Shown in pieces: positions 1-64,000 of a stretch of 64,000 nucleotides of DNA. The position numbers and the translations under genes were made by a program. Positions within the stretch are counted from its first letter, which is position 1. Every line of letters begins with the position of its first letter. The notes under the pieces are model-generated. The model had not been told where the DNA came from. It made no database searches and saw nothing but the letters and a program-made list of their open reading frames with translations. The DNA is from Gammaproteobacteria bacterium (GTDB lineage: Bacteria; Pseudomonadota; Gammaproteobacteria; CAJXQU01), in assembly GCA_965238175.1 (NCBI GenBank), contig CBDEGZ010000003.1, positions 1,024,001-1,088,000 on the forward strand. The letters run 5' to 3'.

Positions 1-252
1 GAAACAAGACGTTATGGGAAGAGTGGTGGATTGTTAGCAACAAAAACAGCATGTCCAGTTGTTCCTGTAGCACACAATGCAGGGTTATTTTGGCCGAAGA
101 ATAGCTTCTTAAGAAAACCGGGCGTCATTGATATTGTTATTGGCCCAGTTATTGCCTCTGATAACAAAAGTGTTGCTGAAATCACACAAGAAGTTCAGAG
201 CTGGATAGATCCTATGGCTAAACAGCTATTTGATGGATCGTTAGGTGCTTGA
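1..252 (+). CDS. 1-acyl-sn-glycerol-3-phosphate acyltransferase-like protein, C-terminal part (5' end outside window)
   Basis: PVVPVAHNAGLFWP and KPGVIDIVIGPVI are typical of the PlsC-family C-terminus; the frame is open to the window edge. Confidence 0.75.
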   Translation, partial: ETRRYGKSGGLLATKTACPVVPVAHNAGLFWPKNSFLRKPGVIDIVIGPVIASDNKSVAEITQEVQSWIDPMAKQLFDGSLGA

Positions 253-326
253 CGAATGACCTGAAACTAACAGAGAATTACCAGTTGTGCCGATAAGGGT
301 ATTTTCACACATGAGGAAAGACATAA

Positions 327-653
327 ATGAGCGATAACATTATTGCTGTCACCGATGAAAATTTCGAGGACGAAGTCCTTAACAGCGATCGACCAGTATT
401 GGTTGATTATTGGGCAGAGTGGTGTGGTCCTTGTAAAATGATCGCGCCAGTATTGAAAGAAATTGCTGAAGAATATGGTGATAAGATTAAAATCGGTAAA
501 CTCAATATTGATGAAAATCAGAATACACCACCAAAGTATGGTATTCGAGGGATCCCAACTTTGATGATTTTCAAAGACGGTAATGTTGAGGCTCAAAAGG
601 TTGGAGCTGTGTCGAAATCCCAACTTGCTGCTTTTATAGATAGCACTATTTAA
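327..653 (+). CDS. trxA: thioredoxin
   Basis: WCGPC active site, 108 aa, directly upstream of rho. Confidence 0.97.
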
Positions 654-660
654 CGAATTG

Positions 661-693
661 ATCGTCCAGACTCAATTAATGGGGCTGGACGAT
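661..693 (+). terminator. hairpin downstream of trxA
   Basis: ATCGTCCAG...CTGGACGAT inverted repeat; U-tract weak. Confidence 0.45.
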
Positions 694-861
694 TGTATAA
701 AGGGGTGCTATCCTCAGCGCATCAAATAACGAAACCGCCTTCCGGGCTAGTTTCGAAAGAATCCAAATCCAAAACAGAATCAACACATAATCTATAGATC
801 TCTTTTATTTAGAGTTAGATCTACTAAAACTTACCTACATCTACTAAAACATACAAACACT

Positions 862-2118
862 ATGAATCTTACAGAATTGAAAGAAAATCCCGCCGCAGAA
901 TTGATCAAACTTTCGGAATCAATGGGAATTGATAATGTCGCCCGAGCCAGAAAGCAGGATTTGATATTTAATATCCTTAAGGCACAAGCAAAAAAAGGCG
1001 AGGATATTTTCGGTGATGGGGTTTTGGAAATTCTTCAAGATGGTTTTGGATTTTTACGATCGGCAGATTGTTCTTATCTCGCTGGACCGGATGATATTTA
1101 TGTTTCACCTAGTCAAATAAGACGATTTAGTTTACGTACAGGAGATACGATTGCTGGAAAAATCAGGCCTCCAAAGGATGGAGAACGTTATTTTGCATTA
1201 TTAAAGGTTGAAGAGATCAATTTCGAAAAACCGGAAAATGCAAAAAACAAAGTTCTGTTTGAAAACCTTACTCCATTATTTGCCCGAGAAAGACTGACTC
1301 TAGAAATAGGTAATGGCAGCACCGAAGATTTGACTCCCCGAGTTATAGATTTAGTTTCACCGATTGGTAAAGGCCAACGTGGTTTGATCGTATCTCCACC
1401 GAAAGCAGGTAAGACGGTGATGCTGCAAAGTATTGCTCAGTCTATCGCTGCGAATCATCCAGAGTGTTATCTGATCGTATTATTGATCGACGAACGTCCT
1501 GAAGAAGTCACCGAGATGAGTCGTACTGTTAAGGGTGAAGTGGTGGCAAGTACATTTGATGAACCTGCAAGTCGTCATGTTCAAGTGGCAGAAATGGTCA
1601 TCGAAAAAGCCAAGCGTCTTGTCGAGCATAAAAAAGATGTCGTTATCCTGCTCGATTCGATTACTCGTTTAGCACGAGCTTATAACACAGTCGTTCCATC
1701 TTCCGGTAAGGTTCTAACCGGTGGTGTTGATGCAAATGCGCTGCAACGACCAAAACGTTTTTTTGGTGCTGCGCGTAATATTGAAGAGGGCGGTAGTTTA
1801 ACCATTCTGGCAACGGCACTTGTCGATACTGGCTCGCGTATGGATGATGTGATCTTTGAAGAATTCAAAGGAACCGGCAATATGGAAGTTCATCTGGAGC
1901 GTAAGATTGCTGAAAAACGTGTTTATCCTGCCATCAATATTAATCGTTCAGGAACGCGCCGGGATGATTTATTAGTCACGCCCGAAGAGCAACAAAAGAT
2001 CTGGATTCTGCTGAAGCTGATGCACAGTATGGAAGAACTCCCAGCAATGGAATTCTTACTTGAGCGTCTCAAGGCAACTAAGAATAACAATGAGTTCTTC
2101 GATTCGATGAAACGATAG
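862..2118 (+). CDS. rho: transcription termination factor Rho
   Basis: MNLTELK start, DGFGFLR, PPKAGKT Walker A, 418 aa. Confidence 0.99.
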
Positions 2119-2147
2119 TTATTTATAGAATGGGCTTAGAAGTCAAC

Positions 2148-3712
<1,565 letters not shown>

Positions 3713-4009
3713 GTATTTAGCACATTGTGTGCCTTCTTTAAGATAAAGTTATCAATTTTAGGGTTGCGGATTATACAACATGGCTATATTTCGTCCTAAG
3801 ATCTTAATATGCTAATGATATCTGATAAATGGGTGCTTATTTATATTTACTAAAATGTAACATAATGATAATAGAAAGATTAAGGACATTATGCTTTAAT
3901 TACTACGGGGGGGTTCTTGGAGGTGTCTTCCTGAAGTTAAAAAGGATGATCTGGATGGGTTTATATGCGGATCAAATATAGAAAATATTTCAGAAAAAGG
4001 AAAATATCA

Positions 4010-4753
4010 ATGAAAAAGTTAATCTTATTTTTAGTAGTCGCAGGACTGCTATCAACCGGAATCGCGAAGGCAGATAGTCGAAAGGACCATTGTCGTGATT
4101 TACCAAGTTTCTACGATGTGAGGAATGCTTTGAGAGATGTGGTCGCTAATGACGCGAACGGTTTTAATCTTCAAATGTGGGCAACAGTAGTTGATCGAGA
4201 CGGCATCGTATGTAATGTGAGTCGTTCGGGTGATAAACGTGGTGATCAATGGCCGGGCAGTCGCGTTATTTCTGCGCAAAAAGCCAATACAGCCAATGCA
4301 TTTAGTTTGCCGGGGCTGTCATTATCTACTGCTAATTTATATGTAGCGGTTCAGCCAGGTGGAAGTCTTTTTGGTTTACAACATAGTAATCCTGTAGATA
4401 CCAGAAATGCTTATCGCGGACCTTCAAGAAGATATGGTACTAGAAAAGATCCTTTGGCTGGCCGAAAAATTGGTGGTGTTAATGTTTTTGGTGGTGGTTT
4501 AGCTTTATATGATGAAAATGGGGAGCTCCTTGGTGCTGTCGGTGTTAGCGGTGACAGTTCATGTCGAGATCACATTATTGCATGGAAACTACGAGATGCA
4601 CTTGAGCTTGATAATGTTCCGACGGGTGTTAGTCCAACGGGAGATGATAATTTGATTCCGGATGTGACTAATGGGTTCGGTCATCCAATTTGTGGAAATG
4701 GTGAAGAGGGTCCAATTAATGCTCTTCCTACTTCGCACCCAATCGGTTCGTAA
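4010..4753 (+). CDS. secreted GlcG/HbpS-family (putative heme-binding) protein
   Basis: Signal peptide from ATG 4010; SAQKANTA and GGGLAL...GAVGVSG motifs. Confidence 0.8.
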   Translation: MKKLILFLVVAGLLSTGIAKADSRKDHCRDLPSFYDVRNALRDVVANDANGFNLQMWATVVDRDGIVCNVSRSGDKRGDQWPGSRVISAQKANTANAFSLPGLSLSTANLYVAVQPGGSLFGLQHSNPVDTRNAYRGPSRRYGTRKDPLAGRKIGGVNVFGGGLALYDENGELLGAVGVSGDSSCRDHIIAWKLRDALELDNVPTGVSPTGDDNLIPDVTNGFGHPICGNGEEGPINALPTSHPIGS

Positions 4754-4772
4754 CCGAATTTGAGAGTAGTTT

Positions 4773-4807
4773 GTAAAGCCAGAGTAGGTTATCTACTCTG
4801 GCTTTAC
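4773..4807. terminator. bidirectional hairpin between convergent genes
   Basis: GTAAAGCCAGAGTAG-gttat-CTACTCTGGCTTTAC perfect 15-bp stem. Confidence 0.75.
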
Positions 4808-5175
4808 GTCTTAATGTCGTCATCTTTGCACCAGGGTGGGCTGACTATCACAATAAATTCCAGGTCAATCTCGCCAGTGTTTTCCAGCCATTGTTCTTTA
4901 TAACGTGAAACGATAGCCGTACTCCCTTTTATCAAATTAGTTGTTTCAGATCCAACATACAAGCGCCCCTTACCTTCCAGAATAAAGTAAACTTCAGTTT
5001 GTTTAAGATAATGGTGGTAGGTGCTTTCCCCAGCAGAAACGGTCGCTATGGAGAAAGAATAGGGTAGTTCGACAGGATCATTTTTGGGGTGCAATAACTC
5101 CTTCAAATAACAACCGTCATTAGCGATAATCTTCTCACAGTCGTTTAGATGTTTTGTAAATAATTTAGTAACCAT
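4804..5175 (-). CDS. cupin-domain protein
   Basis: HHY...EVYFILEGKG and N-TG--DLEF---SPPW cupin motifs. Confidence 0.85.
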   Translation of the reverse strand: MVTKLFTKHLNDCEKIIANDGCYLKELLHPKNDPVELPYSFSIATVSAGESTYHHYLKQTEVYFILEGKGRLYVGSETTNLIKGSTAIVSRYKEQWLENTGEIDLEFIVIVSPPWCKDDDIKT

Positions 5176-5200
5176 ATGTTATCCCAACCTGAAGAGTGTT

Positions 5201-6163
5201 ATGACAGCGAATAAAACAGTCGTTTTACTGACGAATCTCGGTACGCCAGATGCACCTACAATCAAAGCAGTCAGAAGGTATCTGGCTGAATTTTTATCTG
5301 ATCGTCGGGTGATTAAAACGTCACCATTTATTTGGCTGCCTATATTATATGGAATTATTTTACCAACAAGGCCTAAAAACTCCGCTGAGGCTTATCAAAA
5401 AATCTGGACTGAGGAAGGCTCGCCTTTATTGACGATTACACTCGAACAAGCACAGGCATTGGATCAACGATTGGGTCAGGAAGTAACTGTCCTCCCTGCA
5501 ATGCGTTATGGAAATCCTTCGATCAAATCTGTACTTGATAAGGTTAAGAATCAGGTAGAAAAACTGATTGTTTTGCCTATGTATCCACAATATTCAACAA
5601 CAACGACGCTTTCTACTTTTGATGCGATAGAAAATGCATTGAAAGGTTGGGAAAACAAGCCGCAAATAGAAAACGTCAATGATTATCATAACAACCCAGA
5701 GTACATTGGGGCATTAGTTAATTCGGTCATAAATTTCCGCAAACAAAATGGGCCGAGTGAGTTGTTGCTTTTTTCTTTCCACGGATTACCTAAGGAATAT
5801 ATTGGTGATGATGAACCTTACCTGGATCATTGCAGGGAAACGACACGCTTAGTGGTAGAAAAATTGAAATTAGATCAGGATGAGTGGCAGTTAAGTTTTC
5901 ACTCGCGAGTCGGGCCAAAAGAATGGTTGCAGCCCTACACGGATGAAACAGTAAAAGCGTTGGGTAAGAATGGTTTAAAAAAGCTTGATGTAATCTGCCC
6001 AGGTTTTTCCGCTGATTGTCTGGAGACGTTGGAAGAAATCGCGATGGAAAATTTGGAGTTCTTTACTGAGAGTGGTGGAGAAAAATTACGATATATTCCA
6101 GCACTGAATGCCAGTGCTGATCATATCGAGGCACTGGCAAAAATTGTTGAAGGCAAGCTCTAA
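5201..6163 (+). CDS. hemH: ferrochelatase
   Basis: NLGTP, PMYPQYS, FSFHGLP, WLQPYT, DCLETLEEI. Confidence 0.97.
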   Translation: MTANKTVVLLTNLGTPDAPTIKAVRRYLAEFLSDRRVIKTSPFIWLPILYGIILPTRPKNSAEAYQKIWTEEGSPLLTITLEQAQALDQRLGQEVTVLPAMRYGNPSIKSVLDKVKNQVEKLIVLPMYPQYSTTTTLSTFDAIENALKGWENKPQIENVNDYHNNPEYIGALVNSVINFRKQNGPSELLLFSFHGLPKEYIGDDEPYLDHCRETTRLVVEKLKLDQDEWQLSFHSRVGPKEWLQPYTDETVKALGKNGLKKLDVICPGFSADCLETLEEIAMENLEFFTESGGEKLRYIPALNASADHIEALAKIVEGKL

Positions 6164-6198
6164 GTTATATCTAACTTAGCTAGTTTTAATAAAAAAGT

Positions 6199-6813
6199 CT
6201 ATGAAGATGATTCAGCACGTGATTCTAATTTTTTAATTAAATCGTCGAGACTTTTCCTTTTGATCTCATCTTTAAACGTTTTACGATAGGTTGAGACCAG
6301 ACTCACGTTATCAATAGAGACGTCATAAACCTTCCAGACATCACCGGCTTGATATAGACGGAAACTAAGCGGAATTATTTTACTGCCATTTTTTCTGTCG
6401 ACTTCAGCATTGACGATAACTTTCTTTTTGTTTGTAGAAGTACGAACCGGCAGATAATTGATTTCAACATCTTTCGAGGCTACTAGCGCTTTCGAATATG
6501 TAATGATCAATAATTTTTGGAACGCATTAGTAAAACGTTCTTGTTGATCAAGCGAAGCAGCTCCCCAGTTTTTTTTGCCTAATATCCAGCGTGACATTTT
6601 GGGAAAATCAAAATTGGGCGTGATCAACTCATTGATGACATTTTTAACGGCTTGAGGATCTGCCTCAATATCGCCTGATCCATTTTTTAATCGCTCAATC
6701 ACTTGTTCAGAAGTGTTTTTTACAACTTCTAATGCGGTTGTTTCAGCATAGACAGAAGCCGTAAACAACAAGAAACTAAGAGCTGCAAATATTGATTTAT
6801 TTATACTTTTCAT
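6199..6813 (-). CDS. mlaC: MlaC/Ttg2D phospholipid-binding periplasmic protein
   Basis: Signal peptide; FDF-KMSR-ILG and WKVYDV-IDNVSLV-TYR motifs. Confidence 0.85.
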   Translation of the reverse strand: MKSINKSIFAALSFLLFTASVYAETTALEVVKNTSEQVIERLKNGSGDIEADPQAVKNVINELITPNFDFPKMSRWILGKKNWGAASLDQQERFTNAFQKLLIITYSKALVASKDVEINYLPVRTSTNKKKVIVNAEVDRKNGSKIIPLSFRLYQAGDVWKVYDVSIDNVSLVSTYRKTFKDEIKRKSLDDLIKKLESRAESSS

Positions 6814-7156
6814 AATGAGTCTATTTTTATTATAAGTTGAGTTATTTATGGCCTATTTTGTTGATAACGTTTAATCGGCGAGCATTCTACTCTCCTATCA
6901 GCGTTATAACTATGGTTCTTTTGTACTAATTATATCAATGTTCCTATATATAAATTCTTGTATCTGAGGAGTTAAAAAGCTATTTGTTAGCACAGTTCTT
7001 ACATGTGGGTATATCATCCCGGTCTTCCATTATCTCATTGGTGATTTCATGAGTGCTCAGCCCCTGGTCAATGCCTCTATAGTTCGTTGGACAGTCATTT
7101 CACTAAGAATACTCAATGAATTTTAATATTCACATAATAAACAATGGCTTAACAGA

Positions 7157-7942
7157 TTAAAAAAACATCTTTAAACCTATAAGTGCAAGGAAAATAGCAA
7201 AAGTACGCTTCAAGGTGAGTATCGGTAATCGGTATGCAAGTTTTGCTCCAATTGGAGCAAAAAACACACTGGTTGAAATAATACAAATAGCTGCGGGTAA
7301 ATAAATATAACCGAGGCTCAATTCTGGTAGGCTCGGGTTGTCTAAACCGGTGAACAAAAATCCAATGGCTCCAGATACGGCGATAGGTAACCCACATACG
7401 GCAGATGTTCCAACCGCTTTTTTCATTGACACATTGTTCCAGAGTAAAAATGGGACGGTCAGCGAGCCACCACCAATTCCCATGACTGATGAAACCGTGC
7501 CGATAATTCCTCCTGATGCGGTCAGGCCAACTAAGCCAGGAAGTGTTCTATGGGCTGCTGGTTTAAAGCCGAAACCAATTTGCAAGGCGATGAAAATCTC
7601 GAATAGTCCAAAGCCTTGTTTGAGAACATCTGTTGTCAACATGTCAGCGATACCAGCACCCAGTAAAGCACCTACTAAAATACCGGGTGCTAATGATATG
7701 AAAGTTGGGACGTTTACATTTCCTAAACGATAGTGTGAAAGTCCCGAAGAAATGGAAGTAAAGACGATGGTTGCAAGCGATGTGCCGATAGCAAGCTGCA
7801 TGGTTGAATCAGGTGCCAGCCCTTGCGCATGAAAAATAGCAAATAGGATCGGTACAATGATCGCGCCGCCGCCAAGGCCTAATAATCCAGCCGTTATACC
7901 AGCAATAGTACCCGTCAGAATATAAGCAAACAAAATTAACAT
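7157..7942 (-). CDS. TauE/SafE-family sulfite exporter
   Basis: Duplicated GLGGG-IIVP / GIGGG--TVP and AIGTS motifs; multi-pass membrane protein. Confidence 0.88.
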   Translation of the reverse strand: MLILFAYILTGTIAGITAGLLGLGGGAIIVPILFAIFHAQGLAPDSTMQLAIGTSLATIVFTSISSGLSHYRLGNVNVPTFISLAPGILVGALLGAGIADMLTTDVLKQGFGLFEIFIALQIGFGFKPAAHRTLPGLVGLTASGGIIGTVSSVMGIGGGSLTVPFLLWNNVSMKKAVGTSAVCGLPIAVSGAIGFLFTGLDNPSLPELSLGYIYLPAAICIISTSVFFAPIGAKLAYRLPILTLKRTFAIFLALIGLKMFF

Positions 7943-8000
7943 TTGTGTATTGTACCAGTGTGTCCTAGTGGTGAATCAGGAAATGATCTAAGATCTACTG

Positions 8001-9950
8001 ATGAGATTTATAGCCAAAAGAAGCAAAGAAATCCTGTTTTGTTGGCTGTTGACCCTTTCCTTATTGACAAGTGCGACTGATAGAGAGGAACAACGGGTTC
8101 GTTTCAAAGAAGCTTACGATCTCATTCAATCTCAAAAAGAGTATGATCTGGTGAACCTTTCTAAAGGTTTAAAAGGTTATCCACTTTACCCATACCTGCA
8201 ATTTGCACATCTTTATGCTGATGTTGCACATAGATCGGTTATTGAAATGGATCAATTCCTTGCAGAAAATTCAGGAACGCCATTGGCAAAACGACTTTGC
8301 AAGCGATGGTTATATTCTTTAGCGCGTAGAAAACAATGGGATACTTTTTTAAAACGCTACAAAGCTAATCAAGCTGAAAATATTTTGCGATGCTATCAAC
8401 TGCAAGCAAGAATCAATACCGCTGAAGTTAATCCCAAGTTGCTAGAAGATATTAAAAGTATGTGGTTGGTTGGAAAATCACAAGCTGATGAATGTGATCC
8501 TGCTTTTAAGGTTTTGTATGGCAGTAAAGTAATGACGACGGATTTGATCTGGCAGCGGATCAGACTAGCGATGAAAAATAATAATCCGCGACTGACAAAA
8601 CATTTATCAAAACGATTAAACGAAAAAGATCAGAAAATAGTTCAACGATGGCGTGCAATGGCTTCTGATCCCAATCATAATCTGTTACAAGCTGAGCTGA
8701 AAAAGGATACTTCTTTAAATCGGGAAATTATTTTATATGGATTAATAAAGCTGGCAAATATTGATACGCTAAAAGCTTACACAATTTGGAATAAAGTAAT
8801 TGATCAATATAAATTCAGTTCGTATGAAAAAAATTCCATAGAGAGGGAGATGGCCTTTACGGCCGTTCAGCAAGATCTTCTGCGTGCCGGCAAGTGGCTA
8901 GATAAACTGCAAACCAAACAGTCAGATGAATATATTCAACGATATTTGATCCGCTACGCAACAAGGAATCAGGATTGGGAGAAATTAAGAAAGTGGACGA
9001 AAAAACCCCCCGCTGCAGAATTTAATAAACTCCGATGGCAATATTGGAGAGCACGAGCCCTAGAAGAAACAGGATCAAAAAAAGCTGCAAACTTGATCTA
9101 CAAACACTTAGCGAACAACCGTGATTATTATGGATTCCTTTCAGCAGAAAGAGCCGGTCTGGATTATCGTTTTCATGATAAGCGATTGCCGTTAACTGAT
9201 GCTCAACGAACAAAGTTATTGATGCGACCAGCGTTTGCAAGAGCTGAAGAATTATATAAGTTAGAAATGTTCGAAGATGCACGACGTGAATGGCAATATG
9301 GTATTCGAAAAATGAATCGTGCTCAGTTACAACAAGTGGCAGTTCTTGCCAATGAATGGGGCTGGTATGATCGAACCATACTCACTTTAGGCAAAGCGAA
9401 AGCATATGACGATCTATTGCGTCGTTTTCCTTTGCCGTATAACAAACTGATAAGAAGTTACGCACAAAAAAGAGCATTGCCCATATCGACTATCTACACG
9501 CTAATGCGGTCAGAAAGTGCTTTTATTCATGATGTGCGATCACACGCAGGTGCCTTAGGATTAATGCAAGTCATGCCAGCTACAGGTAAGCAAACGGCGA
9601 AAAAGATTGGCTATAAATATAAAAATTCCCGACAACTTTATGATCCAAAAACTAATATTGCGATAGGCACTGCCTACCTAAAAGAAATGCTTGAACGTTA
9701 TGATGGTAATTTGATCATGGCTGCAGCTGCTTATAATGCCGGGCCACATCGAGTCAAACGTTGGCGTCCTGATCAAGGTTGTATGCCCGGTGAATTCTGG
9801 GCGGAGACTATTCCATTTACAGAAACACGTCGTTATGTACGCCGCGCATTATTTTACTCTGTGTTGTATCAGTGGCGTTTAAAAGAAAAAATTAAATCAG
9901 TACAGTCACAACTGAAATCCGTTCCTGCATTAAAGACAAGTTGTTCTTAG
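8001..9950 (+). CDS. slt: soluble lytic murein transglycosylase (Slt70-like)
   Basis: RSES catalytic Glu, GALGLMQVMPAT, AAYNAGP, IPFTETRRYV. Confidence 0.92.
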   Translation: MRFIAKRSKEILFCWLLTLSLLTSATDREEQRVRFKEAYDLIQSQKEYDLVNLSKGLKGYPLYPYLQFAHLYADVAHRSVIEMDQFLAENSGTPLAKRLCKRWLYSLARRKQWDTFLKRYKANQAENILRCYQLQARINTAEVNPKLLEDIKSMWLVGKSQADECDPAFKVLYGSKVMTTDLIWQRIRLAMKNNNPRLTKHLSKRLNEKDQKIVQRWRAMASDPNHNLLQAELKKDTSLNREIILYGLIKLANIDTLKAYTIWNKVIDQYKFSSYEKNSIEREMAFTAVQQDLLRAGKWLDKLQTKQSDEYIQRYLIRYATRNQDWEKLRKWTKKPPAAEFNKLRWQYWRARALEETGSKKAANLIYKHLANNRDYYGFLSAERAGLDYRFHDKRLPLTDAQRTKLLMRPAFARAEELYKLEMFEDARREWQYGIRKMNRAQLQQVAVLANEWGWYDRTILTLGKAKAYDDLLRRFPLPYNKLIRSYAQKRALPISTIYTLMRSESAFIHDVRSHAGALGLMQVMPATGKQTAKKIGYKYKNSRQLYDPKTNIAIGTAYLKEMLERYDGNLIMAAAAYNAGPHRVKRWRPDQGCMPGEFWAETIPFTETRRYVRRALFYSVLYQWRLKEKIKSVQSQLKSVPALKTSCS

Positions 9951-9979
9951 CGAGACCTCAGCATTAAGTTGTTCAAGAT

Positions 9980-10120
9980 GAGACCTTTGCACGAAAGTTA
10001 TTTTTGTTTCCACGTGGCGTTAAAAACATGCTCAATCGGTCATTTATAATGTATAAACTCCCTCTCTGCACGTATTTTTGCTTTGCTTGGAAAGAAAATA
10101 TTCTTCCGTGCAAAGGCCTC
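9980..10120. repeat. MITE-like palindromic element, family A copy 1
   Basis: Terminal IR GAGACCTTTGCACG...CGTGCAAAGGCCTC; homologous in reverse orientation to 19377-19517. Confidence 0.75.
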
Positions 10121-10139
10121 ATAGTATTAAAATAACCTG

Positions 10140-11360
10140 ATGCAAATCTACAAAGTCGGCGGTGCGGTTCGCGATAAACTTCTAAACATTCCAGTTAAAG
10201 ATGTTGACTGGGTAGTCGTTGACGCCTTGCCTGGAGAACTCATTGATCAGAACTACAAACAAGTGGGAAAAGATTTTCCGGTATTTCTGCATCCCAACAC
10301 ACATGAAGAATATGCACTAGCAAGAAAAGAAAGAAAAGTCGCCGCAGGATATACCGGCTTTGAATTTGATACCTCAAGAAGTGTGACATTAGAAGAAGAT
10401 CTAGAGCGTCGTGATCTGACCATTAATGCGATGGCTGAGGATGAGCAAGGAAAGATCATTGATCCCTATAATGGCAAAGCAGATCTGGAACAAGGTACCT
10501 TAAGACACATATCAGCGGCATTTTCTGAAGATCCTGTTCGGATCCTCCGCGTTGCTCGTTTTGCAGCAAGGTTTAATTTCATCGTTGCAGAAGAGACGAA
10601 TGATTTAATGAAAGAAATGGTCAGCTCCGGTGAAGTCGATGCTTTGGTTGCGGAACGCGTTTGGGCAGAATTGGAACGTGCTTTAGGAGAACAACATCCA
10701 GAGTTGTTTTTTGCAGTTCTCAGATCATGTGGCGCATTAGAAGTTATCTTCCCGGAAATTGATCGTCTTTTTGGTGTTCCACAAACGGCGAAATACCATC
10801 CCGAGATAGATACCGGCATTCATGTAATGATGGTGCTGCAACAAGCGGTCAAACTCAGTCAAGGAAAATCAGACAATAAAGTGATCAGGTTTGCAGCCTT
10901 AGTTCATGATCTCGGAAAAGGCACAACACCAACAGATATACTCCCCAGTCATCATGGTCATGAAGAACGCGGCGTGGAATTGATCAAACAACTTTGCAAG
11001 CGGATAAAAGTCCCAAATGAATATCGTGATCTTGGGATATTAAATGCGCAGTTCCATACCCACTGCCACCGAATAAGAGAAATGAAAGCAACGACCATTT
11101 TAAAGACCTTAGAAAAGATGGATGCATTCCGAAAACCGGAAAGGTTTGATCAATTTTTGATCTGTTGTGAAGCCGATGCAAAAGGCCGAACCGGCAAAGA
11201 AAATGATCAATATCCACAAGCCGAATATTTTAAAGCTATGCAACTCGCTGCATCTTCTATAGATACAAAATCTATTATTAAAGAAGGAATGCAAGGAGAA
11301 CAGATTGCTCAAGTGTTGAGAGAAAAACGGTTGCAAGCAATTAAATGTTTGATGATCTAG
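10140..11360 (+). CDS. cca: multifunctional CCA tRNA nucleotidyltransferase with HD domain
   Basis: VGGAVRD, DVD, RRDLTINA, EDPVRILR, HDLGK. Confidence 0.97.
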   Translation: MQIYKVGGAVRDKLLNIPVKDVDWVVVDALPGELIDQNYKQVGKDFPVFLHPNTHEEYALARKERKVAAGYTGFEFDTSRSVTLEEDLERRDLTINAMAEDEQGKIIDPYNGKADLEQGTLRHISAAFSEDPVRILRVARFAARFNFIVAEETNDLMKEMVSSGEVDALVAERVWAELERALGEQHPELFFAVLRSCGALEVIFPEIDRLFGVPQTAKYHPEIDTGIHVMMVLQQAVKLSQGKSDNKVIRFAALVHDLGKGTTPTDILPSHHGHEERGVELIKQLCKRIKVPNEYRDLGILNAQFHTHCHRIREMKATTILKTLEKMDAFRKPERFDQFLICCEADAKGRTGKENDQYPQAEYFKAMQLAASSIDTKSIIKEGMQGEQIAQVLREKRLQAIKCLMI

Positions 11361-11612
11361 CTTGCTATTGCTACGTAACTCCGCCTTAACCAGTAGTCTT
11401 TTCTGCCTTTGTAAGGTTCTGGTATTAGTATTAGCGACGCAGAAGTGTTGGCCATTTTCTTTCAACTCCAATAGGAATAATAATCCACCTGACTAATATG
11501 TTGGTTTGTCTGAAAGATCACAGATGGAGGCGAAAACTCAACGGAGTTTTTATGCTGTTACCGGAGATATGAAGATCCTGATATTTGATGCTACCTTTTC
11601 AGGGTTTTGAAG
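11349..11612 (-). pseudogene. degenerate partial copy of the 14027-15307 gene
   Basis: Reads LELKENGQHFCVANTNTRT versus LELKENGRHFRVAHTNART; DNA collinear with ~14135-14395, with stops and frameshifts. Confidence 0.8.
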
Positions 11613-11820
11613 CGAGGTGGGTCAGGAATAATCCGCGACATGGTGCTGTAGAGTCCATTTTGAAGCCGGTTTTTTGGATTCAGGGAAGTGGATTATAATA
11701 CATCAAATCTTAGTAACAGGGTGAGTTCGACATATAGCACTCTACCGACTGTAGGGAAAGGTAGCTGCGATTTACAATATTCTAGAGAACTTTTGTTTAG
11801 AAGATCCCAAAGGAGAAATA

Positions 11821-13773
11821 GTGATTAATTTAATAAGAAGTGTGAAACCAACAAAATATAGAGCGATTAGTTTTCTCAGCTTTATATTATTTTATTCCAT
11901 TAATGTAAATAGTGCGGATTCGGTTCAGACATCTATTTCAGATAAATTGCTAGAAACCAGTTACGAAGGCACACTGGTTATCTATAGCCATGTGCGTACG
12001 GGGCAAAAGCTCGATGGCAGCTATAAGATCATTAATAATCGAGGCCATATAATCGCTTCATTTCGAGATGGAGTGGCTGATGGTAGTTGGGAGCATTACA
12101 ACTCTCAACGTATCCTCACAGAGAAACGTAATTACCTTAATGGTAAGCTCGACGGAGAGCTTTTACGTTTTACTTCAAGTGGCAAGCAAGCCGAGTTAGA
12201 ACGTTATGAAAATGGTGTACCCTCTGGAACATGGAAAAAATACGCGCACAGTGGTGGGGTGATTGAAGTAACGGCTTACAATGATGGTATTAAGACACTT
12301 GTCGAAAAGTTTTATACCGATGGTCAGAAAAAGACGATAGAAACGTATGTGGATAATCTCAAACAAGGCTCCTGGCAAAGTTTTTATCCCGATGGCACTT
12401 TGGAAATTGAACAAACTTATGCCAACGATGTACTCAATGGCCCGTACACGGAATACTACCGTTCTGGTGAGAAAAAACTTGAAGGAGAAATCAATGAAGC
12501 TGGGTATCGTAGTGGTGTTTGGAACAAATACTTCGATACCGGGAAAATCCAAAAAACCCGTTATTACTTGGATGGAAGAGAGCAGGGGCCTTCCATCTCG
12601 TTTTATGAAAATGGACAGGAAAAACGGGCTTGTCAATTAAACGAGAAGCGTACAGAAGGCAGTTGTAAAAGCTATGATGACACAGGGCGTCTACTAGAAG
12701 AGTGGTCAATTAAGGGCAATAAATATGAGGGTATCTTTCGATCGTTTTATGAAAATGGTGATCCAAAACTCGTTTCTAACTATAAGAGCGGAAAGAAGTC
12801 AGGAAAGCAGGAATTCTATAACGAAAACGGTATTCTAATACGACGCGAACATTACAGTGAGCAAGCCAATGAGAGTGGGGAATTTTCTCAAGATGGAAAC
12901 TATGAAAGCTTTTATAGCAATGGTGATCCTCAGGAACAGGGACAATATGCGAATGGTCGTAAAACGGGTAGCTGGAAGTCATTCAGAGAAGGTCGATTGT
13001 TATCCGAAGAAAATTATCGTAATGGCACTCGGCATGGTAATTATGCAGAGTTTTATGATGGGCGTCGTCGTGTTACAGGTAGTTACATAAATAATAAGCG
13101 TGATGGTCTGTGGCTCCATTACTATTATGAACCTGAATCTCCGACTTTCGGACATATTCAAGAAGGCGTCGTCGCGCGCAAGGAACATTGGCAGAATAAT
13201 AAAAAAAGCGGAGTCTGGGAGTTCTTTACTGTAAAGGATAAACTTTATAAACGGGAGCGCTATGAAAACGGAGAGCTGGCCGGTTTATATGAAGAATTTC
13301 ATGTGGAATCAGGTGTGCCGCTGGTTATTGGTAACTATGTAGAAGGAAGGACGCATGGTAAATGGGAAGTTTTTTATGATGATGGACTGCCTAAATTACA
13401 GGAGAGTTATGACAAAGGCCTTCGTAGTGGTCATTATCAAAGTTTTTATAGTAATGGGCAAATAGAAGTTTCAGGCAAATTTGAAATGGATAAAAAAGCA
13501 GATCAATGGATCACGTATTATCAAAGTGGCAAATTACAAAAAGAAGAACAGTTTGCTAATAACCTGAAAGAAGGACAGTCAAAGTACTACCATCGAAATG
13601 GTCAATTAGAATCCGAAGGTCCCTTTGTGCGAGATCGAAAAGAAGGGGCATGGAAAATGTATTGGCCTAATGGCAAATTGCAGAATGAAGGAAGCTACCT
13701 GCGTGGCAATCAGGCTGGTGATTGGCTTAATTATGATCAAACGGGCAAGCTAATCTCAACACAGCATTATTAA
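11821..13773 (+). CDS. secreted MORN-variant repeat protein (YwqK-like)
   Basis: Signal peptide plus many G-W--YY-NG-L--EG-Y--G repeats; AGGAG RBS before the GTG. Confidence 0.85.
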   Translation: MINLIRSVKPTKYRAISFLSFILFYSINVNSADSVQTSISDKLLETSYEGTLVIYSHVRTGQKLDGSYKIINNRGHIIASFRDGVADGSWEHYNSQRILTEKRNYLNGKLDGELLRFTSSGKQAELERYENGVPSGTWKKYAHSGGVIEVTAYNDGIKTLVEKFYTDGQKKTIETYVDNLKQGSWQSFYPDGTLEIEQTYANDVLNGPYTEYYRSGEKKLEGEINEAGYRSGVWNKYFDTGKIQKTRYYLDGREQGPSISFYENGQEKRACQLNEKRTEGSCKSYDDTGRLLEEWSIKGNKYEGIFRSFYENGDPKLVSNYKSGKKSGKQEFYNENGILIRREHYSEQANESGEFSQDGNYESFYSNGDPQEQGQYANGRKTGSWKSFREGRLLSEENYRNGTRHGNYAEFYDGRRRVTGSYINNKRDGLWLHYYYEPESPTFGHIQEGVVARKEHWQNNKKSGVWEFFTVKDKLYKRERYENGELAGLYEEFHVESGVPLVIGNYVEGRTHGKWEVFYDDGLPKLQESYDKGLRSGHYQSFYSNGQIEVSGKFEMDKKADQWITYYQSGKLQKEEQFANNLKEGQSKYYHRNGQLESEGPFVRDRKEGAWKMYWPNGKLQNEGSYLRGNQAGDWLNYDQTGKLISTQHY

Positions 13774-13787
13774 TTTTAAGGAATATC

Positions 13788-13829
13788 AAAAGGGGAGATG
13801 TTAGAATTATCTATCAAATCCCCCTTTTT
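13788..13829 (+). terminator. putative terminator hairpin
   Basis: AAAAGGGG...CCCCTTTT arms after the stop codon. Confidence 0.45.
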
Positions 13830-14026
13830 ATTTTCCATTCTCACATGGGAGTCACTGTGAGTGATGCGGATACATTTATAAAACTCAGAAAATATTCCAA
13901 GTTTCTTGGATGTCTGTTTTTCAATCAATTTATTTACGGTTGAATTTTATAAATTATTTCCTGATAATCGTCAGATAATAGATTTTAAATTCTGTTCTAC
14001 CTGAGGCCCCGTAATATTAAAATTGA

Positions 14027-15307
14027 CTATTTGCCAGATAAATCCTCATACCAGTTTTCCGGCAACTTGACCCGATAAACATCAGAATAACCTTCACCAG
14101 TGATCCCCCAGTTAGACCCCCAGAAAACATATTTGCCTTGACGATCAATTGTTGCGAAGGCTTCTGACCAGTAATCTTTTCCGCCTTTTGAGGTTCTGGC
14201 ATTAGTATGAGCCACTCGGAAGTGTCGACCATTTTCTTTCAATTCCAACAGAAATAATGATCCATCTGACCAGTAGGTAGGCTTGTCTGAACGACCATAG
14301 GTGGAGACCAAAACCCAGCCGGGTGTTTGTGTACTGTTACCAGAAATATGGAAACCTTGATAACTGACGCCACCTTTTTCTGGAGCTTGAAATGGGATAT
14401 TCATCAGCTTAACCTCCTCAAGCGTATCAAGATAAATCATGGTGATGTGATCATTGGATGTATCTTGTGCGACAAATACATCGCGGCCATTTTTTGATAA
14501 AGCTAAATCGCCGTGACCATGTCGTCCTGGCAAAGCTCTGCCATTTGTCCAATCGCGATTGAAAACCTGAGTCGGCGTACTTTCAACTAGAATATATTTA
14601 CCTGTCATACTCATGCTGACTGTATTAGCATTGCTTATGATGTTGCCAGGTACATCGGAATTGCGAGAGATAACCGTCTTTGTTTCTGCATCAAAAGTGA
14701 TCCAGTCAAGGTACGTTTTTTTCTTTGTTTGATTGCTGTAATTAACCACCATAAAAGCCCAGTAACGACTGTCGGCAGATCCATCACCTTCACCCTGTGC
14801 TGTAATCCAGCTGGCATCTGGATAGTCTTTTTTAACATCATAGAGTAGTGATTTTCTTTTCAGTTTGACGTTATATTTATAAAAGTTTTTGCCTTTTACG
14901 TAAAATAAAATATTTGGATCGGTCGCGTGCCATCGTGGTTCTAATCTACCCTGTCCAAGAATTTTCCCTCTATATTTCAGGGTGTTCATATTGTACAAAT
15001 ACCAGGTTGCATTTGTGCCGTGAAAAATGCCAAGACTTCCATCTGCATTTAGTAGATCTGCACGAGCATATTCATTGACCATACCCTTTGCCTTTGTCGA
15101 AGGGTTGCCTTTTTTTACGTTAGTAATACGAGTTACATCTGTTCCAAAAACGGGATCTTTATAGATTTTTGCAACGGGGGGGAGATGATCAGAAGCAATA
15201 AAAGAATACGGAATTTCAGATAAACCTTTTGTGTATTCAAAACTAAAACAGAATGTTGAGGAGCAAGAAATCAATAGTAATATTGTGAATTGTAGTGTTT
15301 TTTTCAT
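14027..15307 (-). CDS. secreted hypothetical protein, predicted beta-propeller (TolB/oligogalacturonate-lyase-like)
   Basis: Signal peptide; DPVFGT-VTRIT, NADG, EPRWH, HISG and FWGSNWG blade-like motifs; fold is inferred. Confidence 0.6.
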   Translation of the reverse strand: MKKTLQFTILLLISCSSTFCFSFEYTKGLSEIPYSFIASDHLPPVAKIYKDPVFGTDVTRITNVKKGNPSTKAKGMVNEYARADLLNADGSLGIFHGTNATWYLYNMNTLKYRGKILGQGRLEPRWHATDPNILFYVKGKNFYKYNVKLKRKSLLYDVKKDYPDASWITAQGEGDGSADSRYWAFMVVNYSNQTKKKTYLDWITFDAETKTVISRNSDVPGNIISNANTVSMSMTGKYILVESTPTQVFNRDWTNGRALPGRHGHGDLALSKNGRDVFVAQDTSNDHITMIYLDTLEEVKLMNIPFQAPEKGGVSYQGFHISGNSTQTPGWVLVSTYGRSDKPTYWSDGSLFLLELKENGRHFRVAHTNARTSKGGKDYWSEAFATIDRQGKYVFWGSNWGITGEGYSDVYRVKLPENWYEDLSGK

Positions 15308-15330
15308 AGTGTTTTCTCCTGAATATTTTT

Positions 15331-16551
15331 TTACAAGATCGTATCGTAAACGGCTAATAATTTATCGCCGAGTATACGCCAGTCGTATAACCTTTCAGCT
15401 TGTTCGTGTGCCGCCTTGCCAAGTGCATCACGAAGTTTTTTATCGTCCATCAATTTAAGCGTAGCCGTGGCGATTTCTTCAGGAGTATCAGCGATGAGTA
15501 CATTTTTTCCATTTTCCAAAACAACACCTTCTGCTCCTATTGTAGTAGAGACAATCGCTTTGCCCATTGCCATGGCTTCGAGTAGTTTAAGACGGGTTCC
15601 ACTGCCAACACGTAATGGCAATATATAGACGGCTGCTTCGTGCACCAATGGTTGAAAATTATCAACGAAGCCGGTGGCGGAGACTTTGTTCCTGAGCTGA
15701 TCAGGGATCTCCAGTCCGTCGGACTTCCCTACTACCGTCAGACTGACATCAGGATTCTGATCACTGATCAACGGCATCACGTCCTTGATAAAAAAGTTCA
15801 TGCCATCCTTGTTCGGGAACCAGCCCATGCCACCGACGAAAACGATCTTATTTTGATCAACCTGAACCTTACCTGAAGTGTTCTTTTTTGATGGAGCATT
15901 TGGTTGAAACTGTTCAATATCAACACCATTTGCAATAACGTGGATTGATTTTCCATTACCCATCTTGCTTAAAATATCCGCATCATCTTGAGAGCAGGCG
16001 AGCACTTCCGTTGCATTTTTCATCGCAAATTCTTCAAAGGATTCGAGCTTCGGTGCCTGGTTAGAAAAGAATATTTTTTGTGCTAGTGAGGATGATGCTT
16101 CAGCGCGTCGTTCGACCAATAAGCTCTCTACATTATGGTCATTTAAAACAGTAGGAATATTTCCACATAGGGGCAAATATTGAGCGAGTGGCAACATATC
16201 AAGATGGATCAAATCCGGTGCTTCGGTTTTGATTACACTCTGCAGTTTATTTCGCATTTCCAGTGCAAAATATTTTCTAACCACGAAAGGTGTTTTAGTT
16301 ATGACGCCAGATAAAATAGTGCTTAGCAATTTAACTTTATTTTGATCAGCAGGAATAGGGATTAATGCGACAGATTTACATAAGGTGCGTAAATGATCGG
16401 CATGATTTGGGTTTTCATCACTGCGTACAAAAGAAACCAGATGTACCTCATGCATTTCACAAATATGCTTTAAAAGATTGTAGGTTCTGATCTGATGACC
16501 TTCCCACGGCGGGTAAGGAATACGTGTTGTAACGAATAAAATTTTTGCCAT
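15331..16551 (-). CDS. GT4 glycosyltransferase (EPS-associated)
   Basis: KILFVT-RIPYPP, HNVES, GSGTRLKLLEAMAMG; ATG overlaps the upstream stop (TAATG). Confidence 0.9.
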   Translation of the reverse strand: MAKILFVTTRIPYPPWEGHQIRTYNLLKHICEMHEVHLVSFVRSDENPNHADHLRTLCKSVALIPIPADQNKVKLLSTILSGVITKTPFVVRKYFALEMRNKLQSVIKTEAPDLIHLDMLPLAQYLPLCGNIPTVLNDHNVESLLVERRAEASSSLAQKIFFSNQAPKLESFEEFAMKNATEVLACSQDDADILSKMGNGKSIHVIANGVDIEQFQPNAPSKKNTSGKVQVDQNKIVFVGGMGWFPNKDGMNFFIKDVMPLISDQNPDVSLTVVGKSDGLEIPDQLRNKVSATGFVDNFQPLVHEAAVYILPLRVGSGTRLKLLEAMAMGKAIVSTTIGAEGVVLENGKNVLIADTPEEIATATLKLMDDKKLRDALGKAAHEQAERLYDWRILGDKLLAVYDTIL

Positions 16552-17678
16552 TAATGTTTCTTCCACAAACTAGCAGTTTGCCCTGTGAGAATCGAATAAA
16601 GTCCAACAACTGCGGTAATGTTCAGCATTAAAAAGCTTGATGCAGTTCCAACTAATTTAACTTTCTTCCCTTGTGCCATTGCAATTAGTCCAGCAATGGC
16701 TGCTGCGTATACAACAAGTTGTAACAAGCCGATAAAACTATATAAAGGTTTACCAATCAAAAAGGATGAGATCAATAATAAGATCATTGCGTAGGGCGAA
16801 AAAAGCCGAAAAACCTTATGCGAGATCCATTGAAAAAATAATCGGTTCTGGAATGGGTTATTGATCCAGGGAGCCGCTTGCATGAGTTGGAAGTTACCCG
16901 CTAGCGTACGAACTTTTCGTGAAAATTCTTCTGCGTGTGATTCGCTCAATGTGTCATAGGCAATTGCATCACGTACCATACAAACGCGATAATCTTGTTT
17001 CGCGATGCGTACTGGTGTGAGTACATCATCAAGAATAATTCCTGCGGGTAGCGGTTCATAGAGTGATCGACGGATCGCATAGATTGCACCTGTTGCACCA
17101 ACCATTGAATCCACAATGCTTTCCGAATCGCGGATCATTTTTTCATATTTCCAATACAAACCAACGCCTTCTGGTTCGTGATCTGCACCAGATGATTCTA
17201 GGATTAATTCACCGGTTGTTGCGCCCATTTTTTGATCAGCAAAAGGTTCAATAAGAGAACGAACTGCATCGGCCGAAAAACGCTGGCGTACATCGGCAAA
17301 AACAATAAACTCACCTGTCGCTTCGCTAACCCCACGACTGACGGCAATAGATTTACCAACATTTTGTTTTAATGAAATTACAGTAACGCGATCAGAATTT
17401 ATTTTATTTAAATTTTCGATGGTGTCATCGGTTGAGCCGTCAGAAACAACAATAATATCGAGCTTATCCGTGGGATAATTTTGTTCGAGTATATTTTCGA
17501 TGCGAGCTACTATTCTATCTTGTTCATTAAATGCAGAGATGACGACTGTCACTGCCGGTTCAATCGAATCAGATTTGATCGGGTTTGGGCGGAATTTGGC
17601 CCACAAAAACATTAACAACGGATAACCGATGTAGGTATAAAAAAGGAATAATGTGCTCAGCCAGAAAATCAGGATCAT
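16551..17678 (-). CDS. GT2 processive-type glycosyltransferase (PgaC-like)
   Basis: SDGSTD, FAD, GATGAIYAIRR, LDD, RKVRT; N- and C-terminal TM helices. Confidence 0.88.
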   Translation of the reverse strand: MILIFWLSTLFLFYTYIGYPLLMFLWAKFRPNPIKSDSIEPAVTVVISAFNEQDRIVARIENILEQNYPTDKLDIIVVSDGSTDDTIENLNKINSDRVTVISLKQNVGKSIAVSRGVSEATGEFIVFADVRQRFSADAVRSLIEPFADQKMGATTGELILESSGADHEPEGVGLYWKYEKMIRDSESIVDSMVGATGAIYAIRRSLYEPLPAGIILDDVLTPVRIAKQDYRVCMVRDAIAYDTLSESHAEEFSRKVRTLAGNFQLMQAAPWINNPFQNRLFFQWISHKVFRLFSPYAMILLLISSFLIGKPLYSFIGLLQLVVYAAAIAGLIAMAQGKKVKLVGTASSFLMLNITAVVGLYSILTGQTASLWKKH

Positions 17679-17681
17679 TAT

Positions 17682-18455
17682 TTATCCTAATAATTTACTG
17701 CGTGCAATTTCATACAAACGATTGCCTAAGATGGTTTTCATTCTGGTTAAAATAAGCTGGCGTAATTTCATGATACGCATTTCATTGCCTTGACCGGAAA
17801 CAAGAGCAGAAAATGTTTCCATACTCATGGGACGCGTCATTGCAATGCGTTTTATTTTGTATCGATCTGTTGTTTGATCATTATAACCAAGCACCGAAGT
17901 ACCTAGTTTCGTATAACCCAATTCTTTTGCAATTGTACGAGTGCGGTTATCGCCGCGACCACCGGGCAGAGCAATGGTATTTATTTTCTTACTAAGAATT
18001 TCTTCCAACGTATTTTTGCTGACTTCCAGTTCCAGTCGCATTTCTTCATCGCTAAGATCGCTGAGATAGTTATGCGTTTTACCATGTGAATCGACCACCA
18101 TGCCTGCTTGATCAAGTTCGCGCAATTGATCGGCCGACATGCTGAATTCATTGCCGATCCAATCGGTAGTGATGTAAAACTCGGCGGACATAGAGCGTTT
18201 GACTAATTGTGGAAGTGCTGCGGTGAAATTGGTGATATCGCCGTCGTCGAAAGTAATCACGACCACTTTTTCCGTAGCGGATAATGCAAACGCATCATCC
18301 AGCGTGCAGGCTTTGTAACCATTATCTTTTAACCAATCAAGCTGATCTGAAAACTGTTGATGCGTGACGTTATATACAGGATCGTAGTGCCCAGGGTCAT
18401 CTTCTGAATCCTGAATTCCGTGATACATCAATACCGGAAATTGTCCCGCGATCAT
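17682..18455 (-). CDS. polysaccharide deacetylase (CE4)
   Basis: PVLMYH, ITFDDG and SHG-TH motifs. Confidence 0.9.
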   Translation of the reverse strand: MIAGQFPVLMYHGIQDSEDDPGHYDPVYNVTHQQFSDQLDWLKDNGYKACTLDDAFALSATEKVVVITFDDGDITNFTAALPQLVKRSMSAEFYITTDWIGNEFSMSADQLRELDQAGMVVDSHGKTHNYLSDLSDEEMRLELEVSKNTLEEILSKKINTIALPGGRGDNRTRTIAKELGYTKLGTSVLGYNDQTTDRYKIKRIAMTRPMSMETFSALVSGQGNEMRIMKLRQLILTRMKTILGNRLYEIARSKLLG

Positions 18456-18554
18456 TATTCTTATACCTGTCTCGTCGATGCCTTGGTTCGATGTTCTGCT
18501 TATTTATCAGATTATCGGCATTTTGTGTAAAAAGTTTAGTGAATCATCGATGCG

Positions 18555-19352
18555 TTAGAGGAACAACCAAAGAAGGAAAACACCCAGGCAGAGTCGGTAG
18601 ATTACAAAGGGTAACATTCCGATTTGATTGACTAATTTCAAAAAGTAATGGATGCAAATGTATGCGCTGATCATTGATAAAACAGTGACAAAGATAAGAC
18701 CAAACCAGTCTACAGCTAGTCCACTTTCGATCAAATCTTTGGTTTTCAGTCCAGTCGCGGCAAGGATTAATGGGATGGACAACAAAAATGAAAACCGAGC
18801 CGACGCATTACGTGTTAGGCCAAGCATTAATCCGGCAGTCATTGTAATACCTGAACGAGAGGTGCCAGGGATTAGAGCCAGTGCCTGGGCTAGACCAATT
18901 TTGAGGGCATCTTTTGCCGTTAGTGTTTTTTCAGTTCTATGGTGTGTTGCAGTAGCATCTGAATACCATAATAATAAACCAAAAATAATCGTGGTTGCTG
19001 CGATAACTAACGGATTTCTAAGTACAGTCTCAATATAGTCTTTCATTAAAAAACCAACTATTACTGCCGGAATAGTGCCGATAATAACTGCCCAGCCTAA
19101 GCGACTATTTTCTGTAGTTTCGCCACCAAGAACAGATGAAAACCAGGCGAACAAAACTTTTCTGATATCGTCTCGGAAGTAAACCATCACGGCGAATAAA
19201 GAACCAAAGTGAACAGCAACATCGTAGATTAAACCTTGATCTTGCCAGCCTGTGAGAATTGGTAGCAGGATCAAATGCGCCGAGCTGGAAATGGGTAAAA
19301 ACTCAGTTAAGCCTTGAACGATTGCGAGAACAATAAGTTGTAATAGATCCAA
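18555..19352 (-). CDS. uppP: undecaprenyl-diphosphatase
   Basis: QGLTEFLPISSSAH and PGTSRSG; TTG start. Confidence 0.96.
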   Translation of the reverse strand: MDLLQLIVLAIVQGLTEFLPISSSAHLILLPILTGWQDQGLIYDVAVHFGSLFAVMVYFRDDIRKVLFAWFSSVLGGETTENSRLGWAVIIGTIPAVIVGFLMKDYIETVLRNPLVIAATTIIFGLLLWYSDATATHHRTEKTLTAKDALKIGLAQALALIPGTSRSGITMTAGLMLGLTRNASARFSFLLSIPLILAATGLKTKDLIESGLAVDWFGLIFVTVLSMISAYICIHYFLKLVNQIGMLPFVIYRLCLGVFLLWLFL

Positions 19353-19376
19353 AATTGTTTCCTTTTCAGTTTAAGT

Positions 19377-19517
19377 GAGATCTCTACACGAAAAAATATT
19401 TTGCATCCAGACAAGGCAAAAACACGCGGAAAGAAGGAGTTTATGTTTTATAAATGCCCGATTGAGCATGTTTTTAACGCTGTATGGGTGCAAAATAGTT
19501 TTTGTGTAAAGGTTCTC
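19377..19517. repeat. MITE-like palindromic element, family A copy 2
   Basis: Reverse-complement homologue of 9980-10120 (shared GCGTTAAAAACATGCTCAATCGG core); its end overlaps the stop codon of the adjacent gene. Confidence 0.75.
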
Positions 19518-20703
19518 AAAGTCGTTCTAAAAGATTGTTTATTGCAAAACCTGTTAAGGGCTTGTTAAATTGTTTTGTGAGTCCTATCACTTTGAAACGT
19601 TCTCCCATTTCTGCTGGGAGTGTTAATATTTGCACTTCCTGTGACAGTTTTAAATATTCAGTTGAATCAAATTCTTCTGTGGGCAGCAAATTGATCAAAT
19701 TATTATTGATCAAAAAATGCGCCTGAGTGGTATAACCTGCAATTTCAAACCCTCCAGTAAAGGCTGCTTCTGCAACAGAAGTAAAATCGACCGAAGCACT
19801 AATATCTTGAAGACCAATATAAACAAAAGGATCATCATGCGCCTGGTGTCGATAATGACAAATCAACGTACCATTATTTTGATCAGGATGATAATAATCT
19901 CGGCGAGAATAGCCATAGTCGACACAGAAAATTACACCTGTTTCTATAGCATCATTGAGGCTTTTAAACCAGCCGGGTAAAGTTTGATTTATTTCCGAGG
20001 CATAATCATATGCAAGATCCAATTGTAGTTCGCTAATGCTATTTTTAAGTTGAGTGGAAGCTTCTTTATTTGCGAAACTGAATTCATCGTTTTGAATTAC
20101 GACACGCTGTTCTTGAATGATATTGTTAATAATCGAAAACCGATCAACAGGCATCGCGTCTAGCACTTCATTTGCGAGAATTACACCGCTGATCTTTTCT
20201 GTCGGGAAAGCTTCCAACCAGGTGACTCTATTTTCTAACTGCGGGATCTTACTTTTAATCAGATGTTGTTGACGTTCTCGCAGATCAGCACTGACTTCGA
20301 GAATGAAATAGCTATCGGGTAGCATCCCTAAGCTTTCAAGTTCGGTCAATATGTCGCAAGCTAGCCGACCACTGCCTGCACCAAATTCCAGAATTGATTT
20401 TTTACTATATTTGGTTTCACTATTTTTGTTTTTATCAAGATGAAGAAAAATCTGACTAATTTGGTGAGCAAAACAACGGCCGAACAAACTGGATGTTTCA
20501 GGTGCCGTGGTGAAATCGCCATCAACTCCAAACTTAGCGGAACCAGCACTGTAATAACCAAACCCTGGTTCATACAATGCCATTTGCATGAATCTGGAAA
20601 AAGAAATGCTGCCATTTTCAGCTTTAATGACTTGCGCTATTTTTTGATGTAGCTGTCGACTAAGTCGTAAGGCATCCTGCTTGGGGATGGGAAGAAGTGA
20701 CAT
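19516..20703 (-). CDS. SAM-dependent methyltransferase, MidA/NDUFAF7 family
   Basis: FMQMALY--GYY, GDFTTAPE, EFGAGSG, ANEVLDAMP, DYGY, MGERFKV. Confidence 0.92.
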   Translation of the reverse strand: MSLLPIPKQDALRLSRQLHQKIAQVIKAENGSISFSRFMQMALYEPGFGYYSAGSAKFGVDGDFTTAPETSSLFGRCFAHQISQIFLHLDKNKNSETKYSKKSILEFGAGSGRLACDILTELESLGMLPDSYFILEVSADLRERQQHLIKSKIPQLENRVTWLEAFPTEKISGVILANEVLDAMPVDRFSIINNIIQEQRVVIQNDEFSFANKEASTQLKNSISELQLDLAYDYASEINQTLPGWFKSLNDAIETGVIFCVDYGYSRRDYYHPDQNNGTLICHYRHQAHDDPFVYIGLQDISASVDFTSVAEAAFTGGFEIAGYTTQAHFLINNNLINLLPTEEFDSTEYLKLSQEVQILTLPAEMGERFKVIGLTKQFNKPLTGFAINNLLERL

Positions 20704-20747
20704 TTATGATTAGATCTTACTAATAATTTCCAACGTTCGTTATTGAG

Positions 20748-21185
20748 TTATCGACCGGTGAGATTTGGGATGTCGCCATCAAGCAACCACAACTTTTGTT
20801 CATTATTAAGCCACCAAATTTGCTTTTCACTGATGGTTGAAACGGTTCCTTGATCGACATCATAAAAATTGATCAGTGCGGTAACATCAACAGTTGTTCC
20901 ATCCTTAGAAAAAGTTTTTTGGCTATATTCGTAAGAAGTAATGCGAATGTTTTTTAAGTACTCAGTATCACGTAAAGATTTCTTATAATTTTTTAATTGA
21001 ATAAAACTTGCTGCTTGCGCGTAATAACCCCAACGTAAAGCTTTGCGGAAATCATTTAGACTTTGTTCTAGCAAATCAAGTTGGCTTTTTTTATTGAGGT
21101 TAGAACAAGCTGTCGTGCTCAAGCTGAGACAAATGACTAGTGCATAAGAAAAATGGCTCAGGTTTGTTTTATTGATCACGATCAT
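20748..21185 (-). CDS. hypothetical lipoprotein
   Basis: Hydrophobic signal ending TTAC (lipobox-like); AGAGG RBS. Confidence 0.7.
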   Translation of the reverse strand: MIVINKTNLSHFSYALVICLSLSTTACSNLNKKSQLDLLEQSLNDFRKALRWGYYAQAASFIQLKNYKKSLRDTEYLKNIRITSYEYSQKTFSKDGTTVDVTALINFYDVDQGTVSTISEKQIWWLNNEQKLWLLDGDIPNLTGR

Positions 21186-21195
21186 TTCCTCTTAT

Positions 21196-21250
21196 TTGAT
21201 TATTGATTATTGATTATTGATTATTGATTATTGATTATTGATTATTGATT
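21196..21250. repeat. heptanucleotide tandem repeat (TTATTGA) x7 plus partial units
   Basis: Seven perfect units at 21200-21248, overlapping the folK stop. Confidence 0.95.
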
Positions 21251-21719
21251 CAGCCAGCCAAACTTTTTGATCTAATATTTGACTATGATCTTTAAATGAT
21301 TTTCCCGTTTCAGGATGAATGTGATCACCATTTATTTCAGCTAATGGAATGGCAACATAAGCGAACTCAACGATATCCTTTCTCGGTAGATCAAGTTCCT
21401 TTTCATGATCAATTAAATCGTTATACAACAGAAGATCAAGATCCAGAGGGCAACGATTCTTTCGTCGTTGGCCACATGTTTTTTCGATTCTTTTGAGATG
21501 TTTATTGACTTGATGTGGCGACAAATCAGTTTCGTATGCTCCCACCAGATTGAAGTAATTATTCGCCTCGGTATTGCCCATAGCGCCAATAGGACTGGTC
21601 TCATAAACACTCGATAATTTTATTTCGGTGAAGTGTTCTTTTAAGTGCTCAATAGCCGTAAGAATATTTTTTTCACGTTTCACATTGCTACCAATGCCGA
21701 CATAAATCTTGTTAATCAC
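21228..21719 (-). CDS. folK: 2-amino-4-hydroxy-6-hydroxymethyldihydropteridine diphosphokinase
   Basis: YVGIGSN, SSVYET-P, LDLDLLLY; overlaps folB. Confidence 0.9.
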   Translation of the reverse strand: MINKIYVGIGSNVKREKNILTAIEHLKEHFTEIKLSSVYETSPIGAMGNTEANNYFNLVGAYETDLSPHQVNKHLKRIEKTCGQRRKNRCPLDLDLLLYNDLIDHEKELDLPRKDIVEFAYVAIPLAEINGDHIHPETGKSFKDHSQILDQKVWLAESIINNQ

Positions 21720-22065
21720 GAGTACGCTCTATGACTACGCCGACATCACGGACAATGGGAACAGCGCCTTTTTTATTGATCTTCAATCGCATCCAGGGTG
21801 CTTTAAATTCGTTGAGAATGATCTTGGCCACACCTTCCGCGACCGATTCGATCAACTGAAAGCTGCTTTCTTCAACGTAAGCGACTACACGTTCAGCGAC
21901 TTCGGCGTAATTGACGGTATATTGCAGATCATCCGTCGCGCCAGCTTTGCGTATGTCGGTGCCGATTTCCAAATCGAGGATCAGGGTTTGCTTAATTTCC
22001 CGTTCCCAGTCATAAACACCAATAACAGTGTCGATTCTCAGATCAGTCAGGTATATGATATCCAT
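21712..22065 (-). CDS. folB: dihydroneopterin aldolase
   Basis: IGVYDWER-IKQ, NYAEV, LIESVAE, VGVVIER; divergent from plsY. Confidence 0.96.
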   Translation of the reverse strand: MDIIYLTDLRIDTVIGVYDWEREIKQTLILDLEIGTDIRKAGATDDLQYTVNYAEVAERVVAYVEESSFQLIESVAEGVAKIILNEFKAPWMRLKINKKGAVPIVRDVGVVIERTRD

Positions 22066-22127
22066 CGGAGCAATTTAAACGCTATGCATAATCTGTCAAG
22101 CCAAATATAGTAATCACAACAAAAATT

Positions 22128-22733
22128 ATGAGTCCTACAGTCATCCTAACCATCAATTTCACTCTTATTTCACTCGCTTATCTTTTTGGTTCTTTCAGCT
22201 CAGCCGTGGTTGTCTGCAAAGTGATGGGGTTTTCTGATCCGCGTGAAAATGGTTCTAATAACCCCGGTGCGACCAATGTTCTACGTTTGTACGGCAAACT
22301 AGCCGCTTTTATTACGCTAATGGGTGATTTACTTAAAGGATTACTGCCAGTGATGATCGGGAAATTATTCAATGTATCAGATTTAGTACTCGCTCTGATA
22401 GGACTTGCAGCCTTTTTAGGCCATCTCTACCCAGTCTTTTTTGGCCTTAAGGGCGGCAAAGGGATCGCAACATTTATCGGCGTGCTTTATGGATTCGCCT
22501 GGCAACTAGGCCTTGTTTTTATGATCACCTGGGGGCTGATTGCGTTGCTGTTTAAGTACTCATCTTTGTCAGCGATGGTTGCATCCTTAGTGAGTATTCT
22601 TGCAGCAGGTGTATTCCTTGGTTCAAAAGTCTATTTGGTGGTGGTTTTGATTATAGTAATTTTTATCTTCTACCGGCACAGATCAAATATAAAAAATTTG
22701 ATTAATGGTACTGAAGATAAGTTGAATGAGTGA
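22128..22733 (+). CDS. plsY: glycerol-3-phosphate 1-O-acyltransferase
   Basis: GSNNPGATNVLR, GHLYPVF--KGGKGIAT, RHRSNI. Confidence 0.96.
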   Translation: MSPTVILTINFTLISLAYLFGSFSSAVVVCKVMGFSDPRENGSNNPGATNVLRLYGKLAAFITLMGDLLKGLLPVMIGKLFNVSDLVLALIGLAAFLGHLYPVFFGLKGGKGIATFIGVLYGFAWQLGLVFMITWGLIALLFKYSSLSAMVASLVSILAAGVFLGSKVYLVVVLIIVIFIFYRHRSNIKNLINGTEDKLNE

Positions 22734-22805
22734 CAGGCAGAATTTAGGAAAAGTATATAGTCTTAAACATAGAATATGGGAACAGGTTTTATAGGTTTCG
22801 TCCCT

Positions 22806-22886
22806 GAAATTCTTCTTTCTACGTCATCAGAATGACAGTTTATTGTCTGGAAAAGCCAGTCATCCTGAGCAGTAGCGCAGGATCTC
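22806..22886. repeat. degenerate inverted pair of REP-like palindromes
   Basis: ...TCAGAATGAC and GTCATCCTGAGC...AGGATCTC resemble the GTCATYCTGAGCGAAGCGAAGRATCTC repeat class. Confidence 0.45.
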
Positions 22887-22971
22887 AATATCGGAGATAA
22901 AAGCATTCCAGTGATCAAATTTATTTTAAAGTTAAGCTGTTCTCTTTTATCCAAAACTAAAGTCAAAAAAA

Positions 22972-23826
22972 CTATTTTTGAGCTTCCCTTTTGATCCGAA
23001 ATAAAGAAGAAATATCTTCCTCGCCATAACCGTTCGCAATCAACTGATCATAATCTCTTAAGGTCATCTCCACCGACGGCAGAGGTGCTTTCGCCATATC
23101 ATGACAAATAGCCAAATCTTTTCGATGTAAGGCCACCTTAAAACCTTTACTGAATTTATTTTGCAGCATCGTTTTTCCACGATGGTCCAAAAACCAATTT
23201 GCAGCCGCGCCACTGCCGACCACATCGACAACTTTATCCATATCCAATCCCATCGACTCACCAAAAGCCAGTGCGTCCGTAACCGCCTGATTAATACCCG
23301 CTGCCATAATTTGATTCACTGCTTTTGTCGCCTGACCCGATCCGGTAGATCCCATATAAACAATATTGCCACCGATGGTTTCTAAAACAGGTCGAGCCGA
23401 TTCCAACACTGCTTCGTCACCACCGATCATCATCGCCATCGTGCCGTTCTTCGCGCCTTCAACACCACCAGAAACAGGACTGTCAAGAAAGTCTGCACCG
23501 ACGGTCTTTAATAGATCAGAAACCTTTTTTGCCGTATCAGAACTCACTGTCGAAGTGTCGATCACAACAGATCCTCTCTTTACACTCGGCAGCATCGCAT
23601 TCACCACTTCCAAAACATCCGCATCCCGTGATACACAAATAATGATCAGATCAGATTGCGCTGCGACATTTGCCGGAGAGCCTGAAGCGACAATTCCAGT
23701 TTGATCAGAAAGTGGTTTTGATCTCTCTGGGTTGCGGTTCCAAAACGCCGCAAGATGACCTGCTTTGTGTAAATTCAACGCCATGCCTATTCCCATAGCG
23801 CCTAAACCGATGATGCCTGTTTTCAT
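22972..23826 (-). CDS. beta-hydroxyacid dehydrogenase (3-hydroxyisobutyrate/tartronate semialdehyde reductase family)
   Basis: GIIGLGAMG, DSPVSGG, GSGQATKAVNQ. Confidence 0.92.
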   Translation of the reverse strand: MKTGIIGLGAMGIGMALNLHKAGHLAAFWNRNPERSKPLSDQTGIVASGSPANVAAQSDLIIICVSRDADVLEVVNAMLPSVKRGSVVIDTSTVSSDTAKKVSDLLKTVGADFLDSPVSGGVEGAKNGTMAMMIGGDEAVLESARPVLETIGGNIVYMGSTGSGQATKAVNQIMAAGINQAVTDALAFGESMGLDMDKVVDVVGSGAAANWFLDHRGKTMLQNKFSKGFKVALHRKDLAICHDMAKAPLPSVEMTLRDYDQLIANGYGEEDISSLFRIKREAQK

Positions 23827-23848
23827 ACGATCTCCTTAACAGTATTTT

Positions 23849-24526
23849 TTACCAATATTGAGGTTTTATAGCTGGTTTTTTCTTTGTTGGAACTTTTTCG
23901 GGAAGTTGAAAAAGTTCGAGTTCTTCTTCTGAAATGTAAGAGCGAGTCCAATTTGCCAGCCTAGATAACTTTTCGTTACCGGGCCTGTTTTTTTTATTTG
24001 TCGGTTTTTTTCGAGGAAGAATCAGTCCTATTTCCATTTCGGGAACATCTTCTTTTATCATTTTTAAGGCAGGTTCAAGATCAGAATCACTTGAAACTAA
24101 AATAATTTGATCACAGCTTTGTTTAATAGCATCTCTATACATGTGTAATGCAATATTTACATCTGTTTGTTTTTCTTCGAGCTTCCAGACTTCGACTTTG
24201 TTATCTTTCTGTATTGGGTGTTCATATATTGGAGGTGTACCCTTTTCAAGGCTATGGTAGCCCATAATAATTTCTATATTTTCACCATGAGTTATAGTCA
24301 ATGCTTTGTGGTAAGTATTCTGTGATTGGTGGGATAATTCACCCTTTGTTGCAACTCTGGTTAGTACAGGAGATGTAAAATATTTTGATAGTATAATTTC
24401 ATACTTTGGATTTTGTATGTTACAAATTTTCTTGAGTAATTCAGCGACATCAAGCCACTTGTAGCCAGTATCTTTTAATAATCCATAGTAAAAGTTATAA
24501 CCATCAATATAGGCAATTGTTCGCAT
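23849..24526 (-). CDS. NYN-domain (LabA/PIN-like) ribonuclease
   Basis: YIDGYNFYYG, EEKQTDVNIA and SSDSDL acidic motifs; probable start ATG 24526 after an AGGGA RBS. Confidence 0.9.
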   Translation of the reverse strand: MRTIAYIDGYNFYYGLLKDTGYKWLDVAELLKKICNIQNPKYEIILSKYFTSPVLTRVATKGELSHQSQNTYHKALTITHGENIEIIMGYHSLEKGTPPIYEHPIQKDNKVEVWKLEEKQTDVNIALHMYRDAIKQSCDQIILVSSDSDLEPALKMIKEDVPEMEIGLILPRKKPTNKKNRPGNEKLSRLANWTRSYISEEELELFQLPEKVPTKKKPAIKPQYW

Positions 24527-24542
24527 TTGAATCCCTAGAAAT

Positions 24543-24570
24543 GAAAAAACCACCATGAGGTGGTTTTTTC
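24543..24570 (-). terminator. intrinsic terminator 16 nt upstream of the NYN start codon
   Basis: GAAAAAACCACC-atga-GGTGGTTTTTTC perfect palindrome with U-tracts on both strands. Confidence 0.8.
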
Positions 24571-24703
24571 GTCTTACAGTAATGCCAACTAAATGGCTTT
24601 CCCATAAGATGAGTCGTACTAATAGCATAGTATAGCATTTGCTAGATTACAAACTATTTTATATTTCTAATATTTTATTGGTACTCAAGTAATTACTTTA
24701 AAA

Positions 24704-26158
24704 TCATGGGTTATTTATATTTATAGGGTTTGTACTAAAATGATCTGCAATAACCTCTGCCACGCAACAGGTTAATTTCTTCCCAGTAGGTATATGTAAA
24801 AACTCATTCGGACCGTGGGCATTTGATTTTGGTCCGAGGACGCCGGTGATCATAAATTGTGCTTGTGGAAATTTTTCACCGAGCATTCCCATAAATGGAA
24901 TTGATCCGCCTTCGCCCATATGTACGGCTTGTTTGCCGAAGAAATCCTTTGATGCGTTATTGATTGAATCTTCTAGCCATGGTGTCAGCTCAGGTGCATG
25001 CCAGCCACTTGCAGCCCAGTCAGGAGTGAAGGTGATTTTTGCATTGTAGGGTGGATCACTTTCCAAAATTTGTTTGAGCTTGTTCGAGGCAATTTCAGCA
25101 TCCACTGTTGGCGGTAATCGTAGTGATAATTTGATTGATGTTTTAGGACGTAGAACATTTCCAGCACTTTCAATATCTGGCAATCCACCTGCACCGATGA
25201 CCGACAAGGCAGGTCGCCATGTTCTGTTTAGAACCAGTTCTGCGAGATCATAACTGATCGGTTTTGCTTTATGGTTTTCTTCTCCAACAAAAGGAAATCG
25301 TGAGTAAGATTTTTCGCCGATTACCTCCGCAGCAATTTTCGCTTGTTGTTGTCGTGATTGTGGAATTTCAGCCTGACATTCTGCAAGTAATATTTCGCCG
25401 GTTTCTGCATTTTCGATGCGGTCAATTAATTGTCGAACGATCCGAAAGGAGTCGGGAACAATCCCACTGGCATCGCCAGAATGTGCGCCTTGTTTGATGA
25501 TTTCTACGGAGAGTTCACCGCCAGCCAATCCGCGTAAAGAGGATGTGCACCAGAGTTGATCATAATTTCCGCAACCGGAATCTAAACATATGACTAAATC
25601 TGGTTGACCGATACGATCAGAAAGTTCGTCAATGTAAAAAGGCAGATCGTAACTGCCGCTTTCTTCACAGGCTTCGATGATGACAACGCATCGTGCATGT
25701 GGAATATTTTGTTTTTGTAACGCAGTAATCGCAGTGAGGGACGAGAACATTGCATAGCCATCATCAGCGCCACCACGACCGTACAATTTGTCGTCTTTGA
25801 TTACCGGAGTCCACGGGCCGAGCCCTTCCTTCCAACCGGTCATTTCCGGTTGTTTATCGAGATGGCCATAGAGCAAAATCGTGTTGTCAGATTTGCTTGC
25901 TTCAGTGGCTGGAATATCCATAAAAATTAAAGGCGTTCTTCCTTCAAGCCGAACGACGTCTAATTCCATTTCTGGATTTTTTTGATCTTTGGCCCAACGA
26001 ACAAATTGATCAACGACTTTTTCCATGTAGCCATTTTCTTGCCAATCTGGATCAAACGCTGGAGATTTATTTGGGATACGAATGTAATCAACGAGTTCGG
26101 GAATTATTTGGTCATCCCAAACTTTTTCGACGTAGTTTTGTAATTCTTTTTTATTCAT
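24704..26158 (-). CDS. M20-family metallopeptidase
   Basis: YGHLDKQP, GRGGADDG, EESGS, HSG, AHGPNE. Confidence 0.93.
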   Translation of the reverse strand: MNKKELQNYVEKVWDDQIIPELVDYIRIPNKSPAFDPDWQENGYMEKVVDQFVRWAKDQKNPEMELDVVRLEGRTPLIFMDIPATEASKSDNTILLYGHLDKQPEMTGWKEGLGPWTPVIKDDKLYGRGGADDGYAMFSSLTAITALQKQNIPHARCVVIIEACEESGSYDLPFYIDELSDRIGQPDLVICLDSGCGNYDQLWCTSSLRGLAGGELSVEIIKQGAHSGDASGIVPDSFRIVRQLIDRIENAETGEILLAECQAEIPQSRQQQAKIAAEVIGEKSYSRFPFVGEENHKAKPISYDLAELVLNRTWRPALSVIGAGGLPDIESAGNVLRPKTSIKLSLRLPPTVDAEIASNKLKQILESDPPYNAKITFTPDWAASGWHAPELTPWLEDSINNASKDFFGKQAVHMGEGGSIPFMGMLGEKFPQAQFMITGVLGPKSNAHGPNEFLHIPTGKKLTCCVAEVIADHFSTNPININNP

Positions 26159-26280
26159 TTTCAGATTATATTTTTAGATAATTTTATAAGTAACCTGATG
26201 TGATGGTCTCCTCCCCCTAACGGCATCTAGGTGCCATGATTGAACTGACATACACACAATCAAAAGAGGAGAAGACCAAA

Positions 26281-27294
26281 ATGAAGACTACAACAATCGG
26301 GTTAGACATAGCAAAAAACGTATTTCATGCTGTCTGCTGTAATCAACAAGGGCGTATAATCAAAAAGAAAATGTTAAAGCGAGCGCAGGTACTCTCCTTT
26401 TTTCAATCTCAACCTCCTTGTTTAGTCGCAATAGAATCTTGTGCAACGTCACAGTATTGGGCCCGAGCGATACAACAACAGGGACATCAGGTGAAATTAC
26501 TACCACCTCAGCATGTTAACGCATTTCTAATCGGCAATAAGAATGATTATAACGATGCCTTGGCCATCGCCGTTGCTGCGAAACAACCTCATTTAAAAAG
26601 TGTGGGCATTAAATCAGTTGAGCAACAAGACAACCAGGCACAACATAAAGCAAGAGACTTAGCGGTCAGACAAAGAACCGCATTATGTAACCAAATGAGA
26701 GCGCTTGTTGCAGAATATGGCATTAGCCTTCGTCCCGGCCTAAATACCCTACGTCAATCTATCCCGTTGCTATTAAGTGATGAGAACGAACGGTTGTCCG
26801 TTACTTTCAAAAGGATACTGCGCCAGCTAAAGGAACAATGGCAATCACTTGATGCCTGTATTGCGACATTTGACCAATTGATCATTCAATCGGCAAAAAA
26901 CAATGCGATTTGCCAACGCTTACAAACTATTCCAGGGTTTGGGCCGATGGTCTCGAGCGCGTATTTTAATGAAGTGGGAAACGGCGCTCATTATCACAAA
27001 GGGCGCGATGTGTCCGCCTCATTAGGACTTGTTCCACGACAGTACAGTAGTGGTGGTAAAGAGGTGCTACTGGGGATCAGTAAACGCGGCAATAAATACC
27101 TTCGTTGTTTGTTAATTCTAGGCGCGAAGGCCGTGGTATCAAGAGCCAAAACGAAAGGCGATAAACTGAGTCAATGGATTAATCGTTTAGTTGAGACGCG
27201 GGGGCATAATCGAGCGTGTGTGGCGTATGCCAACAAAATGGCAAGAATGGCCTGGGCTATAACGGTTTCTGGTGATGACTACTCACCGGCCTAA
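26281..27294 (+). CDS. IS110-family DEDD recombinase/transposase
   Basis: GLDIAK, IESC and KNDYNDA (DEDD), SSGGK serine; GAGGAG RBS. Confidence 0.95.
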   Translation: MKTTTIGLDIAKNVFHAVCCNQQGRIIKKKMLKRAQVLSFFQSQPPCLVAIESCATSQYWARAIQQQGHQVKLLPPQHVNAFLIGNKNDYNDALAIAVAAKQPHLKSVGIKSVEQQDNQAQHKARDLAVRQRTALCNQMRALVAEYGISLRPGLNTLRQSIPLLLSDENERLSVTFKRILRQLKEQWQSLDACIATFDQLIIQSAKNNAICQRLQTIPGFGPMVSSAYFNEVGNGAHYHKGRDVSASLGLVPRQYSSGGKEVLLGISKRGNKYLRCLLILGAKAVVSRAKTKGDKLSQWINRLVETRGHNRACVAYANKMARMAWAITVSGDDYSPA

Positions 27295-27339
27295 ATAGAG
27301 AGAACAAATCATTTCAACGAATTGCGAAGGTAAAACTAA

Positions 27340-27500
27340 AGATGGCATAACAGGTCAAACCAGCCTATTGAAAACCTGTCGAGCTCAGGGGTAACTAATA
27401 CCGATAACCTGATAAGGAAAATAGGCGCGTAATACATCCAGGTCAGAAGTTGAAAACTTCATTGAAGGCCGTATATATGACAGCAATCCTGTCCCTGTTA
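27340..27500 (+). ncRNA. predicted bridge/seek RNA of IS1111 copy 1 (boundaries approximate)
   Basis: Contains TAACCTGA (matches the target), ATATATGA (matches the circle junction) and closing stems CCTATT/AATAGG and GAAGTT/AACTTC. Confidence 0.7.
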
Positions 27501-27577
27501 TCTGAATGTTTTATCTTGCAATACGGGAGGAGACCATATATGAATTCGGGATAAGAATGACTATAAAAACATTAAAG

Positions 27578-28803
27578 TGTAGAAATTCAGATTTGATCTG
27601 ACAGTTACCCAATTATCAGTAACCGACTGTCAGGTTAAGTTTAATTCACAAACTTTTCCTTCCAGATAGCTTGTCCGTCGATGAGTGTTTCCATCGGCGT
27701 CCTCCCGCAGCACATTTTGCCTTGGTGAGTTCGTTGAGTATTGTATTTGAGCAACCATTCGTCAAGGTCGAGTTGCAGTTCATCAATCGATTGGTAAATT
27801 TTCTTACGCAAAGCGACTTGATAAAACTCATTGAGGATCGTCTTATGGAATCGCTCACAAATACCATTCGTCTGAGGTGATTTGACCTTGGTTTTGGTGT
27901 GTTCGATATTGTTCAACGCCATATAAAGCTGATAATCATGCTGGTCAGCTCGCCCACAATACTCCGTCCCTCTATCTGTCAAAATGCGCAACATAGGCAA
28001 ACGTTGTTGTTCGTAGAATGGGAGGACGCGGTCATTGAGCATGTCAGCTGCCGTAATCGGTGTTTTAGTCGGGTACAGTTTCGCGTGAGCGACCTTGCTG
28101 TAAGTATCAACAAACGTTTGTTGATAAACCCGACCAATGCCTTTGAAAGTACCGACATAGTAAGTATCTTGCGAGCCAAGATAACCAGGGTGTGCCGTTT
28201 CTATCTCGCCACAAGCCTCATCGTCGTCTTTTTTGCGTTCCATCGCCGCGACTTGAGACTCAGTGAGGATCAAGCCTTCACCAGCTACCTTATCAGACAA
28301 TGCCTTCAGGCGATCTTTAAAGCAAGCAAGACCATGACGAAGCCAGATACAACGAACGCCACTGGGTGAGACAAATGTTCCCCGTTTGCGCAGCTCGTTA
28401 CTGGTGCGCGTTTGACCATGTGCGGGCTCTTCCAGTGCATACTCGAGCACAACGGTTTCAATAGCCGGGTCGATTCTGTTTTTAAGATTTGGGGTACGCC
28501 GATTACGATCAAACAAGGCTTCTACACCGCCTTCATCAGCCGCTTCTTTGTAGCGATAAAATGTATCTCTGGACAAACCCATCATCTTGCAGGCTTTTGA
28601 GACATTGCCGAGTTCTTCAGCGAGATTGAGTAGACCAACTTTATGTTTTATAACTTTGTCATTAGTATGAATCATGAGAGTTACCTCTTTGTGTTTTGAT
28701 GTTTACGTTGCAGTTACATCAAAGCGGGTAACTCTCACTAAATCAAGCGTCGCTACGCTCCGCTTGATTTAGTGATGTGTCAGATTGGGTCTAAACTTCT
28801 ACA
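27578..28803 (-). mobile_element. IS481-family element, copy 1
   Basis: TGT...ACA ends, 26-bp imperfect IR; flanks ATTAAAG and GTTCA do not form a direct repeat. Confidence 0.93.
27641..28675 (-). CDS. IS481-family DDE transposase
   Basis: N-terminal HTH, SQDT, TDRGTEY, SPQTNGICERF. Confidence 0.95.
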   Translation of the reverse strand: MIHTNDKVIKHKVGLLNLAEELGNVSKACKMMGLSRDTFYRYKEAADEGGVEALFDRNRRTPNLKNRIDPAIETVVLEYALEEPAHGQTRTSNELRKRGTFVSPSGVRCIWLRHGLACFKDRLKALSDKVAGEGLILTESQVAAMERKKDDDEACGEIETAHPGYLGSQDTYYVGTFKGIGRVYQQTFVDTYSKVAHAKLYPTKTPITAADMLNDRVLPFYEQQRLPMLRILTDRGTEYCGRADQHDYQLYMALNNIEHTKTKVKSPQTNGICERFHKTILNEFYQVALRKKIYQSIDELQLDLDEWLLKYNTQRTHQGKMCCGRTPMETLIDGQAIWKEKFVN

Positions 28804-28848
28804 GTTCATATATGGTCTCCTCCCGTATTGCAAGATAAAACATTCAGA

Positions 28849-29009
28849 TAACAGGGACAGGATTGCTGTCATATATACGGCCTTCAATGAAGTTTTCAAC
28901 TTCTGACCTGGATGTATTACGCGCCTATTTTCCTTATCAGGTTATCGGTATTAGTTACCCCTGAGCTCGACAGGTTTTCAATAGGCTGGTTTGACCTGTT
29001 ATGCCATCT
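28849..29009 (-). ncRNA. predicted bridge/seek RNA of IS1111 copy 2 (boundaries approximate)
   Basis: Same non-coding end as copy 1. Confidence 0.7.
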
Positions 29010-29054
29010 TTAGTTTTACCTTCGCAATTCGTTGAAATGATTTGTTCTCTCTAT

Positions 29055-30068
29055 TTAGGCCGGTGAGTAGTCATCACCAGAAACCGTTATAGCCCAGGCC
29101 ATTCTTGCCATTTTGTTGGCATACGCCACACACGCTCGATTATGCCCCCGCGTCTCAACTAAACGATTAATCCATTGACTCAGTTTATCGCCTTTCGTTT
29201 TGGCTCTTGATACCACGGCCTTCGCGCCTAGAATTAACAAACAACGAAGGTATTTATTGCCGCGTTTACTGATCCCCAGTAGCACCTCTTTACCACCACT
29301 ACTGTACTGTCGTGGAACAAGTCCTAATGAGGCGGACACATCGCGCCCTTTGTGATAATGAGCGCCGTTTCCCACTTCATTAAAATACGCGCTCGAGACC
29401 ATCGGCCCAAACCCTGGAATAGTTTGTAAGCGTTGGCAAATCGCATTGTTTTTTGCCGATTGAATGATCAATTGGTCAAATGTCGCAATACAGGCATCAA
29501 GTGATTGCCATTGTTCCTTTAGCTGGCGCAGTATCCTTTTGAAAGTAACGGACAACCGTTCGTTCTCATCACTTAATAGCAACGGGATAGATTGACGTAG
29601 GGTATTTAGGCCGGGACGAAGGCTAATGCCATATTCTGCAACAAGCGCTCTCATTTGGTTACATAATGCGGTTCTTTGTCTGACCGCTAAGTCTCTTGCT
29701 TTATGTTGTGCCTGGTTGTCTTGTTGCTCAACTGATTTAATGCCCACACTTTTTAAATGAGGTTGTTTCGCAGCAACGGCGATGGCCAAGGCATCGTTAT
29801 AATCATTCTTATTGCCGATTAGAAATGCGTTAACATGCTGAGGTGGTAGTAATTTCACCTGATGTCCCTGTTGTTGTATCGCTCGGGCCCAATACTGTGA
29901 CGTTGCACAAGATTCTATTGCGACTAAACAAGGAGGTTGAGATTGAAAAAAGGAGAGTACCTGCGCTCGCTTTAACATTTTCTTTTTGATTATACGCCCT
30001 TGTTGATTACAGCAGACAGCATGAAATACGTTTTTTGCTATGTCTAACCCGATTGTTGTAGTCTTCAT
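29055..30068 (-). CDS. IS110-family DEDD recombinase/transposase
   Basis: Identical to 26281-27294. Confidence 0.95.
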   Translation of the reverse strand: MKTTTIGLDIAKNVFHAVCCNQQGRIIKKKMLKRAQVLSFFQSQPPCLVAIESCATSQYWARAIQQQGHQVKLLPPQHVNAFLIGNKNDYNDALAIAVAAKQPHLKSVGIKSVEQQDNQAQHKARDLAVRQRTALCNQMRALVAEYGISLRPGLNTLRQSIPLLLSDENERLSVTFKRILRQLKEQWQSLDACIATFDQLIIQSAKNNAICQRLQTIPGFGPMVSSAYFNEVGNGAHYHKGRDVSASLGLVPRQYSSGGKEVLLGISKRGNKYLRCLLILGAKAVVSRAKTKGDKLSQWINRLVETRGHNRACVAYANKMARMAWAITVSGDDYSPA

Positions 30069-30167
30069 TTTGGTCTTCTCCTCTTTTGATTGTGTGTATG
30101 TCAGTTCAATCATGGCACCTAGATGCCGTTAGGGGGAGGAGACCATCACATCAGGTTAAGTATTTTT

Positions 30168-30548
30168 TTATGTAAAGTGATCAAGCAGAACGAATATCCA
30201 GATAACCAAGCAATTGATCAGGCTGATCAAAACAGCGGCACTACCGACATCTTTTGCACGTTTTGATAGGTCATGTTTTTCTAATGAAACGCGATCAACA
30301 ATGGCTTCGATGCCTGAGTTGATTAGTTCTACGATCAAGACCAGAAAGATAGAACTGATCATGAGTGCTTTTGCTAACAAACTAACGGGTAGAATGAATG
30401 CAATGATGGTTAGTGGTATACCCAACGCCAGTTCTTGTCGGAAAGCAGATTCGTGTTTGTAGGCGGAGCGTAATCCATCTAGAGAATAGTGATAAGCATT
30501 AAATACACGACTTAGTCCAGTGGTGCCTTTGAAAGGGCTTTTCTTCAT
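30168..30548 (-). CDS. dgkA: diacylglycerol kinase
   Basis: ESAFRQE, ELINSGIEAIVDR, AKDVGSAAV. Confidence 0.95.
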   Translation of the reverse strand: MKKSPFKGTTGLSRVFNAYHYSLDGLRSAYKHESAFRQELALGIPLTIIAFILPVSLLAKALMISSIFLVLIVELINSGIEAIVDRVSLEKHDLSKRAKDVGSAAVLISLINCLVIWIFVLLDHFT

Positions 30549-30663
30549 TTTCAGCTCATTATTTTATTTGAAAATGCTAGGTTACCTTAAATTTTTAAAA
30601 AAGTGGTCGAGATTCTCAGTTACTGGCAAAATGCCGAGTCAATTAACCAACTGGCTTGGAATT

Positions 30664-31191
30664 ATGACGATTAGAAATTTCAAAGATAAAGCTCCTGAAA
30701 TTGCTGACAGTGCGTTTGTCGATGAAACAGCGCTAGTGATTGGTGACACCACTTTAGGTGAGCATGTTTCTATTTGGCCAATGACGGTTGTTCGTGGTGA
30801 TGTGAATACGATCACAATTGGTGACTATACCAATATTCAGGATTCATCCGTTTTACATGTTAATCATGCTGGCCCTTCGAATCCAGAAGGTGATCCATTA
30901 CACATTGGAAAATACGTGACGGTTGGACATAAGGCCCTGGTGCACGCATGTACGGTGGGTGATTATTGTTTGATCGGAATGGGCGCGATTATTATGGACA
31001 GAGCTGTTTTGGAAGATTACGTGATCATCGGTGCGGGTAGTTTAGTGCCACCTGGAAAGGTTCTTGAGAGCGGTCTTTGGGTCGGCAGCCCCGCGGTAAA
31101 AAAACGTGATCTTACTGAAAGTGAGATCACATATTTGAAATACTCAGCTACGCATTATGCAGAGCTGGCCGATGAGCATAAAATAAAATAG
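30664..31191 (+). CDS. gamma carbonic anhydrase-like protein (YrdA family)
   Basis: Hexapeptide repeats, RGDVN, NIQD--VLH, VTVGH; start ATG 30664. Confidence 0.92.
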   Translation: MTIRNFKDKAPEIADSAFVDETALVIGDTTLGEHVSIWPMTVVRGDVNTITIGDYTNIQDSSVLHVNHAGPSNPEGDPLHIGKYVTVGHKALVHACTVGDYCLIGMGAIIMDRAVLEDYVIIGAGSLVPPGKVLESGLWVGSPAVKKRDLTESEITYLKYSATHYAELADEHKIK

Positions 31192-31213
31192 TCCTGAAAT
31201 AAGTTATTGGCTA

Positions 31214-31501
31214 ATGAATATTGAATATCCACTGAATTTAAACGATAACTTCGAAAGTTTCGAGCGAGAGTGTAAAGGTTGGCTCTCAGATGTGATAGTT
31301 AATCTTGACGATGGTAGCCGTCATAAACTGTTTTTTTATGATCCTGTTCGCCTTACGCAGGACTTGGAAGCTGATGTGAAAAGCGGAAAAGCAGGAATAA
31401 CTGAAAAAAATCTATTTGTGGTTCCGAAAGTGACTGAAAAATATATTGAAGCGTCAATAAAACAAGCTATTCGTGAAGGTTACTTTGAAAGTAATTTATA
31501 A
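31214..31501 (+). CDS. hypothetical protein, cassette-like
   Basis: 95-aa ORF with FYDPVRL-QDL motif; GTTAT just upstream and ATAAC at the stop. Confidence 0.65.
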   Translation: MNIEYPLNLNDNFESFERECKGWLSDVIVNLDDGSRHKLFFYDPVRLTQDLEADVKSGKAGITEKNLFVVPKVTEKYIEASIKQAIREGYFESNL

Positions 31502-31630
31502 CAATTTGTTCAAAATGAATGATGTAAAAACAGGTTGTTCTTTGCATTTCCAGGGGGCACGGGTATATAACAAAATGTCGAAAAAACAATAGATTTCTTA
31601 ATTCGACTTGCTTGCCTATAATATAGAGAT

Positions 31631-33502
31631 ATGGAACATCCACAAAATTATCACGTCATCATTGTTGGTGGCGGTCACGCTGGAACTGAAGCCGCACTTG
31701 CTGCCGCGCGAATGGGTGTGCGTACCTTATTGCTTACGCTGAGTATGGACACCTTGGGGCAAATGTCCTGTAATCCTGCCATCGGCGGGATCGGGAAAGG
31801 TCATTTGGTAAAAGAGATCGATGCTTTAGGTGGCATGATGGGTCGAGCGGCGGATCGTAGTGGTATTCATTTCCGAACGCTTAATAGTAGTAAAGGCCCA
31901 GCGGTTAGGGCAACGCGTGCGCAAATTGATCGTTCTCTATATAAAATTGAAACGCGTCTTTTGTTAGAAGCTCAGGAAAACCTGACAATCTTCCAACAAT
32001 CGGTTGACGATTTGATCGTAGAAGGGGATCAAATAAAAGGTGTTGTGACGCAGATGGGTTTGCGCTTCATGGCTCCGACGGTAGTTTTGACTGTGGGGAC
32101 GTTCCTCGGTGGAAAAATTCATATCGGTGACAGTAATTACCAGGGCGGCCGTGCAGGTGATCAGCCTTCTAATGCGTTGGCAGCGAGGTTGCGAGAATTA
32201 CCGTTTAGAGTTGATCGTTTAAAAACCGGAACGCCACCTAGATTAGATGGACGTTCGATAGACTACAGTCAGTTAGATAAACAACCCGGTGATCAACCAA
32301 TGCCGGTTTTTTCGTTTATTGGTGAGGTGTCGGAACATCCAGAACAAACGATTTGTCACATTACGCATACCAATGAAAGAACCCACGATATTATTCGATC
32401 TGGTTTAGATCGTTCGCCGATGTTCAATGGTAGTATCGAAAGTACAGGGCCGAGATATTGTCCTTCGGTTGAAGATAAAGTGGTTCGCTTTGCAGAAAGA
32501 AATTCGCACCAAATTTTTGTTGAGCCGGAAGGTTTGGGTACGCACGAAGTATATCCGAATGGTATTTCAACCAGCTTACCTTTTGATGTGCAATATAAAT
32601 TAGTACGATCTATAAAAGGTTTTGAAAATGTCCATATCACCCGTCCGGGATATGCAATTGAATATGATTTTTTTGATCCGCGCGATTTGAAACAAACGCT
32701 GGAAACGAAATATTTATCCGGTCTTTTCTTTGCAGGACAGATCAACGGAACTACGGGTTATGAAGAAGCGGGTGCGCAAGGTTTGCTGGCTGGGACTAAT
32801 GCGGCTCTGAAAGTTCAGGAACGAGATTCTTGGGCACCACGCAGAAGTGAGGCTTATCTCGGCGTCTTAGTTGATGATTTAACCACACGTGGCACAAATG
32901 AGCCTTATCGAATGTTCACTTCACGTGCTGAATATCGGTTGATGTTGCGCGAAGATAATGCGGATCTGCGTTTGACACCGAAAGGTCGTGAGCTTGGCTT
33001 GGTTGACGATGAACGCTGGGAATTGTTTGAAACAAAATTAGAAAATGTTGAGCGAGAAAAACAACGACTAGCATCAATCTGGTTACGACCCGAAACGGTA
33101 CCTGTAGAAGACGCTGAACGCGTTCTTGGTAAAGCCTTAAGCAGGGAATATTCCTTAGCTGATTTACTAAAACGTCCTGGTGTTGTCTATGAAGATCTAA
33201 TGACATTATCTGGTGCAGGTGAAGGCGTGGCTGATCGTGTCATCGCGGAGCAAGTGACTATTCAGGCGAGATACAGTGGCTACATTGAACGTCAGGAAAT
33301 GGAAATCGAACGTACTCGGAAGATGGAAGATAAAACGCTACCTGATGATTTTGATTACGGAACAGTTCATGGTTTGTCCGCAGAGGTCGAGCAAAAATTA
33401 TCGGATTATCGGCCAACAACTATCGGCCAGGCTTCGAGAATTTCAGGAGTGACGCCAGCAGCAATTTCGTTGTTGTTAGTCCATTTAAAGAAAGTCGGTT
33501 GA
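31631..33502 (+). CDS. mnmG: tRNA uridine-5-carboxymethylaminomethyl modification enzyme
   Basis: [34 protein letters not shown]. Confidence 0.99.
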
Positions 33503-33521
33503 TCCGTAGTCCTGATCTAAT

Positions 33522-34148
33522 ATGGATAATGATGCGCTACTAAGCCAATTAGATCACGAGCTTATTCTGCAAGATATTTCTCTGGATGAAACTACTCAAC
33601 ATAAGCTGATCGATTATCTCGATTTGCTCATCCGCTGGAATAAGACCTATAACCTGACTGCTATTCGTGATCCAAAAGAGATGGTCTCCAGGCATTTGAT
33701 CGACAGCTTGACGATTTTGCCTTATCTGGATGGGAAACGATTTATCGATGTTGGTACTGGTGCTGGATTACCAGGCATGGTGATTGCGGTTGCTCGACCT
33801 GAAACAAGCTGGGTGCTTTTAGATAGTAATCAAAAAAAGACGCGTTTTTTGACTCAGGTTGTGATCGAGCTTGATTTAAACAATGTCGAGGTTGTGCATT
33901 CACGTATTGAAGACTATCAGGATGATCAAAAGTTTGATCTCGCAACCAGTCGTGCGGTTACATCTCTATTAGGATTATTGAAGCAAGTTGAGCACCTCTG
34001 CCCGAACTTGTTGGCCATGAAAGGGCAGATCCCAGATGATGAAATAAAAGAAATTCCTGAGAGTTGTGTGGTTGGTATTCATCAGGTTGAGGTGCATGGA
34101 GAGAAAATCCAACGAAGTATTATTACAATAAACAACAAAAATCAGTGA
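33522..34148 (+). CDS. rsmG: 16S rRNA m7G527 methyltransferase
   Basis: WNKTYNLTA, DVGTGAGLPG; follows mnmG. Confidence 0.97.
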   Translation: MDNDALLSQLDHELILQDISLDETTQHKLIDYLDLLIRWNKTYNLTAIRDPKEMVSRHLIDSLTILPYLDGKRFIDVGTGAGLPGMVIAVARPETSWVLLDSNQKKTRFLTQVVIELDLNNVEVVHSRIEDYQDDQKFDLATSRAVTSLLGLLKQVEHLCPNLLAMKGQIPDDEIKEIPESCVVGIHQVEVHGEKIQRSIITINNKNQ

Positions 34149-34195
34149 TAATGGTCGACCGGGTGTGCGGAACAAATAAGTAAAAGAGAAATTTG

Positions 34196-34984
34196 ATGGC
34201 AAGAATATTTGCGGTAACAAATCAAAAGGGCGGAGTAGGTAAGACCACTACCAGTGTTAACCTCGCTGCGAGTCTGGCGGAATTGGATCGACGTGTGCTA
34301 CTAATCGATCTTGATCCACAGGGCAATGCAACCATGGGCAGTGGTGCCAACAAATACGATCTCGAGTCATCCATCTACGAAGTGATGATGGATGAAAAAA
34401 CCGTTACAGACGTTGTGATATCTCTTGAAGGATCTGGTTACGATTTATTACCTGCAAACGCTGATCTTACCGGTGCAGAAGTTGGTCTGCTTGAAGAGAT
34501 AGGCCGCGAGTTGAGATTGCGAATGGCATTGGAAAAAGTGCGTGATGATTATGATTACATCGTAATTGACTGCCCACCTTCATTGAATATGTTGACCGTC
34601 AATGCATTGGTAGCAGCGGATAAAGTTTTTATTCCGACCCAATGTGAATACTACGCATTGGAAGGGTTGTCGGCATTATTAGATACGGTTGAGAAGATCA
34701 GAACTTATCTCAACCCGACTCTAGCGGTAGAAGGCTTTTTAAGAACAATGTTTGATTCACGAAATAATTTGGCTACACAGGTTTCAGCACAATTATTAAA
34801 ACATTTCGGCGAGAAGGTTTATCAAACGATTATTCCACGTAATGTACGCTTGGCAGAAGCGCCTAGTCATGGTACGCCGATTATAACCTACGATAGATCA
34901 TCCTCAGGTGCGGCGGCTTATCTTGCGCTTGCCGGAGAAATGATACGTCGGTCCGAAAATATTCCTATGCGAGCGGTGCAATAA
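34196..34984 (+). CDS. parA: chromosome partitioning ATPase
   Basis: NQKGGVGKTTT, DLDPQGN, DCPP, EAPSHG. Confidence 0.96.
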   Translation: MARIFAVTNQKGGVGKTTTSVNLAASLAELDRRVLLIDLDPQGNATMGSGANKYDLESSIYEVMMDEKTVTDVVISLEGSGYDLLPANADLTGAEVGLLEEIGRELRLRMALEKVRDDYDYIVIDCPPSLNMLTVNALVAADKVFIPTQCEYYALEGLSALLDTVEKIRTYLNPTLAVEGFLRTMFDSRNNLATQVSAQLLKHFGEKVYQTIIPRNVRLAEAPSHGTPIITYDRSSSGAAAYLALAGEMIRRSENIPMRAVQ

Positions 34985-35859
34985 TGGTCGCAAAAAAAAG
35001 AGGTTTAGGTCGAGGGTTGGACGCACTTTTAGGCGCGGGAATTCCGGAAGAACTTACAACTGACACAGCGATAGAAGGGGAAGAGCTTCGAGCTGTACCC
35101 GTAGATCTTATCCAACGAGGTGAGTATCAACCGCGACGAGATATAGAACCTGAAGCATTACAAGAACTGTCAGATTCGATAAAAGCCCAAGGTGTTATCC
35201 AACCTATTGTTATCCGCCCCATCGGTGAAGGACGATATGAAATAGTTGCTGGTGAACGTCGTTGGCGAGCAACACAAATGGCCGGATTACAAGAGATCCC
35301 GGCTGTCGTTAGAGTAATGCCAGATAAGGTGGCCTTAAGTGTTGCTATTATCGAGAACATACAAAGAGAAGATCTGAATCCTTTAGAAGAAGCAATCTCA
35401 CTTGATAGATTGCTTAATGAATTTGATCTGACACATCAATCGGTAGCAGATGCCGTTGGTCGTTCACGTGTTGCAGTCAGTAATTTACTGCGTTTGTTAG
35501 AATTGGAAGAGGAAGTAAAAACATATTTATCTGAAGGTAAACTGGGGATGGGACATGCTAGAGCATTACTTCCGTTAGGAAGCATTACCCAGAAGCAGGT
35601 TGCTCGTGATGTTATTTCCAAACAATTGTCAGTTCGACAAACTGAAGCGTTGGTGCGCAAGCTTCAAGATCAGAAAGATAATCCAGCCCTATCGGCAATA
35701 GTTCATAAAGATCCAAATGTAAGCCATTTGGAAGAAAAACTGGCAGAGCAGTTAGGGGCTAAAGTCGCTTTGAAACATAATCCAAAAGGTAAAGGCACAA
35801 TGGTTATCCATTTTAATTCTTTGGATGAGCTGGATGGGATTCTCGAACACATTAAATAA
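34984..35859 (+). CDS. parB: chromosome partitioning protein
   Basis: GLGRGLDALL, QPR, GERRWRA, ENIQREDL. Confidence 0.96.
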   Translation: MVAKKRGLGRGLDALLGAGIPEELTTDTAIEGEELRAVPVDLIQRGEYQPRRDIEPEALQELSDSIKAQGVIQPIVIRPIGEGRYEIVAGERRWRATQMAGLQEIPAVVRVMPDKVALSVAIIENIQREDLNPLEEAISLDRLLNEFDLTHQSVADAVGRSRVAVSNLLRLLELEEEVKTYLSEGKLGMGHARALLPLGSITQKQVARDVISKQLSVRQTEALVRKLQDQKDNPALSAIVHKDPNVSHLEEKLAEQLGAKVALKHNPKGKGTMVIHFNSLDELDGILEHIK

Positions 35860-35979
35860 ATGTAATAAAATCTGTTTTGTTAACAATAAAGAAATAATCT
35901 ATTTAATTGATCTTGGGTAATTAGCTGCTATAATCGCGTCCGCAATATGAGCTGCTTTGAATTCTAATAATAAATAGTC

Positions 35980-37226
<1,247 letters not shown>

Positions 37227-37286
37227 ATTCGAGATTATGAATCTGTGTATTTTTAAACTTTTTATAACTTAAACATAAAGAAATAA

Positions 37287-37535
<249 letters not shown>

Positions 37536-37598
37536 GAGCGATCTTGCAAAGAAAATTTTCTACAGATTTTGATGAATTTTGAGTAACAGGAAAGCAGA

Positions 37599-38069
37599 AT
37601 GAATATCAACTTGACCCTGGTCGGACAAATGATTGTTTTTGTCATTTTTGTCATTTTTACCAGGAAATATGTGTGGGCTCCGATCATTACTGCATTGGAA
37701 GCTCGAAAAGCTAAAATCGCAGATGGCCTTGCTTCTGCTGAAAAGGGTAAGCATGAGCTAGAACTTGCTGAGAATCGTGTTGTAGAAACACTGAAAGAAA
37801 GTAAGCTCAAAGCTCAAGAATTTATTACTCAAGCTCAGAAACGTGCAGACGAAATTGTTGACGAAGCAAAGACTACTGCAAATGTCGAACGTGACAGAAT
37901 TATTTCTGCTGCCCAGGCACAAGCAGATCAAGAAATGAACGAAGCTAAGGAAAGTTTACGCAAAGATGTAGGCGTTCTAGCCATTGCCGGTGCTGAGCAG
38001 ATCCTGATGCGAGAGGTAGATGCTTCCACACACAAAGAAGTGCTGGATAAGCTTGGCGCTCAGTTATAA
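37599..38069 (+). CDS. atpF: ATP synthase subunit b
   Basis: MNINLTL-GQ, KYVW, coiled coil. Confidence 0.97.
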   Translation: MNINLTLVGQMIVFVIFVIFTRKYVWAPIITALEARKAKIADGLASAEKGKHELELAENRVVETLKESKLKAQEFITQAQKRADEIVDEAKTTANVERDRIISAAQAQADQEMNEAKESLRKDVGVLAIAGAEQILMREVDASTHKEVLDKLGAQL

Positions 38070-38080
38070 AGGACGCGAAT

Positions 38081-38614
38081 ATGCTGGAAAAGAAAACAAT
38101 CGCGCGGCCTTATGCCAAGGCAGCTTTTGAGCAAGCAAAAGAAGAAAATTCGTTAAGCGAATGGTCTGAGCTTCTGACGTTGCTGGCAATAATTGCTTCT
38201 GATGCACAAATGCAGGCATTAATGGGTGATCCACGTGTCAATAGTGGGCAGCTAAATAAACTGTTTCTTGATTTGGCTGGTGATTCTCTAAGTAAGACAA
38301 TGGTTAGTTTTGTTAGCTTATTGTCTGAATCAGATCGGCTTATTATAAGTCCTGAAATTAGCCAGCTATTCGAAGAAAGGAAGGCGAAAGTTGAAAAACA
38401 TGCCAGTGTCCATGTTATCTCGGCTTTCGAGATGGAGAGTAAAGAAAAGCAGAAGATCGCTGATGCGATGCGTAAAAAGTTGGGTTGTAGTGTTGAAGTC
38501 ACAACCGAACAGAATCCAGATTTAATCGGTGGTGTGGTGATTAAATCTGGGGATACAGTTGTCGATCTTTCAGTAAGAGGCCGTCTGAACACGATGGCAA
38601 ACGAATTCAAATAA
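38081..38614 (+). CDS. atpH: ATP synthase subunit delta
   Basis: TIARPYAKAAF, LIGG--I--GD-V-D-S. Confidence 0.97.
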   Translation: MLEKKTIARPYAKAAFEQAKEENSLSEWSELLTLLAIIASDAQMQALMGDPRVNSGQLNKLFLDLAGDSLSKTMVSFVSLLSESDRLIISPEISQLFEERKAKVEKHASVHVISAFEMESKEKQKIADAMRKKLGCSVEVTTEQNPDLIGGVVIKSGDTVVDLSVRGRLNTMANEFK

Positions 38615-38671
38615 TACTAGTTGCTGGTTAAACACCGTAGCTACGAAGATATAACTAATTGAGGTTGTCCA

Positions 38672-40213
38672 ATGCAAATCAGTGCAACAGAAATCAGCGA
38701 ACTGATTAAGAAACGAATTCAGGATATGGATCTGTCTACGGAGGCTACTACGGAAGGTACCGTAGTAAGTATCGCCGATGGCGTTGCCCAGATACATGGT
38801 CTTAGTGACGTCATGTCTGGTGAAATGATTGAGTTTCCTGGTGGGATTTATGGTCTTGCCTTGAACTTGGAGCGTGATTCGGTCGGTGCTGTTATTCTGG
38901 GTGAATACGAAAATATTTCTGAAGGCGATGTGGTTAAATGTACACAACGTATTCTCGAAGTCCCTGTTGGTGAAGGTCTACTTGGTCGAGTGGTTGACTC
39001 ACTCGGTAATCCATTGGATGGTAAGGGTGAAATTGATAGCGTAGGTACATCACCTATTGAAAAAGTTGCGCCTGGTGTAATTGCAAGACAATCAGTTGAT
39101 CAGCCAGTACAAACAGGACTCAAATCAATTGATGCGATGGTTCCAATTGGTCGAGGTCAACGAGAATTGATCATTGGTGACCGCCAAACAGGTAAAACGG
39201 CTGTTGCGATTGATGCAATAATAAATCAAAAGGGCACGGGCATTAAATGTGTCTACGTAGCTATTGGTCAAAAAGCATCGTCTATTGCGGCGGTTATTCG
39301 TAAACTCGAAGAGCATGATGCACTTGACCATACAATTATAGTTGCAGCTACCGCTTCTGATTCAGCGGCTATGCAATACATCGCACCATACTCTGGTTGC
39401 ACTATGGGCGAGTATTTCCGTGACAAAGGTGAAGATGCACTAATTATTTATGATGATTTAACCAAACAAGCTTGGGCTTATCGTCAAGTATCATTACTGC
39501 TACGTCGACCACCTGGTCGAGAAGCATATCCTGGTGATGTGTTCTACTTACATTCAAGATTGCTGGAACGTGCAGCACGGATCAATGCAGATTACGTCGA
39601 AAAAATCACCGATGGCAAAGTGAAAGGTAAAACGGGTTCATTAACGGCTCTTCCAGTTATTGAAACACAAGCTGGTGACGTATCAGCATTCGTACCGACC
39701 AATGTTATCTCCATTACTGATGGACAAATATTCCTTGAATCAGATTTGTTCAACTCTGGCTTCAGGCCAGCGATTAATGCAGGTCTATCCGTGTCACGTG
39801 TAGGTGGTGCAGCTCAGACCAAGATAGTTAAAAAGCTTGGTGGTAGTGTACGTCTTGCTTTAGCACAGTATCGTGAACTGGCCGCATTTGCACAATTTGC
39901 GTCTGATCTTGATGACGCTACACGTCATCAGTTAGAACGTGGTCAGCGTGTAATGGAACTAATGAAGCAGAAACAATATTCACCTATGTCTGTTGCAGAA
40001 ATGGCGCTTAGCCTATTTGCTGTTGAAAAAGGCTATTTAGATGATATTGAAATCGACAAAATTCTTGATTTTGAAGCAGCACTTAATAGCCATATGAATA
40101 GTGAACAGTCAGAATTAATGAAACAAATTAATGAGACGGGTGATTACTCAGATGAGATTCAAAATACTTTCGTATCTGCAATTGAAGAATTTAAAGCAAA
40201 TCATACTTGGTAG
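38672..40213 (+). CDS. atpA: ATP synthase subunit alpha
   Basis: [20 protein letters not shown]. Confidence 0.99.
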
Positions 40214-40253
40214 TTATTTTAAAAATCAAAATATTTACAGACGGAATCATTAA

Positions 40254-41114
<861 letters not shown>

Positions 41115-41133
41115 TACGTAATTGATAGTTTAA

Positions 41134-42522
<1,389 letters not shown>

Positions 42523-42532
42523 GGCAATAAAT

Positions 42533-42958
42533 ATGGCAATGACTATTCATGTTGATATCGTAAGTGCTGAATCAGAGATCTTTTCTGGCTTGGCTGAAAT
42601 GGTATTTGCTCCTGCAATTTCAGGAGAGATTGGTATCGCACCAAGACATGCGCCTTTAATGACAACTTTAGCTCCGGGTGAAGTTCGTTTGCAAATGTCT
42701 GATGGTAAAGACGAGAAATCCTTTTACGTTTCTGGCGGTTTACTTGAAATACAACCGCATGTGGTCACTATTCTGTCTGATACTGCGGAACGTGCAGAAG
42801 ATTTAGATGAAGCAGCAGCTCTTGAGGCTAAAAAACGCGCAGAAGATGCAATTCAAAATCGTGATGCTGAAATGGATTTGGCTAAAGCACAAGCTCAGTT
42901 GGCAGAGGCAGCAGCACAATTACAAGCTATACAACGGTTAAGAAAACGCCGTAAATAG
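42533..42958 (+). CDS. atpC: ATP synthase subunit epsilon
   Basis: DIVSAE--IFSG, GEIGI-P-HAPL. Confidence 0.98.
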
Positions 42959-42985
42959 CTGTTGCACACTACTAACTTAATAACG

Positions 42986-43022
42986 AAATCCGGTCTGGAG
43001 ATATCCTTACCGGATTTTTTTT
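42986..43022 (+). terminator. intrinsic terminator of the atp operon
   Basis: AAATCCGGT...ACCGGATTT stem followed by a T-run. Confidence 0.8.
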
Positions 43023-43111
43023 GCTCATTCATTCTCTATTATTCATAATACAGACATAGATCTTGTATCGGTTGCATACGATGAATATCTAAGTAATAAC
43101 TACAGGAAAAG

Positions 43112-44476
43112 ATGATGGGAACTACTGCGATAATCCTTGCGGCAGGCAAGGGAACAAGAATGAGATCTGCTTTACCAAAGGTATTGCATAAGATTGCACA
43201 TATGCCATTACTTGAGCATGTATATCATACTGCTAAAACTATTCCGAATTGCTCAGTTAATATTATCTATGGCCATGGCGGTGATGTAGTTAAAGATACA
43301 TTGTCTGATATAGATGCAAGGTGGATTGAACAACGTGAACAACTAGGTACAGGACATGCTGTACAGCAAGTTGTTCCTATTATTTCTGACGAAGATACAG
43401 TGTTGATCTTATATGGAGATGTACCCCTTACCCTTTCTTCTACTCTTTGTACTCTTGTAGAGTCATCTCAATCTACAGGTTTTTGTTTGCTTACAGTAGA
43501 TCTTGAAAATCCTGCGGGTTACGGGCGGATTGTCAGAAATAAAAATGGGTTTATTGAAAAAATTGTAGAAGAAAAAGATGCTAATGATGAGGTAAAACAA
43601 ATTTCTGAAGTGAATACTGGGATGATGGCTGTTTCAGGTGTTCTTCTTAAAAAATTGTTAGGGCAATTAAACAATAACAATTCACAAAGAGAGTATTATC
43701 TAACTGATATTGTAGAAATGGCTGTTCAGGAGGGTATTGAAATTCAGTCAATCCAACCTGAAAATGAATATGAAGTTATGGGTGTCAATAATCGTTTACA
43801 ACTTGCTGAGCTAGAACGTTATTTCCAATTAAAGAACGCCAATGGATTGATGACTGCTGGTGTTACATTAAGAGATCCCGCTAGAATTGATATACGTGGC
43901 GACATGGAGGTCGGTGAAGATATTATTATCGATATAAATGTTGTGTTCGAGGGCACAGTCAGTTTAAGTAACAATGTGAAAATAGGATCAAACACTACGA
44001 TCAAGAATGCTGAAATTGGTGAAAATGTAGAGATTCTTTCTAATTGTGTCATTGAAGATGCCGTGATTGGTAAGGGAGTAAAAATAGGTCCGTTTGCGCG
44101 TATTAGACCAGGAACTAGGTTAGCAGAAAATGTCCATGTAGGAAATTTTGTTGAGATCAAAAACTCTGAAGTATATGAAGGATCAAAAATAAACCATCTA
44201 AGTTATATTGGTGATACTGATATGGGCTCAGAGGTGAACGTCGGAGCTGGGACGATCACATGTAATTATGATGGTGCTAACAAGTCTCGAACTGTTATTG
44301 GTAATGATGTCTTCATTGGTTCTGACACTCAATTAATAGCGCCTGTCGAGGTGGCCGACGGAGCAACTATTGCGGCTGGAACTACATTGACAAAAGATGC
44401 TCCTGCAGATCAACTTACTTTGAGCCGTGCGAAACAGATTTCAGTTCCAAGTTGGAAGCGTCCAACAAAAAAATGA
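43112..44476 (+). CDS. glmU: bifunctional UDP-GlcNAc pyrophosphorylase/glucosamine-1-phosphate acetyltransferase
   Basis: LAAGKGTRM-S--PK, GPFARIRP, TCNYDG. Confidence 0.98.
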   Translation: MMGTTAIILAAGKGTRMRSALPKVLHKIAHMPLLEHVYHTAKTIPNCSVNIIYGHGGDVVKDTLSDIDARWIEQREQLGTGHAVQQVVPIISDEDTVLILYGDVPLTLSSTLCTLVESSQSTGFCLLTVDLENPAGYGRIVRNKNGFIEKIVEEKDANDEVKQISEVNTGMMAVSGVLLKKLLGQLNNNNSQREYYLTDIVEMAVQEGIEIQSIQPENEYEVMGVNNRLQLAELERYFQLKNANGLMTAGVTLRDPARIDIRGDMEVGEDIIIDINVVFEGTVSLSNNVKIGSNTTIKNAEIGENVEILSNCVIEDAVIGKGVKIGPFARIRPGTRLAENVHVGNFVEIKNSEVYEGSKINHLSYIGDTDMGSEVNVGAGTITCNYDGANKSRTVIGNDVFIGSDTQLIAPVEVADGATIAAGTTLTKDAPADQLTLSRAKQISVPSWKRPTKK

Positions 44477-45279
44477 AAGTAGGTTACTACCAGTTCCGGC
44501 CTTTATTTGGAAAAGTTGAAAAAAATCTAGAAAAAATCACAGCGGCTTTAGAAGTTGCAGACGTTGATACTGATCTGATCGTTTTACCAGAGCTTGCTCT
44601 CACAGGTTACTATTTCAAAGACAGAGATGAACTTATGTCTCTGGCTGAAGATCCTTTTAATTCAAGCAGAATAGATGCGCTTATTAGCCTTTGTAAAAAA
44701 AACGATCTACATATCGTAATGGGTTTTGCAGAACTATATGGTAGTAAAGTCTATAACAGTTCAATTTTAATTGGTCCTAATGGAACCGTACACATCTATC
44801 GTAAACTTCATCTGTTTAATGAAGAAAAGAATATTTTTGATCAAGGTGATGTAGCGCTGTCTATTCAAACTGTAAGAGGCGTAAAAATAGGCATGATGGT
44901 TTGCTTCGACTGGGCATTTCCTGAAGTAATGCGAAGCCTTACTTTACTTGGTGCAGAAGTTATTTGTCATCCATCAAATTTAGTTCTGACTTTTTGTCAG
45001 GAAGCTATGTTGACACGATGTCTTGAAAACCGCGTTTTTGCCATAACAACAAACCGTTTTGGTGCAGATAAACGACCTCAAGGCGAGATAAAATTCACTG
45101 GAAAAAGTCAGATTGTCGCACCAGGTGGAAAATTAATTAATCGTGCTGTATCACAAAGAGATCAATTGTTTATTGTTGAAATTGATCCTACAGAAGCACA
45201 TAACAAATCTATAACCCCGTTAAATGATTTGTTGTCTGACCGTCGCCCAGATTGTTATCATGCACTTTTTGATTCTTGA
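44473..45279 (+). CDS. carbon-nitrogen hydrolase (nitrilase superfamily)
   Basis: LPE, YRKLHL and VCFDW (E-K-C triad); ATGA overlap with glmU. Confidence 0.9.
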   Translation: MKVGYYQFRPLFGKVEKNLEKITAALEVADVDTDLIVLPELALTGYYFKDRDELMSLAEDPFNSSRIDALISLCKKNDLHIVMGFAELYGSKVYNSSILIGPNGTVHIYRKLHLFNEEKNIFDQGDVALSIQTVRGVKIGMMVCFDWAFPEVMRSLTLLGAEVICHPSNLVLTFCQEAMLTRCLENRVFAITTNRFGADKRPQGEIKFTGKSQIVAPGGKLINRAVSQRDQLFIVEIDPTEAHNKSITPLNDLLSDRRPDCYHALFDS

Positions 45280-45298
45280 TCAAACACAGGAGTAAGTG

Positions 45299-45775
45299 AT
45301 GTCTAAAGCTACAGCGGATCTTTATGATGAGTACGGAGATTCGTTACAAGTTGCCACGCCAATGTTCAATAATTATGGTGCAAAAAAAACATTCTCTGGA
45401 AAAATTTCCACAGTCAAATGTCACGAAGATAACAGTTTTGTTCGTTCGACTTTAGAAATGCTCGGTGAGGGAAAGGTGCTTGTTGTTGATGGTGGTGGTT
45501 CTTTACGCTGCGCCTTACTTGGCGATATGTTAGCTGAACTAGGCATTAAAAATGGTTGGGCTGGAATCATTATTTATGGTTGTATTCGGGATTCAGCTGT
45601 CATTGAAAAAATGGATATTGGAGTGATAGGGCTTAATACAAACCCGAAGAAAAGTTTGAAAAAAGATATTGGGGAACGTGACATTCCGGTGGGCTTTGCT
45701 GGTGTGGATTTCATTCCAGGACATTTTTTATACGCAGATGAAGATGGGTTTGTCGTATCGGACAAAGCGCTTTAA
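45299..45775 (+). CDS. rraA: RraA/HMG-aldolase family protein
   Basis: TADLYD, EDN, VDGGGSLRCALLGD, GCIRD, YADEDG. Confidence 0.9.
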   Translation: MSKATADLYDEYGDSLQVATPMFNNYGAKKTFSGKISTVKCHEDNSFVRSTLEMLGEGKVLVVDGGGSLRCALLGDMLAELGIKNGWAGIIIYGCIRDSAVIEKMDIGVIGLNTNPKKSLKKDIGERDIPVGFAGVDFIPGHFLYADEDGFVVSDKAL

Positions 45776-46605
45776 TGTCAAAAAAATTCAACGTAGCGTG
45801 TCTGCAATTTTGTGCAGATAATGATCTCGATGCTAATTTAGAACTTGCTAAAAAACTTACTCGTCAAACCTGTGAAGTCGGAGCAGATCTGATTTGTTTA
45901 CCAGAATATTTTTCAGCAATCGAAGTAGATGATCAATCGACACTTAAAAATGCATGTACAGAAGAACAGCACCCTGCTTTATCTCAATTTAAAGCATTAG
46001 CAAAAGAACTTTCCATCTGGATTCAAATTGGATCATTACCGATTCGTGTTAATGAAACACAAGTTAATAACAGAGCTTTTCTGATCAATTTTGATGGGGA
46101 AATTACTGCTCGTTATAACAAAATTCACTTGTTTGATGTCATTTTGAAAGATGGTGAGTTGTATCGTGAATCTGATGTGGTGATGCCGGGTACAGAAGCT
46201 GTGGTAGCAAAAACGCCATGGGGAAAATTAGGAATGTCAGTTTGTTATGACGTTCGTTTTGCAGATCAGTATCGTGTTATGGCAAAAGAAGGTGCAGATT
46301 TTCTAACCGTTCCAGCAGCATTCACTCAGACAACGGGTCAAGCACACTGGCATACTTTACTGAGAGCGAGAGCCATTGAAACGGGTTGTTATGTCTTTGC
46401 GGCTTGTCAGAATGGCGTCAGACATACAGGTCGAGCTACCTATGGCCACTCTCTGATCATTGATCCCTGGGGTGCTATACTTGCAGATGCGGGTGAAGAT
46501 GATGGTTTCGTTATTGCTGAAATTGATCCTGCAAGGGTGCAAGAAGTGCGTGGGATGGTACCAACATTGCAACATGATCGAGAATATAACGTACGAGTAG
46601 AATAA
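45775..46605 (+). CDS. carbon-nitrogen hydrolase, Nit1-like (deaminated glutathione amidase-like)
   Basis: LPE, YNKIHLFDV, CYDVRF, TGQAHW-LLRARAIE, TYGHS---DPWG. Confidence 0.9.
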   Translation: MSKKFNVACLQFCADNDLDANLELAKKLTRQTCEVGADLICLPEYFSAIEVDDQSTLKNACTEEQHPALSQFKALAKELSIWIQIGSLPIRVNETQVNNRAFLINFDGEITARYNKIHLFDVILKDGELYRESDVVMPGTEAVVAKTPWGKLGMSVCYDVRFADQYRVMAKEGADFLTVPAAFTQTTGQAHWHTLLRARAIETGCYVFAACQNGVRHTGRATYGHSLIIDPWGAILADAGEDDGFVIAEIDPARVQEVRGMVPTLQHDREYNVRVE

Positions 46606-46763
46606 GGAACTTCTGATGTGTCAGGAACGGTTAGTTTGAGTCCAAAATTCTCAATCTCGCGTTGTGAAACTGAGTAATAGAACCAATCACTTGTGTTTCG
46701 CGCCTTGACCTTGAATATTTTGAATCTCAACCTATCTCGTCCAGACACATCAGAGGTTCCTTA
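46603..46763. repeat. MITE-like palindromic element, family B
   Basis: Terminal IR TAAGGAACTTCTGATGTGTC / GACACATCAGAGGTTCCTTA (19/20 match). Confidence 0.7.
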
Positions 46764-46864
46764 AGTATTATTTAAGAATTATGATCACTTGACAAACCTT
46801 AGATATTCAGTATTGATTCAGCAGCAATCGTATATCTTATTTTGTTATTGGTAGATGAAGACGG

Positions 46865-47161
46865 ATGAAAATGAAAAATAGGATTAACAAAATACTGATA
46901 ATTACCTTATCGCTGTCTGTATTTGCAGGTGTTTCTACCTCATATAATCAACCTTCTATCATCTTATACTCAGAAGCAGCGGAACAGAAAATCACAGAAG
47001 ATCAGGCCGCGAATATTGCTGCAAAAGCAACTGGCGGCCAAGTCCTTGGCAGTGAAACAAAAGGTGTTGAAGGGGTCACTGTTTACAGAATCAAAGTGCT
47101 AATGAAGGATGGGCGTGTCAGAACCGTCCAAGTGGATGCTGTCTCCGGAGAGGTTCAATAA
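46865..47161 (+). CDS. PepSY-domain secreted protein
   Basis: Signal peptide; YRIKVL--DGRV--V-VDA-SG. Confidence 0.85.
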   Translation: MKMKNRINKILIITLSLSVFAGVSTSYNQPSIILYSEAAEQKITEDQAANIAAKATGGQVLGSETKGVEGVTVYRIKVLMKDGRVRTVQVDAVSGEVQ

Positions 47162-47839
47162 ATGCGGTTGTTACTCATTGAAGATGAGATCCCTCTATCT
47201 GATCAGATTTCTGGTAGCTTAAGAAAGGCAGGTTTCGCAGTGGATGTTGCGAATACAGGTGAGGATGGGCTTTATCTTGGTAAAGAATATCCCATCGACG
47301 TTGCGGTTGTTGATATTGGTTTACCTGATATTTCTGGAATTGATGTTATTAAGAAATGGCGCGAATCAGAACAAAGTTTTCCTATCTTGATCCTGACGGC
47401 CCGAGGTCGCTGGGAAGAAAAAGTTGAAGGACTAGAAAGCGGTGCAGATGATTATTTGGTTAAGCCCTTTCATATGGAAGAATTGATCGCAAGGTTGCGA
47501 GCTTTAATTCGCCGATCTGCGGGATTTTCCGATTCAAAGATTTCTATGGGGCGTTTTGTTCTGGATACCTCTTCACAAAAAATGTTATTCGATGAAGAAG
47601 AAGTGGATGTCACTGCGTTTGAATACAAGGTGTTGGAATATTTGATCTTAAATGCGGATAAGGTGGTGTCTAAATCGGAATTGTCCGAACATTTATATGA
47701 AGATGATTTTGATCGTGATAGTAATGTATTGGAAGTGATCATTGGGCGGCTACGCAAAAAGTTAGATCCTGACAAATCACTCAATCCTATCGAAACATTG
47801 CGCGGTCGAGGTTACCGCTTTCGAGCTGTCGAGCCATAA
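47162..47839 (+). CDS. OmpR-family response regulator (PhoP-like)
   Basis: DIGLPD, GADDYLVKPF, wHTH ETLRGRGY. Confidence 0.93.
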   Translation: MRLLLIEDEIPLSDQISGSLRKAGFAVDVANTGEDGLYLGKEYPIDVAVVDIGLPDISGIDVIKKWRESEQSFPILILTARGRWEEKVEGLESGADDYLVKPFHMEELIARLRALIRRSAGFSDSKISMGRFVLDTSSQKMLFDEEEVDVTAFEYKVLEYLILNADKVVSKSELSEHLYEDDFDRDSNVLEVIIGRLRKKLDPDKSLNPIETLRGRGYRFRAVEP

Positions 47840-47864
47840 TAATCTGTAACACTTCTCAAACACG

Positions 47865-49208
47865 ATGATGTCACTTAATGCGCGACTGCTATTAACCGCC
47901 AGCATTGTACTTGCCGCTTTTCTTAGTTTTACCGGGTATGCTTTAGATCGCGCTTTTTCAGATAGTGGACTCGTAGCGGTCACAGAAAGATTGCAGACAG
48001 AAATGTATAGCTTGCTGGCCGCTGCTGATTCTGACGATATCAGTACATTGATTATGCCTGATACGCACCCAGATCTTCGTCTCTCCACACCCGCATCTGG
48101 TATCTATGCAGAAGTTATTTCAGATAAGGGAGAATTGATCTGGCGTTCAGGATCCATGTTGGGGATCACAATTCCATTTAATAAAGTGAATACTAAAGGT
48201 GAGGCTATTTTTGGAGAAGTTGTTTCTGCTGAAGGAACAGAGCTATACACTTTGGGGTTGGGAATCGTTTGGGAGGTCGCACCTTTTATCGTTAAAGGAT
48301 ACAGTTTTCATGTCGCAGAAACCAAAGAACGTTTTGAAAAGCAACAAAGTCAATTCAGAAAAAGTTTGATCATTTGGCTAGGCGCTGCAGTCGTTGCTTT
48401 ACTTCTGGTGCAAGCAATTATTTTACGTTGGGGGCTTGCACCGTTACGTAAGGTTGCATCTGAAGTGGCAGATATCGAATCTGGCCATAGAGAAGAACTT
48501 TCTGCGGATTACCCACGTGAGATTGAACTGTTAGCGACTAATTTAAATGTGCTGATCCGTTCAAGTAATAGTCACTTGAAACGTTACCGAAATGCATTGG
48601 GTGATTTAGCACATAGTTTGAAAACTCCCCTCGCGGTTCTACGTAATCTGGTCGAGAGTGACAACTTGCCAGATGAGTCAAAAAAGACGGTTTCTGAGCA
48701 ATTAGAGCGGCTCAATAATACCGTTGAATATCAATTGCAAAGAGCGGTAGCTCAAGGAAGAAAGGTGCTAGCTGCACCGATCAATATAAAAAAAGTGGCT
48801 CAGAAACTGCTGAATACGTTTAAGAAAGTGTATGTTGATAAACAGATCAATTTTCAACTTAACATTGATCCGCAAACCAAATTCATTGGTGACGAAGGAG
48901 ATCTGATGGAATTATTAGGAAACTTGATGGATAACGCTTGTAAGTGGTGTCAAACAACAGTCAGGATTTCTTCTTCCAGTAAAGAAAATTTATTGACTAT
49001 TCTGATCGAAGATGATGGTAAAGGAATTGCAGAGGATGAAAGAGAAGCTATTTTGAAAAGAGGTATTCGTGGTGATTCACAGGTGGAAGGGCATGGGATC
49101 GGTATGGCTGTGGTCAGAAATTTGGTCGAAGAAGTTTATGATGGAAGGTTAAAGATAGGGACGAGTGATCTCGGCGGTGCTAAAATTACTATCACTCTGG
49201 CGAAATAG
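47865..49208 (+). CDS. sensor histidine kinase (PhoQ-like)
   Basis: LAHSLKTPL H-box, GNLMDNACKW, EDDGKG, GHGIG. Confidence 0.93.
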   Translation: MMSLNARLLLTASIVLAAFLSFTGYALDRAFSDSGLVAVTERLQTEMYSLLAAADSDDISTLIMPDTHPDLRLSTPASGIYAEVISDKGELIWRSGSMLGITIPFNKVNTKGEAIFGEVVSAEGTELYTLGLGIVWEVAPFIVKGYSFHVAETKERFEKQQSQFRKSLIIWLGAAVVALLLVQAIILRWGLAPLRKVASEVADIESGHREELSADYPREIELLATNLNVLIRSSNSHLKRYRNALGDLAHSLKTPLAVLRNLVESDNLPDESKKTVSEQLERLNNTVEYQLQRAVAQGRKVLAAPINIKKVAQKLLNTFKKVYVDKQINFQLNIDPQTKFIGDEGDLMELLGNLMDNACKWCQTTVRISSSSKENLLTILIEDDGKGIAEDEREAILKRGIRGDSQVEGHGIGMAVVRNLVEEVYDGRLKIGTSDLGGAKITITLAK

Positions 49209-49363
49209 TAATAAAAAAGTAATGGGTGACCTTTTCCCTTTAGTAGAACAATAGTAAACGTCAATGTGGGAAAAAGACTGTCCCTAGAGTTGGAAACAAC
49301 GATTCAAAATGCGGGGTTGAGCCAAATTTCTTTTTTTCGGATCAAGGGAATGCTCTGGTTAAC

Positions 49364-50589
49364 TGTAGAAATTCAGATTTGATCTGACAGTTACCCAATT
49401 ATCAGTAACCGACTGTCAGGTTAAGTTTAATTCACAAACTTTTCCTTCCAGATAGCTTGTCCGTCGATGAGTGTTTCCATCGGCGTCCTCCCGCAGCACA
49501 TTTTGCCTTGGTGAGTTCGTTGAGTATTGTATTTGAGCAACCATTCGTCAAGGTCGAGTTGCAGTTCATCAATCGATTGGTAAATTTTCTTACGCAAAGC
49601 GACTTGATAAAACTCATTGAGGATCGTCTTATGGAATCGCTCACAAATACCATTCGTCTGAGGTGATTTGACCTTGGTTTTGGTGTGTTCGATATTGTTC
49701 AACGCCATATAAAGCTGATAATCATGCTGGTCAGCTCGCCCACAATACTCCGTCCCTCTATCTGTCAAAATGCGCAACATAGGCAAACGTTGTTGTTCGT
49801 AGAATGGGAGGACGCGGTCATTGAGCATGTCAGCTGCCGTAATCGGTGTTTTAGTCGGGTACAGTTTCGCGTGAGCGACCTTGCTGTAAGTATCAACAAA
49901 CGTTTGTTGATAAACCCGACCAATGCCTTTGAAAGTACCGACATAGTAAGTATCTTGCGAGCCAAGATAACCAGGGTGTGCCGTCTCTATCTCGCCACAA
50001 GCCTCATCGTCGTCTTTTTTGCGTTCCATCGCCGCGACTTGAGACTCAGTGAGGATCAAGCCTTCACCAGCTACCTTATCAGACAATGCCTTCAGGCGAT
50101 CTTTAAAGCAAGCAAGACCATGACGAAGCCAGATACAACGAACGCCACTGGGTGAGACAAATGTTCCCCGTTTGCGCAGCTCGTTACTGGTGCGCGTTTG
50201 ACCATGTGCGGGCTCTTCCAGTGCATACTCGAGCACAACGGTTTCAATAGCCGGGTCGATTCTGTTTTTAAGATTTGGGGTACGCCGATTACGATCAAAC
50301 AAGGCTTCTACACCGCCTTCATCAGCCGCTTCTTTGTAGCGATAAAATGTATCTCTGGACAAACCCATCATCTTGCAGGCTTTTGAGACATTGCCGAGTT
50401 CTTCAGCGAGATTGAGTAGACCAACTTTATGTTTTATAACTTTGTCATTAGTATGAATCATGAGAGTTACCTCTTTGTGTTTTGATGTTTACGTTGCAGT
50501 TACATCAAAGCGGGTAACTCTCACTAAATCAAGCGTCGCTACGCTCCGCTTGATTTAGTGATGTGTCAGATTGGGTCTAAACTTCTACA
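49364..50589 (-). mobile_element. IS481-family element, copy 2
   Basis: Same ends as copy 1; direct repeat GGTTAAC on both sides. Confidence 0.95.
49427..50461 (-). CDS. IS481-family transposase
   Basis: Identical protein to copy 1. Confidence 0.95.
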   Translation of the reverse strand: MIHTNDKVIKHKVGLLNLAEELGNVSKACKMMGLSRDTFYRYKEAADEGGVEALFDRNRRTPNLKNRIDPAIETVVLEYALEEPAHGQTRTSNELRKRGTFVSPSGVRCIWLRHGLACFKDRLKALSDKVAGEGLILTESQVAAMERKKDDDEACGEIETAHPGYLGSQDTYYVGTFKGIGRVYQQTFVDTYSKVAHAKLYPTKTPITAADMLNDRVLPFYEQQRLPMLRILTDRGTEYCGRADQHDYQLYMALNNIEHTKTKVKSPQTNGICERFHKTILNEFYQVALRKKIYQSIDELQLDLDEWLLKYNTQRTHQGKMCCGRTPMETLIDGQAIWKEKFVN

Positions 50590-50673
50590 GGTTAACGATA
50601 CCTTCTGTGATTGCATACTTTGGAATGCGGGATTGAGCTTGAATCCAATCTATTCCAGATTCTATTCAGGCTT

Positions 50674-52620
50674 TTATTTATTTTCCCTATTTTCAATCAA
50701 ATCATCGACTACCGATGGATCAGCTAAAGTACTGGTGTCTCCGAGATTTTCTAGTTCATTCTCAGCTACTTTACGTAGTATACGCCGCATGATTTTACCC
50801 GAACGAGTTTTGGGTAATCCTGGAGCCCATTGAATAACGTCAGGACTGGCGATAGGACCAATCTCTTTTCGTACATGTTGTACCAACTCTTTACGTAAAT
50901 CATCTGTAGCTTCAATACCGTTCATCAATGTCACATAGGCATAGATACCTTGTCCTTTTATATCGTGAGGGAAGCCAACCACAGCCGATTCAGCAACAGC
51001 ATCATGTAACACCAATGCACTTTCTACTTCTGCTGTACCCATACGATGACCCGAAACATTGATCACATCATCGACACGTCCCGTGATCCAATAATATCCA
51101 TCTTCATCACGACGAGCTCCATCACCACTAAAATAGCTACCTGGAAAAGTTTTGAAGTAGGTTTCATTAAAACGTTGATGATCGCCGTATATAGTTCTCA
51201 TTTGCCCTGGCCATGAGCTTGTTATCGTTAGACAACCTTCAGCTTCGCCCTCAAGTTTCTTACCCTGATCATCAACAATTGCCGGAACAACACCAAAAAA
51301 TGGTAACGTTGCAGAGCCGGGTTTTAGATCGGTCGCGCCAGGGAGGGGGGTGATCAAAATGCCGCCCGTTTCAGTTTGCCACCAGGTATCCACAATAGGG
51401 CAACGACCGTTGCCGATAACATGGTAATACCATTCCCAGGCTTCAGGATTAATAGGTTCACCAACGGAACCTAAAATCCTCAGGGATTTGCGGCTACTAC
51501 GTTTTACCAGTTCGTCACCTAGTGCCATCAATGCACGTATTGCGGTAGGTGCGGTATAGAAAATATTAACTTGATGTTTGTCTACAACATCCCAAAATCG
51601 TCCCGCATCCGGATAGGTTGGAACACCTTCAAACATGAGCGTGGTCGCACCATTACAAAGTGGTCCATAAACGATATAGGAATGGCCTGTCACCCAACCA
51701 ACATCAGCAGTACACCAATAAACATCACCATCGTGATAATCAAAAATATATTTGTGCGTCATTGCAGTGTAGAGCAGGTAACCACCTGTGGTATGCAACA
51801 CACCTTTAGGTTTACCTGTGGAGCCTGATGTGTAGAGAATAAATAATGGATCTTCCGCATCCATTTCTTCCGGAGGACAATCTGTTGAAGCTGCTGCAAC
51901 TGACTCGTGGTACCAGATGTTGGTTTTATCATCCCAATTAATGTCGCCGCCTGTGCATTTAACAACAAGAACAGTATGAACATTTGGACAAGATTCCAGG
52001 GCTTTATCAACATTTGTTTTTAAAGGTACAGATCTGCCTCCACGTAGACCTTCGTCAGCAGTAACGACAACCTGACAGTCTGAGTCTACTATCCGATCTT
52101 TGAGCGCTTCTGGTGAGAATCCACCAAATACGATGGAGTGGACGGCACCGATCCGTGTACAGGCCAACATTGCGACAGCAGCTTCTGGCACCATTGGCAT
52201 ATAGAGAGAAATACGGTCGCCTTTTTTTACCCCTCGGTCTTTTAAAACATTGGCGAAACGGCAGACTTGTTCATGGAGCTCTCTATAGGTGATCTTTTTA
52301 TCGACATTAGGATCATCACCTTCCCAAATGATAGCAACCTGATCACCTCGGCTTTCCAGGTGCCTATCCAAACAATTGTATGAGACATTGAGTTTAGCAC
52401 CTTCAAACCACGCTATGTTTGCCGAACCGTTATCGTTATATTCCCATCCTTGCACTTTGTTCCATGGTTTAGACCAGCTGACAAGCTCTTTAGCTTGTTC
52501 ACCCCAAAAAGTTTCAGGATCATCAACAGACTGTTGGTACATGTCTTTATATTTCTGATTATCAATCCATGCTGTTGTTGCGATATTGGTAGGGACGGGA
52601 TATTTTTTTATGTCAGCCAT
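50674..52620 (-). CDS. acs: acetyl-CoA synthetase
   Basis: [29 protein letters not shown]. Confidence 0.98.
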
Positions 52621-52751
52621 TTTATGTCAGCCTTTGTAGTTATATTTATATGCTTCTTTACGTTGTGCTGGTTGTATGCAAGAGTACGATTCACAGGGTG
52701 GGTAAGTCAATACTAATATCAAACAAAACAATGACAATATCAAAAATATCA

Positions 52752-53741
52752 ATGAAAAATAGTAAAATTTTGGAAGTGGCGATTATTGCTGTTCAACAGG
52801 CCTGTATCGTTACACGCAAGGTGCAGGCCGATTTGGAAAGGATGCAGCAGATAGAAAAAAGTGATAAAAGTCCAGTTACTGTTGCAGATTTTGCCGCACA
52901 AGCTGTTGTAACGCACGTCTTAGAAGCATCACTTGGGCCGATCAAATTGGTAGGAGAGGAGGCGAGTGCAGAGCTGCGAGAGTCTGATCAAGAAACGCTT
53001 TGTCAATCTGTGGTCAGTGCAGTACAAACAGTTTGGGCTGAAGCAACGAAAGAACAAGTTTTAGATGCGATAGATGTTGGTAGTCATGATGCGAGTTCTT
53101 TATCGTATTGGACACTCGATCCGATTGATGGGACGAAAGGATTTTTACGGGGGGGGCAATACGCTATTTCGCTGGCGTTGATCGAAAATGGTGAAGTGAT
53201 CCTTGGCGTGCTTGGATGTCCAAATCTTTCCTTAGACTTTGACCGATCATTTGACAAACCAGATCCTGATGGAGTGATCTATTTTGCGCGGAGAGGTGAA
53301 GGTACGTGGCGAGTTACTGACAACAAATCACCACTAAGAATCACGCCAGATCCATATGATGGTTTGATTCGAGTTTGTGAGTCTGTTGAATCTGGACATT
53401 CAAAACATGATGATACAGCAAGGATTGTAGAAAAATTAGGTGGCGCAGGCGAGTCTGCCAGGCTTGACAGCCAGTGCAAATATGCAGTGGTTGCCAGGGG
53501 GCAGGCGGATGCCTATTTACGTTTACCAACACGGGCAGACTATGTGGAAAAAATTTGGGATCATGCTGGCGGAATGCTTATCGCACAGGAAGCGGGAATG
53601 CTCGTCAGCGATATATATGGTAAGTCCTTAGATTTTTCGCAAGGGATAGGACTGAAAAACAATAGTGGGGTGATTTGTGCCAGTCCAAAGTTTCATGATC
53701 AGATCCTCCATGCAATAGAAGAACTGGGACTTGCTTCTTAG
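52752..53741 (+). CDS. 3'(2'),5'-bisphosphate nucleotidase, HAL2/SAL1-like
   Basis: KSDKSPVTVADF, LDPIDGTKGFLRGGQYA, CESVESGHS, DSQCKY, EKIWDHA; start uncertain. Confidence 0.88.
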   Translation: MKNSKILEVAIIAVQQACIVTRKVQADLERMQQIEKSDKSPVTVADFAAQAVVTHVLEASLGPIKLVGEEASAELRESDQETLCQSVVSAVQTVWAEATKEQVLDAIDVGSHDASSLSYWTLDPIDGTKGFLRGGQYAISLALIENGEVILGVLGCPNLSLDFDRSFDKPDPDGVIYFARRGEGTWRVTDNKSPLRITPDPYDGLIRVCESVESGHSKHDDTARIVEKLGGAGESARLDSQCKYAVVARGQADAYLRLPTRADYVEKIWDHAGGMLIAQEAGMLVSDIYGKSLDFSQGIGLKNNSGVICASPKFHDQILHAIEELGLAS

Positions 53742-54019
53742 TCAATTTAAAATATCAACATAAGTAGACTAGGTGATTGAAAACGAACTTTTACCTGTGA
53801 AGACAAGATCTTAACCAGTTCTAAGCAACACGTTTGATTATAAAACTGTTGTTACAGATTAAAGATGTCACTGTTTTAAGCATTGCTTGAAGGCGCAAGG
53901 CATTGTTAAAGTTGATCAGCGCAACAGTACTGCAGAAATCGAAAGTATTGATTGGTATGCGCCCGGTGTTGATCTAGTCAAGATCGAGAGGGCAGAACGA
54001 TCAAACAGTACATTTCTAA

Positions 54020-54042
54020 TCCAGGGTTTTTACACCCTGGAG
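54020..54042. terminator. hairpin downstream of nhaD
   Basis: TCCAGGGT-ttttac-ACCCTGGA. Confidence 0.55.
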
Positions 54043-54067
54043 TTATTGAAATATAAGAGAGGTTAAA

Positions 54068-55519
54068 TTAGCTGCCGTTCATCAATATGTGCACCCAGAT
54101 ACTCGCGGCATAACCTAAAGCAATTGCCCAGGTCCACTTCAGGTGGCTGAAGAAAGTATAAATACCTCGGGCTTGACCCATTACAGCAACGCCTGCTGCC
54201 GAACCAACCGATAATAACGATCCGCCAACACCTGCTGTTAAGGTAACAAGCAGCCATTGAGCATGATTCATTTCAGGCAACATGGTCAGTACAGCAAACA
54301 TCACCGGAATGTTGTCAACAATTGCTGAGAGAATACCCACAAGTATATTCGCATTTGTTGTACCAAGACCATCGTACATCAGTGTAGACACCAAAGATAA
54401 GTAACCTAATGCACCAAGGCCGCCCACGCATAGAATTACACCGTAGAAAAACATCAGTGTATCCCATTCTGCTCTGGCTAATGATTTGAAAATATTAAAA
54501 ACTCTTGCGGGCTTTCCATTAGCACCGGTATCTCTTGCATCACTGGCTTCAGTACCAAGCGCTCTTGCACCCATGTTTTCACCAGGGTCGACGTGTGTAC
54601 CTTGTCGTTTTAAGTAGTAGCCAAAGAACTTTAACAAACCAAGGCCTGTCATCATGCCAAGCACAGGGGGCAAGTGAAGGAAATTGTGCGCGGAAACGGC
54701 CATCATAATAGTTAAAATGAATAACGCTATGACAACCATAGAACCTTTCATCATATAAACTTCTTCATCAAGTGCATCTGGTTTTATTTTAGGAACGGCC
54801 ATCGATATGATCGCGGCAGGAATTAACCAGTTAACTAATGAAGGAACAAATAGGGCAAAGAATTCCTGAAACTGAACGATTCCTTTTTGCCATACCATTA
54901 GAGTTGTTATGTCACCGAAAGGACTAAAAGCACCGCCAGCATTGGCAGCAACGACAATATTGATACAAGCGATAGCAACAAATTTAGTATTAGTACCGCC
55001 AACCGCCATCGCAACAGTGGACATTAACAGTGCGGTGGTCAGGTTATCTGCTATGGGAGATAAACAAAAAGAGATCAAACCGGTAAGCCAGAAAATCGTT
55101 CTAAGAGAAAATCCTCGTGATACCAGCCAAGCTCGTAACTTATCAAACACACCCATATATTCCATGGTGTTTATATAAGTCATTGCAGCAAGAAGGAAGA
55201 GAAAGAGTTCCGCAAATTCCAGTAAGTTGTGTCTCACCATAATCTCAGCTGTGTGTACATCACCACTTTGAGAATAGACAACCGCTACAATTGCCCAGAT
55301 GATACCTGCAGCGACAGTGACAGGTTTTGATTTTCTCAGATGAAGTTGTTCTTCAAATATAACGAGTAAGTAGGCAAGGACAAAAGTTACCAGCGCTACT
55401 GTTGCAGCCGTGAGTCCTGTGAAATCTTGAGGTGTGGCACTATGACCACCTTCAGATGCAAATAAGAGTGCTGGAATTAAAAATAGTCCTGTTCCGATCA
55501 AAGTAAGAAGCTTCTTCAT
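54068..55519 (-). CDS. nhaD: Na+/H+ antiporter, NhaD family
   Basis: LHLRKSKP, ADNLTT, NAGGAFSPFGDITT, EWDTL, VDNIP. Confidence 0.93.
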   Translation of the reverse strand: MKKLLTLIGTGLFLIPALLFASEGGHSATPQDFTGLTAATVALVTFVLAYLLVIFEEQLHLRKSKPVTVAAGIIWAIVAVVYSQSGDVHTAEIMVRHNLLEFAELFLFLLAAMTYINTMEYMGVFDKLRAWLVSRGFSLRTIFWLTGLISFCLSPIADNLTTALLMSTVAMAVGGTNTKFVAIACINIVVAANAGGAFSPFGDITTLMVWQKGIVQFQEFFALFVPSLVNWLIPAAIISMAVPKIKPDALDEEVYMMKGSMVVIALFILTIMMAVSAHNFLHLPPVLGMMTGLGLLKFFGYYLKRQGTHVDPGENMGARALGTEASDARDTGANGKPARVFNIFKSLARAEWDTLMFFYGVILCVGGLGALGYLSLVSTLMYDGLGTTNANILVGILSAIVDNIPVMFAVLTMLPEMNHAQWLLVTLTAGVGGSLLSVGSAAGVAVMGQARGIYTFFSHLKWTWAIALGYAASIWVHILMNGS

Positions 55520-55781
55520 TATGTATCTTCCCCAAGAGATTTATGAAAATTCAAATTTTATCACTGTTAATTAATATAAGTAATAAATGATTACCAGGTT
55601 TTCATCAATTAAAAAAGCATGATGTATGCCAACTGGTTGTGATTAAATTTAGTGAAAACTAATGTTTCCGACGGTATCGCCGAAAGGATATTTAATCGTA
55701 AAATGAAACTACTTTAGATAAAGTTACTAAAGAATCAAATAATACGGATATGTAAATATATAGATTGACAGGATTTCATCA

Positions 55782-56339
55782 ATGCTAAGAGAATCAAAAA
55801 GTCTAATCAAGGACGTAACTCAAGAATTGAACAAAGATCAAATTCAGCCAACGCTGAAAGGTGCTACCTCAGAACGTTCAAATCAATGGAAACCAAATGT
55901 GACGGTTGCTGCCATTATTGAACGCGGTGGTAAGTTCATGATGATAGAGGAATTTTCACAAGGTAAGTTGGTATTCAATCAACCTGCTGGCCATTTAGAA
56001 GAAGGTGAGAGCCTACTACAGGCGGTGGAAAGGGAAGTGCGTGAAGAAACCGCCTGGGGGTTTAAACCAGAAAAAGTGATCGGTCTTTATATGTATCCTT
56101 CACCAGCAAACGACATTACTTACTTACGTGTCTGTTTTACAGGTAGCTGTCATGATCATAAACCAGAATTACCCTTGGACGATGGTATCTACCGGGTTCA
56201 TTGGATGACTGTAGAGGAAATTCGGAAAAATATAGGACGGCTACGTTGCTCGATGACCTTAACCTGTATTGATGATTATCTTGCAGGGAACCAGTTTCCG
56301 TTAGAATATTTACATAACCAGCTTTCTTCGCGCTCATAG
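55782..56339 (+). CDS. nudJ: NUDIX hydrolase (NudJ-like)
   Basis: WKPNVTVAA, NQPAGHLE-GE, REVREET; start uncertain. Confidence 0.8.
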   Translation: MLRESKSLIKDVTQELNKDQIQPTLKGATSERSNQWKPNVTVAAIIERGGKFMMIEEFSQGKLVFNQPAGHLEEGESLLQAVEREVREETAWGFKPEKVIGLYMYPSPANDITYLRVCFTGSCHDHKPELPLDDGIYRVHWMTVEEIRKNIGRLRCSMTLTCIDDYLAGNQFPLEYLHNQLSSRS

Positions 56340-56524
56340 ACAAACTCACGCATGGCAAGACTTATCAGAGCCACGATCACGTTAGGGCAGATGTATTCAG
56401 GTATACCGACATAATTTATAATCGGCAGCGATTCCATCAAACATTAAACTATGTCTCACCGACAGAGTATGAAATGATGAGAGCTGTTTAATTTAGCTGC
56501 CTGCGTGGATATTAGTACACTTCA
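56321..56524 (+). pseudogene. IS3-family 3' relic (transposase C-terminus and right end)
   Basis: Reads AFFALIDKLTHGKTYQSHDHVRADVFRYTDIIYNRQRFHQTLNYVSPTEYE; ends in CA. Confidence 0.75.
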
Positions 56525-56564
56525 TATACCCCCATCTGAGGTCATGAAATATCAACTGCTAAGG

Positions 56565-57790
56565 TGTAGAAATTCAGATTTGATCTGACAGTTACCCAAT
56601 TATCAGTAACCGACTGTCAGGTTAAGTTTAATTCACAAACTTTTCCTTCCAGATAGCTTGTCCGTCGATGAGTGTTTCCATCGGCGTCCTCCCGCAGCAC
56701 ATTTTGCCTTGGTGAGTTCGTTGAGTATTGTATTTGAGCAACCATTCGTCAAGGTCGAGTTGCAGTTCATCAATCGATTGGTAAATTTTCTTACGCAAAG
56801 CGACTTGATAAAACTCATTGAGGATCGTCTTATGGAATCGCTCACAAATACCATTCGTCTGAGGTGATTTGACCTTGGTTTTGGTGTGTTCGATATTGTT
56901 CAACGCCATATAAAGCTGATAATCATGCTGGTCAGCTCGCCCACAATACTCCGTCCCTCTATCTGTCAAAATGCGCAACATAGGCAAACGTTGTTGTTCG
57001 TAGAATGGGAGGACGCGGTCATTGAGCATGTCAGCTGCCGTAATCGGTGTTTTAGTCGGGTACAGTTTCGCGTGAGCGACCTTGCTGTAAGTATCAACAA
57101 ACGTTTGTTGATAAACCCGACCAATGCCTTTGAAAGTACCGACATAGTAAGTATCTTGCGAGCCAAGATAACCAGGGTGTGCCGTTTCTATCTCGCCACA
57201 AGCCTCATCGTCGTCTTTTTTGCGTTCCATCGCCGCGACTTGAGACTCAGTGAGGATCAAGCCTTCACCAGCTACCTTATCAGACAATGCCTTCAGGCGA
57301 TCTTTAAAGCAAGCAAGACCATGACGAAGCCAGATACAACGAACGCCACTGGGTGAGACAAATGTTCCCCGTTTGCGCAGCTCGTTACTGGTGCGCGTTT
57401 GACCATGTGCGGGCTCTTCCAGTGCATACTCGAGCACAACGGTTTCAATAGCCGGGTCGATTCTGTTTTTAAGATTTGGGGTACGCCGATTACGATCAAA
57501 CAAGGCTTCTACACCGCCTTCATCAGCCGCTTCTTTGTAGCGATAAAATGTATCTCTGGACAAACCCATCATCTTGCAGGCTTTTGAGACATTGCCGAGT
57601 TCTTCAGCGAGATTGAGTAGACCAACTTTATGTTTTATAACTTTGTCATTAGTATGAATCATGAGAGTTACCTCTTTGTGTTTTGATGTTTACGTTGCAG
57701 TTACATCAAAGCGGGTAACTCTCACTAAATCAAGCGTCGCTACGCTCCGCTTGATTTAGTGATGTGTCAGATTGGGTCTAAACTTCTACA
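56565..57790 (-). mobile_element. IS481-family element, copy 3
   Basis: Same ends as copy 1; direct repeat GCTAAGG on both sides. Confidence 0.95.
56628..57662 (-). CDS. IS481-family transposase
   Basis: Identical protein to copy 1. Confidence 0.95.
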   Translation of the reverse strand: MIHTNDKVIKHKVGLLNLAEELGNVSKACKMMGLSRDTFYRYKEAADEGGVEALFDRNRRTPNLKNRIDPAIETVVLEYALEEPAHGQTRTSNELRKRGTFVSPSGVRCIWLRHGLACFKDRLKALSDKVAGEGLILTESQVAAMERKKDDDEACGEIETAHPGYLGSQDTYYVGTFKGIGRVYQQTFVDTYSKVAHAKLYPTKTPITAADMLNDRVLPFYEQQRLPMLRILTDRGTEYCGRADQHDYQLYMALNNIEHTKTKVKSPQTNGICERFHKTILNEFYQVALRKKIYQSIDELQLDLDEWLLKYNTQRTHQGKMCCGRTPMETLIDGQAIWKEKFVN

Positions 57791-57821
57791 GCTAAGGATT
57801 AGAGTACAAATGCGTAATAAT

Positions 57822-58020
57822 GTTGCACAACGTTTCGACTATGGTTAGTACGGGATTATAAAGGCGATAACTTTTCGATTAAGCACTTAGTCAAAACTTT
57901 CTATTTTATTTTTTCAATTATAAAAGCCAAATCCACTAAGACTTAGTGAACCTTGTTAAAAGCTCTTAATTTCAGGTTAAGCACAAACCCATATTAATTC
58001 TGGCCCTTGTTAACACTAGT
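57822..58020 (-). repeat. attC-like cassette recombination site (long, degenerate)
   Basis: On the minus strand starts GTGTTAAC just after the ankyrin stop and ends GTTGTGCAAC; imperfect outer palindrome. Confidence 0.65.
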
Positions 58021-58028
58021 GTATGTTG

Positions 58029-59087
58029 TCATTCAAATATTTTATCAATTTGTTTAGATGGATTTTCAAAAAACTCTTTAATGTTACATAATTCTTTAAA
58101 TTCTTCGTGTTCATAGTCAGCAGAAGCAAAACATTTTTTCTTTGGATACCACACTAAAAACCCCTCGGAACTGTAATTATCAACTTCACTTAATAAGTCT
58201 AGAAATTTATATTTATTCCATTTTACTTCTTTAATATTGATTAGTGAGTTGAAAATTATATAATCTAATTGATTATTTTCTTTGCATTCTATTTTGCGAT
58301 TTTTACTTCGAATTAATTCTATTAATTGTTTTGGTAATTTGTAGCTTTTTAAATCCGTTAATTTTTGTTCTTCGTTATGCCATTGTTCTGGTTCTAATGA
58401 TTTTATAAACGCTATCATTTTTTTATTCTTATTGGCAACAGCACAGTTATATGGTCTTTCTCCATATTTGTCTTTAACCTTTACATCTGCGCCTTTTTGA
58501 ACTAAAAGCTTTACGGTTTCTAAATCATTGTTTTGTGCAGCAATATGCACAGGCGTTGAGTTGCAAGGATAAACCATATCAGGTTTGCAGAAATTTACGT
58601 CAATGCCATAATTTAAAAATATTTTTACGGCATCATGCTGTTTATTTGATACAGCTTGTCTAAATGAATCGCCATCATTTTTTAAGTCATAACCATTCTC
58701 AATTAATAATGAAATTGCGTCGAAGTTATTTCCATATAAAGCATCATTCATTGCTGTCTTACCATTACTGTGTTTAGCATTTACTTTTGCTCCATTTTCT
58801 ATTAGCAGCTTGATAGTTTCCATATCACAGCTTGAACAGGCCATTAGAATTGAAGGGTTGTCTTTGTCATTTAACTCAACTTTTTTTAAAATTAACCATT
58901 CTATTACTTTCTTCTTATTTTCATAAAGAGCAAGTGTAATTGGCAGCTCATCTATATACTCAGCAATGTTAAAGATTGCGTTTATATTCAATCCATTTGA
59001 AAACTCATGTTCCAATTTTTCAATGTTTTCTGACATTATTAATTCAGCTAATTCTGTTAATTTATCTTTTGGTCCGAATAATTTCAT
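58029..59087 (-). CDS. ankyrin-repeat protein (cassette cargo)
   Basis: Several LLIENGA-VN, TPVHIAA and LLVQKGADV ankyrin repeats; AT-rich. Confidence 0.9.
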   Translation of the reverse strand: MKLFGPKDKLTELAELIMSENIEKLEHEFSNGLNINAIFNIAEYIDELPITLALYENKKKVIEWLILKKVELNDKDNPSILMACSSCDMETIKLLIENGAKVNAKHSNGKTAMNDALYGNNFDAISLLIENGYDLKNDGDSFRQAVSNKQHDAVKIFLNYGIDVNFCKPDMVYPCNSTPVHIAAQNNDLETVKLLVQKGADVKVKDKYGERPYNCAVANKNKKMIAFIKSLEPEQWHNEEQKLTDLKSYKLPKQLIELIRSKNRKIECKENNQLDYIIFNSLINIKEVKWNKYKFLDLLSEVDNYSSEGFLVWYPKKKCFASADYEHEEFKELCNIKEFFENPSKQIDKIFE

Positions 59088-59115
59088 TTTATTGTTTATA
59101 GTTGGTTTTTTCGAT

Positions 59116-59232
59116 ATTACTGCTAACGTTTGTATAAGATTAGTTGCGTTATTTAAGTAATTAATTTAGCCAATACAAACCAAATAGAAAACCCGCGAGG
59201 ATTTCCGTAAGTAGGTTTGCACTAGCAATTAA
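59116..59232 (-). repeat. attC-like site, truncated at the gene-proximal end
   Basis: Shares GTTTGTATAAGATTAGTTGCGTT and GCAATTAA with 61189-61257; the arm carrying R'' is missing. Confidence 0.75.
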
Positions 59233-60134
59233 CTTTCCCAATAGTCAGATTCAATTCCCATATTTCTTAATTCTTGCATGACATTTTCATCCGCATAGCT
59301 AAAAAAAGCTTTTTTTAAATTTGGAAAATGAATAGCATCCATTGAGCTTTCTATATTGTCATAATCTTCATAACCTTCTATAAATAGAATTAAATTTTTG
59401 TAAATTCCACTAATACCATCTTGATTTATCTCTGTGATTTCTTTTGCCAAACGTTTTGGAACAGGTAGTTTTTTAAAGTATTCGACAACTTCAGGAATTA
59501 AATCATACCCTTCTTCTTCTAAGTCTATTAATCTATTTTCGTAAAGCTTAACAAATTCATTTAAATCAAATTTTGGCTTTAAAAACTCCTTGTTATACAT
59601 TAACTCATTAATAACTGCATATTTAAAATTGATATCCGCAAACTCAATTATATCTTCATTAGTTGGCTTTATTTCATATTTATCTTTTGGAGGAAGTGGG
59701 GTATTACAATTAGAAATAGATAACTCGACTATATTATTTTTATCGTCGTTTAACGTATAATATATTTGAAGGGTTTTGGTTTGTTCGGTAAGTCTTAAGC
59801 GTCTTTCATGAATATTTTCACCTATTATAGCCAATATCCCTTGATATACTTTTTTGGGCATAAAATCAAACTCATAACTCTTATCTTTTCTTATCAAGAT
59901 ATCAACTTCTTCAATTCTTTTTTTACCCTTAGAATAGCAATATATTCCCAAATCATCCCAAGTATATATTGTATTGGAAGAACCTTTAAAAAGACGATTA
60001 ATAAAATTAGGTTTATTAATGCGATTAGGGCTTTGTTTTAACTCTTCAACGAGTTTTTTCAGAGATATTGGAAAGGTTAAGAGGGTTGAATTAATACTCA
60101 GTCCTTTATCTGTCAACTCTATTTTAAAATTCAT
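59229..60134 (-). CDS. hypothetical two-domain protein, immunity-protein-like (cassette cargo)
   Basis: IYTWDDLGI N-terminal motif and F-D-NFK-AVI-ELMY C-terminal motif; probable start ATG 60134. Confidence 0.7.
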   Translation of the reverse strand: MNFKIELTDKGLSINSTLLTFPISLKKLVEELKQSPNRINKPNFINRLFKGSSNTIYTWDDLGIYCYSKGKKRIEEVDILIRKDKSYEFDFMPKKVYQGILAIIGENIHERRLRLTEQTKTLQIYYTLNDDKNNIVELSISNCNTPLPPKDKYEIKPTNEDIIEFADINFKYAVINELMYNKEFLKPKFDLNEFVKLYENRLIDLEEEGYDLIPEVVEYFKKLPVPKRLAKEITEINQDGISGIYKNLILFIEGYEDYDNIESSMDAIHFPNLKKAFFSYADENVMQELRNMGIESDYWES

Positions 60135-60145
60135 TTTTATTCCCA

Positions 60146-60326
60146 TTGCCCACAACGGTTTGTGTATGAAATATAGGGGGTAAAAGACGCTGACTTTTCA
60201 TATTTTATTTTTAACTTATCAATCTTAAAAGCCATTCACCTTAGGCGGGTCGGTGATTTTCGCAAATAAGAATAAACCCTTCTGAAAGCCTTTGCTAGCT
60301 ATGTTTTATACACCTTGGTTAGGCAA
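60146..60326 (-). repeat. attC-like cassette recombination site
   Basis: Minus strand GCCTAAC...GTGTATAAAACATAG ... CTATATTTCATACAC...GTTGTGGGC; arms pair 13/15. Confidence 0.75.
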
Positions 60327-60329
60327 AGT

Positions 60330-61178
60330 TTAATAATTCTCTGGTTTTTTACTTGGATTTTCACAAAACCAATTATACATATCATTGAATTTTTTTTCAT
60401 ATTTCTTTATTTTCTCTTCGTCCGTTTTTGACTGTAAGAAAGGTTTGCGTTTACCTACAATAATAGTGTCTTTAGCTCCTTCAATAATAGGATCTACACT
60501 CATAAAAGCTTCTAATTGTTTACAATCGACTTCTTTACCATTTATTTTAAACTGTGCTTTTAGCCAAGCAATTTGTTCTGTTGTGAATTGATTTTCCGCA
60601 AATGTTATTTTTTTTATTTTCTTTAAATCTTTAAGAGGAGAAATATCTTTATCAATAATATTTGAATAGAACATAAACTCTTCTAAATTTTCGCATCCTA
60701 TAAAAGGTCTTAGAGATTTTATTTTGTTATCAATATTAAAAGTATTATTGTCAATAACTCTTATATATTTTAACAATTTCCCGTTTTCAATTTGGCCAAA
60801 GTCTGATAATTTTTTGATAGAATTAATTTTAAGAGACTTTAACTTTAGAGTTTTGGAAAAATCCCAAAGATTTTCTGCTTTTTGATTCCAAAAAATCTCT
60901 ACAGATTCAATATTAGAAAGTTCTTCCATTTTAGAAAAATCTTTTACTCGTTTACAAGCTTTAAAACTTATTACTGTGAATGTATGCGCATAATTTTCTA
61001 TAAAGTAATTAAACAAATTTTGGTCTAAACCAGCAATACTTAGCTTCTTTATTTTAGGGTATTTCTGAATCTCATCTATTAAAGATTTTCTACTCTTTGG
61101 CCATAAAGGACCTTTCTCTTCATATGGTAGTATATGAAGTTCATCATCTATTAATCTGACTTCTTGTGAAATGCTCAT
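60330..61178 (-). CDS. leucine-rich-repeat protein (cassette cargo)
   Basis: LxxLxxLxI repeats, IFWNQK, DISPLKDLKKIK. Confidence 0.8.
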   Translation of the reverse strand: MSISQEVRLIDDELHILPYEEKGPLWPKSRKSLIDEIQKYPKIKKLSIAGLDQNLFNYFIENYAHTFTVISFKACKRVKDFSKMEELSNIESVEIFWNQKAENLWDFSKTLKLKSLKINSIKKLSDFGQIENGKLLKYIRVIDNNTFNIDNKIKSLRPFIGCENLEEFMFYSNIIDKDISPLKDLKKIKKITFAENQFTTEQIAWLKAQFKINGKEVDCKQLEAFMSVDPIIEGAKDTIIVGKRKPFLQSKTDEEKIKKYEKKFNDMYNWFCENPSKKPENY

Positions 61179-61188
61179 TTAAATCAAA

Positions 61189-61257
61189 TTTACCCTGACG
61201 GTTTGTATAAGATTAGTTGCGTTGTTTAAGCAATTAATTTTATACGTTGTTGTAAAA
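61189..61257 (-). repeat. short attC-like site
   Basis: GTATAAGATTAGTTGC / GCAATTAATTTTATAC hairpin flanked by core sites. Confidence 0.75.
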
Positions 61258-61889
61258 CGCTACTTTATTATTTATTAAATTTTACTTTGACTCATTTTTT
61301 TATTCTTTGGGAAATTCCCATTTTAAAATTTCTGTTCGAGGTATATCATTAATAGAAAACCATTTTAAAATTTCCATACTGGCTTTATCTATTTTAACCT
61401 CAACATAAACAGTTATTCTGCTTTTGAACGCTTCCATACTAATCCCATTACCATAAGTTAACTCACTCATTTTGAATCGAACAAGACGATCAGCTCTATT
61501 TAATTCTTTAGATAATTGAGAGGGTTTTATTTCATAGTGTGTGCCTTTCCAAATAATAATATCTCCAAAATATTTTACCTTAATTTGCTTGGTTTTCCCT
61601 TGATAGCTATTTATAAAGTAGGGTTCTTTAAAGAATACATTGTCAGCATCTACTAAAGAGTAGATTGCATTTTCATCATTGCTGCTATGCCTTACAGACA
61701 TAGACCACGTATCAAACGTAAATTCCTCGAAAGGTTCGGAAGGTACTTCGTGTGCAACAAACCATCTAGGTTTAGAGGCAAAAAATAGTGTCTTTTCGGA
61801 TTTTCCATCTATTAATAAAGACACACTGAACCTGCTACATTTTAACGGATACATTAAATAGGCGACAATATGCCTTTAGGAGTATCCAA

Positions 61890-62201
61890 ATGACCAGCAA
61901 CAGAAAACCATACAAAACCTATACCCGAGAATTCAAACTAGAAGCGTTACGCTTGATGGAGCAATCAGATAAACCGTCATCTGAGATTGCCGCTGAACTT
62001 GGTATACGGCGTAATCAGCTCTATAAATGGAAAGAACAACTGACCGACAAAGGTGATACTGCATTCCCAGAACAACGTGGAAGGCCTAAGAAAGAAGCAC
62101 AAAGTGAACTCACCACCTTACGCCAAGATAATGCACGGCTGAAGGAGGAAGTTGAGATATTAAAAAAGGCCGCGGTGTACTTTGCAGGCGAACTCAAGTG
62201 A
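61890..62201 (+). CDS. IS3 transposase OrfA
   Basis: YTREFKLEA, HTH, EILKKA--YFA. Confidence 0.93.
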   Translation: MTSNRKPYKTYTREFKLEALRLMEQSDKPSSEIAAELGIRRNQLYKWKEQLTDKGDTAFPEQRGRPKKEAQSELTTLRQDNARLKEEVEILKKAAVYFAGELK

Positions 62202-63058
62202 AGTACGCCTTTATTAAAATACAACGTCGCCATCACTCTGTGTCGTTATTATGTCGCACCCTGACTGTCTCAGTCAGTGGTTATTATGATTGGTTAGACA
62301 GGCCTCAAAGTAAGACACACTCAACGAATCAACGGTTACTGACGAAAATAAGATGTTTTCATCAAGCTAGTTTTAAGCGTTATGGTTCACCTCGGATACA
62401 TCGAGACCTACTCGATTCAGGTGAAAAAGTAAGTCGACCGCGTGTTGCACGTTTGATGAAGACTGCTGGCATTCAATCGAAGATGGCCAAACGGTTTGTG
62501 ATTACAACCAATTCAAAAAATACCACAGCACCTGCACCCGATAGGCTCAAACGTGAATTTCGTGTCAATGAAACAAATAAAGCCTGGGTAGCTGACACGA
62601 CCTTTATTCGTACTCGGCAAGGTTGGTTATATTTGGCTACCATGATGGACTTGTATTCACGGCAAATTATTGGCTGGGCGATGTCTGAGCGTAATGACAC
62701 CAAGCTAGTCACTGATGCGTTAACGATGTCGCTGTCACGCAGAGACAAGGCAAAAGATGTGATTGTCCATTCCGACCAAGGCAGCACTTATGCCTCGGGT
62801 GATTATCGAAAGCTCATTAAAGATAATGGCTTCCTTTGTAGTATGAGCCGAAAAGGTGAATGCCATGATAATGCGGTCGCTGAAAGTTTCTTCGGCAGCC
62901 TCAAAACAGAGTTGGTTGATGATGAGGATTATCGAACACGTAGCGATGCCAAACAAAGCCTATTTCACTATATTGAAGTGTTTTATAATCGAAGACGGAG
63001 GCATTCTTATTTAGGCTATGTTAGCCCTGTAGAATTTGAGCGGGCAAATGCCCCTTAG
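62198..63058 (+). CDS. IS3 transposase OrfB (DDE)
   Basis: YGSPRI, WVADTT, HSDQGS-Y, DNAVAESFF. Confidence 0.95.
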   Translation: MKYAFIKIQRRHHSVSLLCRTLTVSVSGYYDWLDRPQSKTHSTNQRLLTKIRCFHQASFKRYGSPRIHRDLLDSGEKVSRPRVARLMKTAGIQSKMAKRFVITTNSKNTTAPAPDRLKREFRVNETNKAWVADTTFIRTRQGWLYLATMMDLYSRQIIGWAMSERNDTKLVTDALTMSLSRRDKAKDVIVHSDQGSTYASGDYRKLIKDNGFLCSMSRKGECHDNAVAESFFGSLKTELVDDEDYRTRSDAKQSLFHYIEVFYNRRRRHSYLGYVSPVEFERANAP

Positions 63059-63388
63059 TTATTTGCTCCGTTAAAGTGTTGCAACCTCACACTGTGTTTT
63101 TTTCTAATAGGGCTACTTTGTGTTGTTTTAAATCTATATTTTTTAGCAGGCGTACTTTGTCAAAACTGGTTAGGTTTTGACAGGAAGCCAACAATAATAC
63201 GAGTAATAAATACCAGGCAGGTTGCCTTATATGGTTTCATTTTTTTAGTTATTATCTGTTTTTACTTTAGGACATTTTAAAAGACCTAATAAAAATATTG
63301 TATTATTGATTAAAGAGTCTAATTCCTGTTTCTGTGCTTGAATGCTGCTTGTCCAGCATAAAAGTAATAAAGAGTTTTCTTTATCATA

Positions 63389-63439
63389 TTTTACAACCGT
63401 TTGTGTATGAAATATAGTGTGTAAAAGGTGCTAACTTTT
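63389..63439 (-). repeat. half attC-like site
   Basis: ACAACCGTTTGTGTATGAAATATAG...TAAAAG..GCT.ACTTTT matches 60152-60198. Confidence 0.7.
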
Positions 63440-63524
63440 GAGGGTACACTTGGAATTTGAAACCGTCCAGTAAGCGAAATTAAATCGAGCCTGGACTGAT
63501 CCTGAGGGATCCTGGATCAGGCCC

Positions 63525-63793
63525 TAATTAGAAAAGGTGCTATTATTTATCTTTTTTGCGATTTAGACGATATCATCAGGGAGTATGAAAGTGACTTCCA
63601 TGATCAGCCGCTAACAAAGAAAATCGTAGAGGCGCTGAAAGGTAATCAGCACTCGCCAATTCTTGAGGTGGCTCAGTTGCTAACCCATGTGTCCGTGCCT
63701 GAACCCAAGTTCAACTATTCCGAATACAATAAAATATTGCAGAGTACTTGCATAGAGCATGTTCATCGGTTTTTCGCAGAGAAACTGGCTTAA
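63525..63793 (+). pseudogene. 5'-truncated hypothetical ORF
   Basis: Open frame LIRKGAIIYLFCDLDD...RFFAEKLA* with no start codon. Confidence 0.45.
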
Positions 63794-63819
63794 TGCCATA
63801 ACGTCGTAACCACTCGCAA

Positions 63820-64000
63820 ATGGAGCCAGGTAATATTTTGAAAATAGATACACTTGGTGACGGTTGGCGAGATAAAGACTCGGTGATGTTGCATGCATGC
63901 TTTCAACTATTAAGGGACTGCATCGAAAAAGAACATCTACTAAATGGCCATATTGACTGGGAAGTTGATGAAAAGCACCATCTGGCCAAAAAAGAAATTG
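63820..64000 (+). CDS. hypothetical protein, runs off the window
   Basis: MEPGNILKIDTLGDGWRDKDSVMLHACFQLL..., open to the window edge. Confidence 0.6.
   Translation, partial: MEPGNILKIDTLGDGWRDKDSVMLHACFQLLRDCIEKEHLLNGHIDWEVDEKHHLAKKEI

What the first reader, a model, noticed from the sequence alone, without database searches (positions are those of the whole stretch)
27340..27500. IS1111 bridge/seek RNA whose target and donor guides can be read from the sequence
Seen: both copies sit in TAACC^TGAA (copy 1 TAACC^TGAATTCG; copy 2 TAACC^TGAACTGT). The non-coding end has a loop closed by CCTATT/AATAGG (27364-27425). It holds CGAGCTCA (27380-27387, near-complement of the right target half TGAATTCG), a GGTA/TACC hairpin, and TAACCTGA (27405-27412, identical to the left target half plus core). 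A second module holds TACATCCA (27433-27440, near-complement of the left end TGATGTG), a GAAGTT/AACTTC hairpin, and ATATATGA (27473-27480, identical to the circle junction). Established: IS110/IS1111 recombinases use such RNA guides, encoded downstream of the gene in the IS1111 group. Inference: a recently active natural RNA-guided recombinase with a TGA-type core and a predictable target.
Basis: partly seen in the sequence, partly recalled or inferred. Interest (0 to 1): 0.8.

Follow-up and report, generated by a model that had tools for sequence, protein, structure and literature searches.

The report
IS1111-type insertion sequence with guide RNA
This is a recently multiplied jumping gene of a known RNA-guided family, and the short stretches in its tail that spell out where it inserts can be read from the DNA and change with the insertion site in dozens of relatives.

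Summary

- **The element.** Window 26196-27542 is a 1345-bp IS1111-group insertion sequence. It has a DEDD/serine recombinase, 13-bp subterminal inverted repeats and a 248-nt non-coding tail.
- **Copies.** The genome holds 24 full copies and one cut by a contig end; 22 are identical. All 25 sit after AACC (24 after TAACC).
- **Target guides.** Matches were 492 of 583, against 194.5 ± 13 when flanks were permuted.
- **RNA fold.** The fold around the guides is kept by compensatory changes: 97.5% of cells paired, against 33-39% when partners were slid.
- **Donor guides.** The donor segments (27433-27439 and 27473-27479) also follow the element's ends, but this rests on only about four independent changes.
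- **Corrections.** The shared core is the dinucleotide TG (YG in the family), not TGA. The eighth base of TAACCTGA and of ATATATGA is scaffold. The right target guide mismatches 21 of 24 sites at one position.
- **Not shown.** No RNA was seen, because the sequencing-run tool was unreachable.

This is a new member of a known kind.

The parts
26191..26195 (+). Left target half, TAACC (flank, not part of the element)
   Evidence: 24 of 25 copies have TAACC and 25 of 25 have AACC at this place. It is identical to guide bases 27405-27409.
26196..26197 (+). TG, the dinucleotide shared by both junctions and by the empty site ('core'; YG in the family)
   Evidence: Empty sites read TAACC-TG-AACTCGGG.
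26198..26215 (+). Left end: extension ATGTG (26198-26202) and subterminal inverted repeat ATGGTCTCCTCCC (26203-26215)
   Evidence: It is the inverted repeat of 27525-27537. The same repeat core, ATGGTCTCC, is found in 60 of 80 related loci.
26281..27294 (+). Recombinase gene (337 aa from the ATG at 26281; the ORF list starts it at 26236)
   Evidence: PF01548 + PF02371. NF033542, 302.9 bits. Relatives align from residue 1 of the 26281 start. The C-terminal part aligns to IS621 transposase 8wt6 (E 2.3e-4), with GLVPRQYSSG over GLTPRRYESG.
27350..27492 (+). Predicted bridge/seek RNA scaffold enclosed by the outer stem ACAGG (27350-27354) / CCTGT (27488-27492)
   Evidence: Structure counted on 54 sequences: 31 pairs, 97.5% of cells paired against 32.5-39.1% when slid, 20 pairs with changes on both sides, 0 of 500 shuffles as high. 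RNAalifold consensus.
27363..27426 (+). Target-binding module: closing stem GCCTATT (27363-27369) / AATAGGC (27420-27426), inner pairs CCT (27375-27377) / AGG (27415-27417), distal hairpin GGTA (27390-27393) / TACC (27399-27402)
   Evidence: Helices 2, 3 and 4. Pairs with changes on both sides: 6 of 8, 1 of 3 and 4 of 4.
27380..27389 (+). Right target guide CGAGCUCAGG, complementary to the top strand CC-TG-AGCTCG (27379 U may add a G-U pair)
   Evidence: In the homologous columns, Watson-Crick matches to the right flank are 46, 48, 43, 42, 37 and 36 of 53 for positions +1 to +6. Core columns: 48 and 44 of 53; left flank -1: 39 of 53.
27404..27411 (+). Left target guide AUAACCUG, identical to the top strand (T)TAACC-TG. 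A at 27412 is scaffold.
   Evidence: Columns identical to left flank -5 to -1 in 42, 47, 50, 50 and 51 of 53. The next column is A in 45 of 53 regardless of target.
27427..27484 (+). Donor-binding module: GC (27427-27428) / GC (27483-27484), distal stem GGTC (27441-27444) / GGCC (27467-27470), hairpin GAAGTT (27446-27451) / AACTTC (27455-27460)
   Evidence: Helices 5, 6 and 7. Helix 6 is 100% paired with 2 covarying pairs. Helix 7 has 5 of 5 pairs with changes on both sides.
27433..27439 (+). Right donor guide UACAUCC: UACAUC pairs with G-ATGTG of the left end (one G-U). The last C faces the core T (mismatch; G in 7 of the 8 closest elements' relatives = wobble)
   Evidence: Fourth base of the left-end extension against guide column 99: Watson-Crick in 52 of 54 (T:A 11, A:U 41). 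There are 5 changes on the tree and 4 independent pairs, all in the same direction.
27473..27479 (+). Left donor guide AUAUAUG, identical to the right end ATATA-TG. A at 27480 is scaffold.
   Evidence: The first core base of the guide equals the first core base at the right junction in 51 of 54. There are 11 independent pairs on the tree (4 on supported branches), none opposite.
27516..27542 (+). -35-like TTGCAA (27516-27521), a 17-nt spacer, then TATG (27539-27542), which becomes TATGAT only when the right end is joined to the left end (circle-junction promoter)
   Evidence: Read from the sequence. 'cttgcaa' is kept at this place in all relatives printed. Junction promoters are described for ISEc11 (PMC11187229). 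Not tested.
27525..27542 (+). Right end: subterminal inverted repeat GGGAGGAGACCAT (27525-27537), extension ATA (27538-27540), TG (27541-27542)
27543..27549 (+). Right target half of this copy, AATTCGG (majority of copies: AACTCGG)
28807..30153 (-). Second identical copy, in TAACC-TG-AACTGTAG, 2 bp from the end of an IS481-family element

Best explanation
Window 26196-27542 is an active-looking IS1111-group insertion sequence.

**RNA and guides (inferred).** Its 3' non-coding region is transcribed into a structured RNA of about 140 nt, a seekRNA or bridge RNA. This RNA is bound by the element's DEDD/serine recombinase. It carries four guide segments.
- In the first module, CGAGCUCAGG (27380-27389) pairs with the top strand of CC-TG-AGCTCG. 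AUAACCUG (27404-27411) pairs with the bottom strand of TAACC-TG. Together they select the site TAACC|TG|A(A/G)CTCG.
- In the second module, UACAUC(C) (27433-27439) pairs with the top strand of the left end G-ATGTG. AUAUAUG (27473-27479) pairs with the bottom strand of the right end ATATA-TG. Together they hold the joined ends of the excised circle.

**Recombination and expression (inferred).** Recombination at the shared TG inserts the 1345-bp element without a duplication. The circle junction also assembles a promoter (TTGCAA-17-TATGAT) that would drive the recombinase gene and the RNA.

**Shown here:** the anatomy, the copy number and site preference, covariation of the two target guides with flanks, a conserved and compensated RNA fold, and consistency of the donor segments with the ends.

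**Not shown here:** that an RNA is made, that it binds the recombinase, and the chemistry.
For: - **Family.** PF01548 + PF02371. NF033542 at 302.9 bits. C-terminal alignment to IS621 transposase, with the serine-glycine motif aligned.
- **Ends.** 13-bp subterminal repeats.
- **Copies.** 22 full copies at 100%, 2 at 99.926% and 1 cut by the contig start. The two variant bases (26919, 27466) are not in guides.
- **Sites.** 24 of 25 copies lie after TAACC. Empty sites read TAACC-TG-AACTCGGG.
- **Exact matches in relatives.** The longest exact match to the left flank plus core falls 137-146 nt from the right end, and the longest match to the complement of the right flank falls 161-175 nt from it, in most relatives.
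- **Alignment-based matches.** Left guide 6.49 of 8 and right guide 7.92 of 11 for own flanks, against 3.21 and 4.06 for other loci's flanks.
- **Permutation.** 492 of 583 against a permuted mean of 194.5, sd 13.2, maximum 233, with 47 distinct targets in 53 loci.
- **Fold.** 97.5% paired, 20 of 31 pairs compensated.
- **Donor segments.** 52 of 54 and 51 of 54 concordant.
- **Occupancy of TAACCTG sites in this genome.** 17 occupied and 17 empty when at least 4 of 6 right-flank bases pair with the guide, against 7 occupied and 474 empty otherwise.
- **Congener.** A same-genus relative carries the guide CGAATTCAG next to the flank TGAATTCG, a perfect match.
- **Literature.** The order and overlap of the two target matches agree with PMC11187229. 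Placement in the right end and donor bases in a multiloop agree with PMC11208160.
Against: - **No RNA evidence.** The look-up of sequencing runs could not be reached in five tries.
- **No curated family.** Rfam 15 has no family that matches the region, so there is no curated model to test against.
- **Guide mismatch.** The right target guide does not match most of its own sites perfectly. The second right-flank base is G, as the guide demands, in only 3 of 24 sites; no occupied site scores 6 of 6. The one perfect site in the genome (C3, about 393,937, plus strand) is empty.
- **Core mismatch.** The right donor guide has C opposite the core T.
- **Thin donor covariation.** It rests on few independent events: 4 pairs for the left end, of which 1 is on supported branches. 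The sign test cannot reach 0.05.
- **Possible redundancy of the second module.** For ISEc11 a short 82-nt seekRNA holding only the target module sufficed for transposition (PMC11187229). The second module may therefore not be needed.
- **Confounded occupancy.** The occupancy contrast is confounded by the targets belonging to one repeat family.
Confidence: 0.88

Rival explanations
1. The conserved tail acts as DNA, not RNA. The segments would be recombinase-binding or synapsis sites in the right end, for instance folded single-stranded DNA during transposition. The flank-matching stretches would pair DNA to DNA.
For: Nothing here distinguishes RNA from single-stranded DNA. Compensatory changes and guide-flank covariation would arise in both cases. 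No transcript was seen (searches were unanswered).
Against: For four IS1111-family members the tail-derived RNA co-purified with the transposase, was RNase-sensitive and worked in trans from a T7 promoter (PMC11187229). The recombinase here reaches the NCBIfam model named 'RNA-guided transposase'.
Confidence: 0.05
2. Site choice is made by the protein, which recognises a repeat-family sequence. The flank-like stretches in the tail would be passengers, for instance bits of target captured by imprecise excision.
For: Most occupied sites belong to one repeat family (TAACCTGAACTCGGGATAAGAATGAC...). That alone would give a consensus. The guide is not a perfect match to most sites.
Against: - Captured flank would lie at the element's tips, not 130-170 nt inside, within a conserved fold.
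- One segment is the complement and the other the identity of the target, in fixed register, in 53 loci with 47 targets.
- About 60 IS481-family copies each carry TAACCTGACAGTCG. Only one is occupied, so the left half alone is not enough.
Confidence: 0.04
3. Only the first module (target guides) is functional. The second module is a structural scaffold, and its resemblance to the ends reflects conserved sequence on both sides, not pairing.
For: - The ends are nearly invariant in the family, so concordance of 52 of 54 and 51 of 54 reflects few events.
- The short ISEc11 seekRNA without this part was sufficient (PMC11187229).
- C faces the core T in this element.
- In 11 of 54 relatives the two donor segments imply different first core bases.
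Against: - All 4 independent switches of the left end (ATGT / ATGA) are matched by A / U in the guide. All informative switches of the right core are matched by the guide.
- Durrant et al. report donor-complementary bases in a multiloop for IS1111 orthologues (PMC11208160).
- One relative (L035) lost this module and differs from its genome-mates. This is compatible with decay, though it is not evidence on its own.
Confidence: 0.15

Closest known systems
IS1111-family seekRNA elements ISEc11, ISPa11, ISKpn4, ISPst6 (Siddiquee et al. 2024, PMC11187229; abstract and whole Results section read)
   Same: - DEDD transposase with the GL-P----S(T)G motif.
- Subterminal inverted repeats with a 7-nt left extension (if TG is counted with the element).
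- A long non-coding region downstream of the gene.
- No target duplication.
- Two short matches to the target, the top-strand-complementary one lying 5' of the other, which overlap in the target.
- Targets in repeats.
- A promoter formed at the circle junction.
   Different: - Here nothing is experimental.
- The transposase is a distinct lineage: 45-46% identical to the best plasmid-borne IS110-family genes and 49-78% to the 80 loci.
- The paper defines target matches only. Here a second, end-matching module is also read.
IS621 bridge RNA (Durrant et al. 2024, PMC11208160, and Hiraizumi et al. 2024, PMC11208158; passages read)
   Same: - Four guide segments in two modules.
- In each module one segment is identical to the top strand (it pairs with the bottom strand) and one is complementary to it.
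- A dinucleotide core whose second base is invariant and whose first is variable.
- Targets in repeats.
   Different: - The RNA lies in the right end, not the left.
- The order of the two guides within each module is reversed.
- The donor segments lie between helices closed by only two G-C pairs and an outer stem, rather than in a simple internal loop.
- The core is YG, not CT.
- Protein similarity is limited to the C-terminal domain (E 2.3e-4).
ISPpu9 / Ssr9 small RNA of Pseudomonas putida (PMC12288879; search listing and start of abstract only)
   Same: An IS110-family element inserted in repeats, with a small-RNA gene downstream of the transposase gene.
   Different: ISPpu9 has extra solo copies of the RNA gene. 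Here BLAST of the whole element found no tail-only copies, only left-end fragments.

Membership tests
IS1111 group of the IS110 family | DEDD (RuvC-like) N-terminal domain plus a PF02371 C-terminal domain, related over the full length | tested here: met
   PF01548 at 3.6e-16 and PF02371 at 6.4e-20. NF033542 matches residues 5-331 of 337 at 302.9 bits.
IS1111 group of the IS110 family | Subterminal inverted repeats of 7-17 bp with short terminal extensions | tested here: met
   13 bp: ATGGTCTCCTCCC / GGGAGGAGACCAT. The extensions are TGATGTG on the left and ATA on the right. The length range is as stated in PMC11208160.
IS1111 group of the IS110 family | The longer non-coding region lies downstream of the transposase gene | tested here: met
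   248 nt from 27295 to the end, against 85 nt upstream (26196-26280). Criterion from PMC11187229.
IS1111 group of the IS110 family | GL-P----S(T)G motif in the C-terminal domain | tested here: met
   GLVPRQYSSG in the translation. It aligns to GLTPRRYESG of IS621. Motif as written in PMC11187229.
IS1111 group of the IS110 family | Site-specific insertion in one orientation without target duplication | tested here: met
   25 of 25 copies lie after AACC-TG. Empty sites TAACCTGAACTCGGG hold one TG.
seekRNA / bridge RNA | [quoted passage not shown] | tested here: met
   492 of 583 matches against 194.5 ± 13.2 permuted; 47 targets in 53 loci. Per-locus listing.
seekRNA / bridge RNA | IS1111 order: the top-strand-complementary segment lies 5' of the bottom-strand-complementary segment, and the two overlap in the target | tested here: met
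   27380-27389 lies 5' of 27404-27411. Both cover TG, and the first also covers the last left-flank base (39 of 53 Watson-Crick). Rule from PMC11187229.
seekRNA / bridge RNA | Conserved secondary structure that presents the guides in loops | tested here: met
seekRNA / bridge RNA | Donor-binding segments that match the joined ends | tested here: inconclusive
   Concordant in 52 of 54 and 51 of 54, but only about 4 independent events. One mismatch lies at the core in this element.
seekRNA / bridge RNA | The RNA is made, is bound by the recombinase and is required | not testable with these tools
   The sequencing-run tool was unreachable. There is no bench work.
seekRNA / bridge RNA | Match to a curated RNA family | tested here: not met
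   No Rfam 15 hit on 27295-27542 at E up to 10. To my recollection Rfam holds no such family, so this says little.

The most novel reading that the evidence does not exclude
In this IS1111 subfamily the strands that are inherited cross over 5' of the first 'core' base, not 3' of the core as in IS621. An alternative is that the circle junction travels as a T-G heteroduplex.

- In 11 of 54 relatives, forming two clades, the left junction reads T-G and the right junction C-G. The reverse is never seen.
- Further copies in those genomes repeat the pattern.
- Empty sites there read C-G: 94 against 1, and mostly C in a second clade.
- Three guides say C. Only the right donor guide says T.

If this is real, the four guides of IS1111 elements are tuned to the junctions rather than to one circle sequence. 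The element in this window (T-G on both sides, with C facing the T) would then be one state of that system.
Probability: 0.25. Interest if true: 0.5.

Novelty: new member of a known kind. Interest (0 to 1): 0.35.

Why it matters
- **A natural set of guide-target pairs.** RNA-guided IS110/IS1111 recombinases are being developed as genome-writing tools. This finding gives one scaffold with 47 naturally different guide-target pairs and a worked register. The right guide covers 2 left-flank bases, the core and 6-7 right-flank bases. The left guide covers 5-6 left-flank bases and the core.
- **Evidence on the second module.** It adds comparative evidence that IS1111-type RNAs also carry an end-matching second module.
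- **A tolerated mismatch.** It is a natural example of a tolerated guide mismatch: 21 of 24 insertion sites mismatch at one position.
- **For the host genome.** It explains 25 of the many insertion-sequence copies. It predicts where further copies can land: only 4 empty sites pair at 5 or more of 6 right-flank positions.

It does not change what is known about the mechanism.

Tried and rejected
- **Rfam scan** of 26000-27800 at E up to 10: nothing on the tail. There was only a sub-threshold psRNA2 match (26.2 bits against 65) on the neighbouring IS481-family end.
- **Single-sequence folding**: z = -2.47. It pairs CCTG with the guide's CAGG, which the alignment does not support. The alignment-based structure was used instead.
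- **Exact-word search** of the tail with the window copy's own right flank: it finds no right-guide match, because this copy has two non-Watson-Crick positions. The segment shows only with the genome consensus and with relatives.
- **TGA as a three-base core:** rejected.
- **AACCTG at 27373-27378 as a guide:** rejected, because it is invariant scaffold (GAAAACCTG) in relatives.
- **Near-identical copies on plasmids**: none.
- **Protein search of plasmids**: only 45-46% identical genes. One was inspected. Its left-guide position matches its left flank in 7 of 8 bases, but its right end is cut by an IS5 copy, so it was not used.
- **The look-up of sequencing runs** was unreachable five times, so read laying was never used.
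- **The host organism** was not identified.
- **Supplementary files** of the papers (fold figures and target logos for ISPa11 and others) were not seen. They may hold a donor-segment assignment for IS1111 elements that I could not compare with.

Full report
**What is there.** The region 26196-27542 is one insertion sequence.
- It begins TG-ATGTG-ATGGTCTCCTCCC and ends GGGAGGAGACCAT-ATA-TG. That is a 13-bp subterminal inverted repeat with short extensions.
- It carries one gene (26281-27294, 337 aa) with Pfam DEDD_Tnp_IS110 and Transposase_20.
- The gene reaches NCBIfam NF033542, 'IS110 family RNA-guided transposase', at 302.9 bits against a cut-off of 140.
- The C-terminal domain aligns to the solved IS621 transposase (8wt6, E 2.3e-4), with GLVPRQYSSG over GLTPRRYESG. 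This is the serine-glycine motif that Siddiquee et al. give as GL-P----S(t)G for IS1111 transposases (PMC11187229).
- After the stop codon come 248 non-coding bases. Before the start there are 85.
- A second identical copy lies at 28807-30153 on the other strand.
- Between the two copies lies an IS481-family element (27578-28803, minus strand; NF033577 at 278.4 bits).

**Copies in the genome.**
- A BLAST of the element against the window's own genome (3.35 Mb, 3 contigs) gives 22 full copies at 100%, 2 at 99.926%, and 1 copy cut by the start of the contig. There are also 5 left-end fragments.
- The two variant bases are at 26919 (in the gene) and 27466 (beside a stem). Neither is in a guide.
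- All 25 copies follow AACC, and 24 follow TAACC.
- Among the 24 known right flanks, the bases after TG are as follows.

| Right-flank position | Commonest base | Count of 24 |
|---|---|---|
| +1 | A | 24 |
| +2 | A (G in 3) | 19 |
| +3 | C (T in 5) | 16 |
| +4 | T | 22 |
| +5 | C | 17 |
| +6 | G | 14 |

- Empty sites such as TAACCTGAACTCGGGATAAG hold a single TG. Insertion therefore adds 1345 bp and no duplication.

**Are the guide-like segments real?** I fetched 80 loci that encode relatives of the recombinase, 49-78% identical, mostly from marine Gammaproteobacteria and Desulfuromonadales assemblies.
- Sixty of the 80 have both anchors ATGGTCTCC and GGAGACCAT around the gene. The other 20 were dropped because they reach a contig end, have a different repeat (for example ATGGACCC) or showed no repeat.
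- Six more were dropped as duplicates of the same tail. One (L035) was dropped because its second module is deleted. That left 54 sequences including the window.
- One further locus (L059) lacks a left flank, so the flank tests use 53.
- Without any alignment, the longest exact match to 'left flank + core' falls 137-146 nt from the right end in most loci. The longest match to the complement of 'core + right flank' falls 161-175 nt from it. These are the places homologous to 27405 and 27380.
- On the alignment, each locus's own flanks match its left-guide columns in 6.49 of 8 and pair with its right-guide columns in 7.92 of 11. Flanks of other loci give 3.21 and 4.06.
- Leaving out the core columns, the total is 492 of 583. 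With flanks permuted among loci it is 194.5 ± 13.2, with a maximum of 233 in 2000 permutations. The 53 loci have 47 distinct targets.
- A same-genus genome holds a fragment of an 84%-identical tail. Its right guide, CGAATTCAG, is the perfect complement of its flank TGAATTCG.

The two target guides are therefore established as well as comparison can establish them.

**The fold.**
- RNAalifold and a pair count on a structure I named agree on seven helices:
  - an outer stem (27350-27354 / 27488-27492);
  - a stem closing the first module (27363-27369 / 27420-27426), with three inner pairs and a distal hairpin (27390-27393 / 27399-27402);
  - two G-C pairs (27427-27428 / 27483-27484), a four-pair stem (27441-27444 / 27467-27470) and a hairpin, which frame the second module.
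- Of 1656 cells, 97.5% are standard pairs, against 32.5-39.1% when the 3' partners are slid by 1-3 columns.
- Twenty of 31 pairs show changes on both sides, and no shuffle of 500 reaches any of the five measures.
- The guides lie in the unpaired strands. The right target guide is 5' of the distal hairpin and the left target guide is 3' of it. The right donor guide lies between the first module and the four-pair stem. The left donor guide lies between that stem and the two G-C pairs.
- This is the reversed order reported for IS1111-type seekRNAs. It also resembles the 'multi-loop' placement of donor bases that Durrant et al. mention for IS1111 orthologues.

1. *The core.* Across the family the left junction reads flank-YG-ATG(T/A)(G/A)-repeat and the right junction reads repeat-ATA-YG-flank. 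The A that follows TG on both sides in this genome belongs to the conserved left extension on one side and to the target on the other.
   - In the RNA, the base after the left-guide core is A in 45 of 53 loci. It equals the first right-flank base in only 12 of 53.
   - The base after the left-donor core is G in 29 of 53, although the element always has A there.
   - So the shared core is the dinucleotide TG here, and the last letter of TAACCTGA and of ATATATGA is scaffold.
2. *Extent of the right target guide.* It is longer than the 8-mer named. It also pairs with the last left-flank base (39 of 53) and, less often, the one before (19 of 53). This is the 'overlap in the target' of Siddiquee et al.
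3. *A guide mismatch.* That guide carries C opposite the second right-flank base. Only 3 of 24 sites have the matching G, no occupied site pairs at all six positions, and the one perfect site in the genome is empty. All copies share the guide, so the burst of transposition took place with a one-base mismatch tolerated.
4. *The right donor guide.* UACAUC pairs with G-ATGTG with one G-U pair. The next base, C, faces the core T. Seven of the eight closest elements' relatives have G there, which is a wobble pair.

**Donor guides: how strong is the evidence?**
- The fourth base of the left extension (T or A) is Watson-Crick to guide column 99 in 52 of 54 loci.
- The first core base at the right junction equals that of the left donor guide in 51 of 54.
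- On a FastTree tree of the 54 recombinases, the left-end character changes 5 times and gives 4 independent pairs, 1 of them on well-supported branches. All go the same way.
- The right-core character gives 11 pairs, 4 on supported branches, none opposite.
- This is consistent and directional, but there are too few events for a test.
- The published finding that a short ISEc11 seekRNA without this part suffices keeps a rival reading alive.

**Does the second target guide matter in this genome?**
- Of 519 TAACCTG sites on both strands, 28 are followed by the element's left end, counting fragments.
- Among sites whose right flank pairs with the guide at 4 or more of 6 positions, 17 are occupied and 17 are empty.
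- Among the rest, 7 are occupied and 474 are empty. The empties include the 25 guide-coding copies inside the elements themselves.
- The IS481-family element has 64 BLAST hits, most of 1226 bp or more. It carries TAACCTGACAGTCG near its end, and only one of these sites holds a copy (C3:589238).
- The left half plus the core is therefore not enough.
- The contrast is confounded by the good sites belonging to one repeat family.

**Expression.**
- Joining the right end to the left end would create TTGCAA-17 nt-TATGAT. The -35-like hexamer is kept in all relatives shown.
- This agrees with the junction promoters described for ISEc11.
- The simple promoter scan found nothing on the plus strand of the linear copy.
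- No RNA data could be consulted.

**Distribution.**
- The element was not found in 5 of the 6 same-genus genomes searched, nor in 14 genomes of other families of the class.
- The sixth same-genus genome has only the 84%-identical fragment.
- With 22 identical copies, this indicates a recent burst in this lineage.

**Comparison with what is known.**
- It works like, and passes every testable criterion of, an IS1111-group element with a seekRNA or bridge RNA.
- It is not close to the experimentally studied members that I could compare. Plasmid-borne relatives are 45-46% identical.
- It is a new member of a known kind.
- What it adds is a large natural series of retargeted guides on one scaffold, a register for the four segments, comparative support for a donor module in IS1111 elements, and a natural case of mismatch tolerance.

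**An unexplained side observation.**
- In 11 of the 54 relatives, forming two clades, the left junction has T-G while the right has C-G. The reverse never occurs.
- Additional copies from three of those genomes repeat the pattern.
- Empty sites there are C-G: 94 against 1. C is also commoner in a second clade, although the background of that shorter pattern is high.
- The T therefore travels with the element's left end.
- In IS621 the top strand is cut 3' of the core (PMC11208158; PMC13626964). That geometry would leave the target's base at the left junction.
- Either the inherited exchange point lies 5' of the Y in this subfamily, or the circle carries a heteroduplex.
- The window's element has T on both sides and does not bear on this.

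Noticed in passing
Related loci L026, L028, L029, L047, L053, L056, L058, L063, L064, L070, L078; also L088 and L092: The left junction reads T-G but the right junction reads C-G in 11 of 54 relatives, in two clades. The reverse occurs in 0 of 54. Empty target sites in those genomes are C-G (94 against 1). The left and right target guides and the left donor guide say C; only the right donor guide says T. This does not fit a cut 3' of a two-base core as in IS621.
   Followed up: partly
window 27578-28803 (-): An IS481-family element (NF033577, 278.4 bits) has 64 BLAST hits in the genome, most full length at 99% or more. In the window it is flanked by the two inverted IS1111-type copies, 37 bp and 2 bp from its ends. 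Three genomic places share the arrangement copy-37 bp-IS481 with different left flanks (C3:6750, 1050196, 1390022).
   Followed up: partly
genome C3, about 393,937-393,962 (outside the window): The only site in the genome that matches both target guides perfectly (TTAACC-TG-AGCTCGGGG) is empty. It lies on the opposite strand, within about 26 bp of the right end of the copy at C3:393962-395307, and forms an inverted pair of half-sites with the occupied one.
   Followed up: no
window 27557-27606 (-): Sub-threshold Rfam match to psRNA2 (RF02349; 26.2 bits against gathering 65; E 0.0006) over the terminal inverted repeat of the IS481-family element. It probably reflects such an IS end within the Rfam seed.
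   Followed up: no
L035 (a relative in the same assembly as L030-L040): This copy has lost the stretch from the first-module closing stem to the left donor guide, that is the right donor guide and the hairpin. It is also a different subtype from its genome-mates. It may be a decayed element or a natural short form.
   Followed up: no
genome C3:2357911-2358288, 1154716-1154798, 1393274-1393313, 2897431-2897503: Four left-end fragments of this or an older related element (79-100% identical) each sit after TAACCTG or TAATCTG. They are remnants of earlier insertions at the same kind of site.
   Followed up: no
L087 (plasmid NZ_CP058173.1, 47093-49294): A 45%-identical IS110-family gene on an Enterobacter plasmid shows the same tail layout. 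Its left-guide position reads CTTTGTTG, against the left flank CTTTGTTA. Its right end is cut by an IS5 copy.
   Followed up: partly
relatives G005 and G015: Two relatives' genomes, one of the same genus, contain operator-withheld stretches (8000 and 1102 bases). The host organism was not identified.
   Followed up: no

Follow-up and report, generated by a model that had tools for sequence, protein, structure and literature searches.

The window is a 64,000-nt stretch of a gammaproteobacterial chromosome. Towards its right end, an island at 57.8–63.44 kb consists of four co-oriented minus-strand genes with attC-like sites A–D between them, plus a truncated fifth site, E. A sequence-only reading had described AT-rich, co-oriented single genes separated by spacers in an array without an integrase. 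The minus-strand ORFs and the GC content agree with this: GC in 1-kb bins is 0.295, 0.280 and 0.282 over 58001–61000 and 0.322 over 61001–62000, and ranges from 0.352 to 0.456 over the rest of the window. At 28–32% GC, the island lies about 11 points below its host chromosome (0.404 GC; genome 3.35 Mb). No tyrosine recombinase was found in the window. The host YchF protein shares 94% identity with a protein named ‘Gammaproteobacteria bacterium’ and 71–74% with its counterparts in Pleionea, Kangiellaceae and Methylophaga, as expected for the gammaproteobacterial host that had been proposed.

Sites were located with nhmmer profiles (20 flavobacterial elements, searched against the whole 3.35-Mb genome) and a covariance model, R1 (short type). 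All models were built from intergenic elements of Postechiella marina, Formosa algae and a Maribacter MAG, without window sequence. The profiles recovered sites B, A, D and C, and the R1 matches to all four lie on the plus strand, opposite to the cassette genes, as in the donors. The features are as follows.

56340–56490, plus strand: 3′ end of an IS3-family transposase gene, a remnant read from the sequence
56568–57790, minus strand: IS481-family insertion sequence (transposase 56628–57662; Pfam HTH_29, rve, rve_3)
57820–58020, minus strand: site A, long-type attC-like (model match 57822–58019; nhmmer flavobacterial long profile E 1.4e-15); 5′ core ACTAGTGTTAAC at 58009–58020, 3′ core GTTGTGCAACAT at 57820–57831
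58029–59087, minus strand: cassette gene 4, ankyrin-repeat protein, 352 aa (Pfam Ank_2 7e-27 and related families)
59116–59255, minus strand: site B, short-type (R1 83.9 bits, E 1.1e-20; nhmmer E 6.2e-22); 3′ core GTTAGCAGTAAT at 59116–59127
59229–60134, minus strand: cassette gene 3, DUF7738 and DUF6892 protein (Pfam 1e-40 and 4.6e-21)
60145–60329, minus strand: site C, long-type (R1 32.4 bits, E 2.3e-6; long profile E 2.3e-4); 5′ core ACTTTGCCTAAC at 60318–60329, 3′ core GTTGTGGGCAAT at 60145–60156
60330–61178, minus strand: cassette gene 2, leucine-rich-repeat (LRR) protein, 282 aa (weak Pfam LRR matches below cut-off)
61188–61260, minus strand: site D, short-type without the variable central part (R1 61.7 bits, E 1.6e-14; nhmmer E 4.9e-5); 5′ core GCGTTTTACAAC at 61249–61260, 16-bp L stem, 3′ core GTCAGGGTAAAT at 61188–61199
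61300–61826, minus strand: cassette gene 1, about 172–175 codons (from the ORF list, as 61300–61854)
61827–63089, plus strand: IS3-family insertion sequence inside cassette 1 (Pfam HTH_Tnp_1, rve, rve_2)
63090–63385, minus strand: 5′ untranslated part of cassette 1, between the site E 3′ core and the IS3 element
63386–63439, minus strand: site E, truncated; only the L′ arm and 3′ core GTTGTAAAATAT (63386–63397) remain

Insertion sequences with identical copies elsewhere in the chromosome interrupt the island and adjoin it. Its left limit is the IS3 remnant, which abuts the stop codon of a Nudix gene (55782–56339) and cuts the cassette expected after site A. The IS481 element is flanked by the 7-bp direct repeat GCTAAGG that the sequence-only reading had noted (56561–56567 and 57791–57797); given this target duplication, the DNA on either side was continuous before insertion. 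Inside cassette 1, the IS3 element (orfA 61890–62201, orfB 62198–63058) has CAC on both sides and lies at or just before the start of cassette gene 1; removing it in silico opened no longer ATG-started frame. The chromosome holds 59 near-full IS481 copies (99–100% identity) and eight near-full IS3 copies (100% identity). Three further chromosomal loci carry the same element family beside host IS copies, making at least four IS-riddled fragments in the genome, and IS481 copies adjoin all four.

The island DNA was found in none of six congeners, and Nudix and ychF, the genes on its two sides, are not adjacent in any of five. One short-read contig spans 57764–61853 with zero differences, the boundary at 63440 is bridged by one contig reaching 380 and 560 nt to either side, and short-read depth is 6.6 in the island and 4.3–6.7 in its flanks. 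These reads probably come from the assembly's own source sample and so are not independent support for the island's residence.

For A, B, C and D, the spacer coordinates proposed earlier coincide with the model matches. The fifth spacer is just a truncated piece that is not significant by R1 (5.3 bits, E 0.4). What remains is about 55 nt from the 3′ side of a C-like site, which over 47 nt (63393–63439 vs 60152–60198) shares 87% identity with the matching 3′ part of C. The array breaks off near 63440; beyond 63439, upstream of site E, no alignment was found with site C or flavobacterial long elements. Sites B and D also share sequence (59128–59167 vs 61201–61240, 95% identity over 40 nt), so both of the spacer pairs singled out earlier are real. 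A 23-mer core (up to four substitutions) and an exact 19-mer core occur only at these shared-sequence spots in the 3.35-Mb genome searched.

Every modelled pair of site D is standard in R1, and its DNA folds at −8.7 kcal/mol on the plus strand (z −2.7) and −5.1 on the minus strand. Minimum-energy folding of A, B and C was no better than that of shuffled sequence; the earlier term ‘palindromic’ therefore suits D by this measure, while pairing in A, B and C is supported by covariation in the family instead. The L stem of site C is visible in its plus-strand fold, and its first 30 nt nearly match Postechiella L096:898–927. Site A scores 17.3 bits (E 0.037) against R1. Site B is 82–89% identical to Postechiella and Formosa elements (blastn-short) and keeps the 3′ core, L′ arm, central part with a terminator-like hairpin (59187–59206) and inner L″ arm. 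The end of the upstream ORF replaces its outer L″ arm and 5′ core, which makes it a degenerate site, and the R1 alignment places non-standard pairs in its outer stem. The AAC...GTT pattern claimed for each intact spacer thus fails at B, where the model alignment shows no ..AAC core and puts the 5′ end, ..GAC, within the last part of the upstream ORF, and at D, which ends GTC.

Among 14 flavobacterial elements, RNAalifold predicted R and L stems with compensatory changes in 12 of 21 pairs; two L-stem positions are G.U in 13 and 14 of the 14 sequences. R1 matched 136 of 151 sampled Flavobacteriaceae genomes, one of 150 further genomes from the host's class and none of the six congeners. The one class match is a MAG (G238; 86% complete, 5% contamination) whose matching contig may not be proteobacterial and carries elements between long gene runs rather than single genes. 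With these counts and the success of flavobacterial models, the suggestion that the spacers are less like proteobacterial attC than like repeats of marine Flavobacteria was borne out, and sequence comparison places the window sites in a family found in most marine Flavobacteriaceae.

The recombinase–cassette system suspected behind the sites is supported in the donors. At all three flavobacterial loci read fully (L108, L109, L110), a Xer/IntI-clade tyrosine recombinase of 370–400 aa lies directly upstream of the array and co-oriented with it; by coordinates, at least 20 sampled genomes have this layout. Homologues (E ≤ 1e-50) occur in 105 of the 151 Flavobacteriaceae genomes. The best NCBIfam match is XerA/integron-integrase NF040815 (185–228 bits), and scores against TIGR02249 (177–211 bits) fall under its cut-off of 265. 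The protein retains the catalytic R, K, HxxR, H and Y, lacks the IntI-specific insert and has an extra N-terminal domain.

The host has no matching recombinase: relatives of the flavobacterial enzyme are just XerC-like, XerD-like and IntI proteins at 26–29% identity, with one short 60-residue stretch of IntI at 45%. This IntI (TIGR02249, 396.5 bits), whose N-terminal part lies in another frame and contains a TAG, belongs to a host integron 1.09 Mb from the island, whose cassettes span at least 17 kb. Its attC sites are a different sequence family from those of the island, with no R1 match (E ≤ 1) across the 35 kb searched and no flavobacterial-profile match to the array in the whole-genome search.

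Over the nine positions after GTT, the upstream 3′ core and the cassette's own 5′ core match at 6, 6, 4 and 6 positions in the window, compared with only 1, 3, 5 and 1 for cores within one spacer. None of the other 23 of 24 possible orderings scores as well as the true cassette order. The claim that cores pair across genes rather than within spacers stands to this extent, except for the unit of ORF 59229–60134, which lacks a convincing end-to-end match because the 5′ end of site B has no ..AAC core. In a Postechiella array of 11 cassettes, 6–8 of nine positions match, a sum reached by none of 20,000 shuffles; in 11 of 12 comparisons inside a single element the cores match at 1–5 positions, vs 6–8 for cognate cores. 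At two of three recombinase-proximal junctions, the first cassette begins with a contiguous stretch (9 and 10 nt) that matches the core at its distal end.

Cassette gene 3 encodes 301 aa from ATG (the ORF, 308 aa, starts at TTG). Its best relatives are at most 45% identical, Bacteroidota account for 23 of the 25 entries with a named organism, and 76 of 80 genomic loci of DUF6892-protein relatives have Bacteroidota titles. Elements lie within 10 kb of just 19 of the 80 loci and the recombinase near none, so the linkage is not universal. The fold of the DUF6892 protein had no match among solved structures. The LRR protein has 22 relatives at up to 42% identity; relatives of the LRR and ankyrin proteins gave no taxonomic signal. 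No Pfam family matched cassette gene 1 or the C-terminal ~110 aa of gene 4. The cargo most likely comprises proteins for immunity or defence, each gene being expressed separately, and may confer toxin immunity. Identity between cargo proteins and their relatives never exceeds 45%, and site scores in this genome reach at most 88 bits, well below the 135–152 among the flavobacterial matches listed. No donor can therefore be named: either the transfer was not a recent one or its source lineage has not been sampled.

We interpret the island as a stranded four-cassette fragment of a Flavobacteriaceae-type integron-like array, horizontally acquired by a gammaproteobacterium without the matching recombinase (probability about 80%). 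The transfer would have run from Flavobacteriaceae to the host. In native hosts, the recombinase heads an array of co-oriented cassettes, each ending in a 70–205-nt site of attC-like build. From a 5′ core with AAC as its last letters, such a site runs through ~3 nt, a 16-nt L″ arm, a centre that varies, the L′ arm and 5–6 nt to a 3′ core that begins with GTT. Of the two strands, the one opposite to the genes is predicted to fold best, because two invariant positions form G.T wobbles on it and A.C mismatches on the other. By analogy with integrons, which also suggest the crossover strand and position and the use of a folded single strand, cassettes would be cut and joined at G|TT; this would account for the complementarity between the first ~10 nt of each cassette and its own distal core. 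Since the machinery is absent from the window, the array is most likely frozen. It looks decayed, with the 5′ core of site B lost, site E halved and host IS insertions.

We considered four other explanations. The array could still be active, served in trans by host IntI or XerC/D: sites A, C and D are complete, family cassettes occur at four separate loci, and IntI enzymes are reported to accept varied attC sites (PMC2095811). We consider this unlikely, given that site B lacks its 5′ core, breaks or IS remnants truncate both site E and the cassette following A, and no family member occurs in the IntI-linked array. All four loci adjoin IS481 copies, which makes IS-mediated scattering the simpler route, and the sole contig joining B to D has 22 nt on one side, inside their shared repeat. 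An ordinary proteobacterial CALIN, with cassettes captured or shuffled by host IntI and attC sites AT-rich by chance, would suit a genome with its own integrase and array and the AAC...GTT cores and R/L-box geometry of the island sites. CALINs are reported to be common in integron-bearing genomes (Cury et al. 2016, PMC4889954). The different family of the host sites, the concentration of the window's family in Flavobacteriaceae, the mid-site cut of E, unlike site-specific capture, and the frame-disrupted host intI make this origin quite improbable.

Alternatively, the spacers may be structured intergenic repeats (terminators, promoters or miniature mobile elements) in a plain operon-like cluster. 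The terminator-like hairpin and following T run of the short-type element would fit, as would the DUF6892 loci, just 19 of 80 with elements and none with the recombinase within 10 kb, and the long gene runs of the G238 contig. Neither a terminator nor a miniature mobile element explains the recombinases heading arrays or the 10 nt after a site that match the next gene's far core instead of the core of that site, and the cognate matching and shuffling results also speak against repeats, which we regard as very unlikely. Least probable, to the point of being remote, is a mis-join of flavobacterial DNA from a mixed sample into a gammaproteobacterial contig. The GC deficit, the position between IS copies, where assemblers can mis-join, and the separation of Nudix and ychF in congeners would be expected of it. 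Against it stand the host IS3 copy inside a cassette (100% identical to seven others), the IS481 target duplication, the three further loci beside host IS copies and, from what is probably the same sample, the flank-like read depth and bridged 63440 boundary.

Integrons with CALINs and the rAID-1 polyimmunity arrays of Bacteroidales are the nearest known systems to the stranded flavobacterial-type array. The island sites resemble attC in their cores and R/L-box geometry. Extrahelical bases are a hallmark of attC, and conserved ones were not seen in the alignment of 14 flavobacterial elements. Our literature search found no account of such arrays in Flavobacteriaceae or of their transfer to Proteobacteria, which fits the earlier description of the system as poorly described; related arrays are described in gut Bacteroidales as rAID-1 arrays (bioRxiv 10.1101/471110).

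The island at ~57.8–63.44 kb of the window is a piece of an integron-like cassette array of Bacteroidota type, orphaned and decaying within a gammaproteobacterial genome. A sequence-only reading of this DNA had proposed a cross-phylum array of this kind, and the proposal is supported by models of the site family, by its distribution and by the identity of the host. The window corresponds to C3:1024001–1088000 of the host genome (3.35 Mb), which has 40.4% GC, a value that drops to 28–32% at window 57.8–61.9 kb. Attachment sites are labeled A–E from left to right and cassettes 4–1 in the same direction, so that site E and cassette 1 stand at the head of the array. The island and its left flank contain the following features:

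56340-490: IS3-family remnant abutting the Nudix gene, left of the island
56568-57790: IS481-family element with a 7-bp direct repeat, GCTAAGG, left of the island
58029-59087, minus strand: ORF for an ankyrin-repeat protein (cassette 4)
59229-60134, minus strand: ORF for a DUF7738+DUF6892 protein (cassette 3)
60330-61178, minus strand: ORF for a weakly LRR-like protein (cassette 2)
61300-61826, minus strand: ORF without known relatives by Pfam, its start occupied by an IS3-family element (cassette 1)
61827-63089: IS3-family element with CAC on both sides

Removing the IS3-family element from cassette 1 in silico opened no longer ATG-started frame. Small strain-specific ORFs lie to the right of 63440. 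Past the window's right end come IS110-like and IS982-like transposases, an IS3 fragment, and then ychF, pth, rplY and prs. Two of the small ORFs (~84 and ~100 aa, plus strand, no Pfam match) sit just past site E at window 63441–64000 (L144:1500–2200 in the extracted locus), and the DNA carrying them is missing from all six congeners, the other genomes of the host's genus. Sub-threshold Rfam psRNA2 matches (23.7 and 18.2 bits; gathering score 65) fall at window 56539–56593 and 57665–57845, at both ends of the IS481-family element, and probably reflect IS terminal repeats.

We modeled the sites from 20 flavobacterial elements (14 short, 6 long), with window sequence excluded: nhmmer profiles from all 20, and a covariance model, R1, from the 14 short elements in bottom-strand orientation. 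Across the whole host genome, the profiles found sites B (6.2e-22), A (1.4e-15), D (4.9e-5) and C (2.3e-4). R1 scored B at 83.9 bits (1.1e-20), D at 61.7 (1.6e-14), C at 32.4 (2.3e-6) and A at 17.3 (0.037); site E had no significant R1 match, and neither did the 35 kb around the host's own integron. All R1 matches in the window are on the plus strand and all cassette genes on the minus strand, and at 19 flavobacterial loci 42 of 42 top-strand matches run in the direction of the gene. When the five spacers were compared by short-word BLAST with loci encoding DUF6892 relatives, they matched intergenic stretches in Postechiella marina, Formosa algae, Maribacter and Flagellimonas (for site B, e.g. 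82% over 112 nt and 89% over 54 nt). Co-oriented genes at these loci are parted by 140-nt and 205-nt elements in the layout of the window spacers, some with identical arms. Postechiella also contains the L''/L' arms of site D, GTATAAAATTAATTGC and GCAACTAATCTTATAC, and the start of site C is nearly equal to positions 898–927 of a Postechiella locus (L096). The proposed likeness to repeats of marine Flavobacteria is thus supported: the window-free models recover A–D and leave the host integron unmatched. An Rfam search of the window region and one flavobacterial array returned no relevant family.

The two pairs of spacers said to share sequence do so, over 40 nt at 95% and 47 nt at 87% identity; the cores of these repeats have no further copies in the host genome. 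On the coding strand, sites A, C and D have an AAC-ending 5' core right after a stop codon and a 3' end that begins with GTT (GTC in D). The imperfect palindrome of attC geometry, R''(..AAC)-L''...L'-R'(GTT..), is present in A, C and D, and in B without R''. The expectation that every intact spacer runs from AAC to GTT thus holds for A and C, holds in part for D and fails for B, which has no AAC core. A candidate 5' core for B, GTGCAAAC, was dropped because alignment to flavobacterial elements places this stretch in the variable center. Site E is truncated: of a C-like site, just the 3' third is left.

Cores match across each gene rather than within each spacer, as had been claimed. The upstream 3' core agrees with the reverse complement of the cassette's own 5' core at 6, 6, 4 and 6 of the 9 positions after GTT, compared to 1, 3, 5 and 1 of 9 for cores of the same spacer. 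The cognate sum of 22/36 is the single best among 24 orderings. Such cassette-wise complementarity would imply crossover at G^TT.

The original description had five palindromic spacers, and energy folding bears this out for D only. The plus strand of site D forms a 16-bp stem with two G.T wobbles at -8.7 kcal/mol (z -2.7), and the minus strand has A.C mismatches at the two wobble positions and folds at -5.1. Minimum-energy folds of A, B and C are no better than shuffles. Because only D beats shuffles, we used covariation in the family as evidence of pairing instead. RNAalifold on the 14 short elements predicted an outer 5-bp stem and an inner 16-bp stem, with compensatory changes in 12 of 21 pairs. 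G.U is retained at two inner-stem positions (13/14 and 14/14 sequences), which correspond to the two wobbles in site D and, if one is shifted, to those in site C. The two bottom-strand wobbles in the L stem (top-strand A.C; columns 26–129 and 31–124 of alignment A3) persist even in elements where the stem sequence around them is wholly different. Together with internal-loop sides of unequal length they make the strands of a site asymmetric, and it is possible that the fixed G.T wobbles are a signal for strand choice. Extrahelical bases, which the sequence-only reading had suggested looking for, do not occur as a conserved feature: across the 14 aligned elements no bulged base is conserved in the 16-bp L stem, and 1 of 14 has a single extra base.

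The minus strand at window 59187–59206 has a hairpin, GGAAATCC-TCGC-GGGTTTTC, followed by a T run and conserved in the centers of flavobacterial short elements. This hairpin inside a short-type site may terminate transcription of the cassette gene before it, a hint of single-cassette transcription.

A recombinase-cassette system had been suspected behind the sites, and three flavobacterial loci have a recombinase at the head of such an array. In Postechiella marina (L108), Formosa algae (L109) and a Maribacter MAG (L110), a tyrosine recombinase of 368–400 aa is followed by the array on the same strand. Cassettes of the Postechiella array (11 cassettes) match end to end at 6–8 of 9 positions, with a sum of 84/99 that none of 20,000 shuffles reached. 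In Formosa and Maribacter, the first cassette starts just past the recombinase gene with 9 and 10 contiguous nt, respectively, that agree with its own far core; the Postechiella first cassette shows no such match. An attI-like junction is seen just past the recombinase genes at L109:8060–8210 and on the reverse strand of L110, where an ATATA(A/C)-rich stretch is followed by the GTT that opens the first cassette. Postechiella has a similar ATATAACT, without a matching first-cassette core.

The flavobacterial recombinases match NF040815 (XerA/integron integrase) best, at 185–228 bits around a cut-off of 220, and score 177–211 bits on TIGR02249, below its cut-off of 265. In an alignment that includes IntI and one Xer protein of the host, they retain the catalytic residues, do not have the ~40 residues peculiar to IntI, and carry an N-terminal extension of 90–150 aa. 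The host genome has no orthologue of them; its two Xer-like proteins and IntI are 26–29% identical over long matches to the flavobacterial recombinase, with one 60-residue stretch of IntI at 45%. No tyrosine recombinase lies in the window or in the 12 kb beyond its right end, which hold only IS transposases and core genes, and the nearest IntI is 1.09 Mb away, in keeping with the original call of an array without an integrase. The head of the window array shows no attI-like junction and consists of site E, broken off at ~63440.

R1 at E <= 1e-5 matches 136 of 151 sampled Flavobacteriaceae genomes, often with at least 21 candidate sites each, and 105 of the 151 have recombinase homologues at E <= 1e-50. 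Comparing the best 150 of ~1,800 element matches, we found a recombinase upstream of and co-oriented with R1 matches within 16 kb in at least 20 genomes. Homologues were also found in 44 of 101 genomes from the order of one Bacteroidota MAG (an order that is possibly not Bacteroidales). None of 80 DUF6892 loci had the flavobacterial recombinase within 10 kb. Within the host's class, R1 matched 1 of 150 other genomes, the MAG G238 (86% completeness, 5% contamination), and none of the six congeners. The two G238 elements (G238:C36:3921–4060 and 13330–13467; locus L145) sit between long gene runs on a contig of 36.6% GC with no recombinase. This contig, the sole other holder among the sampled genomes of the class, is only possibly proteobacterial.

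Cargo taxonomy, proposed as a check, points to Bacteroidota for the DUF6892 protein. Its relatives are at most 45% identical and belong to Bacteroidota in 23 of the 25 rows naming an organism, mostly marine Flavobacteriaceae. Of 80 genomic loci that encode relatives, 76 are titled as Bacteroidota. Neither the LRR gene nor the ankyrin gene is taxonomically informative. Cassettes of the family elsewhere in the host genome and in Postechiella encode DUF1963 (which we take to be an immunity family), DUF4303, DUF4240, DUF2625, GmrSD_N and an RNase_T-BRCT protein. The ankyrin protein matches just generic ankyrin repeats in the PDB. An AlphaFold model of the DUF7738-DUF6892 protein (pLDDT 84) had no PDB match at E <= 0.001, and a profile search of PDB sequences had none either. 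The window ankyrin and LRR proteins fall in immunity classes of Zhang et al. (2012), and the other two genes have no function by Pfam. We infer a role in immunity or defence for the window cargo, and it stays an inference because the DUF7738-DUF6892 model has no solved relative.

The host is itself gammaproteobacterial, as had been stated: the best named match of its YchF is ‘Gammaproteobacteria bacterium’ (94%), followed by Pleionea, Kangiellaceae, Methylophaga and others at 71–74%. Three more host loci (L116, L117 and L118 at C3:2843900–2856200, 1343100–1345000 and 968400–968500) have low-GC co-oriented genes parted by elements of the flavobacterial family; at L116 the elements occur in either orientation, around copies of IS3 and IS481. 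Each of the four cassette loci lies next to an IS481-family copy, and three hold one of the 8 IS3 copies. The host has undergone an IS expansion, with 59 near-full IS481-family copies (99–100% identical) and 8 IS3-family copies. Short-read depths of ~413 for IS481, ~57 for IS3 and ~6.6 for unique DNA agree with these copy numbers.

A chimeric assembly could also place flavobacterial DNA in this contig, but we consider it unlikely as an explanation of the island. Host IS copies with target duplications lie inside and beside the island, and short-read contigs, from a sample that is probably the source and so not independent, show equal depth in island and flank and bridge the boundary at 63440. 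A contig joint from 59149 to 61228 was rejected as a sign of excision, since its 22-nt side falls within the repeat common to B and D. The island DNA is present in none of the six congeners. The Nudix gene (window 55782–56339) and ychF (L009:4494–5585) are distant or on separate contigs in 5 of 5 congeners, and the island therefore sits at a rearrangement point. The decaying cassette fragment would have been acquired as a block and then scattered and degraded by IS activity, rather than built by ongoing site-specific capture. This is suggested by the truncated site E, the degenerate site B and the IS remnant that cuts the cassette after A, as well as by end-to-end matches below those of native arrays and the lack of flank synteny in 5 of 5 congeners.

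The window led to an attC-like site family whose cassette boundaries are clear. The family occurs in ~90% of the Flavobacteriaceae genomes sampled and is linked to a recombinase other than classical IntI. Cassettes can land in another phylum and persist there without a recombinase as IS-riddled fragments, which bears on the reach of the environmental cassette pool and on blind spots of surveys of the IntegronFinder type. The wider lead may be the more interesting result: a putative cassette system on the scale of a phylum, served by a recombinase other than IntI, with strand asymmetry encoded by wobbles. The mechanism is directly testable, since predictions can be made for the sites, the strands and the point of crossover. 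We found no literature on the flavobacterial site family, its cassette boundaries or its presence in Proteobacteria, and accounts may exist elsewhere.

Integrons are the textbook cassette-capture system and are thought rare in Bacteroidota. The window array resembles a CALIN (Cury et al., 2016; PMC4889954): co-oriented, mostly single-gene cassettes end in an imperfect palindrome with AAC...GTT outer cores. The sites have an inner L stem and a variable center, and the strand opposite the coding strand folds better. Cores are complementary cassette by cassette, there is no integrase nearby and the DNA is AT-rich relative to the host. Unlike in a CALIN, the recombinase tied to the site family has no IntI-specific insert, and its score stays under the cut-off for integron integrases. 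Unlike in integrons, the flavobacterial recombinase is upstream of and co-oriented with its cassettes, not divergent, and the complementary core is ~10 nt instead of 7. Unlike attC, the sites have no conserved extrahelical base, and two fixed G.T / A.C positions give the strand asymmetry. The window array has attC geometry and complementarity, yet three defining features of integrons are absent: IntI and its insert, a leading attI and conserved extrahelical bases. For Bacteroidetes, the IntegronFinder 2.0 paper (bioRxiv 10.1101/2022.02.28.482270) gives only In0 elements and one complete integron (Salinibacter), which suggests that arrays of this kind may escape being called as attC clusters.

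The host integron (C3:2155001–2175916) shares a genome with the window array and likewise has co-oriented cassettes on one strand with IS481 and IS3 copies inside. It differs in having a classical IntI (C3:2174968–2175916; TIGR02249, 396.5 bits) and attC sites of the TAACGCC...GTTA kind, unrelated in sequence to the window sites. The classical attC sites are spread over an array of at least 17 kb, at the end of which stand tandem IS481 copies. IntI model positions 1–40 lie in another frame, with a TAG, and the 5' end of intI may therefore be disrupted.

Heterogeneous polyimmunity loci (Zhang et al., 2012; PMC3482391) are tandem unrelated immunity-type genes, with Imm-Ank and Imm-LRR among the listed classes, and adjoin XerC/D recombinases ‘in several cases’. 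Four or more tandem genes of recognized immunity families would mark such a locus. The paper deals with gene content and suggests a single polycistronic message; site structure or cassette boundaries are not listed there. A similar layout is that of rAID-1 in gut Bacteroidales, described as an XerD-like recombinase at the 5' end of co-directional short low-GC genes (Ross et al., 2019; bioRxiv 10.1101/471110). Its intergenic repeats are called ‘reminiscent of integrons’ and its cargo is orphan immunity genes including SUKH (bioRxiv 10.1101/471110; PMC12247911). In the same descriptions, rAID-1 is defined by a recombinase at least 44% identical to B. fragilis BF9343_RS08045 and reported only in Bacteroidales (bioRxiv 10.1101/471110), and how rAID arrays are assembled is given as unknown (PMC12247911). 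Compared by description only, this is the layout of the flavobacterial arrays, in the same phylum. The window array, with four co-directional genes at 28–32% GC, agrees with the rAID-1 gene definition (at least two downstream genes, GC <= 41%) and differs in having no recombinase and in lying in another phylum. With a probability somewhat short of one half, a second, unrecognized integron-like lineage exists in most Flavobacteriaceae and probably in other Bacteroidota, with an Xer-like integrase without the IntI insert, strand choice set by wobbles, and cassettes that escape the phylum (at least four fragments in this host). If so, a single cassette system would span the phylum, with rAID-1 among its branches, and a mobile cassette pool would be common to several phyla.
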